64,000 nucleotides of DNA from Eremomyces bilateralis CBS 781.70 (taxonomy: Eukaryota), in NCBI GenBank assembly GCA_010015585.1, contig ML975149.1; one strand, written 5' to 3'. The notes under the pieces are model-generated. The model saw only the letters and a program-made list of their open reading frames with translations. It did no database searches and was not told where the DNA came from. Below are positions 1 through 64,000 of the stretch, one piece after another; position 1 is the first letter of the stretch, and every line of letters begins with the position of its first letter. A program made the position numbers and the translations under genes.

Positions 1-687
1 CGACGGAGATGGTGAAGCCGATGATGGCGATGAACGAGGCTACGCCGGAGAGGAGAGCGGGGTAGAAAGGCGAGGGTTCGGGGACGAGTCGGGGGGACGG
101 ACGGCTCTGGGAGAAGCGGCGGGGGCGGCCGGAGAGCATTAGGGGGAGGGAGAGAGAGAAGAAGATGGCGAAGGGGAGGAGGAGGCCGTGGGCGATGGGG
201 TAGACGACGAGATCGAGGTATTTGAGGGTAAGGATCCGGAAGATAAGGGTGGAGAGCGAGAGGGCGGATGGAGTGAGGAGGGGAAGTAGTGACTGCGCGA
301 GGTGATGGTAAGTTTCGCATTCAGAAGTGTTGCCAATGTTGCCAGCCCGGTCTAGCTTCCCATCTTGACATGTTGACGAGACGATGAAAAAGGGGACGAG
401 AACAACAAATGCCTTACCGATATTCTGAATCCTTTGATTCCTGTGGAGGCTATCCCCGTACATGTCAAGAGAATGAACTCAATGCCGGTCAACATGAACA
501 GCAATAGGAACGGCGCGTCCAGTGCGTTGAGCGCCGCCTTCATCAAAATCATCGTCGCGATGGACCATGTTGAATCGAACACGATCACACCCGCACTCCC
601 AGTGTTCGCACGTAGCGTCGACGTGAGCAACGCGACGACGCCGGCATCGATTGTGGGCATATTCGATATCGCGGTCTCCCGTCCCAT
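1..687 (-). CDS. Nucleotide-sugar transporter (TPT/EamA family, GDP-fucose transporter-like); 3' end runs off the window and the true start may lie upstream
   Basis: Exon 687-418 is hydrophobic (WSIATMILMKAALNALDAPFLLLF). A phase-0 GTAAGG...CGCAG intron (417-293) joins it to an open frame SLLPLLT...LTLKYLDLVVYPIAHGLLLPFAIFFS...SFIAIIGFTISV, resembling the 'LKYVDASFYQVARGLxLPF' segment of SLC35C1-like transporters. Confidence 0.65.
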
Positions 688-1544
688 TACCTTTCCCCGG
701 GGGTGAGACGGGGAGAGGTGGGTGGATGGATGGACGGAGACCGGGCGCCTAAGAGGAGCGGGCTTGCGAGGGGAGAGCGACGGCTAGTGATATCTTCGTA
801 TCATGGTGGTGGAGAATGACGGAGGGGGTGAGTGGATGGGAACAAGGCCCTGGAACGGGATCGGGATTCGGAAGGGTCAAGGTAAAAGACGTATAGGTAC
901 GTCGAGTACAGAAATGAGAGGATGGTGAATGGTGATAGGGATTAGGGAGGTGCTGAAGGCGCATTTCGGTTCGGATCCGAATCTGCACAAGAAACAGGAT
1001 TATTTAAGATTATTTATTACAGCAATCACAACAGGATGTAACATTAATTACTGCCGCTAGCAGGGGTTAGGCCCACTTGATGCCCTAATATATTACCGTA
1101 ATCTTGATGTCAAACACAGTCATTTCAAAGACAGTCAAAGTCACCCCAAACATCCGAGATTCTGATGACATTGTCGTGACAGTGGCCATTTTCCTCTATC
1201 ACCTCCTATACCTAGATGATCATGGTTATTGAATCGCTAATTGATGCTTGTGTATACTTGATGTGCCTCCGTAATGCAATGTCTATGCTCCATACCTAGC
1301 CAATGAACAGTGTGTTATTTCCAAGGCGTTCCCATCACGATTACGAGATCCAGTTCGGGTGCTTCATGAGCACGTCTTCGGATTATATCATCTAATAAGA
1401 TCTGCCCAAAGGTGGTGGTTTTCAGCCCTTGACATTCTAGCCATTCAAATAAGGCTGCGTGCTCGGTTTCGCAGCACCGAGTCTTGTGCTCGGGACGTTC
1501 CATCTCTCGGTAGGCTATCATGACACAGAGCCCGTGTGTCACCG

Positions 1545-3234
1545 CTACGATATTGGAGTTTCCTTTGTGTCCTGCTGCCTCTTGATTTTGTCAATCCCTA
1601 GGATCGGCCGCAAGTCATCTGCTATTGGAGTGTGCAGCTTAAAACTGTCACCACACTTCTTGAGCTCAGATAACTTCGTGCTCTGACTAATACGGGCCTG
1701 AGTTCGGTATTTTTGTTCCGCGAAGCGTTTGAAAGCTTGCCGGACGTCATTCTCGATGGCGCTAACACCATTGCTTCCAGATTTAATGTTGTCCGGACCA
1801 GGCTTCGTCGATAGATCATTGTCCTTTGTCCCCTGGTTCTCGGTGACCAAGTCCTGATTTCCTTCCTTAATATTTCCCTCGGTTTCTTTGGCAAAATTCC
1901 CACCCAGATGTGAAGCACCAACGTACACTTGCGGCGTTAACGCCTTTCCTACTAATCCAGGAGGGAGATCTAGAAGCATGGGATCTAGAAGAATGGGCTC
2001 TGGTGTCCATGCCGTCTGTGGGTCCCGAGATGCTCTGGGGTCCATGGAAGGAAATAAGTCATAATCTCTAGGGTCTGTTGAAAGAGGAAAATCTGGCTTC
2101 ATGTCTTTCCCTGCCGGTGGTTCATTCGTCTGGTCCATTTGCGACCGCGAGCCATCCAGGTTGCCAGCATCGCGGAATTCTGGACCATTCGACCACTCTT
2201 CTATGGACGCACTATCAATAATATCGGCTTTGGGTATGCCTGCCGACCCTGATGCATCAGGCATAGAAGTCCAGATTCCAGACTCTCGTCTGGGAATTGC
2301 AACCTTCCTAGCTGGTAATTCATAAGGTCGGCCTGGGTACGGAACGTTGGTCGGCCCGTTAGCAACTGGAAGATGTTCTCCCCAACACACCAGATATCGG
2401 CAGACTGAGGATCCGCCTGTCGAGGGTCCCCATCGAACCCGGCCGTCTCGGGGGGCATGAATCCTGGAGTTCCTCGAACACTCGTGGAGTCGAATCCGTG
2501 CATGTCTACGGTACGTTTGGAAAGTCCAAAATCTGAGAGGTTCACCCACCATCTGTCGGGTGGCAAGGTTTTGATTAAGATGTTCTGCGATGCCGCCAGG
2601 GCCGAGTCAGCCGGAACCAATATATTCCAAGGGGCACACCCGTCACTTACAGCCGGCTTTACGTCTCTGTGAGCGAAGCCTTCCTCGTGCATAAACGCCA
2701 ATCCCGTGAGAACTTGGACAGAGATATCGATCACCTCGATCTCGAGAAGACTGCCATGGCGGGCAAGGTACTTCTTTAGGTCTCCGTATTCGCAATATTC
2801 CATGGTGATAAACAGGGATTCCTGACTAGTAAACCAGCCATAGGATTTAATAAAGAAGTCGGTAACTATACTAGTTAGCATATATCAGTCCTGGTCTCAA
2901 TGTATCGTCCTCCCGGCTTGGAGTTAACGGTTGTCACCTTTTCCTGAGAAAACTTCGCCAACGCCTGCAGCTCACGCACATAGTCGAGACCAGCTTGAGC
3001 CGGCCGGTGCAACTGAATTTCCTTGACCGCACGCAGCGCGATTGCTTCTCGGCGCGATAGGAGTCCATCATCGACTCGCCGCTCTAACCAGACCAAGCCG
3101 AAGCCTCCGTGGCCAAGGACCTTTTCCCGACTCCAAGCCTCGCGTCGAGTTCGGTGGATGGCGATATTCCCTGTGAATTCCGTTTCCAGCCTCGAGTCGC
3201 GCACGAGTTCTGGCAACGGTGGTTGTGTCGCCAT
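1545..3234 (-). pseudogene. Ser/Thr protein kinase with C-terminal extension containing a Pbp1/ataxin-2-like segment; probably disrupted
   Basis: Motifs GHGGFG, RAVK, alphaC Glu (RELQAL), HRDVKPA|N (split by an in-frame 66-nt intron), DFG, MPPE and DIWCVG are present. The intron-1 donor (phase 0, after SQEK) does not match the phase of either nearby AG acceptor. Subdomain XI is missing and the frame changes near 2280 into ORF 1545..2552. Confidence 0.7.
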
Positions 3235-3820
3235 TGCGTAACTTTATCATGGAGCATCCATGTCGTGTTGTCCCAGTGAGTGTCGGTATTTGCGTACCCC
3301 GTCCAGCTATGGACAACGTATCTCAACCTCGAGACCACGTTGATCCCAAATTGCGGAATAAGTTGAGTAAAATTCGGAGGTGTTGGGTCAACCGGCTTTT
3401 AGCATGTAGCCATGCATGAATGCGCAGCCTTGCAGCGCTTTCGACTGCGCCTCAAACCACCTGTCTGTCATTGCCGTCTCTTGAAGGCTTCCCAACAGCC
3501 AATAACAGGTGCCCTGGAGTTCCAGCCTGCGGCCCTGCACATCTCATCGTGAAGTCGGACAGCTGTGACATTGGACAGCTTAAACCAGCCCATTACGCGA
3601 CGGTCATGATCAGGCTCAATATCGGAAGAGATCTGGACTTTAAACACAGTGGAATACTCGTGGCTTTCTCAGATACATACCGGTACTACCATATTTGCCT
3701 CTTCTGCCCTCGCCGCGTGGTAATCGGTGGGCGGCCGAGATCCCTCCTTCTGTATGAAATTGAAATAAGACCAATTGACCAGCCGACTGCCTTCCCTTGG
3801 CAAACGCTTGTGGGTAGATC

Positions 3821-5497
3821 ATGGCTGAATTAGGTCTCGCTATATTTGCCTCGATCGACATTTGTTACAAGTTCGTGCTTTTATATCTCGCACCTTCATG
3901 GGTGCTCTGGCGCTGACCTAGACTACGCAGATATGGAAAGGAATTGGTCGCTATTTGCGGCGCTTTTAACGGAGCCGAAGTGGAGCTCCGCGAGCGGACT
4001 CTGCGGATAAATCTGGGCTGGCGCCGAATCGCCATCCAATTGGACTTCTTGAAAAGGGTTCAACACTTGATGGAGGACGACCACCGAGTGCTGCATGAGA
4101 AGTCTCTCCAAACCTTCGGCAGCAAGCTGAAGCTCGCTACCAGCATGATGAACAGGCTGGTCGAAACTCGAGCTACCGCGTCCCATGACGTCGAGCTGGT
4201 TCCGAAACGAGTCAAATACTCTTTGAAGAAGGAAGGTCTTGATAAGGCCATTGAAGACCTCGAAGCATGGCAGCGAGCATCCGATCCCTCATGGTTTCTG
4301 ATACTGCGCATGGCTGACCGTCAGCTCGATACCGAGATCTCGACGGGAGCCGTTAGAATAGCGGATTCGGTTCCATCAACGCTCACAATACGCGGTAGCG
4401 TGCAAAGTGATGGATCTACCTCAGCTGGAAAGGGTATTACCCTCTCTGCCACAGAGCTCCAAGCCTTGTCGACTGAGCCGATTGCGTACTGTGATGCTGA
4501 GTTGGCACTCAGGGCAAACGATGGCCAAAAGTTCATCCTGGACCGTGTCCATCGCATATGTCCTTCTGACAAGACTTATCGAGACGCTAAACAGACTGTT
4601 CGAGATCTGGCACGGAAATTGACGCACAACGAACCTCTGACGTTCGGATTGCTGAGTTGCAAAGGCTTCGTGACCGAAGTGTCCGGCACAGGACCGGACC
4701 GACGCGCCACTTTCACCATGGTTTTGAGAACGTTGAAAGGCTACTCCAATCCCCGTAGCCTTCGCCATTATGTTGTATCGGATGATTGTCTGGAGTCGTT
4801 GTCTCAGCGGGTGGAAATCGCGCAGGATCTAGCGAAATCGGTAAGCTATGTCCATACATTTGGCTTTGTCCACAAGAACATCCGACCCGAGACCGTCCTT
4901 GCTTGCCGCAAACCTGGCACCACGGAGCTATGCACCTTTCTGATCGGGTTCGACGATTTCCGCAGAGAGGACAACTGGACCCTTCGGAGGGGTTACGATG
5001 ACTGGGAGAAGAATTTATATTGCCACCCGTCCCGGCAAGGAGCGACTCCTGCGGAAGACTATGACATGCGGCACGATATCTATAGTCTTGGTGTATGTAT
5101 GCTTGAAATCGGGTTGTGGCAGAGCTTCGTGGAGTACAACGCCGCCGGCAACGCTTCGATTCCATCTTCTATCCTTGAAAAGGCTCGTGTTCAGCGCCCA
5201 GAGCAGTTAGCCTCCTATCTCCTGACTTCTATGAAAGACAAGTTCGTTTCGTTAGCTCACGATCGACTTCCTCGGGCCATGGGCTCCAAGTACGCCGAGA
5301 TTGTGGTGACTTGTCTGACATGCTTGGATCCAGAAAATCCAGACTTTGGAGATCAAAGCGAATTCGAGGATGAGGATGGGATACATGTTGGTGTCCGTTA
5401 CATCGAAAAGGTCAGTGATGCCCCAGTCGGTCATCTGTTAGAAGCACCAATTAACACCATGTAGGTGCTACTTCGTCTCAACAATCTCTGCATTTAA
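3821..5497 (+). CDS. HeLo/HeLo-like N-terminal domain + pseudokinase (MLKL-like architecture)
   Basis: Three exons (3821-3870, 3931-5410, 5465-5497) with canonical GT-AG introns. Hydrophobic N-terminal helix MAELGLAIFASIDICYKYGKELV and a helical domain ending KRVKYSLKKEGLDKAIEDLEAWQ. Kinase fold with VHKNIRPETVL, LIGFDDFR, YCHP and HDIYSLGVCMLEIGLW. Confidence 0.85.
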
Positions 5498-5781
5498 AGA
5501 CCCAGAAGACCATTGGTGTTGACTTGTAAGGAAGCCTGGGTCGTGTTAAACTGCAGATGCATGATCGGCAGTACCTAGATTCAGAATCTAGAATCTTTAG
5601 AAAATCCTTTAAAAGCCTTTTAGAGACGAATCCATGACTGCACTATGACGATTTGCGACGATATGCATTAGATGACTCCAGCTCAAATGTAAAATTGACT
5701 TGATAGAATACCCACAACTTCCATCGCGACAGTGGACAAAAGCTTAGTAGTGATACACGGACTGTACGGGGCACCTTCTCC

Positions 5782-7230
5782 CTAGTCCCACAAGGTAGAG
5801 AAGGGTTTTGTGACAGAAGACTTCCACAAATCAGAGAACGGTTTGGTGATAGCATCGATCACCTCAATGTAGACTCCAAGGATATTCAGTGGAGCGATAT
5901 CCCAGTACCAGCAAGCCAGCGACATTGCCGTGAGACTCGTCAATAAAGCCATCAAGAAGTTCACTCCATTATTGCTTAGGACATCCATGCCCACAGCAAC
6001 CTTGCGAGATTCATAATAGACTTTGCGGTCCAATTCTTCGCCATGCTCTTTCTTGGCGGAGCGGTTCCTCAAGTTCGTCGTCTCAGGCCCAGCGAGTCCG
6101 CTGGCGGACCCTCGGGGGGTGACTGGAACTTTGGCACCTCCTTTGCCCTCCACGACCTTCCCGCTTCTACTATCAACAACGCTCGCCTGTAAAACAGCAC
6201 CTAGGATCGAGTCGAGGATGCTCCCGAATAGTCCCATAAATAGCATAACTCCGAAGAATCCAAGAACCTTGCGTGCGTCCCAGAGAGAAGCGCTCATTTC
6301 CCTCTGGATAGTACTGCCCTGTAGAGACGATGACACTCCGCGAACGTACTTGAGTAGTGAAACGCGAGGATTGGACAACGTGTCAAAGATCTTGGTGAAC
6401 AAAGGTTTGGACTCCCCGTTAACCGAAGGCGGGATAGACGCCTTGGAGGCACTCGCTCCGCTGGACCCGAAATGCTTTAGAGGCCTTTGAAGGTATTCCA
6501 TGGGTAGCAGCGAGACGAAATCGTTCCCGCCGCAGAACTGGAGAAGCAAAGTAGCAGTGAAAGTTACAATCGAGGAGCCCAGAAGACCTGCCACCAATCC
6601 CAATCCAGTTACTCCACCATTCGTCCCTTTAGGGACGGTCTTCCATGGCCTGGTAACAAGTCGCGGGCCCGCATTTGCCAATATGCCTAGCTCGGAGGAA
6701 AACGTGTCCGCTGCCACGGCCGCATAATTGGCAACGATTCCTACCACAAGCACATCTGCCGGACGACCTATCGCGCCCCACCGAAAACAGAACTGGTCCT
6801 CTGGTAGGTCTGCGTTCGTTTGGAGGCGCAAGGCGAGCGTGTGCAGAAGGACGAGGACGCTGGCAACGAGCGAGTTCGCGAGGACCTGGGAGGCGTTCCG
6901 AGGGCCTTCGCCAGCGGTAGATCCGACGGATGAGAGGGTAAGGCGGGCTTTGACATCGTGTTTGATCTACGCCATGTCAGCTTAAGAACGTTCGTGAAGC
7001 GCTGAGAGCGGATGCAAGATCCGCTTCGAACGAGGTATGCGCACCTTAGTTACATGTGACCCGGCGAGAAAGAAGACGCCGAGGAGGACGAAGAAGACAC
7101 TCCATGGATGGATGGCATGCGTGATTGCGGTGAGCAACGCGACAAGGGCGCCGGCTGGAGTGAGGGACTTGTGGGATATGGCGCGGTACTCCAGCGCGAA
7201 AATGGCGGGCACAGCAATTAGAGGATGCAT
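5782..7230 (-). CDS. DUF92 / TMEM19 family integral membrane protein
   Basis: Exons 7230-7045 and 6966-5782. Motifs KSLTPAG, EGPRNASQVLANS, AAVAADTFSSELG, VPKGTNGGVT, GSILDSILGAVLQ and DVLSNNGVNFL. Confidence 0.92.
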
Positions 7231-7713
7231 GGTTTAGACGGATTCCGAGCTTCTGTTAATTGGCAGAGTTATGGTTTGGAATGGAGAGCATGTTTGCCAA
7301 TATAGGCGCGGAGTAGATTGTTCAAAAGCAGCATTGGAAGATGTAGATAACAATTTCCTGGCTGCGTCCAACACTCGTGATGACGCGCCCTGGTACGGCC
7401 CAACTCCCAACTTCCCAAGCCCCAAGGGTCTTCAGCAGACCATTTGGGACAACACCGCCGTTCAGATTTCGTTTCTTCGTCGGATTCGTGAGGTTCGTCG
7501 TGTCAGTGAAACTTTATAATCATCTAGTGTTCCCGTATTGACTATTCCGGAAATCCACTTTTCCAAAGTGAAAAAGGAGGGATAGGATCCAAATTACCAA
7601 CTAATGGCAATGCAAGACCCCAATGAAAGTCGTATGAAGTGCTGCACCAGCTGACAGCACCCCGTGCCATCGAACGCCATCGCTAAAACGTATACTCATG
7701 ACGCTTGTCAAAC

Positions 7714-9378
7714 TCAGCTGTTCCGAGGACCATGCCTTCCCAGTGTGCATAAAGTTGGACAGAAACACGCTTCTTTCGACAGCATCCAGCGACCGAGAAT
7801 CGTCCCGATGTCGAAACGACCTCCCATACCCTCGGCCGATGGAGGCCCTTGACGAACCTTTGGGCTGACCAGGTAAGGGTCAGTAGCAGCATCTCTACGA
7901 AAGGTAAGTCTCGTGCAGAGGGTGTCCGGTCTAACGATCCAAACTCACATGTACGCGTCCCAGGATAAGTCAAATTCTTGAATAGCCTCGATGGGCCGAT
8001 GGGGCCAACTCGAATCCTCCACTCGAACCCGAGATACGTAAGGAACGTTCTTGAAGAAGCGTTCGATCGATTTGACGATCCATCCCACATCGATGATCGA
8101 TGGTGCATCTTTGCATGGCGTGAGCTGGATCACAGGGTCTGGGCTACGAGCGCCAATGGTACCGATGATGAGCGTTCTATGTGAAGGCCGTTGGTTGACA
8201 CGGATGACGAGACTTTCTAATCTAAGTTGTGGAAGCTTTGAACGGATTACTGCCCGCTCCAGGTCAGGAATGGTGAGTTCTAACTCGCAGAGCAATTGTT
8301 CTGGAGTGAGCAGGTTGTAGTAGTCCTTTTCGGTGAACGAAATTTGGATCCGGCGAAGGTTCTCAAAAGCGGGCCTGGTGAGGTTGGATAGAAATTGGGA
8401 GAAAGAAGGGACGCTGTTGAAAATGAAGAGCGTCGTGCTGTAGAACCAAGAGTGAAGTTCTTCGCGGACGTCAAACGATACAAGCGAGAGCTTCATGAAT
8501 TGGTCTCCTCCTTCTATCAGGATGTTAGCAATGGACGTCCCACCTTTCCTAAGATAGTATAGGAAAGAAGAAAATGCAGGGCAACACTATTGCGGATAGG
8601 ATCACGATAGAGTGCTAGCACGAATAAAATATTGTGACTTACCAAAGTAATCGCAATGATACCCCCCCTTTTTGTCAACCCTCCAGTCGTTAAAGAAAAA
8701 CTTGTTCGGTTTGATCAGGGCATGTTGGTAGATTAATAACCTCATTTCCTTCGGTAGGTCCATGAGGGGGAACGGTTTTCCGACGAATATCCATTGATCG
8801 ACGTCAACCTCCTCCACTTCATCTTTCGGGTTGCTCGATTTCCCAGCCAGCATCTTGGTCCAATCCTCCTCGGGAGCCCATCCTGATGCTATTCGCATTA
8901 CGGCAACATATCTCCCCGTCTCTGACACCGGGATGAGCTCCTCCGAGGCAGATTCAGATAACGTGGTGCAGGCGAACAGGCGGGACTTTCGACGAGGTCT
9001 AGTAACCCGCCAATACAGTTTCAAAACAGATTTGATGACTTGTCTCGACTCTTCTAGTCTTATAAGGCACTTGATCGGTTTCCCAAGCTCGTACGTCCTG
9101 TTGTCACCGGATAAACAAACCCAACCGCGAAAGTCTTGGGGAGAACGATTTGGCGAATTCGCCCAGTTTTGAAGATGGTCACAGAAGGCTTCACGGAGCT
9201 GAGGAGAAGGGGCTGGCAGATGTAGAGGAGACAGAGAGAACGCAGGCACAGCCCGCTTCCGCGCGGAGGTTTTGAGGGAAGATGATGGAGAGGATGGAGA
9301 GGATGGTTCTGGGGCTGAACGTTTCGGGGTGAAGGGGAACGTTCTCCTTCGGATCGTGCGTGACGGTAGCGACTCCAT
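7714..9378 (-). CDS. Hypothetical protein with F-box-like motif
   Basis: PFPLMDLPKEMRLLIYQHAL followed by REELHSWFYSTTLFIF. A GTAAGT intron at 8642 joins ORF 7945..8496 in phase, and a GTGAGT intron near 7948 leads to a last exon ending CFCPTLC...RNS*. Confidence 0.7.
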
Positions 9379-10489
9379 CTGTTGTTGTGTAAAGATTTTT
9401 TCCCTGGATACGATCTTTCTGCTATCTCCGGGTCGATGTGGGAGCTTATACGATTATATTTTCGAAGGACCGGTGAGTCAAGGTGAGATGACAAGGCTGC
9501 GGCGGAGGAGGCAGCACTCCCCGTGGGGCCCCCGCTTGACTCGACCTTGGAAGTTTGTCCGAGCGCAAGAAATCAGATAGAACGAAAATCCCGGAAGTCA
9601 AAGGCGATCGATCTATTTCAGAAGTCATCCCCCACCAAAAATCCTGAATGTTCAACGTTCAGCTTGGAGGCTAACAGTCCGATCATGATAGGTGGTTTGC
9701 TGGCTGGAGTCCGGAGTTTGAGCTTGAGAAACGTGGGGTCCTGCTAGTGGCACGATCCCACTGACTGGGGAGACGCTAATATTATTGTAGGCAGTAACTT
9801 ACAATACCGACCCTTCCTTTGAAGACATATGGTGAGTCATCAGTCATCGTCTCGCTTCAACGCCTAGAACCGAATTTACATTAAATCTTAGTTCCGTTGC
9901 GGATCCATCATATTTATATACCCCTTATTCAAAGCTACCTTTCAGTATATGATCTAGAGAGGCCAGCAAAGGCGACCCGGGCCTTCTCATCAAACAATCC
10001 CCAGGTGTAGGCAGGTGATGCTTCTTATTGCTTCCCACGGCTCGCATGTCAAGTCAAATCAAACGCCCGAAAAACTGCGGCAAACGTTTCATATGTTATT
10101 CGAGTACGGCACACGCAGTTATCTCATGGTGGCCAGTCCACGGACTGATATATGCCGACAGGTGGGTCTTGTAGACGCTCAAGAAGTATATACCGCCTAA
10201 AGAGGAGGAAGAGAACTCCACCCAGTGTCTTGCTTGCCTGGCTCGGTCAGTTGCGAGAAAAGTTCTAGCATTTGCTGTTAATGCGTCGTATATTCCTCTC
10301 AGAAATATATTCCAAAAGGAAAGAAATATCATAAGGGAGAGAAATATCACAATGGCAGCGGATAAGAAGAAGCTGACTTGACCGAAATGAACCGAAATAC
10401 CACTTCCTCACTTTGGTTCAGATCACTTTCACGAATATCACATCATCCCGATGTCTCTGTTCTTACCTCTCCCTCTTACCCGCACTCCC

Positions 10490-10750
10490 TTCGTTCACCT
10501 TCTCTCTTCTCATTCGACCCTCTCTCTCCTCTCTATTTTCCCACAATCATCTCAATATCTCCTTTCACTTCTCCCTCCCTTTACCTTCTCTCTTCTCACC
10601 CGATCCTCTCTCCTCTTTCTCCTCCCAAAAATCATTTCAATATCTCCTTTCTCACTTCTCCCTCTCACCTAAAGTCCCTCTCTTCACCTTCTCTCTTCTC
10701 ACCCGGCCCTCTATCTCCTTGTTCTCCTCTCCAGAATCATCTCAATTTTA
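10490..10750 (+). repeat. Pyrimidine-rich imperfect tandem repeat, 3 copies of about 87-103 bp
   Basis: The unit (t)caccttctctcttctca...aatcat(c/t)tcaat recurs at about 10494, 10581 and 10684, and the + strand is almost G-free. Confidence 0.8.
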
Positions 10751-10800
10751 AAATCACACCCCCATGATCAAGAGACTCGCAACCACCAAATCTCGGCATT

Positions 10801-12865
10801 ATGTCCACCATGGCGGACAATCAATTCATCCTCTCTCTGATGCCAAGGCACTATGGCCGACGCGAGGACACTTCAAAGCTCCCTGGTCTTCGCGGACTGG
10901 CGTCACAGGCAAACCTTCCAGTGTCCCTCCGTACTCCCGAACCTGACTTCCGATGCGACATCTATACGAAATGGACGATGCCTTTCCAGAGGCTCCTTAT
11001 ACAAAAGGGTGGTGAGAAGATCGTCACGAAAATCCTAGGTTATGCGATAGATACCGTGGATGTTGCTGTTCTCAACCCATCACGGTTCATGGAACGATTC
11101 CCAGTTGGAATCAGGGAAGATGGCCAGATGTTCGGCTTTGGCTCATTCGTCACTCCTGCTCTTTACCCTCAAGGGAGGTGTAGCGCATTCCGAACCCCTG
11201 AATGGCTGGTGAACGCCATTGGCGTCCTGCGACTTGAGATCAAGTTGAGCGTTGTCTGCAAGAAGTGGAGGGAGCTTATTCTCACTGAAGTGGTAAGTGG
11301 ATTGCTCATAAGGAGAGTCCGGGTAGACAGCTACTAATGGAGATCCTAGGACCTCCATCAGAGTCCAACTTCTGTTGTACGCATCTCGTCGGAGCTTCTC
11401 CACAGCTGCACCATCCCAAACAGGGCGATCTATGCCAATCCTCTCTTCCCAGATAAACCCTACACGAGCATCCAGATCATGTGCTCACTTGAGGACGGCG
11501 GATGCAATACTTGCGCTGGTGACTTTCACGCCAAGATGGATCTCTCACAGTTCGACTGCGTCGACTTTCGCTTTGCGCCAGATGGCAACACTGCGTTCAG
11601 TGTTAATCCTGCCTGTTTCCTGCAGGATGACCACTTCGACACGGCCTATCGCACGATCAAATTCACACTTCCGAAGTGCATTACCCACGACGAGGGAGCG
11701 GCTTTCAAAATCGTCGGCAAGACATCTGGCTATTTCACCAATCAGCCCACGACTCTTGTCTTCGACCTCAACTCGTGGATCCCAAAGAAAGCGGATCTGA
11801 TGCCTCCAGCGCTTGCTCGAGCAGTCAAAGCATTTTCGAAGAATGATCTAAAGCAGGTTAAGAGCGTGGTCATCAAATTCCCTGCAAAGAGGTCAGCCCG
11901 CCAGCAGTTCATCTATAACATGCAAAGGTATCAGAGGGATGGTCCGACCGCCAAACGACGCGACTGGCGAATGCGATATCTGACCCTGATCAATGTCACC
12001 ACGATTCTCTGGGAGTACGTCCGCCATCTCGGCAATATCTCACCGCGCTTGGTCCAGAATTGCACGGTAGTTCCTCTTCCCCCCAGCCCTCACAAGACGC
12101 TAGACGAGATGGACCAGATGGAACTTTCTATCTTCCGCACGGCGAAACAGAACAGACATGATCAAATCAAAGATGCTAGACTCCATTGGGAGACCTTGTT
12201 CAACCTTCAAATACCTGATGATGAGAACGAAGATGCTCCCTGTACACTGGAGCTAATGCTCGCCGAACTCGAAGAATGGCGGACCGAGAACCCCAACTCA
12301 GAGGACTGCGAACATATCTTTAGCAAGTTCCTGAGTAGCAGCGTTCGCGAATCCTACTCTCCTTGCTCTGATTCCGATGGGGATAAGAAAGGGCTAGGCA
12401 GCAAGCTCTGCCAGAAGTATGAGCTTGGACCCAATGGGCAGTTGCAGGAACTGCGCCTCGTCTATGGCGATATCACTCTGATGAGTCGAACCGAGAAGAC
12501 GGAGTATGATTTCCTCAAGGGATGGCAGGGAGAGCCTGGCTATCCTGGAAAGGTCACTCTTACTGACCAGCTTGGAATGATTGGCAACGAATACTGCCAT
12601 TTAGACATGCTCGATGTAAGTTGGGTATTGAATCCTTTTGTTGAATCAGGCTAACCACCAGCACAGTGAACTCCAGGGTGACACAGAACATTTTGCCGTC
12701 TTGGTGAACAGGTTGGGATTGAGATTGGAGTGTCACTGGAGCGGAAAGGGAGACTTGCACGATTGAAACCCGTTGTTGGGGGGATTTGATGTCGAATGCA
12801 GTCGTCATGGATCGAGTGATGGATCACACGGGACGGAACCGTTTTCTCCTGTACCAGTACCATGA
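10801..12865 (+). CDS. Hypothetical protein, possibly F-box-like
   Basis: Long ORFs 10801..11337 and 11479..12654 are linked by a GTAAGT intron near 11293-11350. A second intron 12616-12661 leads to a terminal exon ending at TGA 12865. LSVVCKKWRELI resembles the end of an F-box. Confidence 0.65.
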
Positions 12866-13798
12866 CGTGCAAGCATAGGAGATACAATAATTACATGTAC
12901 TCCAAAAATTCAAGTGGTGCAACATTGAAATTTGTAATGTCGAGGTTGACGTTTAAAGCAGAGGCGACACATCGCCAATGAAGTGGATGACGAGTCTTCT
13001 GCCGCCCCTCCAGCCCAACCTCCCCTATCTCTCCATCGAGATGTCTCTGATATTATGGACTCCATCATGCCAAACAAGGAGGGTGATGGTAAATCAGAAT
13101 TGCCATCCACTGTTGCACAACGCGGTACGGAATACTGGGACAGTTTATAAGTGCGGCAACGGCGGTTGATCGCATCCGCCTACTAGTTTACCATGGTGAC
13201 ACCGCCAACGATAACGATATGCCAGTACCCGTCCGAAGAACCCCTTGGAAAGATACCGGTACTCACGAGATACTGGTTGAGTTACCGTCAACCTGTGCAA
13301 CAGAACATCTTTCCCAGCCTCGCATTTCGATCCTGCTGCTTCTGGAAAATCTTAAGATCCATGTTCCGAACGATGCAACTTGCCAGCATGGTATCCCCTC
13401 GTGCATGCACCTCCTTGGGCCCGTTGCTATGGGATCTAAAGGCAATCAGCGCTTCGTGCTGCATTGACACTGATTTTTCACTGAAAACATTGGAGCTTGG
13501 TGTGGTCTAGGAAGGTGAACTTCCCTTGGTAGGTACAGGTGCTTTCAGTCAGTTACAGTTGATGCCATATGCTTCTAGAATGACCCGCTGCGCACGGAAG
13601 TAAGTCGTGGTATGTACGCATAAATGCTGTCTTTATTATGTTTGTTTGGATCAGTCACCTACACCTTGCTGCTCATCCAAAGAAATAAATATCATCCTCC
13701 CTCATGAACCAGATTGGGTTCCATCAAGCCATTCATCACTGAGTCTAGCCAAGGTGCTCCAACTACTCTCGATATACCCTCAACAGTAACTCTTTAAT

Positions 13799-14358
13799 AT
13801 GCACCTCAATCCCTTTTCACTCCTCTGTGTCCCTCTCTTGGCAGTCCTGGCAACTTGTGCTCCTGTCGACACGGCTGGACGGTACGAATCAGAGCCATGG
13901 CAGCTTCAGAACATTTCTATCTTCGAGTCATTTGCGAATTCCACCCAACCTTCTTACATCAGCTTCACAGTCCGTTCGACAACTCCTGGACTAGCAACCG
14001 TCGTCAACTGCGAAGGATCAATGCCTAGGCCGGGGCGACCCCTGGCGGGTTTCAAAGGAGTATGCTCAGACAAGAACATCCGGTTCAGATATGAAGGGGA
14101 ATCGGAGTTCAAGATCTGGATTGTCCGATCCATCGCCGACCCTTCGTGAGTAACCCGAAATATAAACGCAGTTCAGACCTCGAATTCCATAACTAACTAA
14201 ACATTAGAATAGGTCCGCCTTCGTTTGGTCGCACTGATTCGGGCTACTGGTACCTGAAGCCATGGCCGGAGAATATGAACCAGGAAAGCGGTCTGAGAGG
14301 TGTCTTGTACACCCAGAACTGCCTCGAAGTTCGTGCAACACTGACTGCGGCAAAATGA
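13799..14358 (+). CDS. Small secreted protein (possible AA1/Alt a 1-like beta fold)
   Basis: Signal peptide MHLNPFSLLCVPLLAVLATCAP, then PWQLQNI, SYISFTV and a Cys pair. Intron 14146-14207 (GTGAGT...CTAAC...TAG) gives DPSIGPP and a stop at 14358. Confidence 0.75.
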
Positions 14359-16685
14359 AAGCCGCGTTCTCGATTGAATGGCACTGGCACAATTGAACAC
14401 AGCTTGGGTGACGTATGGGGGAAAGCTACATTCGATATCTAGCAAAGGAACAGGCGGAATGAGATTATCATATAATGGTATTATTGTGAGTAGAGAAGTG
14501 AGAATTTGGCATAATTGTGTGGAATTTTGCATGGAAAACTGGATTTGGTCGACAGTTAGCCAGATAATGTGCCCGTAGGAAACTGCGTAATTGTCTAATG
14601 TTAGGTATATCATGAGTCCCTTAGGCAAGATACTACCATCTCAGCGCTGTATTGGTTTGACATCTACTTCCCTGGTTGTGCCAGTCTGAATAAAGGGTTG
14701 CTCGGAATCAAGGAGCCATCAGTCGCGAATACCTGCATTTGGATAATTTACTGGCTTCAGACTTATCCCAAACCCCTCTCTGGCCCCCCTACATGGCTAT
14801 GATGTCCCAAGGTCATATCGAACCCCCACAACTCTGTTCCTCCGTAGCATGCAACTACCGACCTTGGACCGTTCTAAAACCAGGTTAGGAATCGTGAAGA
14901 ACATGAAGTGGCGTTGTTTCAGGTCACCCCGTCACAGTCCTTCAACTGAAAGTCCCCTACTTCTATATCTTCTGGAAGCGGCATAGACGAGTTTAACCAA
15001 AGGGACTATCCTTCAGCCATGGTTCCGGTAACTCAATCTATGTAGGAGTACTCCTTGGCGACCCATTCCCCCGGGACTGCTAGGAGGGCGAATGGCGCAG
15101 ACTCCCGGACGACCATAGGCGTGTTCTCATCGTCGTATGCGGGAAGGGGGCCGTGTTTCTTGGACGGTGAGGCTTGTATGAGATTCTACTTGTTGAGTCG
15201 TGCATGTAAACGACTAAACAAGGGAGGCGGAGCTCCTGTGCTTGACACAGGAGGAGGAGCCTCCAAAGTCCGCACCCAGAAGATCCGGACTGGGATAGCC
15301 CAGAGGCCAGAGGAACACACGAGCTGTTGAGATTTGTGAGCAAGGTTATCCTCGGCATTCCTGATGCAACCCATGAGACACGCACCAATGTGATTCCGCC
15401 TGCATCCATTTCTTCAGACGCACCCGCAGCCACCCCGAGGAGCTGGTTCACGATGGGAATTAGGGCATGCTTCCCCTCCAAAGCAAGGTCTCCAGCAACT
15501 CGATGTCATGCATGCCACGCGGGCACCACGAGCAATACACGCGAGGTCCTTCAACGATGTTTCGCGAGGCAGGAGGCAGAGGTATTTCTCGGTACTTCTC
15601 GCAGCCTTGATTCAACGGTAAAGACGTGTCTTGCATTCGAATCGCGACATTTCTTCTTCCGCTGTATTGCCGTATCGTGCCCAGTAACGCCACCCTGCTT
15701 TTGCCATAATGCGATCAGCTCGCATTCGCTCGCGTCTCATGTCCATGGAGGAATCGGGAGCGTTTCCGCCGCCTATGAATGGGCTGAGACTTGAGAGGTA
15801 AGAAATTTTTCGCGTCGATGAGAACGCGTCCTAGCATGGCGGTGCCGAACGACCGAGTTCAAAAGCGAAGCCAAATCTAGATCGGAGCAAGCCTGGGTGG
15901 CTCCTTACGGCGTTGGCCAACGCTCAATCCTTAATTCTGTACAAGGACAACCCGGCAGCAACGTTGCAATATGACGAGTTCCTGGTGCATAACAGTTTCA
16001 CTAAACCTAAAGCATTATTGCATGCTTGATGCCGAACTAAATACCGTACCGACTGCATCGATATTCGACATGGACAGAACAGGTAGAACCCATGAAATTA
16101 ATATGCAAACGACAGAGTCCCCGGAACGATGCATTGCAGACTGCTAAATTTACCTTGCGTCTTACTAGGTTCTCCAGGACTGGAAGGAGGGGTTTGGGAA
16201 TTCTGCTTGCTGTGCTTTACCGCTAAATACTGGACCTGGCACTGGAGCCTGTAAGTAAAGGAGTACCCGGCACGAGGCTGTCAAGGGACACGGAAAGAAT
16301 CGTAGAACTCACAGAAGAGACTAACAAAGCAGGTCCGAAAAGGATTTAGATGAAATTCACAGTTCCGAGAATAATGGATACAGCCTTCAATATCACTGCC
16401 AGGCCCGGGACAAGACGAGGAGTAAACTGGCGGTGAAATTGTGTTGCAATCTACATTGGCACGGTCGGATTGATATCTTGATCAGATTGATGCTGGATAA
16501 ATCTGGAGATCTCAGGCAGAATATCGGACCAACGTCATCGTAATCTATGGGACTGCAACCACCGTTCATCCGTACTGCAAGGCATAATCGACAAGATAAA
16601 ACTCCCCAATGATCCGGGAGACAAAGACTATAGATTTTGGTATTGAAATATAATAGAGCCGCAAAGATTAATGAAATCCTAAGTG

Positions 16686-17806
16686 ATGGATACTACAATT
16701 GTCCTATATCGAGTGGAGAAGGTCAGAGTCATGCTCCGTCATATAATACCAACTGTCTTGCTGACGATACGAACTAGCCTTATATTGACACCGAGTGCTC
16801 ATTGGGAGAAGGTCCATACTTCCGAGATGAGGATCAGACGCTTAGATTCGTTGATATTATCAAGCGAAAGATCTACTGGTTAGATATACGTAAGGGACCT
16901 TCATCGCTCCATAGCCATCAGCTCGATATATCTGCAGGGTTTGTAACGCTATTCCAACAACCGATGCATACCATCGCAGCTAACGGCGATCCAAGGTGTA
17001 CTACAGACAGTACTATGGACAAGGGGTCCTTCATTTTCGGAGGCAAATATGGCATGTACCGCTTTACCGAAGCGTCCGACAATTCGCCTCACCCGGTCGT
17101 CACTGAGCTGGCCAAGTATCCCATTCCGGATGACTTGAGACAGAATTTCAGAGCGAATGACGGCGGCGTGGATCCAGCTGGCCACTACTGGATCGCAGTC
17201 ATGAATGATGACTCAGTGAAGGAGCCAACGAATGAAGGTACGAAAATTCTAGATTCCAAAGCCATTGTAAAGCACTTGAATCGACTGACAAGAAAAGCTT
17301 TCGTTCTCCGATATGGTCCAGACCCAGTTCGACCACCTCGGAGATTCTTGGATGGACTGACCATACCAAATGGCATCGCATGGAGTCCGGACGGCTCCAT
17401 AATGTACTTATGTGACTCGCCTTCGAAGAATCTCTATGCATTTGACTTCGACGTCAACAACATCGACCACCCCATTTCCAACCAACGGGTCCTTTTCCAT
17501 CTTGAGGGCGATGGAGTCCCCGATGGCCATGCCGTTGACGTTGAAGGCTGTATTTGGCAGGCAATCTACGGTGGTGGCAAAGTCCTACGTATCTCCCCTG
17601 AAGGCCGTGTTCTGACGGAGATCCACCTTCCAACTCGTTGTGTCACTTGCCCGACGTTCGCTGGGACAGACCTGTATATCACCACCGCGGAAGAGGGGAA
17701 CCCTAAAACGTATCCAGAATCGGCGCGGTTCGGCGGGAGGGTTTTCAGGTGCCACGTTGGCGTTGAAGGACTGAAACTGCATCGGTATAATCACAAGACC
17801 TCCTGA
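16686..17806 (+). CDS. SMP-30/gluconolactonase/LRE (regucalcin-like) protein
   Basis: Motifs LGEGP, RANDGGVDPAG, IPNGIAWSPDG, PDGHAVDVEGCIW and TCPTFAG. Introns at 16722-16777, 16939-16995 and 17238-17297. Confidence 0.93.
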
Positions 17807-20800
17807 GAATGGTGCTGGGAAACGTCACATTCGTTCCAACGATGAGCGATCACTGTCGTCAGCTTGAGGAGATTCCCGACGGCTTCGCCAAGTGATAGAC
17901 TGGGCATGCTCAAAACCCGCCCAATTTCCTGATAGCTAAATCCCGTCAATCCAGGGGTATCCCAATTCAGTGTTCTCAGTTCCAACATTCCGGAAGCCTT
18001 GTCCTAATGCCGTTCGACATCGCCATCTGAAATGCAAGGCATTGTGCCGAAACGTATTTACTTCTCTCCCAACGGCAAGTGGTCAATTAGCGCGGGACTC
18101 AACCTGCATAGTGCATACGGATTGACTTCGATTGCATCACCAGGTGCCGCAAGCCACCTATCTCGCATTCTCGCTCTGCTTCGGCGCGACATACCTTCTT
18201 AGTGCGCTGGTCCTGACACCAATATTAAAAGCGAACCGCAGTTCTTATTTGATGTGTTCAGCCTCGAAAAGTGGCTTTCGTCAATTTCCCTTATTATTAC
18301 CCCCTGTCACCTTCAATGCCCTCATCTCAACCAAGCTGTTAGCCAAGCGGAAACAAACCACCTCAAACTTCCAAAGTCGAATACTCAATCGAGTCAGCTC
18401 CAAACTTCCAATGCCGGTGACGAAATCGAATGGCGTGCCGGGTTCTCGGGCAATTCTCCCCGTCACGCGTTGTGTAATCTCCACAGTCGAGTTGATCACC
18501 ATTTCCAGAAAGGTTGGAGCGCGACTGCGCGAGCCGTTTGAACCAGGGGGTCGGATAGCGTCCGTTAGCCAATCGAGCGAGCTATTTTCTCCACCACTAT
18601 TCGCCGCAGAATTGCGGCGTCGTTGGTGACAAGGGGGAGTGCAGGGAAATAAAGAGAGTTTCTGATGTGTGGAACTTGTATTGTAAACTGCGAAGCATCA
18701 AGCATGAGGATGAGGCGGAGCGATGGAGCCATGGGAGGCAAATGTACGAGCGGGATGGAGCCGAGAATGGCTGAACTCGCATCACTGGCTCTGGTTCCGA
18801 AAGTTCGATTCTAATATGGACCCGAACTGTCGGGATTGATGCAGGGAGGTCGTTAACCCTATCAAGCGCTCTGTTCATTGATTTCATCCAGAACGGAGCT
18901 TGCCAACCTGTCTTGCTGCGATTCATGTCACAGGTTTGAGGTCACTCTTGACTCTTGACTCTTGGATGAGAGGCGATAAAATCCACTATCTCAAACATCC
19001 AAGAGACATTACTTGTCCGGACCTCAGGATACCTTGCAAGCGAAATTGGTCCCGACTGTGGAAGAGGAGGACGATTACGATGACGAGGGAGGAGCTGCAT
19101 CTACCAAGCTCGTAAGCGATGCGGAGGCATTAATAATAATACGGCGTATGGAGATGTAATAATGTCATGCAGCTTCGTTGCTCACCCTGCCCTGCGAGTG
19201 CCCGCTGCTGGTACTCAAGGGCGTCCGAGAACTTGCTGGGCTGCCCTGGCGTTACGAACCCTCTCTCTCCACCCTGGTCAGGTCCCCCCCAGTTTGGGCA
19301 AAGCCGTCAATAGGTCAAATGTCTGACAGCTTGCGAAATCGGCGTGGAGCCAGTCTATCAAGTCTGATCGACAATTCCTCAAAGCAACTTTCCAAGCATA
19401 AAGCAGAGAATTCTTCTGGCTCAGCTAACTCATAAGTCGCAAAAGATCTCCAAGCACGACGGCCCTAAGAACTATGATGGTCGCATCGGAGGTAAGGTTC
19501 TTACATTTCTATGCCGACAGAATGGACGAGTCCATCTTCGTTGAGCTAGGCTTGCTGCTTAGACATTGGATGGCTTGAATTCGGCGCGAGTCACTTGCAA
19601 AGAGTCATCGACTAGTGACCTGCTGGCTGCCAGGGTAACAAAGATCAAATGGGTACCGTACCCCATTGCAATTGGTTGCAAATAATAAGACACCCAGCAT
19701 CTCATAAACTTTATCACCATAAAGTATGAACACATGACCATCACCACAATGCGGCAGGGAGCGTATGCAGTATTACCAACCAAGCCTTCCATTTCAACTG
19801 GACCCGCGTAGCAAGTCGAGAATCAACACGTCGCACTCGACTCGCACCCGCATGATCACTCGCAGAGTACATCCGCCGCATTTACCAAACCTGGGCATGG
19901 ATACGAAAGGGATGCTCTGATATCCTTGGAACAGTGCCGGTTGCTCAACCAGGATCGATTTCAATCTATCGATCTCGGGACCGTTTCTGGCAGTTTGTGT
20001 TATTCACTGGCACACATTGCTAAACAGGTCTGAACAACTGTGCGTATCGGGGGCTGTCGACGAGAGCTCCATTGCCCAAGAAAATGTATTGGATATTACC
20101 CAAGTCAAAAGCGAAAATTATACCTACAATATGCCTAAGATATCGTTCCTCCCCTTTCCGGTTTGAATTGCTTGCACAACGGCAACAGTAACCGCTGGAC
20201 CCTCAACCCATTTCAACCACTCTAATGACGAACGATCGTCTTCCTTTGATGGATATCGAGCTGAGAGCACGTCATCTACATAGTAGTGTCTCGCTTGGAT
20301 ATTGCGGGCTATTTTAGCTCAACTTCTTTGCAGGTTGGGGTTAATTGATGGTGGCCAGCCCGCATCCATGTTGTTCACCGCCTGACCGAGTCGAAAGCGT
20401 CCGATCCGATCGAAGCAGAATCGTTATGTTTCTGCTTGACAGTGTTCGACATCGTAAAAGGGGCCCTCGCTTCGGGGCTCCTCTGGCATTCTCAGCCACG
20501 AACTTCACTATTATGTCAGGCGGCATCAGCGTGGGTGGGCGGGGAAGTTCTTACCCGTGATGCCGTGATGGACGTTGAATTACACAATACATCCCACGCA
20601 TGCAAGGACTCACTAATCACGCAACACTTCGGGACTGAGAAGGGTAGTCCCGTTATTTGCATGCGGCGAATCGCCATAACCGATGAACGAAAGGATTTTT
20701 GAGAGTTTCTAGAATAGCATTTATTCCTATTGGCTGACTGGGCTGCCTCACCGCCCTCTTTTGTTAGTGCATGATGAGACGATGGACGATGGCCATTGGG

Positions 20801-23800
20801 CGCCGGACAATTTGTTATTGAACTTGCTAATGCTATTAGCAGAAGTCTCCTGGACGCTAATGCGAATCAGTGCATACATTTATGCGCTGATTGCAGACTT
20901 GCAGATCACTACTATCCAATATGGCAATATCTTCTCGCCTTTCGAGGCGACAGTTAATTACCTCCAGCCAGCGCTATCAAACAGATCATCCAACTCTACA
21001 CCGTAGACAAAAGTAACTAGTTGATCCCTTTAGGTCATCAGCTCAACATACCCCTTGCTTTCTGGGTATGGGTTACGTGCTCCAAACTAGCACGTTATGA
21101 CTTGTCCATTTCGGCCTGAACTTCATGATGATCGGCTATTTATTGACTATCATATCATCTTGCACACCACCGGAAAGTTTCTCCCGAACAGGTGCAAGTA
21201 TGGTGAAGAAATCCAACTCAAGGGTGTTTGTTGAGAAGGACGAGAGGGCAACTTTGGTCCCAACCATGCTTTCGGGCTCGGTCGCTGACGGGATATGCAT
21301 ATGTACCGAACTTGCATGCATATCGATCTATCATACATGGACAAGTGAGGATCGAGCTTCAAAGTCGTCTTTGTGAGATTCAGCACAACATCGCTCAGCC
21401 TCTTCGCCATGGGCGGGTTAGCTACTACTACACATGAGGACCTGGCCATACCGTCCAATTGCTTGTCATTCAGTATTCCGAACCATAGAAAGGCTATGTT
21501 ACGCGTCAGCCATAAATACCGATCGGCGATCAAATCAGTGGAGGACCTGTTGCACCTATTGTTCCGGCTTGCTGAATCAAGACTCTGGCTTTTAATTCTA
21601 GTCCTTGGCAATACACAGACAGTTATGGTGACGAAGCCTCTTAGCACCCCCACATACAAGGGACAAAGGTCTTACTGTTGACCGAAGATTCCACGCTTGA
21701 AAGAAGGATAAATCCCCTGAAATCGAACTGTGGTGGGATGCTGCCTGTCCAGCACTGTATCACCACAATCAATCATAGTTGCCGTCCGCGTTGACGTGAA
21801 CATGGCAACCAAAATACTTGCACGATGCGAGGCATGAGGATTTCACTAGTAGTTCTACATTCTGGTTTCTGAACCACCCTCTGCTGGAACTACGAAGGTC
21901 CACAGAGGTCCACAACGGATGGACGTTGGTTGCCGTCCGCAGTCCGCTAATGCTGGACCGTCCTGGCATGGAATCCAAGTCGCTGGCACCAGTACGGGGG
22001 AATCAAATCGACTTTGAAGTGCTAATACAGAGTATAGACAAGTTTTAAGGATGAACGTACTCCTGGGCAACAGGCAAAGTATGCAATAATGCATTAATGC
22101 ATTTTGTAATGATGCATGGCATTGGTGAAATTAGGAACTTTTCATCTTGAGAATGGCCAAATTCCGGGCTTGGCAATTATCCCGCACTGAATTCTGACCT
22201 GCAGGCCGCATTGCATCCCACTCACAACGTCTCTACTTTGCCTACCAACACGGAACTGCGGACGCCGGATATACGGAGTACTGAAATAACATCCTACAGA
22301 ATCGCTGCCCCAAGAGTCACGATTCCAATTCCCAGTCTCCAACCCACTCCCTAGTCCCTACCCTGTCTCTCGTATTTCTTTGGGTCAAGGTGATATGTCT
22401 TTTTTGTCGCTATCTGCATGTTGAACGTGTGAGACAACCAAGAAGGGCAAAAGCCGTAAATGACTTGCAGGCGATTGTCATGCCTAACTTACCGCAGGAG
22501 CCAGCAATTATTCATGAGCAGGGCTAATTATCCTCGACCAACAACCAGCTTCAGACTTCAGTGTCCCAAGCCGCCGTCATGGACCGTTAGAGCGGTTGGA
22601 CGGAGGGTGGATGCTAACCTAGTGTGCTCCACGCCCCACTGTCAGAGGGACAACTGGACAAGAGCCTCCCCACTTTCCACAAGTGAAGCTTCTAGCCGGA
22701 CGCCAAACTGCGCCCAACATCACGCATGCCACCAGGTTCCACGGGCCGTGAGATCGGGCATTCGAGCGGCTCTGAGAATGAACGCTTGGAGAAGAGCTGG
22801 CCTTTCTCCAAAGTTTCAGTTTTTGACGATTGGTACCATCTGGGCTCTCCGCTAGCTCCTTCGTCCTGGGGACTTTGCCTCCCTTGGTAAGGATATTCCC
22901 ATCATACAGTGTACGATGTATCCCTGGCCCTGCCTGTTCTTAGCCCGGAGACTGGGATAGTGACCGTTCAAGGACCTCCGGGGAGCCTGAGGGATGGAAA
23001 GTGCGTGGTCTTCCGCCCTCAAGCATCAACAACCTTGAGCTTTGAAGTTACCATTGACCACTGCCTAGGGCCGCGCTGGAATCAGCGCTTCCCAGACTCC
23101 CAATGGTGAGGGATGAGGCTGCGAAAGTCGAAACGGACGGGCATTGTTCAGTCTTGTCCCAGCCCCACTCCCTTTTCCGCAAGATGCACGAAATTACGTC
23201 CCATGAGCCAAAGCAACCAGGGTCCCGAAAAGCATCGTTACTTTGCTCGATTTTCATTTTTCGCCGATCCCAGTCACTGAACTCCTGGGGGTAGATACCT
23301 GGTACTCGCCGTTCTCGCTGCTATCCCCACCGATCGACCGTTTTGCTTCTGCTTCCTTTTGCCCCCGTGCTGGGTCGGTGATCGATATTATTGCTGAACT
23401 CAGGAATTTCCCTGTCCTCCTTCTAGGTTTAAAGTTTTTTGTTTTTTCTATCCCTTGAAGCTGCGACAGAATGAGGCGGCATTAGGACCATGGTCCTGGG
23501 CTTTGATCTAAGTTTAATCTGATTCATACGGAGTGGCGTGACCTCGTGTCTTGTCACCAATCACCAACCAACCCCTCTTGCCTGGGTCAACTTCTGTGAT
23601 CAGTTCTACATTTTGTCTTTACGGCCGATGGAGTACTTTCGCAAATGTGTTCCTCCCTTTCGGGGACACGATATGAATCAAGTACTTTGGCCGAGCATAA
23701 TCGCCCACAAGGATGGTTCAATGCATCTCCAGTTCTCCACAAATCCACAGTCCTTGTCGGGCTTCCTACGCCCCAGTAAGACACCAACAGATTACAGATC

Positions 23801-24758
23801 AAGACAAGAAACAAGCAAGCAACCAAGCAGATAACGCGCAGTAGCGCAGTTGCACAGTGCCTGCGGAGTCCCGGTAACTGGGCGTACTAACTGACCTTAG
23901 TACGGTCCTGACGGAGGACATGGAGTGGTGTACCCCCTCAGAGGTTCATACCAAGCACTGCAAGTCCGCAACGCGCCAACGCCTCCTTTTCTCTCCACGA
24001 AGCCGCGAACGGCCTGGCCCTCCCTGACCTTTCTCCACACCGACATTATGGCATCAACCAAGGCGGACCCCCTCATTCTGCCCAGCCCACCGGACACCAG
24101 TGCACATTCTCCCATGTCACCGTCACAGGCTTACAGCCAAACTTAGCTGTATACATATTACTCACCCTTCCCCATGCTCCTGTGCCAGATACCCACTTTG
24201 ACCTCTCTTTCCTGTTATCCATCCTCTGTACATGGTACATCCAGTACCCTCGACCGCAACCAGCTCTGCTTCTTAACAGACGACCTGTTCATCCTCTTCC
24301 CATTCGAACCTCAATCGATCCCGGCGGACTCGATCTTGCCGGCCGCTTGCGCTTTGTGCGGGCGGGTGTCTGCATGCCGTGATCGGCCTGCTTCCTGGCA
24401 CTGCACCTCTCCGAGAATCTTATATATCGGCCTTCCGCCAATCCACCACTTCGAGGCACGGTTGATCGTCCTGACCAGGACGGTGACACCAGCCTCTCCA
24501 TAAACAGTCATCGTGGCGATCCCGCTGCCAGCTCTTTCGTCCGCCCTCGCTCATACACCCAATCCGTTCCCGCTCTCGCGTTCAGAGCTGCTTCGGCCTC
24601 GTTCCCCAAGCTTCCGAACCACCTTCGACCCCGCGACAGGCATCGTCGAATCCGTCGAAACGGCTCCAAACGGGTCTTCATCAACAAACCCTACCGCCTC
24701 ATCTTCCGTTCCATGGTTCCCCACCCGCCTCGAAGGCGAGGGTAATATTCCCCGCCAT

Positions 24759-26558
24759 ATGTCGCATCGGGATGCCACGGGTTCTGGCGCCACTCCTGGT
24801 ACCTCGTCTGGATATGATTTGCCACGCATTCCAAAGTTCGACGGATCACTCTCACAAAGTCAGGCCCCGTCCATTAGCGGAATGGCATCAGCAGCTTCCT
24901 CACGCCCAGTGAGTGTGGAGCGGAGCGTCGAGCCAATCTTCCTGGCGCCAATCGACCGTGGAGTAAGCCCAGCAATGTCGGATGGACAGAGGAGCTCTGG
25001 GAGCCGGTCGATTGGGGTACATTCGATGTTGAATCCGTCTAGCGAAGACCAGACGGGACAACATGGGAGGCGACGGAGTGCTGCGCAGATGGAAGCGTCC
25101 TCAACCGAGACAACACCATATTTACTCCCCAGGCCTCTGAGCCGCATGCCTAGCGAGGAAAGCGCCATGAGCGATATATCGCCGGTTAAATTTGAATCCA
25201 GAGCAAATGGGGACGGGAGAAAGATTTTGACGCCACGATCTCCGACCGTTCGCCGTGGCCCGTTGGGCCAACCTACAGGGTCCATCGACGCACATCAGAC
25301 TCCGTTTATTACCGCAGGTAGCGGACGAAGCTTTCCGGAGCCCGTCCCGTCTCAACCACTTCTCGCTTCTATATCTGGATACCGCCAATCCCACTTTCCA
25401 CTACCGAAGGCACCGACTCCACCTCTGGCTCATAGTCGTCGTCCCAGTCTCGGCATCATTCCTTCTTCCGCGGCCGCCAGCCCAGGCGCTAGCACCAACT
25501 ACTCTTCCTACAGCCAAGGACAGACTTCTCCAGCAACGCCATATGGTGCGCATTCCAACAACCCGACCCCACCCGGATCCTTCCAGTTGGGCCCCACTCC
25601 CGCTGGCCCCCTGAGTGCTATTCCTCATCAAGGACTCGATCAATCCTCATCAGCGCATCCTTCACGTTCCTATCCTGGCACTCCAACCTACCGTCACAAT
25701 TCCATCCCAGTCGCGGCCGCGTCCCAATCGATCCAAGTGTTCACCATATCCACCGCCAAGGGACCCGTTCAAGTTCCAGTCGACGTGCAGGCGGCCTCCC
25801 GAGTCGCGGATGAAAAACGCCGCCGGAACGCGGGAGCCTCTGCTCGATTCCGCGCACGTCGCAAGGAGAAAGAGAGGGAGGCTAGCACAACGATCTCGAG
25901 GCTCGAGCAACGACTGCGAGATGCGCTGGAGGATGCTGAATTTTACCGCTCGGAAAGGGATTTCTTAGTAGAGGCGGTGTGCCGAGTTCCTGGAGGTGCA
26001 AGGGAATTCTTTCCCCGACCCGAGTCTCCTTGCAGAAACCGGAGAGAAGTTTCCGCAACCCCCACCGGGGAAGACCGAACGGATGACGGATCTACTAGTC
26101 CGCCTCCGTATGAGGTTTCGGCCAGGGAAAGAGAAAGAGAACGACGAAGAGATGCCGATGCAGCAAGGAAAGGCGAAGAGAGGAACACCCGAAGGAGAAC
26201 AGAGGGATACGACGCTCCGCAAGGAACCATTGAGATCTATCCCAGCGATGACAAGCAACCGTTATACTCAGCATCTCACCCACTCCAGCATCCCTCGCCG
26301 CATTCGCATCCTGTAAGCCACGAGCCGTCGCAGCACCCCTCATTCGCTCCCCAATTGCCTGCTTATCAGGACCGGTATCCGAACCACTTGTCCCAGTCGG
26401 TGCCACGGTACGGAGCACCTCCACCTGCATTCGCACGCCATGCGCAGGCGCATGATACATCGGCATCCCAACCGAGGCAGCCCAATCCTAATTCCGGTGG
26501 ACGAACGGACCGATCCGCTGATGGGGGGTACCCCTCGTATGGCAAAGAAGCGCGGTAG
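24759..26558 (+). CDS. bZIP transcription factor (VDVQAAS...EKRRRNAGASARFR type)
   Basis: Basic region ADEKRRRNAGASARFRARRKEKE with heptad ISRLEQRLRDALEDAEFYRSERDFL, and a long S/P-rich N-terminus. First ATG is at 24759, but the frame is open from 24513. Confidence 0.9.
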   Translation: MSHRDATGSGATPGTSSGYDLPRIPKFDGSLSQSQAPSISGMASAASSRPVSVERSVEPIFLAPIDRGVSPAMSDGQRSSGSRSIGVHSMLNPSSEDQTGQHGRRRSAAQMEASSTETTPYLLPRPLSRMPSEESAMSDISPVKFESRANGDGRKILTPRSPTVRRGPLGQPTGSIDAHQTPFITAGSGRSFPEPVPSQPLLASISGYRQSHFPLPKAPTPPLAHSRRPSLGIIPSSAAASPGASTNYSSYSQGQTSPATPYGAHSNNPTPPGSFQLGPTPAGPLSAIPHQGLDQSSSAHPSRSYPGTPTYRHNSIPVAAASQSIQVFTISTAKGPVQVPVDVQAASRVADEKRRRNAGASARFRARRKEKEREASTTISRLEQRLRDALEDAEFYRSERDFLVEAVCRVPGGAREFFPRPESPCRNRREVSATPTGEDRTDDGSTSPPPYEVSARERERERRRDADAARKGEERNTRRRTEGYDAPQGTIEIYPSDDKQPLYSASHPLQHPSPHSHPVSHEPSQHPSFAPQLPAYQDRYPNHLSQSVPRYGAPPPAFARHAQAHDTSASQPRQPNPNSGGRTDRSADGGYPSYGKEAR

Positions 26559-27828
26559 CTCCCGCCGGAACGTATCTCCCCCTGCTTACTCCGAAATTTT
26601 CCTCTCTGTACAATCTGATTCTGGCGACATTTTGCGCGGCCGTTGCTTTCTGAACACTCGATACACACCGCTGCTGTGCGTCTTGAAGTTTCCGCGATAT
26701 ATACCCGTTCCCGCATTCCGCAGGACAAGTCCCTCCATCGAGCGTATCCTTTCATTACTGCAAGATGCCATAATTCTCCGGCACTTTCGTTTTTCGTTCG
26801 TTTTCCTTAGCGTTCTGGCGGCATTTTGCGATTCCTGGCATTCCATCCTGCAACCATCCTCCTTGTGGACAGTACTGAAGGAGCGATTTTGGGGGCACAG
26901 ATTCGCCGTTGCATCTGGGGAGTTTTCGTCCGAAGTGGACACGGCGCTTTTCATACGTTCCCCACTGGTGGAATTATTACTAGACTTTGTTTTAGATCTC
27001 GCGATCGGATTTTCATACTATACCTATACCTCATTGTTGGGGGTTGGCTATTGGGTCTGGATGGATTCTGCTTATCCGCTTGTGGCAATCTGGACGAGAC
27101 AGATAGTGTTGCGGCGATGTACAGATTGGTATTTATGGGAAGCGCAGTGGGAACGCTGATGAGGCGCTATGTTAGATGTCGAGGGTGGATATGATATTTC
27201 CAAGCGAACGGGGGTAATATTCACACAAAGGATATCCCCCAGAGTAGAGGGTGAAGCTGTCAGCGATACACAGGCAGAACCTCCCAGGTGATATGCATGT
27301 GTACCGATGGATACTGCAACCCTCGACTCAATGTATTATGGAGGCAGATACGGCTAGTGATTCCAGGTGTACCTTATCAATTTAGTAATACAAAGTGATC
27401 CTCTTGGTTTAGAGTATGATTATGTGAGAATCCGAATACCGTGACCCTGTACGAGGAATGAAGATGAAATGAACGGATTGATATCTACCAACCACGCAAC
27501 GTACTATGTAATCGAAATGGAGGATGCCTCCATGCATGGAGTTAAGGCAACAAGGCAATTTACTGACTCCACGCGATTCCGATTTCACATATCATCCGAC
27601 AGGATCTCCTCCACCTCCGCATGCGGGTGATATATTGATATATAAGCTACAGCACACACGGTTCGCTCAGTAGTCAACACGAACATCCAATAATCGAAAG
27701 TTCGTGATACCCAACACGAAACAGTACAGACCCCATCTTATCCCGCCGTTTATCCCTATCGCGCTCACATCCCGCGATGCACCCGCCCCTTATATCGAGA
27801 TAGATCCCCCCCGACGCGAGCCAGAGTG

Positions 27829-29025
27829 ATGAGCAATGAGCGCACCGCACCCCCTTCGCATGCGATCCCGAGAGACGGTCCCCACGCATCCTCACCGGCG
27901 GCACCAAGCCGGTCTATCGTCGCCGGTAACAATCAGAGCCATGGCGCTGCACGGGCGAGGGCCAAGGCGGAGGCGAAGAGGTTAGAACAACTGGAGCATC
28001 TAGTACGGTCGTATGACCTGTTGATATACTCAGAATTGGCTGTGGTTTATTGCATGGAGTAAGTAGGTTTCCGCTATTGTTTCTTGACCGTCAGGACTAT
28101 CGCACCAACAGGCCACTGGCCTGCGTATCGCACCGAAAGAACGTATTGAGTCGGACATTATGCTAACATCACGTACAGCAACTCCTTCTTCGCCCTGTTC
28201 TTCCGTGCACTCGCTCAGCTCCTCTACCTATCCCCGAAACCGCCCTTCCTCTCCGAAAACCTCCCCGCCGCGACATCCCTCACAAGAACCACCTCGTCCG
28301 TAACCCCAGGCGGGAGCACCCCTTCCTCAGCCTCGACACCCGCGAACCCATTCGTAACCCCCCACCAATCCTCCCCGACTATCTCCGCGATCTTTATCAC
28401 GAATATCCTCTGCATGGTGCTTCATCTCTACTGCGCCCGCCCATCCGCGAGCGAAGCTGCGCGCGGCTATCTTCATGGCGGCCTCCTCATTGACTTCATC
28501 GGGCAGGAGGGTCCGATAAGCAAACTGAGTTTGTTGATGTTAGACTTTGCGATCATGGGGCTTCAAGTAATTATGCTGTCCGTGAATGGAGAAGTGAGGA
28601 GAGTGACGATGGAGCGCAAAGGAACAGTGTCTACTGGCGCAGCGACCCAGGTTTCCACTCAAGGAAACACGGCGCAGGACCACGATGCGGAAGAACGAGG
28701 AGAAATCCTAGGCGCGTCATCTTCCACCGCTGCTACTCCGTCAGCTGCTGCCATATCGACGCCGTCGACCACGTCAGAGCAATCAAACACTCTAGATGAC
28801 CCCTCCGCCGCCGACATGGACATTCTAGACGGGATTGTCTCAACCCAAACGCCTCTGGCAACATTCCGCTTCCTGTATGCGGCGAGGGAAGAATACAACG
28901 CCTACCAAGGTCCTTCCACAGGCATAAGCAGGCGGCCGGCGGCCGCTTCATTCTTGCAAGGACTTGCGGAACGGAGGAGAATGGTGTTGGTTCAAAGGGG
29001 GGCGGCGAGGAGTCTTACAGTTTAG
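27829..29025 (+). CDS. dsc4: DUF1746 protein, Dsc E3 ligase complex subunit Dsc4/DscD-like
   Basis: RSYDLLIYSELAVVYCMD|NSFFALFFRA (intron 28059-28178), NILCMVLHLY, RGYLHGGLLIDFIGQ, LDFAIMGLQVIM and QDHDAEERG. Confidence 0.85.
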
Positions 29026-29463
29026 CAATGTCCTCTAAAGAACGATATGATCACACAGGTTGGGAATTCAGGCTTCTGGATAGAACCTAGAACGACCACC
29101 GTGCGAACGACGTTGAACCCCAGTGTGTCGCTTGTGGTATGGTTGTGGACATGAGCTAATTGAGCCGTTGCGTTGTATAATATAGAATTCAGCGGGTCGT
29201 TATTTGGTGGTGGATGAGTTTGCACTGTTGTATAAGCAGACATTTCCAGGAAAGGAAAATAAAGTACCGAAGCCACGAATTCTTTAGAATTGCATTATTT
29301 ACAGTTCGTTAGGAGTCTGGCGTTTCTGGCCATAATTGGATATCGATTTGCAGTTGCCAACACTGCTGCAACTGTACTATACTAGCTAACCCGGAACACA
29401 ACCTACACTGCGCCGATAATAATTCACACTCCCAAGACCTTTCCATCAGTTCAAGTTCGCCCC

Positions 29464-30513
29464 TCATTGTGCTGACTTCTTCCAGCTTCCGGTCTTCTGA
29501 ATCCGCTTGACTGCCTTCCTCATTTCCCATTGTGTGAACGTGGCAACCGAGCCCCTGATTGGTGGCGGGATCATACGATAGGTGATCCGGAAGTATCCCA
29601 TGCTATATTTATATAGGCGCTGTTGCTTCTTAGTCCACGGCAACTCATACTCATTCCGCATCCGCTCGGGTAGGAAGGCGGTCGTCCACAGCCTGAGGAG
29701 GGGGGAGGCAGCAGACATTGGAAACGGGACCTTCGGCCACATGAGAGCTTTCATCAGCGTCTTTGCCCAGTGCGTGACTTCGAGGGTTTCGATGTTGTGG
29801 TTCCAGTATACCCAGAAGTCATCCAGCGTCTTGGGCCACATCTCGGTGGGCATTCGGAGCGAGGTCGCGTAGACGGAAGTCTCCCGGAACAGTGCCTCCA
29901 CCTTCCACTGCGGGATCTTATCCTTTCCCCAGACCGCTTCGTGCACGACCAGGAGCGACATGAACAGTGTCGCCGCTGTCCACTTGTGCAGCTCCGGGTC
30001 GTCGGCATAGTATCCGTCTCCTTTGACGACGGAATGAGCCCGATGAATAATGCCGAAGACCGCCTTCCGTTCTTCCGGGGTGCCGAAGACGCAGGCAGTG
30101 AGGAATCGGGTAGTCGTCTTGAGACGGTTGAGGATGCGGTCGGCGAACTCGCTATGCTCGAGCGAGCCTCTGGCGAGGCCGGGGTGGGCGAACTGAAGGA
30201 GAATGGCGTATTGTCCTCCGGCGAAGAAGCAGGGCTCTCCGACGAACTCCTTGAGCACATGGGGCTCTTTCACTGGATCGTACAGCACAATGGGCTGCAT
30301 GCCCGGGTAGCCTTTCTCTGAGTCCCCAGGGGTGGAAGGCTTCTCAGAGGGCGTCGACTCTGTTTTCTCAGTAGGAGTCGTCTCGGTTTGCTCAGTGGGA
30401 ATCGTCTCGGTTTTCTCAGCGGTGGTCGTCTCGGTTTGCTCAGTGGTGGTCGTCTCGGGTTTCTCAGTGGTCACCGCCACGGGTTTCTCGGTGGTTATCG
30501 TCTCGGTAGCCAT
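29464..30513 (-). CDS. ER-bound oxygenase MpaB/MpaB'/rubber oxygenase (Lcp)-like catalytic domain protein (DUF2236)
   Basis: AGGQYAILLQFAHPGLARG..EHS, RLKTT, HRAHSVVKG, YYADDPELHKWTAATL and LPERMRNEYELPW. Intronless, 349 aa. Confidence 0.88.
   Translation of the reverse strand: MATETITTEKPVAVTTEKPETTTTEQTETTTAEKTETIPTEQTETTPTEKTESTPSEKPSTPGDSEKGYPGMQPIVLYDPVKEPHVLKEFVGEPCFFAGGQYAILLQFAHPGLARGSLEHSEFADRILNRLKTTTRFLTACVFGTPEERKAVFGIIHRAHSVVKGDGYYADDPELHKWTAATLFMSLLVVHEAVWGKDKIPQWKVEALFRETSVYATSLRMPTEMWPKTLDDFWVYWNHNIETLEVTHWAKTLMKALMWPKVPFPMSAASPLLRLWTTAFLPERMRNEYELPWTKKQQRLYKYSMGYFRITYRMIPPPIRGSVATFTQWEMRKAVKRIQKTGSWKKSAQ
30333..30505 (-). repeat. Coding 24-bp minisatellite (about 7 units) encoding (T/P)TE(K/Q)(T/P)ETT
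   Basis: Translates as TTEKPVAV TTEKPETT TTEQTETT TAEKTETI PTEQTETT PTEKTEST PSEKPST, with matching 24-nt periodicity in the DNA. Confidence 0.85.
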
Positions 30514-33132
30514 TCTCTTCCAGTCCAGCTCTTCGAATATCGACGGAGAGAACGATAGTGATAGTCAGAACTAAGCCAAAAAATCAGTCAGGGCGACAGG
30601 ACCGTAGTATCAGACTGGATCCCCCAGTTCCCACCCCGCATCCCCAGATTTCTTATACTCACAGACCCCCACCGAGGCAGGCATGTGAGCGCATGTGGTG
30701 GAGTATTTCGCCATCTGCCTAGGGCATAAATCTTTCGATTTGGACGTTGATAGTGTATATTTGGCGGGGTTTCGCGCCGATGAGGCTCATATTGCTGGTG
30801 TTAGCCTGTCCACGGAATCGGGAGGGACGACCCCCGAGAGGATGCCTGTGTCGATGTTCTACCTGTCTAGTATAAATAGCGTTACGCCGTTGTTTTCGAC
30901 TTCAGGATGGCATGGGATCCGTGGTGGAGGAAGTTTGAAATCCCTGGCCGATAGATCGGATGTCTTGTCGAGCCGTAGCCGTCACCCAGAAATGTGTTAG
31001 CGTTATGGGCAGTTGGGCTATCAGCCTATCAACAGTAGTACCCCCCACATCGCTGGGCAGCGAAGATAATAATTTCAAAATCAATTCTTCCTTCGTCATA
31101 CAACAAGCTCTTTCGAATATTAATTAGAACTCTAGTCCCTTGGGTTTTCCATCATAAAATCGCTCCCAAGTCAGAGCAGGGCAGTAGGGTCAAGCTCGTC
31201 AAAACAGCTTTGGGAACCACGATGCCGCTGTGAAAACGAGGGGGCACTTTCATAAGACATCCAGCCGACTTTCTCATGGGAGATCTGAAATGAGATAGAC
31301 CTGGCGCATCCTAGAGAAATAATGAGGATATATCATAATATCATGTCCTTTCTTCACCTTTAATGGCCGCAGGAAGTTCCTCAATTCTTTGTTCAGCGGA
31401 CTCCTGAAGTCATGAGTCGCGAATGTCGGCTTTACCAGGTTCACGCGAGTCATTTCCTCACTAGCTATTAATCACTGCGACTTCATTAACAACTTCAACA
31501 TCAACAATCGTCCCGCCAATGATACTAACACTTATATCTAATTCTATCGGTCCGCATTTTCTGTGCATTGCCTCAAGACTTAGAAATGATCTGAATAAAC
31601 ACACGAGAGAGACAGATATTGAGCTGCCGGATTACCATGTGGGCATGTAAGCATGCCGCGTGATCAAGCTATTAACTGGAAGTACTTAATTAGCTAACTA
31701 CCACATTGGCAACTTATCCACGCCCTGTCTATTTCATGTTGTTTCTTCCATTGGGAGAACATTTGCGTACTGTCTATTCTGATTTGGTCCCTGGGACGCT
31801 CGGAACCCAGGAGAATATTGGACTCAGGCAGCTCTCCACTATCGTGAACATAACAATCTCATGTAGCCATTCAGTATGGCTGTCATGTATCTCAGGGTAT
31901 AACAGCCATTTCCATCTGAGACTCCAAGTCATTACCTAATCAAGTCCTCATTGCGTTTACTGTATCTTTCGTCTGTGGTCCTAACCAAACCCTTATAATG
32001 CATTTCTCGTCGACTTCTGCCCTTCTCCATCCTCGCATCAGTTTCATTTGCCTCAACGTTTGCGTTTGCGAGCATATTTTTTACTGTTCCACGATGTCCA
32101 TAATACAGCGTCGGATAGTCTGGATCGGGCTTGGACTCTATCAGTGGCCCTAACACATCAGAGTAGCTGAGTGAAGTCGCTACTTACCGGGAGCATTAAT
32201 GCCAGTCGAGAAGCGTCTGAGCGGGCTGATGAAGTTGACCGCACTACTGTTAAGGAGATGTAGCCAAAGTACGTCTCTTTGCAGAACTGGCGCAAGCATG
32301 GTTCGAACCTGTGACCTTACACGTTGTTACCGGATATTCGCTTACATATAACACTTGATGTACCTTTTGAAACCAGGTATCAGTCAGCTGTCCCTCAAAA
32401 CAGGCCGTCGAAACTCACTCGACATTCACTTGGCATCAAAAGCAAAAACTGACCTCACCTTTTTGGGTGGGTGAAGAAAGTTAACCATCTCGCAAGCCCC
32501 AGGTGCCTGTTCCATGGCACTGGTATTTTTTTTGGCTGTACTTGATCCGCATCAGTCATTAAACCAATATGATCACTTCCACTAAGAGTTTAAATTGCCA
32601 GGTTTAAATATATAACTACTGCATTTAATTCACTTCCTAACTATGCATGGGATTGGCTCGCCTTGTGTTTGCATCTACAGAGATTGCTAAAACCGATGAC
32701 CCACATGGAGATGAAAGACCTTATCTGCGTCGATCGCCTATCTGGCGACTTCATTGATAAAATTGACGGTACAGTAACTTGATTAGCGATGTCGACACCA
32801 ATGCCCCCGGCAGCCAAGTTTCGACCCCTCGGCGTGGATAAGAATCGGGAACGGAGGTTGGATTCTATATCCTTCTACACAGGCTTGTTGAAAGTGCTTC
32901 TAATGCATAGCAGTTCGGAGAAACACTCAGGGGACTAGACCATCACTGTCTGCCCTTTGGACTGACCGATGGTATTGATATATCATTAGTTAAGAAGAAT
33001 TTGCCATAGGTATCATAAAAATTGAGAGTGCTTCATAATTGAACCGCACACCAAACCCAGCTCCAACAAAACTCCATGCCAGAATAGAACATAAAAGAGA
33101 GAGAGTGGGAATCATGCTCGGTCCGACCTCGA

Positions 33133-34179
33133 CTATAGCCCTATGCGTGTGAACTCCTCGGTGAAGTACTCCCAGACCTTGTCCATCATTCCGTCTACGA
33201 TATAGTTCGCTATCAGCGTCTTTGTACCCTCATTTGCTTCACTGCCGTCCCAATCGATCATGTACGCTCCACTACCGGCCTTCCCGTCAACCCCCGTAGC
33301 AGGCTCGGTCTTCTTATCCTCTTGTACGCCCTGAAACCCAACTGCATTGCTGGGAGGGAACTTCGCACTTGTCCCTAGCCAGACATGCCTCTCGCCGGTC
33401 TCCTTGATCGAAAGCGTCTTCCCCATCCACGAAGCCAGCTTCATGGCAGCGCTCCCGACATAGTGTATCGCCACCTCCGTCAGGTTCCTTTTATTCCGCA
33501 GAATATTCGTATTCACCATTCCAGGGAACACATGAACGAAGCTCACCCCTTTCGCCTCCTCTTCCCTCGCGAGCTTTGCAAACACCAATGTCAGCATCGA
33601 AGCGAGGTGCCCTCGGATTTTCGAAATTGGGGTCCGGAGCAGAGACATGTCCATCTCGTCGATCGGTCCCTCCTTCGTCCCAGCAGCAATAAAAACAAGT
33701 CGCGCCAGCTCGCCCCGCTTGGCAGCGCTTCCAAGGGCGGGAAGAAGCTTTTTCGCCGCGCGCACCCTGCCAAAGAGCTGCAGTGCAAGATGGACGGGTA
33801 GACCCTCCTCATTTGGTTTCCGATCCAGCTCGAGTGTTCCGGCGGCTAGGTAGGCAACGTTGATTCCATGCTCTTTTTCGGCTTCGAGGATCTCGTTGCA
33901 CACACGATCGACTTCGCGCATCAAACCGCAGTCCGCTGCATAGAAAGAGAGTGTCGCGGATGGGTTTGACTTGGATATTTCGGAACGGATTTCATCGGCG
34001 GCAGAGGCAGAGCGGCCGACGAGATGGATTCGGGGAGAGAGATCGGTTGTTCGAGCTGCGAATTCGAGGAGGGTGGCACGCCCAATTCCGGATGTGCCAC
34101 CGAATACAACCAAGACTGGATTTTGATGAAGTGTGTTGACGAGGGCGTTAGAGGATTCGACGACCGAAAGCGACACCAT
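33133..34179 (-). CDS. Short-chain dehydrogenase/reductase (atypical fungal SDR)
   Basis: Rossmann motif VVFGGTSGIG, VGRS, SFVHVFPGMVNT and ETGERH. Intronless, 348 aa. Confidence 0.9.
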   Translation of the reverse strand: MVSLSVVESSNALVNTLHQNPVLVVFGGTSGIGRATLLEFAARTTDLSPRIHLVGRSASAADEIRSEISKSNPSATLSFYAADCGLMREVDRVCNEILEAEKEHGINVAYLAAGTLELDRKPNEEGLPVHLALQLFGRVRAAKKLLPALGSAAKRGELARLVFIAAGTKEGPIDEMDMSLLRTPISKIRGHLASMLTLVFAKLAREEEAKGVSFVHVFPGMVNTNILRNKRNLTEVAIHYVGSAAMKLASWMGKTLSIKETGERHVWLGTSAKFPPSNAVGFQGVQEDKKTEPATGVDGKAGSGAYMIDWDGSEANEGTKTLIANYIVDGMMDKVWEYFTEEFTRIGL

Positions 34180-34951
34180 TTTGGGCGCGTCGTTGAGAAA
34201 TGATTAGATTCGAGGGGTCGGAAAGATTTGAAGTGAACTTGAACTGAAGGACAGTGTGATTTAGAGGGACATGGAACCAACGCAGACATGCATGATATTA
34301 TAATACTTATTATCCCTTCGTTAATTAATGCTAATTAATGCTAATGGGCGTGGGGTGCGACCCAATTGCGACTCCCCCTGACTGAAGCACAACAGCAGGT
34401 CTGGTATCATAGTCGTGCCAGTCCTCACTAAGAATATTGAAGTTCCGGAGGAATGATAGCAATATTCAAGCAACTAGGCACCAACCACGACGCAATCGTT
34501 GCAGCGACGAAGTTGGTCGTTGGAGGTTCTGGCCGTAAGGTTCATGTCTTATGCGGATTTTGTGGTCATTAATCATTCAGATGAGGAGCGCCCACCGGGT
34601 GCGGACTCTGCGGACCCCGGAATGCTTGCAACGGGAGATAAAAAGAGTGCCCGTATCCGGGGATAATAGTAACACCGTGAAGTGACGCAAACTCGGCAGC
34701 GAGTCGGTGCATTTGACCTCCCGCAGGCTGAAGGCATAGAATCCCAATTTTGGTCTCGAGTTCGTCCACAGTTTGTCCGACGGCAAGCCGGGAGGAAGAG
34801 TGAAGAGCAAGAATACCAGTATGTAACTGATGAATGCCCAGCAGCTTCAGTAATAGTGTCTTCCAGTTTACGCAGGTAAATTTGTTCAGTATTAATATGG
34901 GTATTGGGCATTGAAGTGAAGGAAATACATGGTGGGTACGAGTTAAACAAG

Positions 34952-37004
34952 TTAAACAGTAAAGTCATCGAAATCCGTCGGTGCCTCTTTTCTTCCACCC
35001 ACATTGACCGTGTCGAAATCCGTCCCTGTCACGTTTGCAGCGTCCTCCAGCGTTTCTCTTCCGACCCAGCTGAGATATACTGTTTCGTGGACCTGAACCG
35101 GTGGTCCGGTACTGGGAGGGTCGCGATCGAATTCCGGTACTCGTTTGACGGTAAACACGGTGTTCGACTTTCGTTCGCGGTGCTTGGCGTAGCCCAGGAA
35201 TCCGAACCACCAGAGCGCACCGAACCCCAGGCAGGCCCAGGAGATCGTCGGTACGAGATACCAGGTGAGCGTGAGATGTGCCCGCCCGAAAAACCGGGCA
35301 GATGGCTTGATCCAAGACGCGATAACGGGGAATAGGTTGCCGATCGTGTAAATGAACGCTGTCAGCACACTCAAGAAAGGGTTGATCTTGGACGCCTTCT
35401 TCCGCCACTGTTCTTTCTTCTTGAAACGCAGGATAAGGATCCCCACGCCTACCATCGTGCCAAAAATGCCGTTCAGTAAATACGCTAACAAGCTTGTGAG
35501 TAGCGAGTACGAATTTTCAGGCGTGAGGCCCCAAGTGGCGAAGATCAAGATGAACGAAGTGAATAGATGAAGCGTCAGTGCACCGAATGGCGTCTTTTCG
35601 CTGTGGTCCTCTGGTCGGAGCCATCGGGACCTCAGCAAACGGAGGAATGGCTTAGGTGCCCAAGGGGCTCGCTGAGCCGAGCGAAGGATGCGACCAAGAG
35701 ACAGGTCAGAGTTGGAAGCGAAGAACTTGGCCCAAGGGATGATGCCTTCCTTCGCGATCTCTTGCTTGACGCGAGCCGCAGTGTACGTCATGACAATGAT
35801 GTTGCCTAGCGATGAAATTGCAAGGAACGCATTGAATACGCGGCCTCCGGTATTATCTTCGGTGAGCGCTCCAAAGGTAAGTTCGAAGAAGGTGAGGGCC
35901 ACAGATTCGCCTTGAACTTGCAATTCCTTTGGGACGACCACCATGTAGCAGATATTGACTGCGAAGTACAATACACAGACCAAGGATACTGCGGTGATCA
36001 TCCCTAGTGGATATTTGCGATGAGGTCTCCCGATTTCTCCGAGAACATAGTTGGGTTGTTCAAAGCCATTAAAGGCGTAGACTGGCTCTTGTTAACACTT
36101 TCCAGGCCCAGGGGGGATAGAAGTAGCTCACTGATTGAAAGGAATGCTTGTGCGTAACCGCTGGCTTCCGATGAAGAGCTCTTGAAAGAGGTTGAAGCTC
36201 CGAGATTCAGATTCACCGTGTCCTGTCGGTTTATTCCCGTTGTCTCAGGAAATCCGCCTGCTCCGTAGATGATAGCCGCAATGATGATGAGGAGTAACAT
36301 GCAAATCTTGACAACTGCAAGAAGATTGTTAAGCCAGATGCCGCCTCTCCGGGAGAAAGTATGGATGAAGCAAGCAAAAATCGAGACGGCGATAGCGATG
36401 CCCCTCACCGCGCCATTGGAAGGGTCCTGAACGTTTGCGGCCTGCATGATACGGATTGCAAAGGACATAGCATTTCCTGCCATATTGCCAAAGATGATGA
36501 ACGAGACTCCGAACAATGTTGCGGAGAGCAACACCGTCTTCGCTCTGTACGCGGGCTTCGTGAAAACATATGACAACTATACTTGTCAGAACCAAGCCAG
36601 CCGGATTTCAAAGCTTTACTCACGTAATTCAAGTCACCGCCGCTTCGCGGTACGCCCTGCTCAACGCCTTCGTAGGCGCGACGAGGAACATTCAGTCCGT
36701 ATTCGATGTAGACGTGCACCCCGCAGAGAGCATATATAATCCCAGCAAACCAAAACATCAGCGTTGCTCCTGTGCTACCGGTGCCCTGCATTGCGCGCGA
36801 AGGAGTCTGGAAGATGCCGGTACCAATCATTCGATTGAATACAAGTCCCATAACAGACCAGACTCCTAAACGAAATCGCTCTTCAGGGGCTTCCGTGATG
36901 ATCGCATCCAGGTCGAGGTCGCCGAAGGGGTCATCTTCGCTGCTGTGTTCCGACCCGACTCTTCCAACCCTCCCGACAGGATCGTGTGTGTCGAAGTCGG
37001 TCAT
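34952..37004 (-). CDS. APC-family amino-acid permease (high-affinity methionine permease/Mup1-like)
   Basis: NRMIGTGIF, EYGLNVP, VPRSGGDLNY, YAFNGFEQPNYVLGEI and RVKQEIAKEGIIP, with many TM helices. Introns at 36623-36577 and about 36131-36083. Confidence 0.92.
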
Positions 37005-38286
37005 CCTGTGTATTGAAATGCAAATGATTCAAAACTCTCAATGACTGCTTGCCTCTTCTCCTTCTTCAATCATATATTAGTAGGGCGCGAAAAGCATGAG
37101 GATTGAGAGCACCACGTCTCCAAGCCTCACTCGAGGCATTCTTGGACTTGACAACCATTGTTCAGAAGGCGCGAAAGAAAACGAACTCCGGTCACCAGCA
37201 GCCTTGCCGGCATGCATAACTTGGCGTATTCCAGGAGGCTTGTTTACGTTTTGACGATTGGCAGTTTGGCGACGAGGCGCAGCCTTTGACCAGGTTGAGC
37301 GAGATTCCTCAAGAGGCAAGAGTGCGTCTCCAGCCCTCCTCTCTCCCTTCACCGTGGAGCCTGGAGCCTGGAGTCCCAGCCTTATCCCGATCGGTCTGGC
37401 ACGGACATCGAGGATGCTTCATTTGATTGGGGTAATAGGTAAGGAGATTTTAATCCAAATTATCGTGTCGTCCAAGCTCTTCCAAGTTCCAAGTTCGGGA
37501 TGATGGCGGGGATGGGATCACAGTTCAGTAGTTCACACGTTTGGCGTAGCAGAGCCGCAGAGAGGGGTCTCGGTGAGACAGTCACTAGATGCAGGGGACT
37601 GTCGAAACTTATCAGGGTTGAGGACCCAACCCAGCCTCCACCATCCGTACATCCCGTCTCGGCCTCTGGGTTATCCGCACCTCACTGCCACTTTCATCCC
37701 ACTCTCATCGCCAGCTCACCACTCAGAGCGTGGTTGACCTGGGGGCTGGGTTCGAGTTTGATGTCATTTGCATCCAGCGCTAGGAAGCCTCGCCCGGTTC
37801 AGGATTTCTAAGAGGTCGGCGGGGCAGATTTTGCCCTCCCCTCTACCCTGTTCCAATACCTCCCTCCTTTCGACGGAGGACGGGATACAGTAGCTCTACG
37901 GAATAGATGTCCACGCAACACTCGCTCTTTAGAGCCGAGGCGAAAGCGATACATCCCCCCATGGATAGATCCTACATTGTTGACGGACCAGGTCGGGCCG
38001 TCTAGGCCTTCACAACGGCCTATTCCCATGGTCCAGGAACGCCATTTCAATATACCTCTCGAATCTGCCCCAGCCCCATTCGACTGTTTCCTTCGGTAAC
38101 GACTACTCGGTGTGTCGAGTCATGCAAGTATATCTCGTGGCACTGTGGCTTTGTAGTCATACCTATGGAGCGATAGTCAAAGGTGGGTGTTTCGCCGACG
38201 AGTAATCTTCTACACTTGCATTCTTATTTGCGCAACTTGGAGTTGGATCGACATTCAAGACCATACCACTCAAGCGTTGCGACAGC

Positions 38287-40733
38287 ATGGCTTTTCCAAT
38301 CCAGATAGGCGATGTCATCCACTTGGGTAAAGCCGCATGGGAGCTTTACAACTATGGTTGGAACGCTGATCTAAGAGCCAGTAAGTACTCGATGGATTTG
38401 CGTAGATAGACATACGAGCTGATTTGTAAGGTCGACAATATGCGGATTTTGGCCAGTTAGTCAAAAGTCTTGCAGAGAACTTGGATAACATCGGCAGAGT
38501 CATCAACAATGCCGTCTCTCATATGCAGACTCGGCGTATGTCGATGGCTCTGCCGGTATGGGATCTAACCAGCGTTCGAGAAATCACCGGCGATTATACA
38601 AACACAATACTCGAGTGCAACCGTCTCCTAAAACAAAACGAGCAATTCCGTCAAGACACTTCCCCGATGAGCAACATCGAATGGCATCTCCTCCTTCAGC
38701 CAAATGTCGATCGGCTGAAGCAGCGTGTGGAGATGCATAATAACAAGATCCTATTTCTGTTAAAGCCTCTGGAGATTGACCTACTGTGCCGCATTCACGA
38801 AGACTTGGCGAGTCGAATCGACGTGGTCTATCGCGAAGTGAGGATGTTGCGTCTTGGTGGCATGGTGGTGGACGATCCTCAACAAGGAAAGGAACAGCTG
38901 GATTCACATGAGACACCGTCTCTCCCTATATCGCAGGAACATGACTTCAACTTCCAAAGGGCATCCGAAGTTGGCCACCCTGAGCTTCGAGATAGTGACA
39001 ACTTCCCACTCGCAGAGGGTTCTGAATCACTCATTTCCCTATTTCAGAATGCGACCTCGGAGTTCCAGCCTGGAATCTTCCTTCACGAAAGATCACCATC
39101 TCCCGAACAGTACCTCAATCTTCTCAAATGCGTCTGGATCATCCAGAAACTCCATAACAATCCTCGTCTACGCAATGCAGATTCGAATTCTCACTGGCCG
39201 TCGTTCATTAAACAACTTGAGTTGAATGTCTCCCAGGAGTGCTGGAGATTCACGGCTCAGTGTCCAAACCAACTCACTCCCCCCTCAACGTTTGCGTTGG
39301 TAGAAGAGCACTTTAGCATCTGGCCAATAATGGAGCCAAACGAAATCCTATCTCCTTCATATGTTGAGCAAGGGATGATGGACGAGTTACTACAGATCCA
39401 GTTAGCCAGCACACCTACGAATGCAAAGACTCTACGAGTGCTACGGGCGACGGAAAATAGGCTGCGGGTCGAAGAGACTGCTACCGAACGAACGCCGGAA
39501 GGGAAGTCTCGAACCGAGTCGCGAATCTTGGATCTACGCCTGAAGACCGCCAAGATCGTACCTTTATATGCTGCACCTGGAAGAGGCCAGAGTGCACACA
39601 ATATCGTCCTCCGGACCGAATCATCCACAACCCAATTGTCATTCGCAAATCGAAAAGATATTCTCAAATTCCAGCAAGCTTTGACTGGTTTCAAGTGTTA
39701 CTCTTCCTACGACAGACCTAATTGTCAAGTCAGCCTGATCGTGGCCGGGAAGAACGGACCTACAATTGCCGAAGCACATGTCCAGCTTTGGATGCCAAAG
39801 GAAATAGAAGGCACACCAAGTACAGGCGCTTCAACTGCAACAGTCAATTTTCAACCATCCCGCAATTCTGTTGCATCTATACCAACCGTAGCTGGAATTC
39901 CAATACCCAACTTCCCGACCCCAACGTCACCAGACACCTTCTTTACAACTCCTGACCCCTTCGCGCCTCTAATGAAAAGTCTAAACTTAAAAGATACACT
40001 GGGCACTAGCCCTACGACTGTCTCGAGCAGCACCTTTCTGTCCGTGAGCCCTCCAAGGAATATGGAGAGGAGTTCGAGCCAAGGGAGCTCTCCGAAATCG
40101 GGATCTTCCAGTCGAAGACCGTCGTCCATGTCGCTCAGCAGCAACACAAGCCAAGGAAGCCGGACGACTCGAGTCACCGTAAAATTGGGTCCACAGGAAG
40201 AAGGTTACACGTATCGCAGACCGCTTCGCCCGATGCTTGTTCTCTACCTGAAGCTGCCGGACCAAAAGCTCTCATTCGTCACCATCCACATTGATGAAAA
40301 TACCGCTATGAATCCAGAACGATGCAAATGCCATATTTCCGGTAATCACTGTCCTATCTCTGCTATCGAGCGTAGCAAGGGAACCAAGGATCTTCTTGCC
40401 CAGCGATATGATGCGGAGGACTCGGAAGACTGGGACATCACGCGCCTCGGCACGACGAAGCGGAAAGAGCTCCCGGAACAGGAATTTCGAGGCCTGCAGA
40501 GGGTCAGTATCAAGTTCGAAAACGAGCAACTACGGAAAGAGTTCGGTGGGGTCGCCTGCCGTTGCAACCTGGTTCGCGTTATCGATCTGCAAAAATGCAT
40601 TCGAGGAGGTCATCAAGGCTTGTTTGGCGAGGTGAAGCAGCATGGACGAAGAGAGATGCATCTCTGGCATCACGAACAAAACGAAAGGCGTGATATTGTT
40701 ACTGGTCGTCAGCCTGAACTGTATGGAGCTTGA
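38287..40733 (+). CDS. Hypothetical protein with HeLo-like/fungal STAND-type N-terminal helical domain and uncharacterised C-terminus
   Basis: Exon 1 (38287-38380, MAFPIQIGDVIHLGKAAWELY) is joined by intron 38381-38430 in frame to the 750-aa ORF. No P-loop is seen. Ser-rich linker and Cys/His motifs lie near the C-terminus. Confidence 0.8.
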
Positions 40734-41423
40734 TCCGGACCTATTTTCAGTTTCGGTTAACTCTCCGGTTTGCTTTCTAGTGGCTGGACTGGAACGGTAC
40801 TAGCTATACTTTGTATTTTCATCCTGTTTTCTGGTTTGGAGTCTAAGATATCTCTGCGGGAATACACCCTTTTGGTTCTAGTTAAATATGGCTTCAGTCA
40901 ACTCTGTTTTCGTCCCAACCATTGTTTTTTGCTCTATCATCGATTCAAGGTTCTATTAACTATGTATTTTACTAAAGAATCAGTGACTTTCAACACCCTG
41001 GTACACTTAGGGCTTGCGTCGGTGGTAATTATTCCCTACTCATTGGGCTACTCGAACGTTAGGATATAGAACTGTTGCAATACCCTTGCCTATTGATACC
41101 TAAAACGCAGATCTTCTAGTACATCGATCAACCTTCGGTCAGCAATCTCATGTGATGCCAACCAGGATCTCGGATTGCGGGGTGCGGGGTGGTAGCGCCC
41201 GCTCTGAGAAGTGTGGAGGATGCTCTGAGTACAGTACTTGATGCGTTGTATCTTCACTCACATGCCTCTGATACTGTCGATGTGCCGCGGTGTTACCATT
41301 ATCTTGCACATGAACTTAGCTATAGTTATCGTATATTAAGAGTTAACTTCCCTAGTTCAGCAATGGTCATATGTCTATTCTTACTTCGCCTATGTAGTCT
41401 AGTTCTCCCAATCGACTGACAAA

Positions 41424-43095
41424 ATGATCAGCGAAGTTCTCCCCTATCTCACACCTGCTTTTGTTGCGGCGTGGGGATTTATACTCTTCATAGTGGTCCA
41501 AGCCTTCATCCGTATCCGTTATGCCCTCCGTGTTCGTGCAGCAGGCGGTGTCCACGCCCCAGCCCTCGGGAGCAATCCCGTCGGTGCGTTCGGATATCTC
41601 TTCAAAATCGGAATGGCACAAGCTCAGAATCGGATCCCCCAGTTTTCGATGGACATATTCGCTACGAAGACCAACCCGGAAAACCCTGGCATAATAGAGA
41701 TCAACGTCACCGGAGGCCAGCGGTTCATGTTCTCCCAGGAGCCCGAGCATATAAAAACGGTGCTGACTGGGAAGTTCGCGGAATATGGAAAGGGCGAGGA
41801 GTTCCATCACGTTTGGGTATCCCTCCTCACTGCGACGACTGACGTTCAACATCGCTGAGAGAATTCCTAGCAACCGTTCTTGGGAGACTCGATCTTCACT
41901 ACCGATCATCAGAAATGGCAGGACAGCCGCAATCTAATCCGGCCAATGTTTATGAAGAACCGCGTTAGCGACTTGCACACCTTCGAACGGTGGACGGCCG
42001 TCATGATGAACCAGTTCCCGGCGCCCGGTCAAACATTCGACATCCAGGACCTGTTCTACCGGATGACGATCGACGTCATCACAGACTTCCTGTTAGGCGA
42101 GAGTGTAAACAGTCTCGAGAACCCTCGGAGCGAGTTCGTGCAGGCGTTCACTGACGTCCAGCGGATGCAGACTATGCTGACCGTCCTGATGCCGATTGAA
42201 AAGCTCGTGCCCAGAGGCAAGTACAAGCGCGGGATCAAAGTCATGGAAGATTTTATCGTGCCCTTCATTGATAAGGCACTCACACTCAGTGACGATGAGC
42301 TACACAAGATCTCCAAGTCGGACAAATCGTTTACGTTCTTGCATGCTTTGGCCAATTATACTCGCGACCCCAAGGTGATTCGAGACCAGATCATCGCCGT
42401 GCTCCTTGCCGGTCGTGACACAACGGCAGCGACATTGTCGTGGTGCTTCCATGAACTCCGTCACTACCCTCAGGTCTACGCGAAGCTCCGCGCGGACGTT
42501 GTGTCTGTCGTGGGCACAACCAGAGCGCCTACGTATGAGGACCTTAAGAACATGAAGTACCTGACTCACACGATCAACGAGACCTTGCGCCTCTACCCAG
42601 CCGTACCGGTATGCCCTTGTCACTCATTTCTTAACCCCTTATATAAATCTGATCACCACCCAGTTCAACATCCGCTTCGCCCTCACCAACACCAGTCTCC
42701 CATCCGCCAACCCCAACCACCCTGACATCACCGTCCTCGCCGGCGATGCCGTCTTCTACTCCACTCTCCAAATGCAACGCCGCCCAGATCTTTACCCAGC
42801 CCCATCGCCGACGTTCGCGCCTGCCGATATCTTCTCGCCGGACCGATGGGACCACTGGCAGCCCCGACCGTGGCAATACGTTCCGTTCAACGGCGGGCCG
42901 CGCATCTGCGTGGGGCAGAACTTCGCGCTGACGGAGATGGCATATGTGATGGTAAGGCTGGTGCAGAGGTATGAGAGGTTGGAGGGGAGGGATGATTGGG
43001 ATAGTCAGTATCATAAGGTGGAAATCGTGGGGACGCCAGGGCGAGGCGTGAAGATTGCTATGTTTGAGCCGACGGATGAGAAGGTGGAAGTATGA
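41424..43095 (+). CDS. Cytochrome P450, CYP52-clan (alkane/fatty-acid hydroxylase-like)
   Basis: LGDSIFTTD, AGRDTTA, ETLRLYP and heme motif FNGGPRICVG. Introns at 41817-41870 and 42609-42663. Confidence 0.95.
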
Positions 43096-43460
43096 AGTGA
43101 CAGAGCATTGGAAGTGATTAATCTTGACGACTCCCATTTTGAATTAATCTGAGTATCGTACATCAGACCGCAATATGAAGCAAATGACACCAGTTCTCGA
43201 GTATGCGAATGGAAAACTTCTCGTTCTGTATAATTACACGACGATTTGTAACAGCGTGACCAGCTGACATTTGCTTATTCAGACCAACAGGCTATGCAAA
43301 AGAATTCATGAAAGAACCCATGAAAGATACTAAGCGACAAAGGAATCGAAGCTAGAAGGAGTTCTACGTTGCCCAAGTCTCTCGTCTAGGAGACCGGAAG
43401 CTCCAGACAGGGTATACCGGTATTGTCTCAATCTCCATTGTTCCGAACAGACGAAAAGTC

Positions 43461-46400
43461 TCAATCCACCCAAAAGCACCATAAAATGGCCCTTCCAACA
43501 CCCCTCACCACGGTAATCGATCCTTTCACTAGCACGACCCAGACGAACCATACCCACCACATGATCCCGAGCAGCATCCACTCTAGCAACACAAACCCAA
43601 CTCGGCGCACCCATCGGAACCGCCTGCGTCGCATCCGGATCAGCCGCTCGACCCGCTCATTGACGCGACGCAGCTCCAGCGTGAGGTCGCGGGATAGAGA
43701 CCCAGTGATGTTGTCCGCGGTATCGGACAAGAGGAGAGTATTCGGTAAGAGGTCATCGCTGGTGAGCTCGCGAAAGGAGGAGAGGTGCGTGGAGATGCTT
43801 GAGGCCTGGGACTGGAAGAGAGTGCCTTGTTGTTTAAGTGTAAGAGAGAGGTTGTTGAGTGACGAGGATAGAGTGCGGCAACCGATCGTGACCAGCTGGT
43901 GGTGCGACTGGCTGTGTTGCGCGAGGGTAAAGGCCTCCTGCATGGATTCGTCGATGGAGCGGAGGTTGGACGGCGCGAGTTCTTCAACATCGGCCTCGGA
44001 GAACTTCTGTCGCATCTCACCCAATATATTGTGGGAGATACATTCGCCATTGATGGCTTCGCGTAGGAACTCCGGCATTGCTTCTTGCTCGACATCATGA
44101 CGACCGGGTGCCGCTCGAGCACCCCTCACATCGACTTCCCGCAAGTAAAGACTCCGGGCTTTGATCCCGGCACAAAGCAGCAGCGCCTCGATCCGTGCGA
44201 TGCTCTTCGCGTCGACGGTCTCTAGTTCTTCATCCTCCCCTGTTATGGAGGCGTTAGCATCATTGCCGCTCACAATACTGCTTGCTTTTCGATTGCTGTG
44301 TTGCGAGATAGACCAGTGTCGGTGGGATCTTGGGTACATGGTGTCATCTTGATTCACAGAGAGCCCACCTCGACTGCGGCTTCTGCTAGCAGATAAGTGT
44401 GAAGTATAGGATCTTCGATCCGGGCGAACCCGTCCGGTGCTAGAGGTTCGGGCCCCTCTGCCCACGACAGCAGCAAGACGTGCACTCGATTTTGATGCTC
44501 GGTTTGTGTCCTTTCTGCTAGTTGGCTTCCACAGTCGCCTCGAAGCAGCGTTATCGACGTCCAAGAACTGGGAGTCATCTACGGCTTGCTCACTCGGCCA
44601 TTTGGAGAGTTCCGGAGATGAAGCAGTTTGGATGCGCCCAAGGTCATCCTTTAATCGGTCGAGGCGGGGTGAGCGATTGGCGCTTTGTGCAGCCTTCTGG
44701 GCGGAGATGTGGTCGGGATTGGACGGTTCCGACATATCTTCTCGGATCGAATGTACGTCGAGGTGTCTGAATGTCGGCAACTCGCCCCGGTATCGTGGCA
44801 TGGTGGTCTCTCGTCGGCGTTCCAGGTTAGATGTCGACTGTGTGTGAATTGCCGTCTTCTTTGACTTCATAACTTCATCATCTTCGGTCGTGTCCGATTC
44901 GTCCTCGCCATTGGTGTGAGAATCTGAATTAACATCATGCTTGTTATTCCCACGTCCAATATCGCCTAGCCGCCCTCTAAAAAATCTCGAAACAGATGAT
45001 CCGGGCTCTTTCTCGTCCTTTGAGCGTTTCCTATAGCCGATAGGAGCCATCTGCCCAGTGATTGGCACGTCATCCTTCTGAACTGGCACAGGAATGGCCG
45101 ACTTCGGGTATATTCCACCATTCGCACCCATGCCTTGGCTAGTACTTCCAGATCTCTCTCGTTCACCGCTTGCTTGCCGAGAGCTTCTGTCGTCGCTCTC
45201 TTGGTCAACCCGCTTCACCAGTTTGGCCAGCTCGCCGCCAAATTTCGGTAGATGCCTAGTAAACTTCTTGTCTCTCGTCGGGCTTTGTTTGCGGCTGGAG
45301 GCAGGGGAAATGACGGCCATGTTATGTGACAGAGCTTGGACAAGCGGAGAACTGGGTGTCGTGGAGTTGTTCCGATCGGCATCCATCGATGACCCTGTCG
45401 AAGGCGATTTCTGCCGCTGGTCGAGTTGGATAGTGGGAATTTGTCGACCGACTTGTTTCGGGGGAGTTTTCATGACAGCGAGTTCCGGCGAGGTGGGACT
45501 CGAGCTAGGTTGTGGCTCGTTGGATGGCTTTACCCCCTCCCTTCCCCATTTATCAGGAGTTCCCGGGCTAACTAAAGCTGTGGTGCCCTGATCAGGAGCA
45601 AGATGGGCGGCGCTCACGCGGAGTTGCTGCGCCATAAAGCGTTCCAAAGGCGCAGTGTTCTCCTCGCCTTCTCTGGGCGCCCTCCTCCGCCTCTTGCGCT
45701 CCTTGCCCTCATACTCCGAGTCCGTACTGCTTAATCCGCTCGAACTCGGGCTTCTGGCTCGAGCAGCCATGTTCCACGCTTGCTTGAGAGGGTTATTTCC
45801 AGACCCCTCATCGCGGCTTCCCTTGCCGAGGAATCGACGCTTGTGCCGCCGTCCTCGATTAGAATCCGGATCTCGTTCATCGCTTGGAATACTTGGCTCA
45901 GATTCCGTGGATTTTATAGACAAGGCCGTGTTCGATAGCGCGGAATTTCTGCGGCGGTGCGGGTCTCGAGGAACCTCCAGGCTAGGACGGACTTGGGAGG
46001 TTGACTCCGTCGCAGGAAGCTGCCCTGCGACGTCGGACTCAAAGCTCGGGAAGATTTTGTTTCCGTTTCGCTTTTCTATTTCAGCTTTGTGAGCATCTTG
46101 TTCAAGCCAGTATGCATCCGCTAAGAGTTCGGATGGCTCCGCGGTCCAATCCGGTTGTCGCCTTGATTTCCAGCCTGGTCCAATACCAGAAGTGCGCCCA
46201 TGGCTTGTTGGATGCCCATGCTCGGCATATTGAGGTAGCCGGACGTTATCTCCGCCTCGGTAGTCCGGTTGGCGTGCAGCATGCTGAACAGTATCAATCC
46301 AGTACCGGACGCGTACGACGTCAGTCCAATGTTCGGGAGTAGGCCGTAACTCAATCCTAGAGCGGTTGCGTAACTTCCGGTCCCGGATTAATTGCATCGG

Positions 46401-47522
46401 ATTATATTCGCGTCCAAGTGGGTGAACTTTCCCGGAGTGAGACGGCACCCTCTTCAGATCCACGTTTGAAGATCCAGGAATGCCCGTCGAAGTGTAATAG
46501 GAGTTGCCGGGAGCCTCGCTGCTCGATTTCAAGGGCGGTAGAAACTGCAACAACCTCCAATGCTCAACCTTCAGTTCCATGTATGCTCGAAACTTCTCCG
46601 CCCGCTTCAGGGTGGCATCAGAGAACGCGAAGTCGCTTAGCGGGACAACCGTAGGCGGTGAGCCGGGTATGGACAACGGTATCGACGTTGGGGAAGAGCT
46701 CCCAGCGCTGAAGGTCTGCGATGCTTGCCGTTGCCGCTGAAGATGTACTCGTAAATTTCCCCCGCTATAGTTCTGATGGATTCCAGCGCGGGGTGTCGGG
46801 GAAAACCCGCCGGAGGCGTTCCGTCCCCCGGTTAGAAACTGGGAATTATGGGAGGTTCTTCGACGCGTTTCGCTGAGGTTGAGGGCCATATGGACAAGTT
46901 GCATAGGGTCAATGCTCGACGTCGCAGATGTCGGCCGCCCGGGGTCGAAGAGAGCATCTTGGACCGGTTGAATTTCTTGATCATCCTGGTCCTGATGCTT
47001 TGTGCTTTCTCTCAGGTCCTCAGACATACCCGCACTTTGTCCTGTAGACGTATTTCTTGAACTGGTCGTTGAGTCTCGGTGTCTGTGTGGAGCAGATGGC
47101 GGTTCTGGGGTGACTCTTGGAGAAGCTCTTGGATAAGGATACGGTGCCTTTCCATTGCTCTTGCCCGACCCTCTCCGGCTATCAACTTGCGATATCCTCC
47201 CTGACCCCTTTGGCTCGGTGTGTTTCCCTAAAGAAGGCAAGAGAAACCCTCCTGTGCTCCTTGGCCGATGTCTTCGCAGCGTGCCCAACCGCGACTCGTT
47301 TCCCCCAAAGCTGCTCAACGGCGTCCCCTCTCGAGATGGGGGGCCCGGTGAAGGCGACGCTGAGAGTCGGGATGGAGTAGGACTTCGGTCATATCCAAAG
47401 CTCTGCCCGCGTTGGTCGGAGGTTGGAGTGGCATGACGGGAGTATGTAGTCGATGATGAAGGGTCGGAGGGGTGAAGTGACGACGCCATGGACAACCTTC
47501 CCGTGGAGGCATCCTTGGACAT
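43461..47522 (-). CDS. Mtc4-like protein (maintenance of telomere capping 4 family), largely disordered with a C-terminal TM segment
   Basis: GREYNPMQLIRDRKLRNR resembles the conserved Mtc4 block. Also ELLADAYWLEQ, a C-terminal coiled coil and RFRWVRRVGFVLLEWMLLGIMWWVWF. An alternative ATG lies at 47570. Confidence 0.75.
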   Translation of the reverse strand: MSKDASTGRLSMASSLHPSDPSSSTTYSRHATPTSDQRGQSFGYDRSPTPSRLSASPSPGPPSREGTPLSSFGGNESRLGTLRRHRPRSTGGFLLPSLGKHTEPKGSGRISQVDSRRGSGKSNGKAPYPYPRASPRVTPEPPSAPHRHRDSTTSSRNTSTGQSAGMSEDLRESTKHQDQDDQEIQPVQDALFDPGRPTSATSSIDPMQLVHMALNLSETRRRTSHNSQFLTGGRNASGGFSPTPRAGIHQNYSGGNLRVHLQRQRQASQTFSAGSSSPTSIPLSIPGSPPTVVPLSDFAFSDATLKRAEKFRAYMELKVEHWRLLQFLPPLKSSSEAPGNSYYTSTGIPGSSNVDLKRVPSHSGKVHPLGREYNPMQLIRDRKLRNRSRIELRPTPEHWTDVVRVRYWIDTVQHAARQPDYRGGDNVRLPQYAEHGHPTSHGRTSGIGPGWKSRRQPDWTAEPSELLADAYWLEQDAHKAEIEKRNGNKIFPSFESDVAGQLPATESTSQVRPSLEVPRDPHRRRNSALSNTALSIKSTESEPSIPSDERDPDSNRGRRHKRRFLGKGSRDEGSGNNPLKQAWNMAARARSPSSSGLSSTDSEYEGKERKRRRRAPREGEENTAPLERFMAQQLRVSAAHLAPDQGTTALVSPGTPDKWGREGVKPSNEPQPSSSPTSPELAVMKTPPKQVGRQIPTIQLDQRQKSPSTGSSMDADRNNSTTPSSPLVQALSHNMAVISPASSRKQSPTRDKKFTRHLPKFGGELAKLVKRVDQESDDRSSRQASGERERSGSTSQGMGANGGIYPKSAIPVPVQKDDVPITGQMAPIGYRKRSKDEKEPGSSVSRFFRGRLGDIGRGNNKHDVNSDSHTNGEDESDTTEDDEVMKSKKTAIHTQSTSNLERRRETTMPRYRGELPTFRHLDVHSIREDMSEPSNPDHISAQKAAQSANRSPRLDRLKDDLGRIQTASSPELSKWPSEQAVDDSQFLDVDNAASRRLWKPTSRKDTNRASKSSARLAAVVGRGARTSSTGRVRPDRRSYTSHLSASRSRSRGGLSVNQDDTMYPRSHRHWSISQHSNRKASSIVSGNDANASITGEDEELETVDAKSIARIEALLLCAGIKARSLYLREVDVRGARAAPGRHDVEQEAMPEFLREAINGECISHNILGEMRQKFSEADVEELAPSNLRSIDESMQEAFTLAQHSQSHHQLVTIGCRTLSSSLNNLSLTLKQQGTLFQSQASSISTHLSSFRELTSDDLLPNTLLLSDTADNITGSLSRDLTLELRRVNERVERLIRMRRRRFRWVRRVGFVLLEWMLLGIMWWVWFVWVVLVKGSITVVRGVGRAILWCFWVD

Positions 47523-47972
47523 TATCTGGGAGCTGAACGGTTGAAGATGGTGAAGGTGACATATTTCCACATGTTTGCCCTATTGTGAGAGGTAGGGATC
47601 CCGTGGACGACTTCGTTGTACTTTGTAGATCAAAGCTAGGAGTTTGTTGTAGGCGGTGAATGGCATGTGATGCATATGGTGGCGTATATGTCATTCGACC
47701 TCGTACTTAATATCCCGTGCAAGTCCCGCCAATGTCCCGACCTTGCAGCGGATACAGCCGCCTACGCCAATCAACTCATTTCTCGCGGTATTGGGATACA
47801 TCAAGGTATATGCATTTCCTGTGTTCCGTATTGTCCCATATTTACGCCAATATGAAACTTCCTTGCCTAGGATCTTGATGGAATGCTTTAAGGTTATAAT
47901 ATACATATATGTTTCTACTTGATAAGGAATAACTATTAGCAGCCAACTAGTCACTAAGTTAGTTACAGCATG

Positions 47973-49948
47973 TCATATTACATGAATAATTCGGAACCCT
48001 TTCTTTCCGGACCGAACAAGGAGGACGCCTTCAACCATGAATTTCTCCCATTCCGCAGCACTATCCAACCCTACATCTTTAAACCGCTTAAAGGTAACAA
48101 CCTCCCCTGCATCCTCATCGCTAGCTCCCTCTGCGCTGGGCAGGCATCCGATATAAACTCCGCCAGCCGCTATCAACCGCGATGCAGCAGACACCGACCC
48201 AATATTTTCGAATCCAAGCTGTCCTAGGAGCCTCGCCGGTGGCAGCTCATCCAGTGAAGACTTCCGGATGGTCACTACTACGCCCTCCTTGTTGACAATC
48301 GGCGAGTCATTCTTCTCATTGTCACCTTTCTTGTCAGCCTTCTTGTCCTTCTTGTCACTCTTCTTGTCACTTGGTTCCTTGACATTAGGGAATGCTGCAA
48401 CAAAGGCGCGTAAACCTTCTCTCGTGATCGGTTGGAACATCAGAGAATGCAACATGGACATTCGATTGGCAATCGGCGTTCCGTGCACCAAGTTCGTAAC
48501 CTGCTTCGCCAGTTCGTGTTGGGCTATGCGTTTCGAGCGATCGAGGTTATGGCTTTCCATCACTTCGTCGACATTTTCTAGTGGTAAGAAAGTGAAGATT
48601 TTGAGCATATGTCCAACGTCCTCATCCGACACACCCACGAAATACTGTCATACTAGTCAGCTCGGCGGTTGCCAACGTGTTCGGGGACATACAGTATAGA
48701 AGTCGAAGGGGTCGGTGAAGTCCGGGTCCAGCCAGACGGCATTTCCTGCGCTCTTGCCGAATTTCGCTCCAGAAGACGTCGTCAGGAGAGGCACTGTCAT
48801 CCCCGCAGGTCCGGAATGAATAAGGTCCCTTTCTTTCCCTTTGTAGGAGGGCAGTCGATTCTGAAACGCGCTCCACACGGCATTCGAGCCAGATATTATG
48901 TTGCCGTACTGGTCTGAACCTCCAATTTGGATATGAACCTTTCGAGTCTTCCTCAGGTGGAGCCAATCATGGGCTTGTAGGACGGGGTACATGAATTCGG
49001 ATAACGACATGCCTTCTTTGCTGGCAACCTTGGTTCTCGCGCTGTTCACAGGTCAGCCATGGGCCGGACAAATATCCCGCGCGTTACTCACGTATCTCTT
49101 GAGAGCATGGCCCCGATGCGGAATGCCGACCCAAGTTCCCGCAGACTGACCATCAGAGACAACTCATGTAGCCACTTCGAGTTCGTAAGGACCGTATGCC
49201 TTGACGACGGAACTTGAGCTTCCCCAGAATAACTACGTCTCACACTGCGAGCATTGTCCGACATACGATGAAGCTTTTCGCATATCCGGCGGGTGTTGCT
49301 CTTAATTTCGTCGCGTGAAAGAACCGGTCTTGACGTGGTTCGTCCTGTAGGATCGCCAATGCCGGCAGTAGCATCTCCGACCTTCCATCTATCAGCCTTG
49401 TATACTTTACGCGACTTCCATGCACAACCATACCAATGCAACCGTATCGAACCCAAGCGATCCAGTCCAGTAGAGGGCCATAAGAGGGAGAAGATGGCCG
49501 ATATGGAGGGATGGGGCCGTAGGATCGATACCGACATATACGCCGCATTTGAACGTCTCGGGATCGGCTGTCAACTTGGAGAAATGTCCCCTTGATCTAG
49601 CAGCATGCAATCCAGTCAGTCCATCGCCCTTATACGCCTACGGAAGGAAGCCTACCCAACGATCTGATTGACAAGACCTCGCGAGTCCAACGTCTGCAGC
49701 AACTCACTCGGCGGTGTTCGGACGGTATGCTCGGAGCTTGGGACAACATTTTCTTCGCCATCAACCGGTAAGGTCAAAGCCTTCATCAAAGAGGACTCTT
49801 GGCCGGTTTCATTCTGCACAGGATAGTTCGTCCCAGCGAGGGCTGCCTGGAGTGACGAGGCATGTCGTCGTGGTGTTGTGTCGCGAATGTGGAGGGTGCT
49901 AGGCCATTTCGCCAGACTGCCGCGACAGAAGCGTCCGGCTGGCAACAT
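47973..49948 (-). CDS. MSY1: Mitochondrial tyrosyl-tRNA synthetase (MSY1 / CYT-18 orthologue)
   Basis: YVGIDPTAPSLHIGHL (HIGH), GDPTGR, EFMYPVLQAHD, QIGGSDQYGNI and KFGKSAGNAVWLD. Arg-rich presequence and four introns. Confidence 0.95.
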
Positions 49949-50280
49949 CAGGCATTTAAAAGAGCGACTACAGGTCAGAACCTCACGGGGTGGCCAATTG
50001 CGAGTGTAAGTTGGCGTACTGCGATACTGCGAGATCCGTATCGGATGTCTGTGGTAGAAAACTCGAATAAGTCGACTCAAGGTTGAACGACCGACATGAC
50101 TCGTGCTCAGTGGTGGTTAGACTGGAGTCTGGGGAAGCAACCGTGGAACTGTTGTGACATCGAGAGATCGTCCCCTCTCTGCTTCCACCACCCCATCTTG
50201 AATAATTATTTGGAGGTTTCATAAACATCAAGAAGCCTAAGAGAATCTTTCCGTGACCCGACACTTGCAAGAAAGTTTTC

Positions 50281-53157
50281 ATGATGTATCTGAATATCGT
50301 TTGTGATCCGCCGCTTTCGCAGTCCACCGTTATCCGCACTGGACAAGCTTCGGTATGGTTGACCTTTCTACGTCCTGCACTGGGAGTCATTCCATACATC
50401 TCTATATTTCATGAAATATCTGTACTATCTCTAGTGAAAAGAAATCTCTCAGACCGCTCATGGATATTGCACTTGTGATCCCTCTTCTTATTCGGACCGT
50501 CAACACACCATCCTGTTACATCGAGCTGACAGCGGTTAGGTCCCCTTTACTGTTGTACTAGAGACCGATCCATCTTCTCAGAAAACCTGGGAAGTTGGAG
50601 TATGGCACAATCTAAATCGAGAACATGATTGGGAGCTTCTCCCTCTATTGGGATCTCACTTCGACACTGAAGTCGTACGTTGCAATATGAACCCGCCATG
50701 GCCATTCAGCTTCTCATGTGCCGCTAGACAACATTGTCGAAGGACAAATCTTCAGTTCGGCGTCAACTTTTCACAGGAAAGCTCTGTGGGATACCGCCGA
50801 AATCCCATCCGGTCTCTTTCACGGTCAAATTCCGAGTAGCGTCTGCTGGACGCGATGACCAATGGCAATGGGTCCAAGACCGATTCTCGCTCGCAGACGG
50901 TCATCTGTACTATGCTGCTCGCAAGCCCAGTTCCGACCTGGATGAGTTTATATCTGGGATGTCGTCCGAACTCGATGTCGGTCGCGAACGCCCTGATACT
51001 GTTGATACTCGACTGTGGCGCGTGACATCCCGAGTCCCTGCTGCCGTAGGCAACAAGTCTTCATTCACCCAGGTGAAACTTGGCAAGGCCATAGCCTTCA
51101 CCAGATGGTTTTCTTTGGTCCGTGTCTGGACGCCGTGGATCGGCCCTCGGCAGGGCAAAGGCCAGTTTAAACTCGACAACGACGCATTCCTGTTGTCGTT
51201 TCTCCGCCACGATGGCCTGCATGTAGTCGCTCTGGCTTTGAGTGGCATCGATGACTCAAGCACCTGGTTCAGGAGCGATGACGAGGGCAATGTCCTTATC
51301 GTGACGAGGAACGATGCTGCGGATCCAGGAAGGAGCCGGGCTCTGGTCGCTGTTGCCGACTCGTTCGAAGTTGCGAATGCTGCTGTGATGTACCACGCCA
51401 GGAAGCTCGTCATGGATCAGGTAAATTCTTGCGATGAAGAACATCGTCAACTCATGACGCAGAATGAAGATGAAATCAAGCCCAAATGGCTGGAAGACTG
51501 GTACGACGGATTTGCGTACTGCACATGGAACGGCCTGGGCCAGGACTTGAACGAGACCAAGATTTATGATGCGCTGGATGCTCTTGAAAAGAATGACATT
51601 CATATTACGAACTTGATCATTGATGACAACTGGCAGAGCCTGGATCGACCAGATCAAGGATCGTCTGAGCGTCGATGGATGGAATTCGAAGCGAACAAGC
51701 AAGGGTTTCCGAACGGCTTGAAGCACACGGTTGACACCATCCGCAAGAAGCATCCAAATGTCACCCATGTCGCGGTTTGGCATGCTCTTTTAGGATACTG
51801 GAGCGCCGTGTCTCCTAATGGCAAGATCGCGAAAGAGTACAAGATACGCAAGGTCCAAAAATCCCCCGGAGTCACCGGTAACGAGTGGCATGTTGTCGAC
51901 GAGCAGGACGTACATCGCCTTTACGACGATTTTTACAAGTTCCTCTCTTCGTGCGGAGTTGACTCTGTCAAGACTGATGCGCAATTCGCCATCGACGAGA
52001 TGACCAACGCCCCCGACAGACGAGACCTGATCCGGCCGTACCAAGATGCCTGGGCTATCGCGATCTTGCGTCATTTCTCGGCGAGGGCCATTTCATGCAT
52101 GTCCCAGGCGCCGGTAATCATGTTCCACTCGCAGATGCCGACAAACAGGCCGCGGATCCTGGTCCGCAATAGCGACGACTTCTTCCCAAATGTCGACAGC
52201 TCCCACCCTTGGCACATCTTCTGCAATGCGCACAACACCTTGTTCACCCAGCACTTGAATGTACTTCCGGACTGGGACATGTTCCAGACCTCTCATCCGT
52301 GGGCACGATTCCATGGAGCGGCTCGATGCGTCAGCGGAGGGCCCATTTACTTTACCGACGAGCCGAACAAGCATGACGTTGGTCTCATTCGGCAGATGAC
52401 CGCGAAAACCATCCGCGGCACCACCTGCATCCTCCGTCCGAGTACGGTCGGAAAGACGACTACGCCGTACGTCACCTACGACGAGGAAGTGCTCCTCAAA
52501 ATTGAAACGTATGTCGGCAACCAAGAAACCGGAACTGGCATTCTAGGGATCTTCAACGTGAGCCGCCGCAGTTTGACCGAGCTCGTCCCGCTCGCCACGT
52601 TCCCTGGCACGGAGGTTGGCCGAAACGCTCGAACGCGACAATACATCGTTCGAGCTCATACCACGAACAAGGTTTCAAAGCCCATGTCTCTGGGCGAGAG
52701 CGATAAGGCCCGTTTGCTCGTGGATATCGAGACTGGTGGATGGGAAATCTTCTCAGCGCATCCTCTTCGTCCGTTCATGCTTCGCCGTCGCCGCGGCAGC
52801 ACCTCCAAAGGGCCGACTCGTATCGCCGTAGCGCCATTGGGCTTGTTGGGCAAGATGACCGGAGCGGCCGCGATCATCGCCACGCAGATTTTCGTCCAAG
52901 ACACGGGTCGATTAAGGGTGTGGGCGAGCCTAAAGGCCCTCGGGACCTATGGGCTCTATATTTCCGACCTGAAGGATCGGAACCTCGAAGAGGACTTCAT
53001 CGCGATGATGTTCGGACGGGCTATCAATCCGGCTGCGGTGAAGAGAAGCGAGACAGATGAGAACGTGCTGGAGATTGACGTGGAGCGCGCTTGGAAGGAG
53101 AGTGGGCGGTCGCCGGGCTGGAGTAATGAATTGGCGGTGGAGGTCTTTATTCGCTGA
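50281..53157 (+). CDS. Raffinose synthase / seed imbibition protein Sip1-like alpha-galactosidase (GH36)
   Basis: YCTWNGLG, LIIDDNWQS, VWHALLGYW, VKTDAQ, RNSDDFFP, PDWDMFQT and HGAARCVSGGPIY. Two short 5' exons (from 50281 and about 50539) splice onto ORF 50734..53157. Confidence 0.95.
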
Positions 53158-53274
53158 TGGACATCGGTTAACAGGGATATCAAATATCCTTCGTGAATGT
53201 TCATCTCGGATGCGCCAGAGCGCGGACTTCAGCACCAGAATCCAGTCTTAAAACGCATCTTTATCACCTATCAA

Positions 53275-54006
53275 TCATCCATGCTCTTTGATCGTCTTAC
53301 TCATAATGAAATATCCACCAATATTTTCCTCTTTCTCTTCGTTTAAAGGCTTCTTCTCGTTCTCATTGCCGTCACGACATCTCAATCGCCGAGTAACGCC
53401 GCCACCAGCCCTGCTCGCCAACACCTCTCTCTTCATCTCCGCTATCTCTTCCGCGGATGGGCTAACCTCATCCACCGCGTACCCCTCCCGGTCATAGAAC
53501 CTTCGTCCCCCTTCATTTTCCTCAAACACCGTCAACATGACCTTCCGCGCCCCGATCCTCGCTGCGATCCCTTCCGCCACCCGCATTAACCGCTTCCCCA
53601 GCCCCTTCGACTGACACGATGGGTCCACATGCACCTCGTACACATAGAGCGCAATGAACGGCGCCGTCGTCTGCGGAGATTGTTCCTCGACCGGGAGAAA
53701 CGACAGGAACGCGATCGCATCGGTCGAGTCCAGCGACTCTGGCCGCACAAGTAGGTATCTCATGCCGTTCTTCCGCATTTCCGCTCGTTTCGCCCGTGGG
53801 CGCCAGCCGAACACGGAGGTTTTGTAAACCTCGGAAGAGGTGAGCTCGACGAGGCGGAAACAGCGCGCGAAGTCGGGTTTGCTGATAGTGTTCCATGACG
53901 AATGGTCGAGGGAATCGATACCCTCGGCGGGCAGATATTTTTCCCAGAAGTCGTCGTCAGGAAGCGCATTTAATTGCTGGAGTTGGTGCTCTACTTCGTT
54001 GGCCAT
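53275..54006 (-). CDS. NAT4: N-alpha-acetyltransferase 40 (NatD, histone H4/H2A N-terminal acetyltransferase)
   Basis: CFRLVELTSSEVYKTSVFGW...KRAEM..MRYLLV, LYVYEVHV, QSKGLGKRLM, KVMLTVF..N..RRFY and DEVSP. Confidence 0.88.
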   Translation of the reverse strand: MANEVEHQLQQLNALPDDDFWEKYLPAEGIDSLDHSSWNTISKPDFARCFRLVELTSSEVYKTSVFGWRPRAKRAEMRKNGMRYLLVRPESLDSTDAIAFLSFLPVEEQSPQTTAPFIALYVYEVHVDPSCQSKGLGKRLMRVAEGIAARIGARKVMLTVFEENEGGRRFYDREGYAVDEVSPSAEEIAEMKREVLASRAGGGVTRRLRCRDGNENEKKPLNEEKEENIGGYFIMSKTIKEHG

Positions 54007-54148
54007 TCTAGGTTACAAGTATGAATAGATATTTGACCGGCTCAGCGAAGACACTTTAGCTGATTGAGAGTTGGTAGATCGTCATTATTGGCCTGTACAT
54101 GTATTTAAATAAATGATTTCGCAGATTTTTGTTCTGGCTCGATCTGTG

Positions 54149-54176
54149 ACGCGATCAAACGCGTCGTTACTACGCG
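54149..54176. promoter_or_regulatory. Cluster of three ACGCG (MCB-like) elements in the NAT4/LYRM2 divergent promoter
   Basis: ACGCG at 54149, ACGCGT at 54159 and ACGCG at 54172, within an intergenic region of about 310 bp. Confidence 0.45.
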
Positions 54177-54314
54177 AGTCATGTAACTAGAATCGTGAGG
54201 AGAACGTTTAGTTAGTTAACTTCATTTGCTGTTCTTCCCTTCCCAAATACATTCAACTAACAGAAATCAACTTTGTCACCATATCCATACACATTTCTGC
54301 ATAGTGTCGATGCC

Positions 54315-54918
54315 ATGATCAGATCGTGTGGTCGCCCTAGAAATGTGCGGTCATTCCACACCAGTTGCTCGAGATTCCGATCGCCTATAAGGCAGTTCGC
54401 GAGCGATGCAACCAGTCGGGATACCGGTGGACGAAAAGGAGTCCGGCTCCCAACACTTGATGAGGCACGCGATCTGATCTCAAACTCAAAGGCAGCGGCT
54501 GACTGTATTGTAGTGGATACAGAGGGAACGTGCTATTTCACTCTGGAGAGATATTGTGAGAGCGATAAACGGTATGTGCCTCTTGGTGTCAGGAGTATCT
54601 CGAATATAAGATGCTAAGGTTGTCTTAGAGGTTCCATCGAAATCGACTAGACAAGAACTACGTGAATTTGCTAGAGGCGAATTCGAGCGCCATAGATATG
54701 TCACGGATATTGTAATGTCCCCAGGCGTTATTCATTCTTTGACCTTACTGACCTGCATGGACAATTAGGGACATATTAGGTACTTGATATCTGTAAGTAT
54801 TGGGGTTTTGGACTTTCTCGGTTGCTATCATGCATGATACGGAATTGACTGACCGACCTAGACCGGGAAAACGGAGTTTGATCATATGAAACGTTACGTC
54901 GAAGAGCAGGCTCGATGA
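54315..54918 (+). CDS. LYR-motif protein 2 (LYRM2-like, mitochondrial)
   Basis: Spliced product ...LPTLDE|WIQRERAISLWRDIVRAINE|VPSKSTRQELREFARGEFERHRYVTDI|GHIRYLIS|TGKTEFDHMKRYVEEQAR*. Four introns, the first GC-AG. Not captured by the ORF track. Confidence 0.88.
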
Positions 54919-56120
54919 CGCTGAGTATAAATATGAGCCATCCGCAGGTGGAATCCTCGCTTTGCGACCTGCCCGAAGTCAGTTATATCAAATTCACGCT
55001 GTCGCTTTTAAGGAACGAAAGACCGTTCTTTCAAGCGGTAGAGAGCAATGCCAATCCCCTTGGAAAACCGATGGCAAAAGATCGGAAAGGCGCCGCAGGA
55101 CGGAACTGGGCGTAGAGCCCACCCCACGCCTTCGGCGATTTGAGAGGAGGATGCCGCACAAGCCCTGGTACTCTGTGGTCTGGCGCAGCGCATAAAATTC
55201 GGTACGGACCACAGGACGAGAAGAGCAAATCCGCTGGTGATGCCTGTGGTCGTTCACGATTTGACTCGTTTCAAGGCCGAGCTAGGGAGCGTAGGTACGG
55301 CCCCAGGATTGCGCCGATGGACTACTTGGCTATCGCCACCACATCAAGAACACACCACCGTGGCAGCGTCGAGGAATCCGCCGGCTAGAAAATCCTGCGT
55401 CTTGTTCGGCTTGGGTTACTATAGCTCATGCTTCATACCGAAAGGTGCGGTGGGTCGATGCAAGCGGCGCCCGCAGCCATACGGTGATGTTAGGCAACAT
55501 ATCTCTAATGCTGCTGCGAAGTGGGAGCTACTCTCGTCAGCTTATGCATGTGGATCATATTAGGTTCCTCTATCACCAGCGGAAACGAAGTTGGGCTTGA
55601 TGTGACTTCGGGAAACCGGAATCGCAGCACGGCGGGCAGGCGAGGACGGCCAGCTTGACAGCCGAAATATGAACTACTGCGAACGAATAGAATTATTCAA
55701 TCCTTGCGTTAAGCTTCATTTTTCGGCCCCTCGCGGTATCACTCGTTCCATACTCCAACAGCTCCTCATTGAGGTCGAACAGTTTGTCTACCAGGTTTTT
55801 ATCACAGCCATCATCCGCTTCCTTGCAAGTGATTCATACTTTCAATATGCTTGACCCAGTCTGCATACCGGGATGCTAAGCATGAACGGCACGAACCTCG
55901 TTTCCAGAACAGGTCTGGCAGGGTGCCACATCTCTCGAACACATTCAAGATCGATACCGCAGCGAAGTCTGAAAGACAACGCTCCAATCCCGGCTGTTGT
56001 TCCTTGCCCTCACTATACAGAGTCCAGCCGTCCCAACTGGGGTGCTCAGTGGCGATGCCGACTACCCTGCAAGACGGCCCTCTTGACCGTATGATGCGAC
56101 TGGAAGTTGGAAAGCTGGAT

Positions 56121-56726
56121 TCATGGAGCACCCTGACCATCGGGCAGCACCGCTACTAAGAGAGCCACCATATCTAGATTTTCGCCGTTCTCAAACGCCT
56201 CATCGCGGGGAACGAAGTAGTAGTGGTTGTATCCTGACCCGAAGACGGTCATGTTTCTACCAGCAACAGCACTGGAGGCGTTTGGAGCCTCATACCAAAA
56301 CTGCGAAGTGACCGTGACGACCGCCGCTTGCCGCTGAGTTAGCTGAAAGCTAAGATACGCCTGAAACAGTGGCAAGTCATTAAATAAGGTATCCATGTGA
56401 TGGCTCAATCGTCAGTACGCTGCGTGGGCAAAATACTGGGGTTGCTGTGACTGACAGCAGTGTAAGATTTGATAGAGAAGAGACCACAGGTTCTGGTCAT
56501 AGTCCACGCTGATATGTTTGGAATGCCGTTCAGAGTCCCTCGAGACAAGGCCTAGTAGGGCGAATACTTTATCGTGCGGAATCATACAACCCAGCTTGCT
56601 GAAATTGCCGAAGATGGACTCAAAGTCCTTCAATGCACCTCCGTACCATTGATTCTTCAACATCGAGATCCAAGGCCAGTGGAGATCAGTCAAGTCTTTC
56701 TCATCGATCTTGGTGTTGGTGGTCAC
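56121..56726 (-). pseudogene. Remnant of a HET (heterokaryon incompatibility, HET-6-like) gene, post-HET-domain part
   Basis: FSKLGCMIPHDKVFALLGL...ISVDYDQ matches the C-x-DPxDKV(F/Y)ALLGL..I.VDY block that follows HET domains. In-frame TGA stops at 56412 and 56121, and no HET core is found upstream. Confidence 0.6.
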
Positions 56727-57441
56727 ATGGCGATATCCAACGTCATGGATATGGTCTTCCTTAATAGGGGATTATAGAAACTGACGCTTCATATACCATA
56801 ACTAAGTCAGAATGTCGCCAAGAAACGTGGACTATCTGCCCCGGCAGACTTTGGATTAACTGGGACATATAATGGATTTCGCGGTTGGCTACGCACGTGC
56901 TTAGAACAACTGAAGCTTGCGGCCTTCTACAAGGTAGTTCGTTGCTAACTTCGATATTCAGGCACAACTGAAATGACTCTAAACCCCAGAATTGAGAGCT
57001 GGATTACTCCGTACCTACCTTCAAATCCCAAACATTTAATAACCCCAGCCGGCCGGGAGACGTCTAACGCACTTCACGTGATCTCGGCCTCACCAATGAC
57101 CCTGTCTGAAGGTGTCAGAGATCAGGATTTCAGGATATCTCTGTTTTTCGCCAGTTGCCGGTTTCGTACCCGTTACCCTCGTGTATGGCTTGTTTTGGTG
57201 GACCAGACCCCGTATTTGCCGTATTCTCCCCCACGGAACCGTGTCTCGCATCCTATAGTGTAACAGACCCCTCGTTCTTTGCCTATTGAGGAAGTCATGG
57301 CCTACGTGGCCATGATCTGTATACAGAATATAAGATGGGCGTTTTCGTGGTTTTCACGCTCACCAGGCCCAGAAGGAGCTTTTTAGCTGAGCCAGCGCAT
57401 TCATCTTCTTTGCATACACAGTCGGCTAAGGAAAAACAATC

Positions 57442-58216
57442 ATGGCAGCACCCTCATCACCATCACCAGTCCGCGCCTCCCCAAAAGTCATCGACTTACT
57501 CACTCGACTGCACAAACAATCCATAGACCAAGATCCTGAAGTCAACGCGACCCTAAATTCAGCCATCGAACTCCGCAAACATGATCCCACCGAACTCCAC
57601 AAACATGATCCCATCGAATCCACTCGCGAGCTTAACGAGCTGATGCTGGATAAGTTCGTCGCGTTGGATCAAGACAAATGCGAATTTTTGTACCAACTCG
57701 TTCTCGCTACCGGAGCCAAGCATGTTGTTGAAGCCGGGACGAGCTTCGGCGTGAGCACTATCTACCTAGCGCTCGCTATATCTGAGAACTCGAAGGAGGG
57801 AAAGGTTATTGCAACGGAAAAGGAGGCTAGCAAGGCGGCAAGGGCGAGGGAGCATTGGAGGGAGGCTGGGGAGGAGGTTGAGAAGTATATTGAGCTTAGG
57901 GAGGGTGATTTATTGGAAACGTTGAAGAGTGGTCTTGAGAAGGTAGACCTTCTACTGCTGGATAGTGAGTCATCTCCATCATGGCACGATCGCGGCTAAT
58001 GTGGCGTCATCAGTTTGGACTCCCCTGGTGCTGCCGACGCTGAAGACTGTGCAAAGTTGTTTAACGCCAGGTGCGGTGATTGTGGCCGACAACACTATCT
58101 CTTCTGCGGCCGGATACGCGGACTTCTTGAGTTATGTTCGCGATCCGGCAGGGCCGTTTAGAAACCTAACTCTACCATACACGAATGGTTTGGAAGTTAT
58201 TGTGTATAGGCCATAA
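57442..58216 (+). CDS. Class I SAM-dependent O-methyltransferase
   Basis: DKFVALDQDKC, VVEAGTSFGVSTIYLALA, LREGDLLETL, LLLDIW and GAVIVADN. Intron 57965-58013. Confidence 0.92.
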
Positions 58217-60479
58217 ACCCTCTACCACGTCAGTCTAGCCAGTAGAATTGAAAGCACGAATCTCATCCTCTGAGATGTAGAATAGGTATTTGTACGGCTC
58301 TAGGGTATCCGCTGGCTATGAGTCTAAGTACTGGAGAGTGGTGAAATATACCTAGTTAACTTAACTTAACTTAGTTAACTAATTACTATTTAAGACTAAA
58401 TCTCCATTTCACAAACCCACAGACTTCAATGGCATGCTTTCTACCTTTACCAACGCCCAACGCTGATCAAAATGCAGTTCATATTTTATCTAAAACTTCG
58501 GGGAGAGGATTGCCGGCATTCGTTTTCGCATTTTGAATTGTGTCAGGTCAGTCCTTTTAGTCCTAAATTCGTATACTGCGAGGGCTGCTATGATCAGATT
58601 GTAGACCATGGACACCGTCCGTAGATGCAGTAGGGACAAGTTTTACAATATGTTGTTAAATCCTCTCCGCCGAGGGAAATCTTCTTACAACCAAGACATG
58701 AGCAAGCAGTGTAAAGGCCCAGATGCTCGTTCCATTCCATCCGGGGACATTTAGAGACGTCGCAGCTCAACCGATGACTCTCAAATTCAGAGTAGCTCTC
58801 CCAAAACACGAAGCATCGCGAACATCGATAAGTACTGCTGACTTGAAGATGCGAGTCGTTGCCTCTGATGGAAACCCGCTTTATACAATTATGACAAAAT
58901 TCAGAAGTGCAGCTGCTGCACCCGCGATGTATCCTCCTGTCATCGACCGGCATCAATCCATAGAGTGAGGGGCGTCTCGGAGAAGCAAGTCAATAGGAAG
59001 TCGAACAGGTTGCGGCGAACTGTGGAGCTCTTTTGATTTACACGTATCTCGAGGCTCGCCGTTGAAGGGCCTCACACGTAAGAACCGGCGATGTATTTGC
59101 CTTCTTTCTTCTTGATCAATGTGTTGAATAGCTCCAATTAATTGTTCGCCCTATTTGGATAGGCAATAAACGTAATAGTCGGGAGTCGTCACTAGATTTG
59201 AGTGGAGCATACTCGAGCGTCGTACTGGCCATCTTGATAGCCCGGAGACGCTCATTATTCTAGCCTAATGCCAGACCTGGATATTTCCGGGTACAGGAAT
59301 AAATATAATCGCATCTTACAAGCCGTCATGTCAAGAGAGGGGTCCTAAAGCCCCGAGTTTTACAGACGCGAGGATATCGTCACAGATACAGTGTACACAG
59401 TCACTTCTTCATACTTTACACGGGATGTTATCGGGGCAAGTCGATCACCTGTGTAGTACATTGCCGCCATCATGCCCCTAACGAAGTGCCTGAAACAGTT
59501 GCGAGAGGAGTCATACCTGGCCTTGAACTGGTGAGGATGACTGAACATCATATTGGGAAATTTAGGTACCAGCAAGGTATTTAGCCATAGCCTCCTCGAT
59601 TAGACCATTTTACCGTAGCGTCTCCAAAATAGAAGCATCTACTCTGTACTTTTGAAGCCTCAAGCCCACTTGTTCGATGTCTGTAACTGACGACCATCAG
59701 CTTCAAGGTGGCTTCACTCATTCAAGCAAACCCAACACCAAATATCAATTCAACCATTCCCTAGGCATGTGAGTTCGACTCGGAAGCCAGTAAGACTTTG
59801 GACTATCGTTCCAAGAAATTTTCAACTTTTGTCAGACGAGGGATGCTGTTTTCGGGTGAGGGGGAGGATCACTATGAGTATAAGTGTTACAACTGGGATC
59901 CTGACGTATAGGATGGGGGTTTGAATTCTATTCTAGATATACAGTGATACTAATGCTCTCTAGACTACAAGTATTAATACATCAGCGATAGCCTGCGCAA
60001 ACAGTACGTCACGTTCTGATCCATTGCTCAATACACGAACAGGCTCGGCTAGAGCTATTCGCACGGATCCAAACACAGGACCTGCTAGAAATCCTCTCCA
60101 ACCCAGCGAGTGCAATAGCGGCGGCCCGCTGGATAGTCGCACGCAACCTACTCCTACAATTCCAGTTCGCTAGCAAGATCGAAGAGGAGGACCGTTCCGG
60201 GTTCGCACCGTTCCAAGAGATTAGAGACGAATAGGGGGAAGGGAGAAGAATGGGATACGCCTGCGTAATACAGGTGGTTCGCAAGATATCCGCGAGAGCG
60301 GAAGCAGTGGTTCCCAGCAGTGAACAACAATTGAGGATAAAAATAGGGCTAAAGCGGGTAATCCGCCGTAGCGCCAGCGTGGTTTTCTAAAACGATTTCC
60401 CTACGGGGTTTTTTGTCCTCCATAGTAGCGACACAGCCTGCATGGACAAGATAGGACCGTATCAGGCGTTAAATAGACC

Positions 60480-60510
<31 letters not shown>
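60480..60510 (+). repeat. (AAT)n microsatellite, about 10 units
   Basis: aataataataataataataataataataata, just downstream of the FPGS stop codon. Confidence 0.95.
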
Positions 60511-60511
<1 letters not shown>

Positions 60512-60569
60512 ACCAGCGAAATACTTGGCTCGTTGATTCATCACATATCAACAAGCTCAATAAGCATGA

Positions 60570-62303
60570 TTATTGTGTACCGGCACTCTCGATAACTTCT
60601 AAGAATCCTCCCACAAGGTGCAAGCTGCCTGTCACCAACACCTTTGCTTCCGTCTTCCCTGCAATTTCCCTCGCTTTCCCGACCGCCGCTTCAATACTGG
60701 GGAATATAGAAATCTCGGACGTCCCGTCCAGCTGCTTCCACACCTCCGCGAGCTGTTTCTGGACGGTCAACTCGGTGACCTGAGTGGCAGAAGCGTTGAG
60801 CGAGGCGAGGTCGGGCTTGTAGCCACTGTGGGAGGTCACATTGGTCGTGAAAATGACGTGGGTGAATGGACTTCTCGTGTTGAGTTTCGCATGCAGGGTG
60901 GTATGAAGAGCCGGTAGGAGGGTGTTCGGATCCCGAGTTTGCTGGTTGAAAAGGAGAATACGCGGTGGAATAGAAGCAGAGCTATTGCCACCATCCGTTG
61001 AGGAGGCTTCCTGTACTTGAGAAGCAAACCAAGTTGCCGCGACTCCAATGCTGTCCAGTGTATGTCCACCGTCGATATGCCATTTGATCTCCGATAGGGC
61101 TGGGTCGTCTTGCCGAATCTCACAACGGCCAGGCCATTTTACCGTCTCCAAGCCTCTCTGGAACCCCAATGGGAGCGATCCTGTGGTGAGGTCTTCTGTT
61201 GACGGCACCGTAGCAATGCCTGTTGATCTGAGATACTCTCCAGCCACGGCGACAGCGAGACTCGCGTTGCTCTTCTGGAAATCAGCGGCGAGTCCGAGTT
61301 TTAACGTCTCGACCTGCGGATGCCTCTGCACCACGGATAATGGGATGCCCTTCTCATCTGCCCGCTTCCTCAACACTCCCACCGCTGCTTCCGGTTGTGG
61401 GGAGGTGAACGCTAGCACACCAGGCTTGAAGATCCCAGATTTATGCCATGCGATCTCCTCGATCGTTCCGCCGAGCAAATGGACATGATCAATCCCGAGG
61501 CTCGTCACCGCGGTCGCGGCCGGAGAAACAATGATGTTGGTGCTGTCGTACTCCCCACCAATCCCGCACTCGATGACCGCGGTATCCACACCTTCGGATA
61601 AGAAGGTGTGGAAGGCCATGAGCGTGAGGTAGCGAAAATAGACCGGCTTTGCTCTTTCTTTCAGTCGCTTTGGCGGCCCCATCTTCTTCTCTGCTTCCTC
61701 GAGACGATCCCATACTTCAAAGAAATATTGTGCAAAGAGCGGTTCGGAGATGGGCTCATTGTTGATCTGGATTCGCTCGCGGACGGATCGGAGGTGGGGA
61801 GAGGTATATAATCCAACTTTGAGTGGCCGAGACGAGACCTGGTATTGCGTGAGGATGGACGAGACGAAGGCGCTTGTTGAGCCTTTTCCCTTCGTTCCGC
61901 TGATATGAATCGGTTTCAATCGATTGAACTCCGATGGCTATTTGGGGTTGTCAGCCCTATATTCCTTCATCCAAGGCCTGGGAGCCGCACACCTCATATC
62001 CCACCCTCCGCGACCAGTCGATCATCTCCGGGATCGCTTGCTGGTTGAGCTGGAGTCCATCCTGGCGAAACTTCTCCAAGACCTGGAAATTTGTCTGCAG
62101 TGTGTTCAACGCGGCCACGGCTGCCTATGCAACTACATCGTTAGCCGAGGGACTCCAAAACTTAGGGTTTCGAGATGGCGATGACGGACACTGTAGTCTC
62201 GTGCCATGGTGGCGTATGTGCGGTACGCGTGGTATTTTCTCGGCGGTAGGATAGGTGTATGACGCGCAAGCGTTGCCAATTTAAAAGGAATGGCTATTCG
62301 CAT
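60570..62303 (-). CDS. MET7: Folylpolyglutamate synthase, with a predicted mitochondrial presequence and a second start at 62207
   Basis: ALNTLQTN, IHISGTKGKGSTSAF, GLYTSPHL, ECGIGGEYDSTN, LGIDH, WPGRC, DGGHT and VLVTGSLHLVGG. Two introns near the 5' end. Confidence 0.96.
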
Positions 62304-63073
62304 TGGTGGACAGGCCCAGGACGCGAATGATGCCGACGTTCATGTGAAGCGAAATGGATGGTTGAAAAGTCCACTAGCTGCCGGTTCTGAATTGAGGATG
62401 AAACAGGAGCTCTGGAGTCTGGAGTATGGAGGGATGTATTCCGTACCAAACCTTCGATAATAATCTCGATATGTAATAATAGTACCAAGGTGTCACGAGC
62501 TAAGTCCTAGTGAATCCGAACATCGGAATTCAGATCCCCCACAGGGGCCTCCAGTATCAGCTGTCGACTACCAGTACCACCATCTATCACCAAGCGATCG
62601 CGGGCAGAGTACTCCAGCCTCTGATCTTGCGGGGAAACATGTGGCTTATTCTTCGTCTCCAGTTATCAAGACGAATGACGAAACAAGTCTCAACTCTGGG
62701 GATACCCTTGCTATTTACTCGAATCCTATCACATTGTATATTCGTATTGCTCGGAAAACAGTGAAAGCATCAGCATACTACGTAGGCCTGTATGATACTA
62801 GATGGAGATTCCTGGTATCGCCGAGGTTTCATATGCGATGCCCGCCCGCTCGCCATGCCTTTCACATGGAGCACGGAGAGTTGGCACTCAACCTCCTCCG
62901 TTCGAGTTTAGTTATTTCAAAAGCCTCAAGTCCCGTTGGGTGACCATGATATAATCGAGATTTATACTGGTGGCCCTCTGTGTCCATTTCGTCTCGCTGT
63001 CTGAGCCCGTTGTTAAGAGGCTAAGCTAAAAGAAGATTCCCCTTGACCACCAGTTACCACCATCGCCGCCATA

Positions 63074-64000
63074 ATGGCGTCTGGAAAGCTTCCATTGTTA
63101 ATTGGGTCATCCCTAATCGAGTCTCTTGCTATTATTACGTTTCTCCCTCAATATCTCCCTGCAAACCCGCTAGTATGGACATTGTCACGAGTCTTGGCTG
63201 TGAATAGTGGGATTCTACTGGTTTACTTGATATTCATATATCCATTCTATATCAGCCCCTTGCGCCATCTTCCGTCGCCTGGTGTAAGTTGAACACGTAT
63301 AAATCCATGGCTAGTTCTCGAAATTGACACTATTAGAATGGAATTCCGATTATAGGGCTAGGGGCGGCCATGTTCAAGCGACCCCCAGGGCAAGACTTCT
63401 TGAACTGGGTCACCAACGTCCCGAACGATGGCCTCATCCTCTTCCGTGGCCTCTTTCACAGGAACATTCTCCTCCTGACGAACCCAAGGACGATTGGAGA
63501 AGTCCTGGTGACCAAGTCCTACGAGTTCCAAAAGCCAACCAAGGTCCGGAACTTTCTCCGTCGCATCTTGGGCGATGGATTGATCATCGTGGAAGGCGAT
63601 GAGCACCGATTCCAGCGCAAGCACATCATGCCTGTCTTTAGCTTCCGAAATATCAAGGAGTTGTACCCCATGATATGGGGCAAATCTGTTGCTCTGACTC
63701 AAGCTCTCAAGGCGGAACTCGAGCATGGCAAATCGGCTTCCACGGGTGAGCTGGAGCTCAACCACTGGGCGAACAATGTTACCATGGACATTATTGGTGT
63801 TGCCGGCCTTGGGCGCGATTTCAATGCGCTGAAGAACTCCGATGACCCCCTGATCCAGAACTACGAGGAGATTCTCGAGCCCACGGCCGAGAAGGTTGCG
63901 TTCTTCGCCTGCCAGATCATTCTACCACAATGGTTCATTGAGATGCTCCCGTGGGGGTTGAACGAGCGGGTGAAGGTGACAACCACTAATCTCACCAACA
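63074..64000 (+). CDS. Cytochrome P450, 5' part (truncated by the window end)
   Basis: N-terminal TM anchor, SPLRHLPSP and intron 63284-63336, then VPNDGLILF, SYEFQKP, LGDGLIIVEGDEHRFQRK..MPVFSFRNIKELYP and TMDIIGVAGLG. Confidence 0.9.

Follow-up and report, generated by a model that had tools for sequence, protein, structure and literature searches.

A recurrent fungal gene pair of a CAMK-like kinase and a putative MLKL-like pseudokinase, with the kinase gene decayed in Eremomyces bilateralis

The window, a stretch of 64,000 nucleotides from Eremomyces bilateralis CBS 781.70, carries two genes placed head to head, here called A and B. Gene A occupies 1545..3234 on the minus strand, with its ATG at 3234, and gene B occupies 3821..5497 on the plus strand. 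The divergent spacer between them (3235..3820, 586 bp) is a putative bidirectional promoter; the median A–B spacer over 27 related loci is around 514 bp. A sequence-only reading of this locus had described two kinase-fold genes diverging over a 586-bp spacer, and it has both the coordinates and the features right. When the window was compared with two DNA runs and one RNA-like run, no differences in letters or indels were reported. The RNA-like run (X3) was labelled ‘RNA?’ as a guess; we treat it as RNA-derived solely because four canonical introns that the DNA runs retain are missing from its contigs.

Exon 1 of gene A (2938..3234, minus strand, 297 nt) encodes the N-terminal segment PELVRDSRLE, the Gly-loop GHGGFG (3097-3114), the β3 lysine within RAVK (Lys codon 3022-3024) and the αC glutamate. 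The HRD motif (2663-2671) lies in exon 2 (2651..2865, minus strand) and the DFG motif (2525-2533) in the segment encoding the kinase C-lobe (2201..2584, minus strand), all four motifs reading on the minus strand. Intron 1 (2866..2937, minus strand, 72 nt) is skipped exactly in the RNA-like contigs and exons 1 and 2 are joined out of frame; tblastn matched these two exons in frames −2 and −1. Exon 2 begins ‘TT ACC GAC’; the tyrosine codon that homologues have here (Tyr-Thr/Ser-Asp) lacks one base. As exon 1 ends in phase 0, translation shifts frame at this joint and stops about 31 codons further on. An alternative donor for intron 1 at 2975 (GTGAGC), which would bring exons 1 and 2 back into one frame, was rejected: its use would delete the αC helix and the observed joint uses 2937. 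Intron 2 (2585..2650, minus strand, 66 nt) falls between HRDVKPA and NILIK and is also skipped in the RNA-like contigs. Aligned with homologues, the C-lobe shows a gap of 8 residues, after which it terminates at a stop codon at 2201-2203. The former C-terminal tail (1545..2249, minus strand, in an open reading frame spanning 1545-2606) is in a different frame from the kinase core; it is non-repetitive in the window, and the paired kinase of another locus has a homologous tail (L009, E 1e-9). The RNA-like contigs show no splice in 1400-2584, and a 44-nt intron (GTCTGG...GCAG, ~2240-2283) that would rejoin core and tail was discarded because the X3 contig is colinear across this interval. Gene A in this genome is a transcribed pseudogene with at least two frame disruptions. 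All of the catalytic motifs are encoded, as had been read from the sequence, but the gene is not intact. The disruptions thus disable the local module, and the proposal that the local pair is a working kinase-to-pseudokinase system falls, its kinase partner here being a pseudogene.

Gene B encodes an MLKL-like protein of 520 residues in three exons (3821-3870, 3931-5410 and 5465-5497, stop included). Its product is 100% identical to a 520-residue hypothetical protein of E. bilateralis CBS 781.70 (P0002). The gene is intact and both introns (3871-3930 and 5411-5464) are skipped in the RNA-like contigs; gene B persists as an intact, transcribed orphan in this genome. The C-terminal part of the protein, residues ~190-520 (4448..5494, plus strand, spanning the intron at 5411-5464), has a kinase fold according to both Pfam and Foldseek. 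The Pfam match (PK_Tyr_Ser-Thr, 7.4e-07) is weak and covers the C-lobe only; Foldseek matched the full-length model to kinase domains with E ~1e-7. HKN (4871..4879, plus strand) replaces HRD in the catalytic loop; across 66 homologues the His and Lys are invariant, Asn is found in 46 and Asp is absent in 58. GFD (4946..4954, plus strand) stands in place of DFG, and at this site, of the GFD/GFE type, the Gly and Phe are invariant in 66/66 homologues. Gene B is a pseudokinase that lacks the catalytic residues and the kinase fold is confirmed, so that the architecture first read from the sequence, a helical N-terminal domain followed by a pseudokinase, holds. Homologue conservation singles out Thr-367 (4979..4981, plus strand), in the predicted activation loop, as a candidate phospho-acceptor; the position is Thr in 62 and Ser in 4 of the 66 homologues and sits in a flexible, low-pLDDT loop of the model. 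By neither sequence nor structure is the pseudokinase specifically closest to MLKL. The best phmmer matches in the PDB were HRI, LIMK1 and GSK3, with MLKL absent among the 60 matches listed, and Foldseek placed JAK1, TYK2 and LIMK1 on top with MLKL (4btf) at rank 39. The full-length model did align with 4btf over 546 columns, the other matches listed spanning 318-405.

The N-terminal domain of B (residues ~1-176; 3821..4408, plus strand, spanning the intron at 3871-3930) is predicted to contain four long helices, a β-hairpin and short linker helices. In the full-length AlphaFold2 model the helices comprise residues 2-27, 34-63, 66-91 and 110-133; the N-domain of a relative was modelled with a pLDDT of 83.7. 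A residue profile shows the first 16 residues to be all hydrophobic or small. The domain had been proposed to be of HeLo type, a proposal that language-model features favour and that neither profile HMMs nor specific fold matches bear out. With HMMs for HeLo (PF14479), PF17111 and SesA (PF17107) we obtained no match at E ≤ 10 in 8 full-length proteins and 41 N-domains, and for the N-domains Pfam gave nothing beyond scattered chance matches. A phmmer search with residues 1-200 found nothing among shorter proteins. When an N-domain profile was run against PDB sequences neither HET-s nor MLKL was recovered, the best match (E 0.058) being a coiled-coil construct. Foldseek returned no match for the N-domain at E ≤ 0.001, the HET-s HeLo domain is absent among the structural alignment matches listed, and the four-helix-bundle model matches MLKL, NRG1 and AtMLKL3 no better than it does unrelated bundles. 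In the ESM Atlas, two B members that share 32% identity have HeLo PF14479 clusters as their nearest neighbours, at 0.93 (181 shared features) and 0.94 (170), with PF17111 and SesA clusters as further neighbours.

The adjacency of A and B is far above chance. Among 37 distinct fungal loci from metagenomes that were informative, 27 have a divergent A-family kinase less than 1.5 kb from the B homologue, and in another five an A kinase is found within 2.7 kb. Counted by distance, 36 A genes lie within 3.5 kb of B (280 kb of sequence) vs none in the 232 kb farther out. Adjacent A and B locus tags are also present in Ilyonectria robusta, Pestalotiopsis fici, Fusarium floridanum and F. lateritium. 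The A and B families have co-varying distances (Mantel r 0.819, a value reached by 0 of 2000 permutations). The prediction that homologues would recurrently be accompanied by a divergent active kinase is thus borne out by the 27/37 loci, the four named genomes and the co-varying distances. A literature search found no linked gene pair of a kinase and a HeLo/MLKL-like pseudokinase described for fungi.

One could read this linkage as a conserved bidirectional promoter that co-regulates two neighbours whose proteins act independently, and the support for an A–B partnership is indeed genomic. The pairing is, however, kept at 35-50% protein identity, through the four classes that the B family spans and where the gene order differs (at L039, L041, L057, L070 and L078 A is downstream of B, on B's own strand). 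Persistence at this divergence and in these orders argues that selection has acted on the partnership and not on a single promoter. With the Mantel r of 0.82 also against it, we consider independent action of the two proteins improbable. The tight linkage and shared promoter are typical too of toxin–antidote pairs, in which case A would restrain B by sequestering it or by an inhibitory phosphorylation, and B would be unleashed once A is lost or inhibited. In E. bilateralis, however, the frame of A is broken, whereas B is intact and occurs in spliced RNA-like contigs, so B without a working A is evidently tolerated. Five of the 37 informative B loci have no A, and in three of these five B is apparently intact with no A nearby, which also argues against such a guard and counts as well against the activating module that we prefer below; the neighbours at the five loci show no recurrent alternative partner. 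There is accordingly little to be said for A as the antidote of B.

Over 50 A-family sequences the G-loop, β3 Lys, αC Glu, HRD Asp, Asn and DFG are invariant, and we classify the family as predicted active CAMK-like Ser/Thr kinases. Among solved structures its closest relatives are Rad53, STK17B, CDPKs, ULK1, Chk2 and DAPK (E 1e-27 to 1e-21). A label of RIPK3-like had been given to the A kinase; its nearest relatives are of CAMK type, no RIPK occurs among the 46 closest solved relatives listed, and if A resembles RIPK3 at all, it does so in function. The companion suggestion, that the pair does without amyloid signalling, fares better: the module appears to lack amyloid motifs, a simple regular expression for the RHIM core ([IV]Q[IVLC]G) finding it in none of 22 A-family proteins. 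Behind the paired kinase domain, 14 of 33 loci carry repeats (WD40 in 13, TPR in one) of a type that serves fungal NLRs as sensors, and a WD40 or TPR_10/12 array is present in 11 of 20 long A-family representatives. The repeat units of one member (L062) are ~83% identical to one another. Other members have a long disordered C-terminal tail with small domains, and our domain search saw neither NACHT nor NB-ARC in A-family proteins.

Our preferred reading, to which we assign a probability of about 0.5, is that A and B constitute a conserved two-gene module of the Pezizomycotina in which the kinase licenses an MLKL-like effector by phosphorylation, leading to cell death or defence. We infer the direction of signalling, the phospho-site and the attack on membranes. 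The A kinase would be the sensing and activating half. Once triggered, it may bind the pseudokinase domain of B and phosphorylate its activation loop, plausibly at Thr-367. Phosphorylation would then free the N-terminal bundle of B, and the freed bundle would act on membranes, with regulated cell death, or a defence response related to it, as the outcome. We also considered a kinase–pseudokinase pair with a non-lethal output, where B, like the pseudokinases of known pairs with kinases, would activate A allosterically or serve it as scaffold or substrate adaptor, its N-domain being a coiled-coil or localisation module and not one that kills. This sits less well with the two divergent N-domains neighbouring HeLo, PF17111 and SesA clusters in the language model, with the hydrophobic first helix at the B N-terminus and with the NLR-type WD40/TPR arrays that follow the kinase in 14/33 loci. 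Copies have moreover been repeatedly pseudogenised, as also seen at L002, L032, L035 and L037; such repeated pseudogenisation, or turnover, is typical of immune-type genes. A non-lethal output is the most credible of the alternatives, yet in our judgement rather unlikely. Returning to the licensing of an MLKL-like effector, a broader version would have widespread, phosphorylation-driven, necroptosis-like immunity in fungi, in which CAMK-like sensor kinases bearing WD40/TPR repeats or tails directly license the MLKL-like neighbour with no need of a NOD or amyloid, and which arose independently of, or before, animal RIPK3–MLKL. This we advance tentatively and lean slightly against.

If the licensing of B by A is true, it would be the first case outside animals of a death switch that runs from a kinase to an MLKL-like protein, and fungal two-gene immune modules, wired by amyloid templating or by proteolysis, would gain phosphorylation as a third logic. 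The pair would also provide a tractable model for the licensing of MLKL-type proteins, including those of plants, which have no activating kinase known to us. The A–B pairing supplies native pairs that can be put to the test directly and for which a phospho-site is predicted, and the E. bilateralis copy is a natural experiment in which an intact, expressed putative effector accompanies a decayed kinase.

The effector of the animal RIPK3–MLKL axis joins a four-helix bundle through linker helices to a pseudokinase whose catalytic loop is degenerate, an arrangement that is predicted for B. The replacement of DFG in B is of the GFE/GFD type, MLKL itself carrying GFE and HGK, and an active A kinase is the presumed dedicated partner. 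The differences are that the A kinase is of CAMK type rather than a RIPK, with the RHIM core in 0/22 proteins; that the B pseudokinase is not specifically nearest to MLKL; and that the A and B genes are adjacent and divergent, with WD40/TPR sensor repeats on many A kinases. The plant MLKLs (AtMLKL1-3, Pm13) have no detectable sequence relationship to B and, to our knowledge, no linked activating kinase. Among fungal systems, HET-S/NWD2 and HELLP/PNT1 are described as pairs in which the sensor gene neighbours that of the executioner, the executioner has a helical killer domain at its N-terminus and the sensor uses WD40/TPR repeats (PMC12881547). The A/B pair shares with them the adjacent genes, the helical N-terminal domain on the putative effector and the WD40/TPR repeats on the sensor side. 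There, a NOD-containing receptor templates amyloid, whereas the A/B module appears to lack a NOD or amyloid motif, its link would be from kinase to pseudokinase, and the B N-domain is not matched by the HMMs for HeLo or PF17111. Fusions of fungal HELL domains with kinase or pseudokinase domains do occur, as noted in a figure legend (PMC12881547); unlike for A/B, the parts of that source we draw on describe for these fusions neither a partner kinase nor paired genes nor repeats of the sensor kind. In fungal gasdermin and protease clusters, an enzyme that often carries WD40, TPR or ANK repeats activates the neighbouring pore-forming effector (PMC12881547). This is again a two-gene module with a repeat-bearing enzyme beside its effector, the difference being that the gasdermin is proteolysed whereas B is presumably phosphorylated. 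Overall, A/B appears to be a conserved sensor-kinase and MLKL-like module analogous to RIPK3–MLKL, in which licensing of B by A is the mechanism we infer.

A conserved gene pair, co-diverging and mostly divergent in orientation, encodes an active kinase together with a pseudokinase that has a helical N-domain. The pseudokinase family (homologues of gene B of the window) comprises 1882 proteins at E <= 0.001 among 8000 candidates scored, with named matches in Sordariomycetes, Dothideomycetes, Leotiomycetes and Eurotiomycetes. Metagenome contigs yielded 394 B relatives; the best 80 loci were searched by tblastn with five A-family proteins (homologues of the divergent kinase gene, gene A) and merged at 95% nucleotide identity into 61 distinct B clusters. 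Thirty-seven clusters, those with an upstream flank of 1500 bp or more, were informative, and an A call required at least 100 bits. A divergent A-family kinase lies upstream, on the opposite strand and within 1.5 kb of B, in 27/37 clusters; their spacers have an estimated median of 514 bp. In five further clusters an A kinase lies no more than 2.7 kb away but is arranged differently, on the same strand either downstream (L041, L057, L067) or upstream (L058, L074), and in five (L021, L032, L033, L035, L077) tblastn found no A kinase near B. Loci with shorter flanks show a partial divergent kinase (L001, L017, L079) or a downstream kinase (L039, L070, L078). As a control for chance, all 36 A-family genes of the representative loci fall within 3.5 kb of B (280,220 bases in total); the 232,127 more distant bases contain none. 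Extra distant A-like matches occur in L068 and L071, non-representative loci of one cluster.

Named genomes add, among the matches listed, at least four pairs that share a contig and have consecutive locus tags: Ilyonectria robusta AUP68_11581/11582, Pestalotiopsis fici PFICI_11555/11556, Fusarium floridanum CEP51_010131/010132 and Fusarium lateritium ACHAPT_005794/005795. These are 4 of about 12 listed A matches with serial locus tags; A matches lacking an adjacent B carry no information, because the B matches listed are the best 120 of 1882. For 37 pairs (33 loci and the four named), the pairwise distances of A and B are correlated (Mantel r = 0.819, 0/2000 permutations as high) and both partners have the same nearest neighbour in 19/37. 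This correlation shows co-inheritance as a unit; interaction is not thereby established. The sequence-only reading had proposed, as checks, a recurring divergent active kinase beside B homologues and congruent trees of the two; the first is borne out, and the correlated distances agree with the second.

The source strain, Eremomyces bilateralis CBS 781.70, belongs to the Dothideomycetes (Eremomycetales). Gene B has three exons on the plus strand (3821-3870, 3931-5410 and 5465-5497) and its product matches a 520-aa hypothetical protein of this strain at 100% identity. Since the gene A ATG is at 3234 (-) and gene B runs from 3821 (+), the spacer is 3235-3820, in agreement with the 586 bp claimed previously. 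Splicing was checked over 1400-5600 using three public runs under the same organism label. Two DNA-type runs are colinear with the window. Contigs of the third, X3, whose label 'RNA?' is a guess, omit exactly four stretches, each GT..AG on the coding strand: 3871-3930 and 5411-5464 (+) in gene B, and 2585-2650 and 2866-2937 (-) in gene A. No other letter differences and no indels relative to the window were reported in any of the three runs over this interval. Both genes are therefore present in spliced RNA-like contigs, which are silent on expression level and transcript ends. One X3 contig of 9386 nt spans gene A exon 1, the entire spacer and spliced gene B (window 2938-5600); the spacer is thus represented in X3, and contigs cannot tell one transcript from several. 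Two 60-nt X3 contigs sit at window 2804-2863, the start of gene A exon 2; one has the window sequence (depth about 1777), the other one substitution and no indel (depth about 40).

Gene A was read from sequence as a kinase with all catalytic motifs, and the motifs are indeed encoded (GHGGFG, RAVK, the alphaC Glu in YVRELQALAKF, HRDVKPANILIK, DFG and GTPGFMPPE), but at least two lesions disrupt the frame. Exon 1 (3234..2938) ends in phase 0, being 297 nt long. Downstream of the 72-nt intron seen in X3, exon 2 starts 'TT ACC GAC TTC TTT', where homologues read FSQ(E/D)K-Y-(T/S)-(D/N/E)-F-F across the junction. One base of the Tyr codon is missing in the window, hence the placing of the two halves in frames -2 and -1 by tblastn. 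Read from the ATG, the frame shifts past Lys-99 and a stop follows about 31 codons on. The second lesion affects the kinase domain's end, where 8 residues present in homologues are missing and the frame then meets a stop (2201-2203). The C-terminal tail conserved in the A family sits out of the kinase frame, in ORF 1545-2606 (-), and matches the tail of the paired kinase of L009 (E 1e-9, 39% identity over 64 residues). A 44-nt rescue intron was rejected because the X3 contig is unspliced over 1400-2584. Gene A in this strain is a transcribed pseudogene. No Eremomyces protein is found among the listed A-family matches longer than 399 aa, which fits a pseudogene and is no proof of one. The tail in the window is non-repetitive, has no Pfam match and contains a short conserved C-terminal motif. 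The motif common to A-family tails, ...ELKKxxxxFKLxTPIxxDLxPI... (window 1596-1766 (-), L009:998-2404 (-)), presumably resembles the LsmAD type.

Within the B product, Pfam detects a weak kinase C-lobe only (PK_Tyr_Ser-Thr 7.4e-07, Pkinase under threshold). In an alignment of 66 homologues the catalytic loop reads H-K-N (in the window HKN, codons 4871-4879, +), with H and K invariant and the third position N in 46/66 and D in 8/66. The DFG position is G-F-E/D/G with invariant G and F (in the window GFD, 4946-4954, +). The loop that follows has an invariant Arg, and position 367 (in the window Thr, 4979-4981, +) is Thr in 62/66 and Ser in 4/66. The full-length AF2 model (pLDDT 82, pTM 0.76) has three parts: four long helices (residues 2-27, 34-63, 66-91 and 110-133) with a beta-hairpin between helices 3 and 4, short helices (137-175) and a kinase fold from about residue 190 onward. 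Foldseek confirms the kinase fold (E about 1e-7), the best matches being JAK1, TYK2, LIMK1, SYMRK, GSK3 and CDPK. Mouse MLKL (4btf) ranks 39th, with an alignment of 546 columns compared with 318-405 in the other rows listed. At the sequence level, HRI, LIMK1 and GSK3-beta, and not MLKL, come closest among solved kinases.

The proposal that the N-domain is HeLo-like met with a divided response. HeLo, PF17111 and SesA gave no match at E <= 10 in eight full-length B members or in 41 isolated N-domains, and the domain falls outside these Pfam families. With the gene B N-domain, phmmer found no short relatives, and a profile of the 41 N-domains found neither HET-s nor MLKL among PDB sequences. The N-domain of L055, a relative with an intron-free N-terminus, was modelled with pLDDT 83.7 and pTM 0.71; Foldseek returned no match at E <= 0.001. 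An exhaustive VIA-align search of this model against 48,161 chains listed, in its top 50, mouse MLKL (4btf, 10.4; rmsd 2.2 over 96 residues, 18% identity, chain residues 2-116), NRG1.1 CC-R (7l7v, 9.7), the human MLKL N-domain (6ux8, 9.6), AtMLKL3 (6ka4, 8.8; 134 residues aligned), MLA13 CC (9fyc, 8.7) and Rx CC (4m70, 8.4). The predicted structure is thus compatible with HeLo/4HB. The sole specific pointer to HeLo comes from language-model features: the nearest Atlas cluster is HeLo PF14479 both for residues 1-200 of the B product (0.93, 181 shared features) and, at 32% identity to these, for the N-domain of L055 (0.94, 170 shared features), the next clusters being partly annotated PF17111 or SesA. 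We consider it probable, at roughly 70%, that the N-domain belongs to the HeLo/4HB superfamily as a divergent member.

Many A kinases carry sensor-type repeats. Across 50 aligned members there is no variation at the Gly-loop glycines, beta3 Lys, alphaC Glu, HRD Asp, Asn or DFG, and a motif LPELVRDSxLE is conserved ahead of the kinase domain. The 46 solved kinases listed for A include no RIPK, the closest being Rad53, STK17B, CDPKs, ULK1, Chk2 and DAPK; a RHIM-core regular expression matched 0/22 A proteins. A and B are alike in the catalytic-loop region only and so are not recent duplicates. In 20 representatives picked for length, and hence biased, the C-termini contain TPR_10/12-type arrays (9), WD40 (2), BAG (1) and RhoGAP (1). 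For 33 paired loci, 55 of 82 same-strand ORFs beyond the kinase domain were retained, leaving out alternative-frame overlaps; these gave WD40 arrays (13), a TPR_10/12 array (1) and KA1 (1). The resulting 14/33 with WD40 or TPR is a lower bound, because many contigs stop just past the kinase domain. Hallmarks of fungal NLR sensor domains are TPR_10/WD40 arrays and a high identity among the repeats of one protein; the WD units of L062 share about 83% mutual identity. Neither NACHT nor NB-ARC was seen in the A-family proteins scanned. A second protein-kinase ORF (L024:6047-6826 (-), Pkinase 4.8e-27) directly follows one paired A kinase and may form a tandem kinase. The Pkinase model matches six separate stretches of P0235, an A-family relative of 2573 aa.

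Pseudogenised copies recur for A as well as B. We note in-frame stops in the B homologues L002:3514-4995 (1), L032:4977-6446 (1), L035:10001-11503 (1) and L037:1710-3275 (7); both partners therefore decay repeatedly. L032 and L035 combine the stop with the lack of an adjoining A kinase, and a HET-domain ORF (L035:5501-7525 (+), PF06985, 1.3e-25) lies about 2.5 kb upstream of the latter B. The opposite polarity, with the kinase restraining a constitutively toxic B, is disfavoured because B is intact and transcribed at the Eremomyces locus although A is dead. In the reading we prefer, with A activating B, the kinase would sense a cue via its C-terminus and dock on the pseudokinase. It would phosphorylate the activation loop of B, with Thr-367 as candidate site, and this may free the N-terminal bundle for membrane attack.

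The remaining genes of the window are ordinary (DUF92, SMP-30/gluconolactonase, mpaB-type oxygenase, amino-acid permease and a raffinose-synthase-like protein), with no NLR or HET gene near the pair within the 64 kb. Open frames at 43461-47579 (-), 38430-40733 (+) and 24504-26558 (+) encode 1372, 767 and 684 aa with no Pfam match at E <= 1e-5. Full-text literature searches listed no paper on a linked kinase/MLKL-like gene pair, and the kinase passages of PMC10197012, PMC9815663 and PMC5485727 make no mention of a linked activating kinase. On the strength of those searches, the pair is probably a previously undescribed form of fungal two-gene immune module, with an MLKL-like protein as candidate executioner. 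The first 16 residues of B are conserved and hydrophobic or small (M-A/V-E-L-A/G-L-A-I-V/I-G/A-T/A-V-D-L-C). HeLo domains, according to passages of PMC12881547, have a membrane-inserting first helix, and the conserved N-terminus of the B family looks like it.
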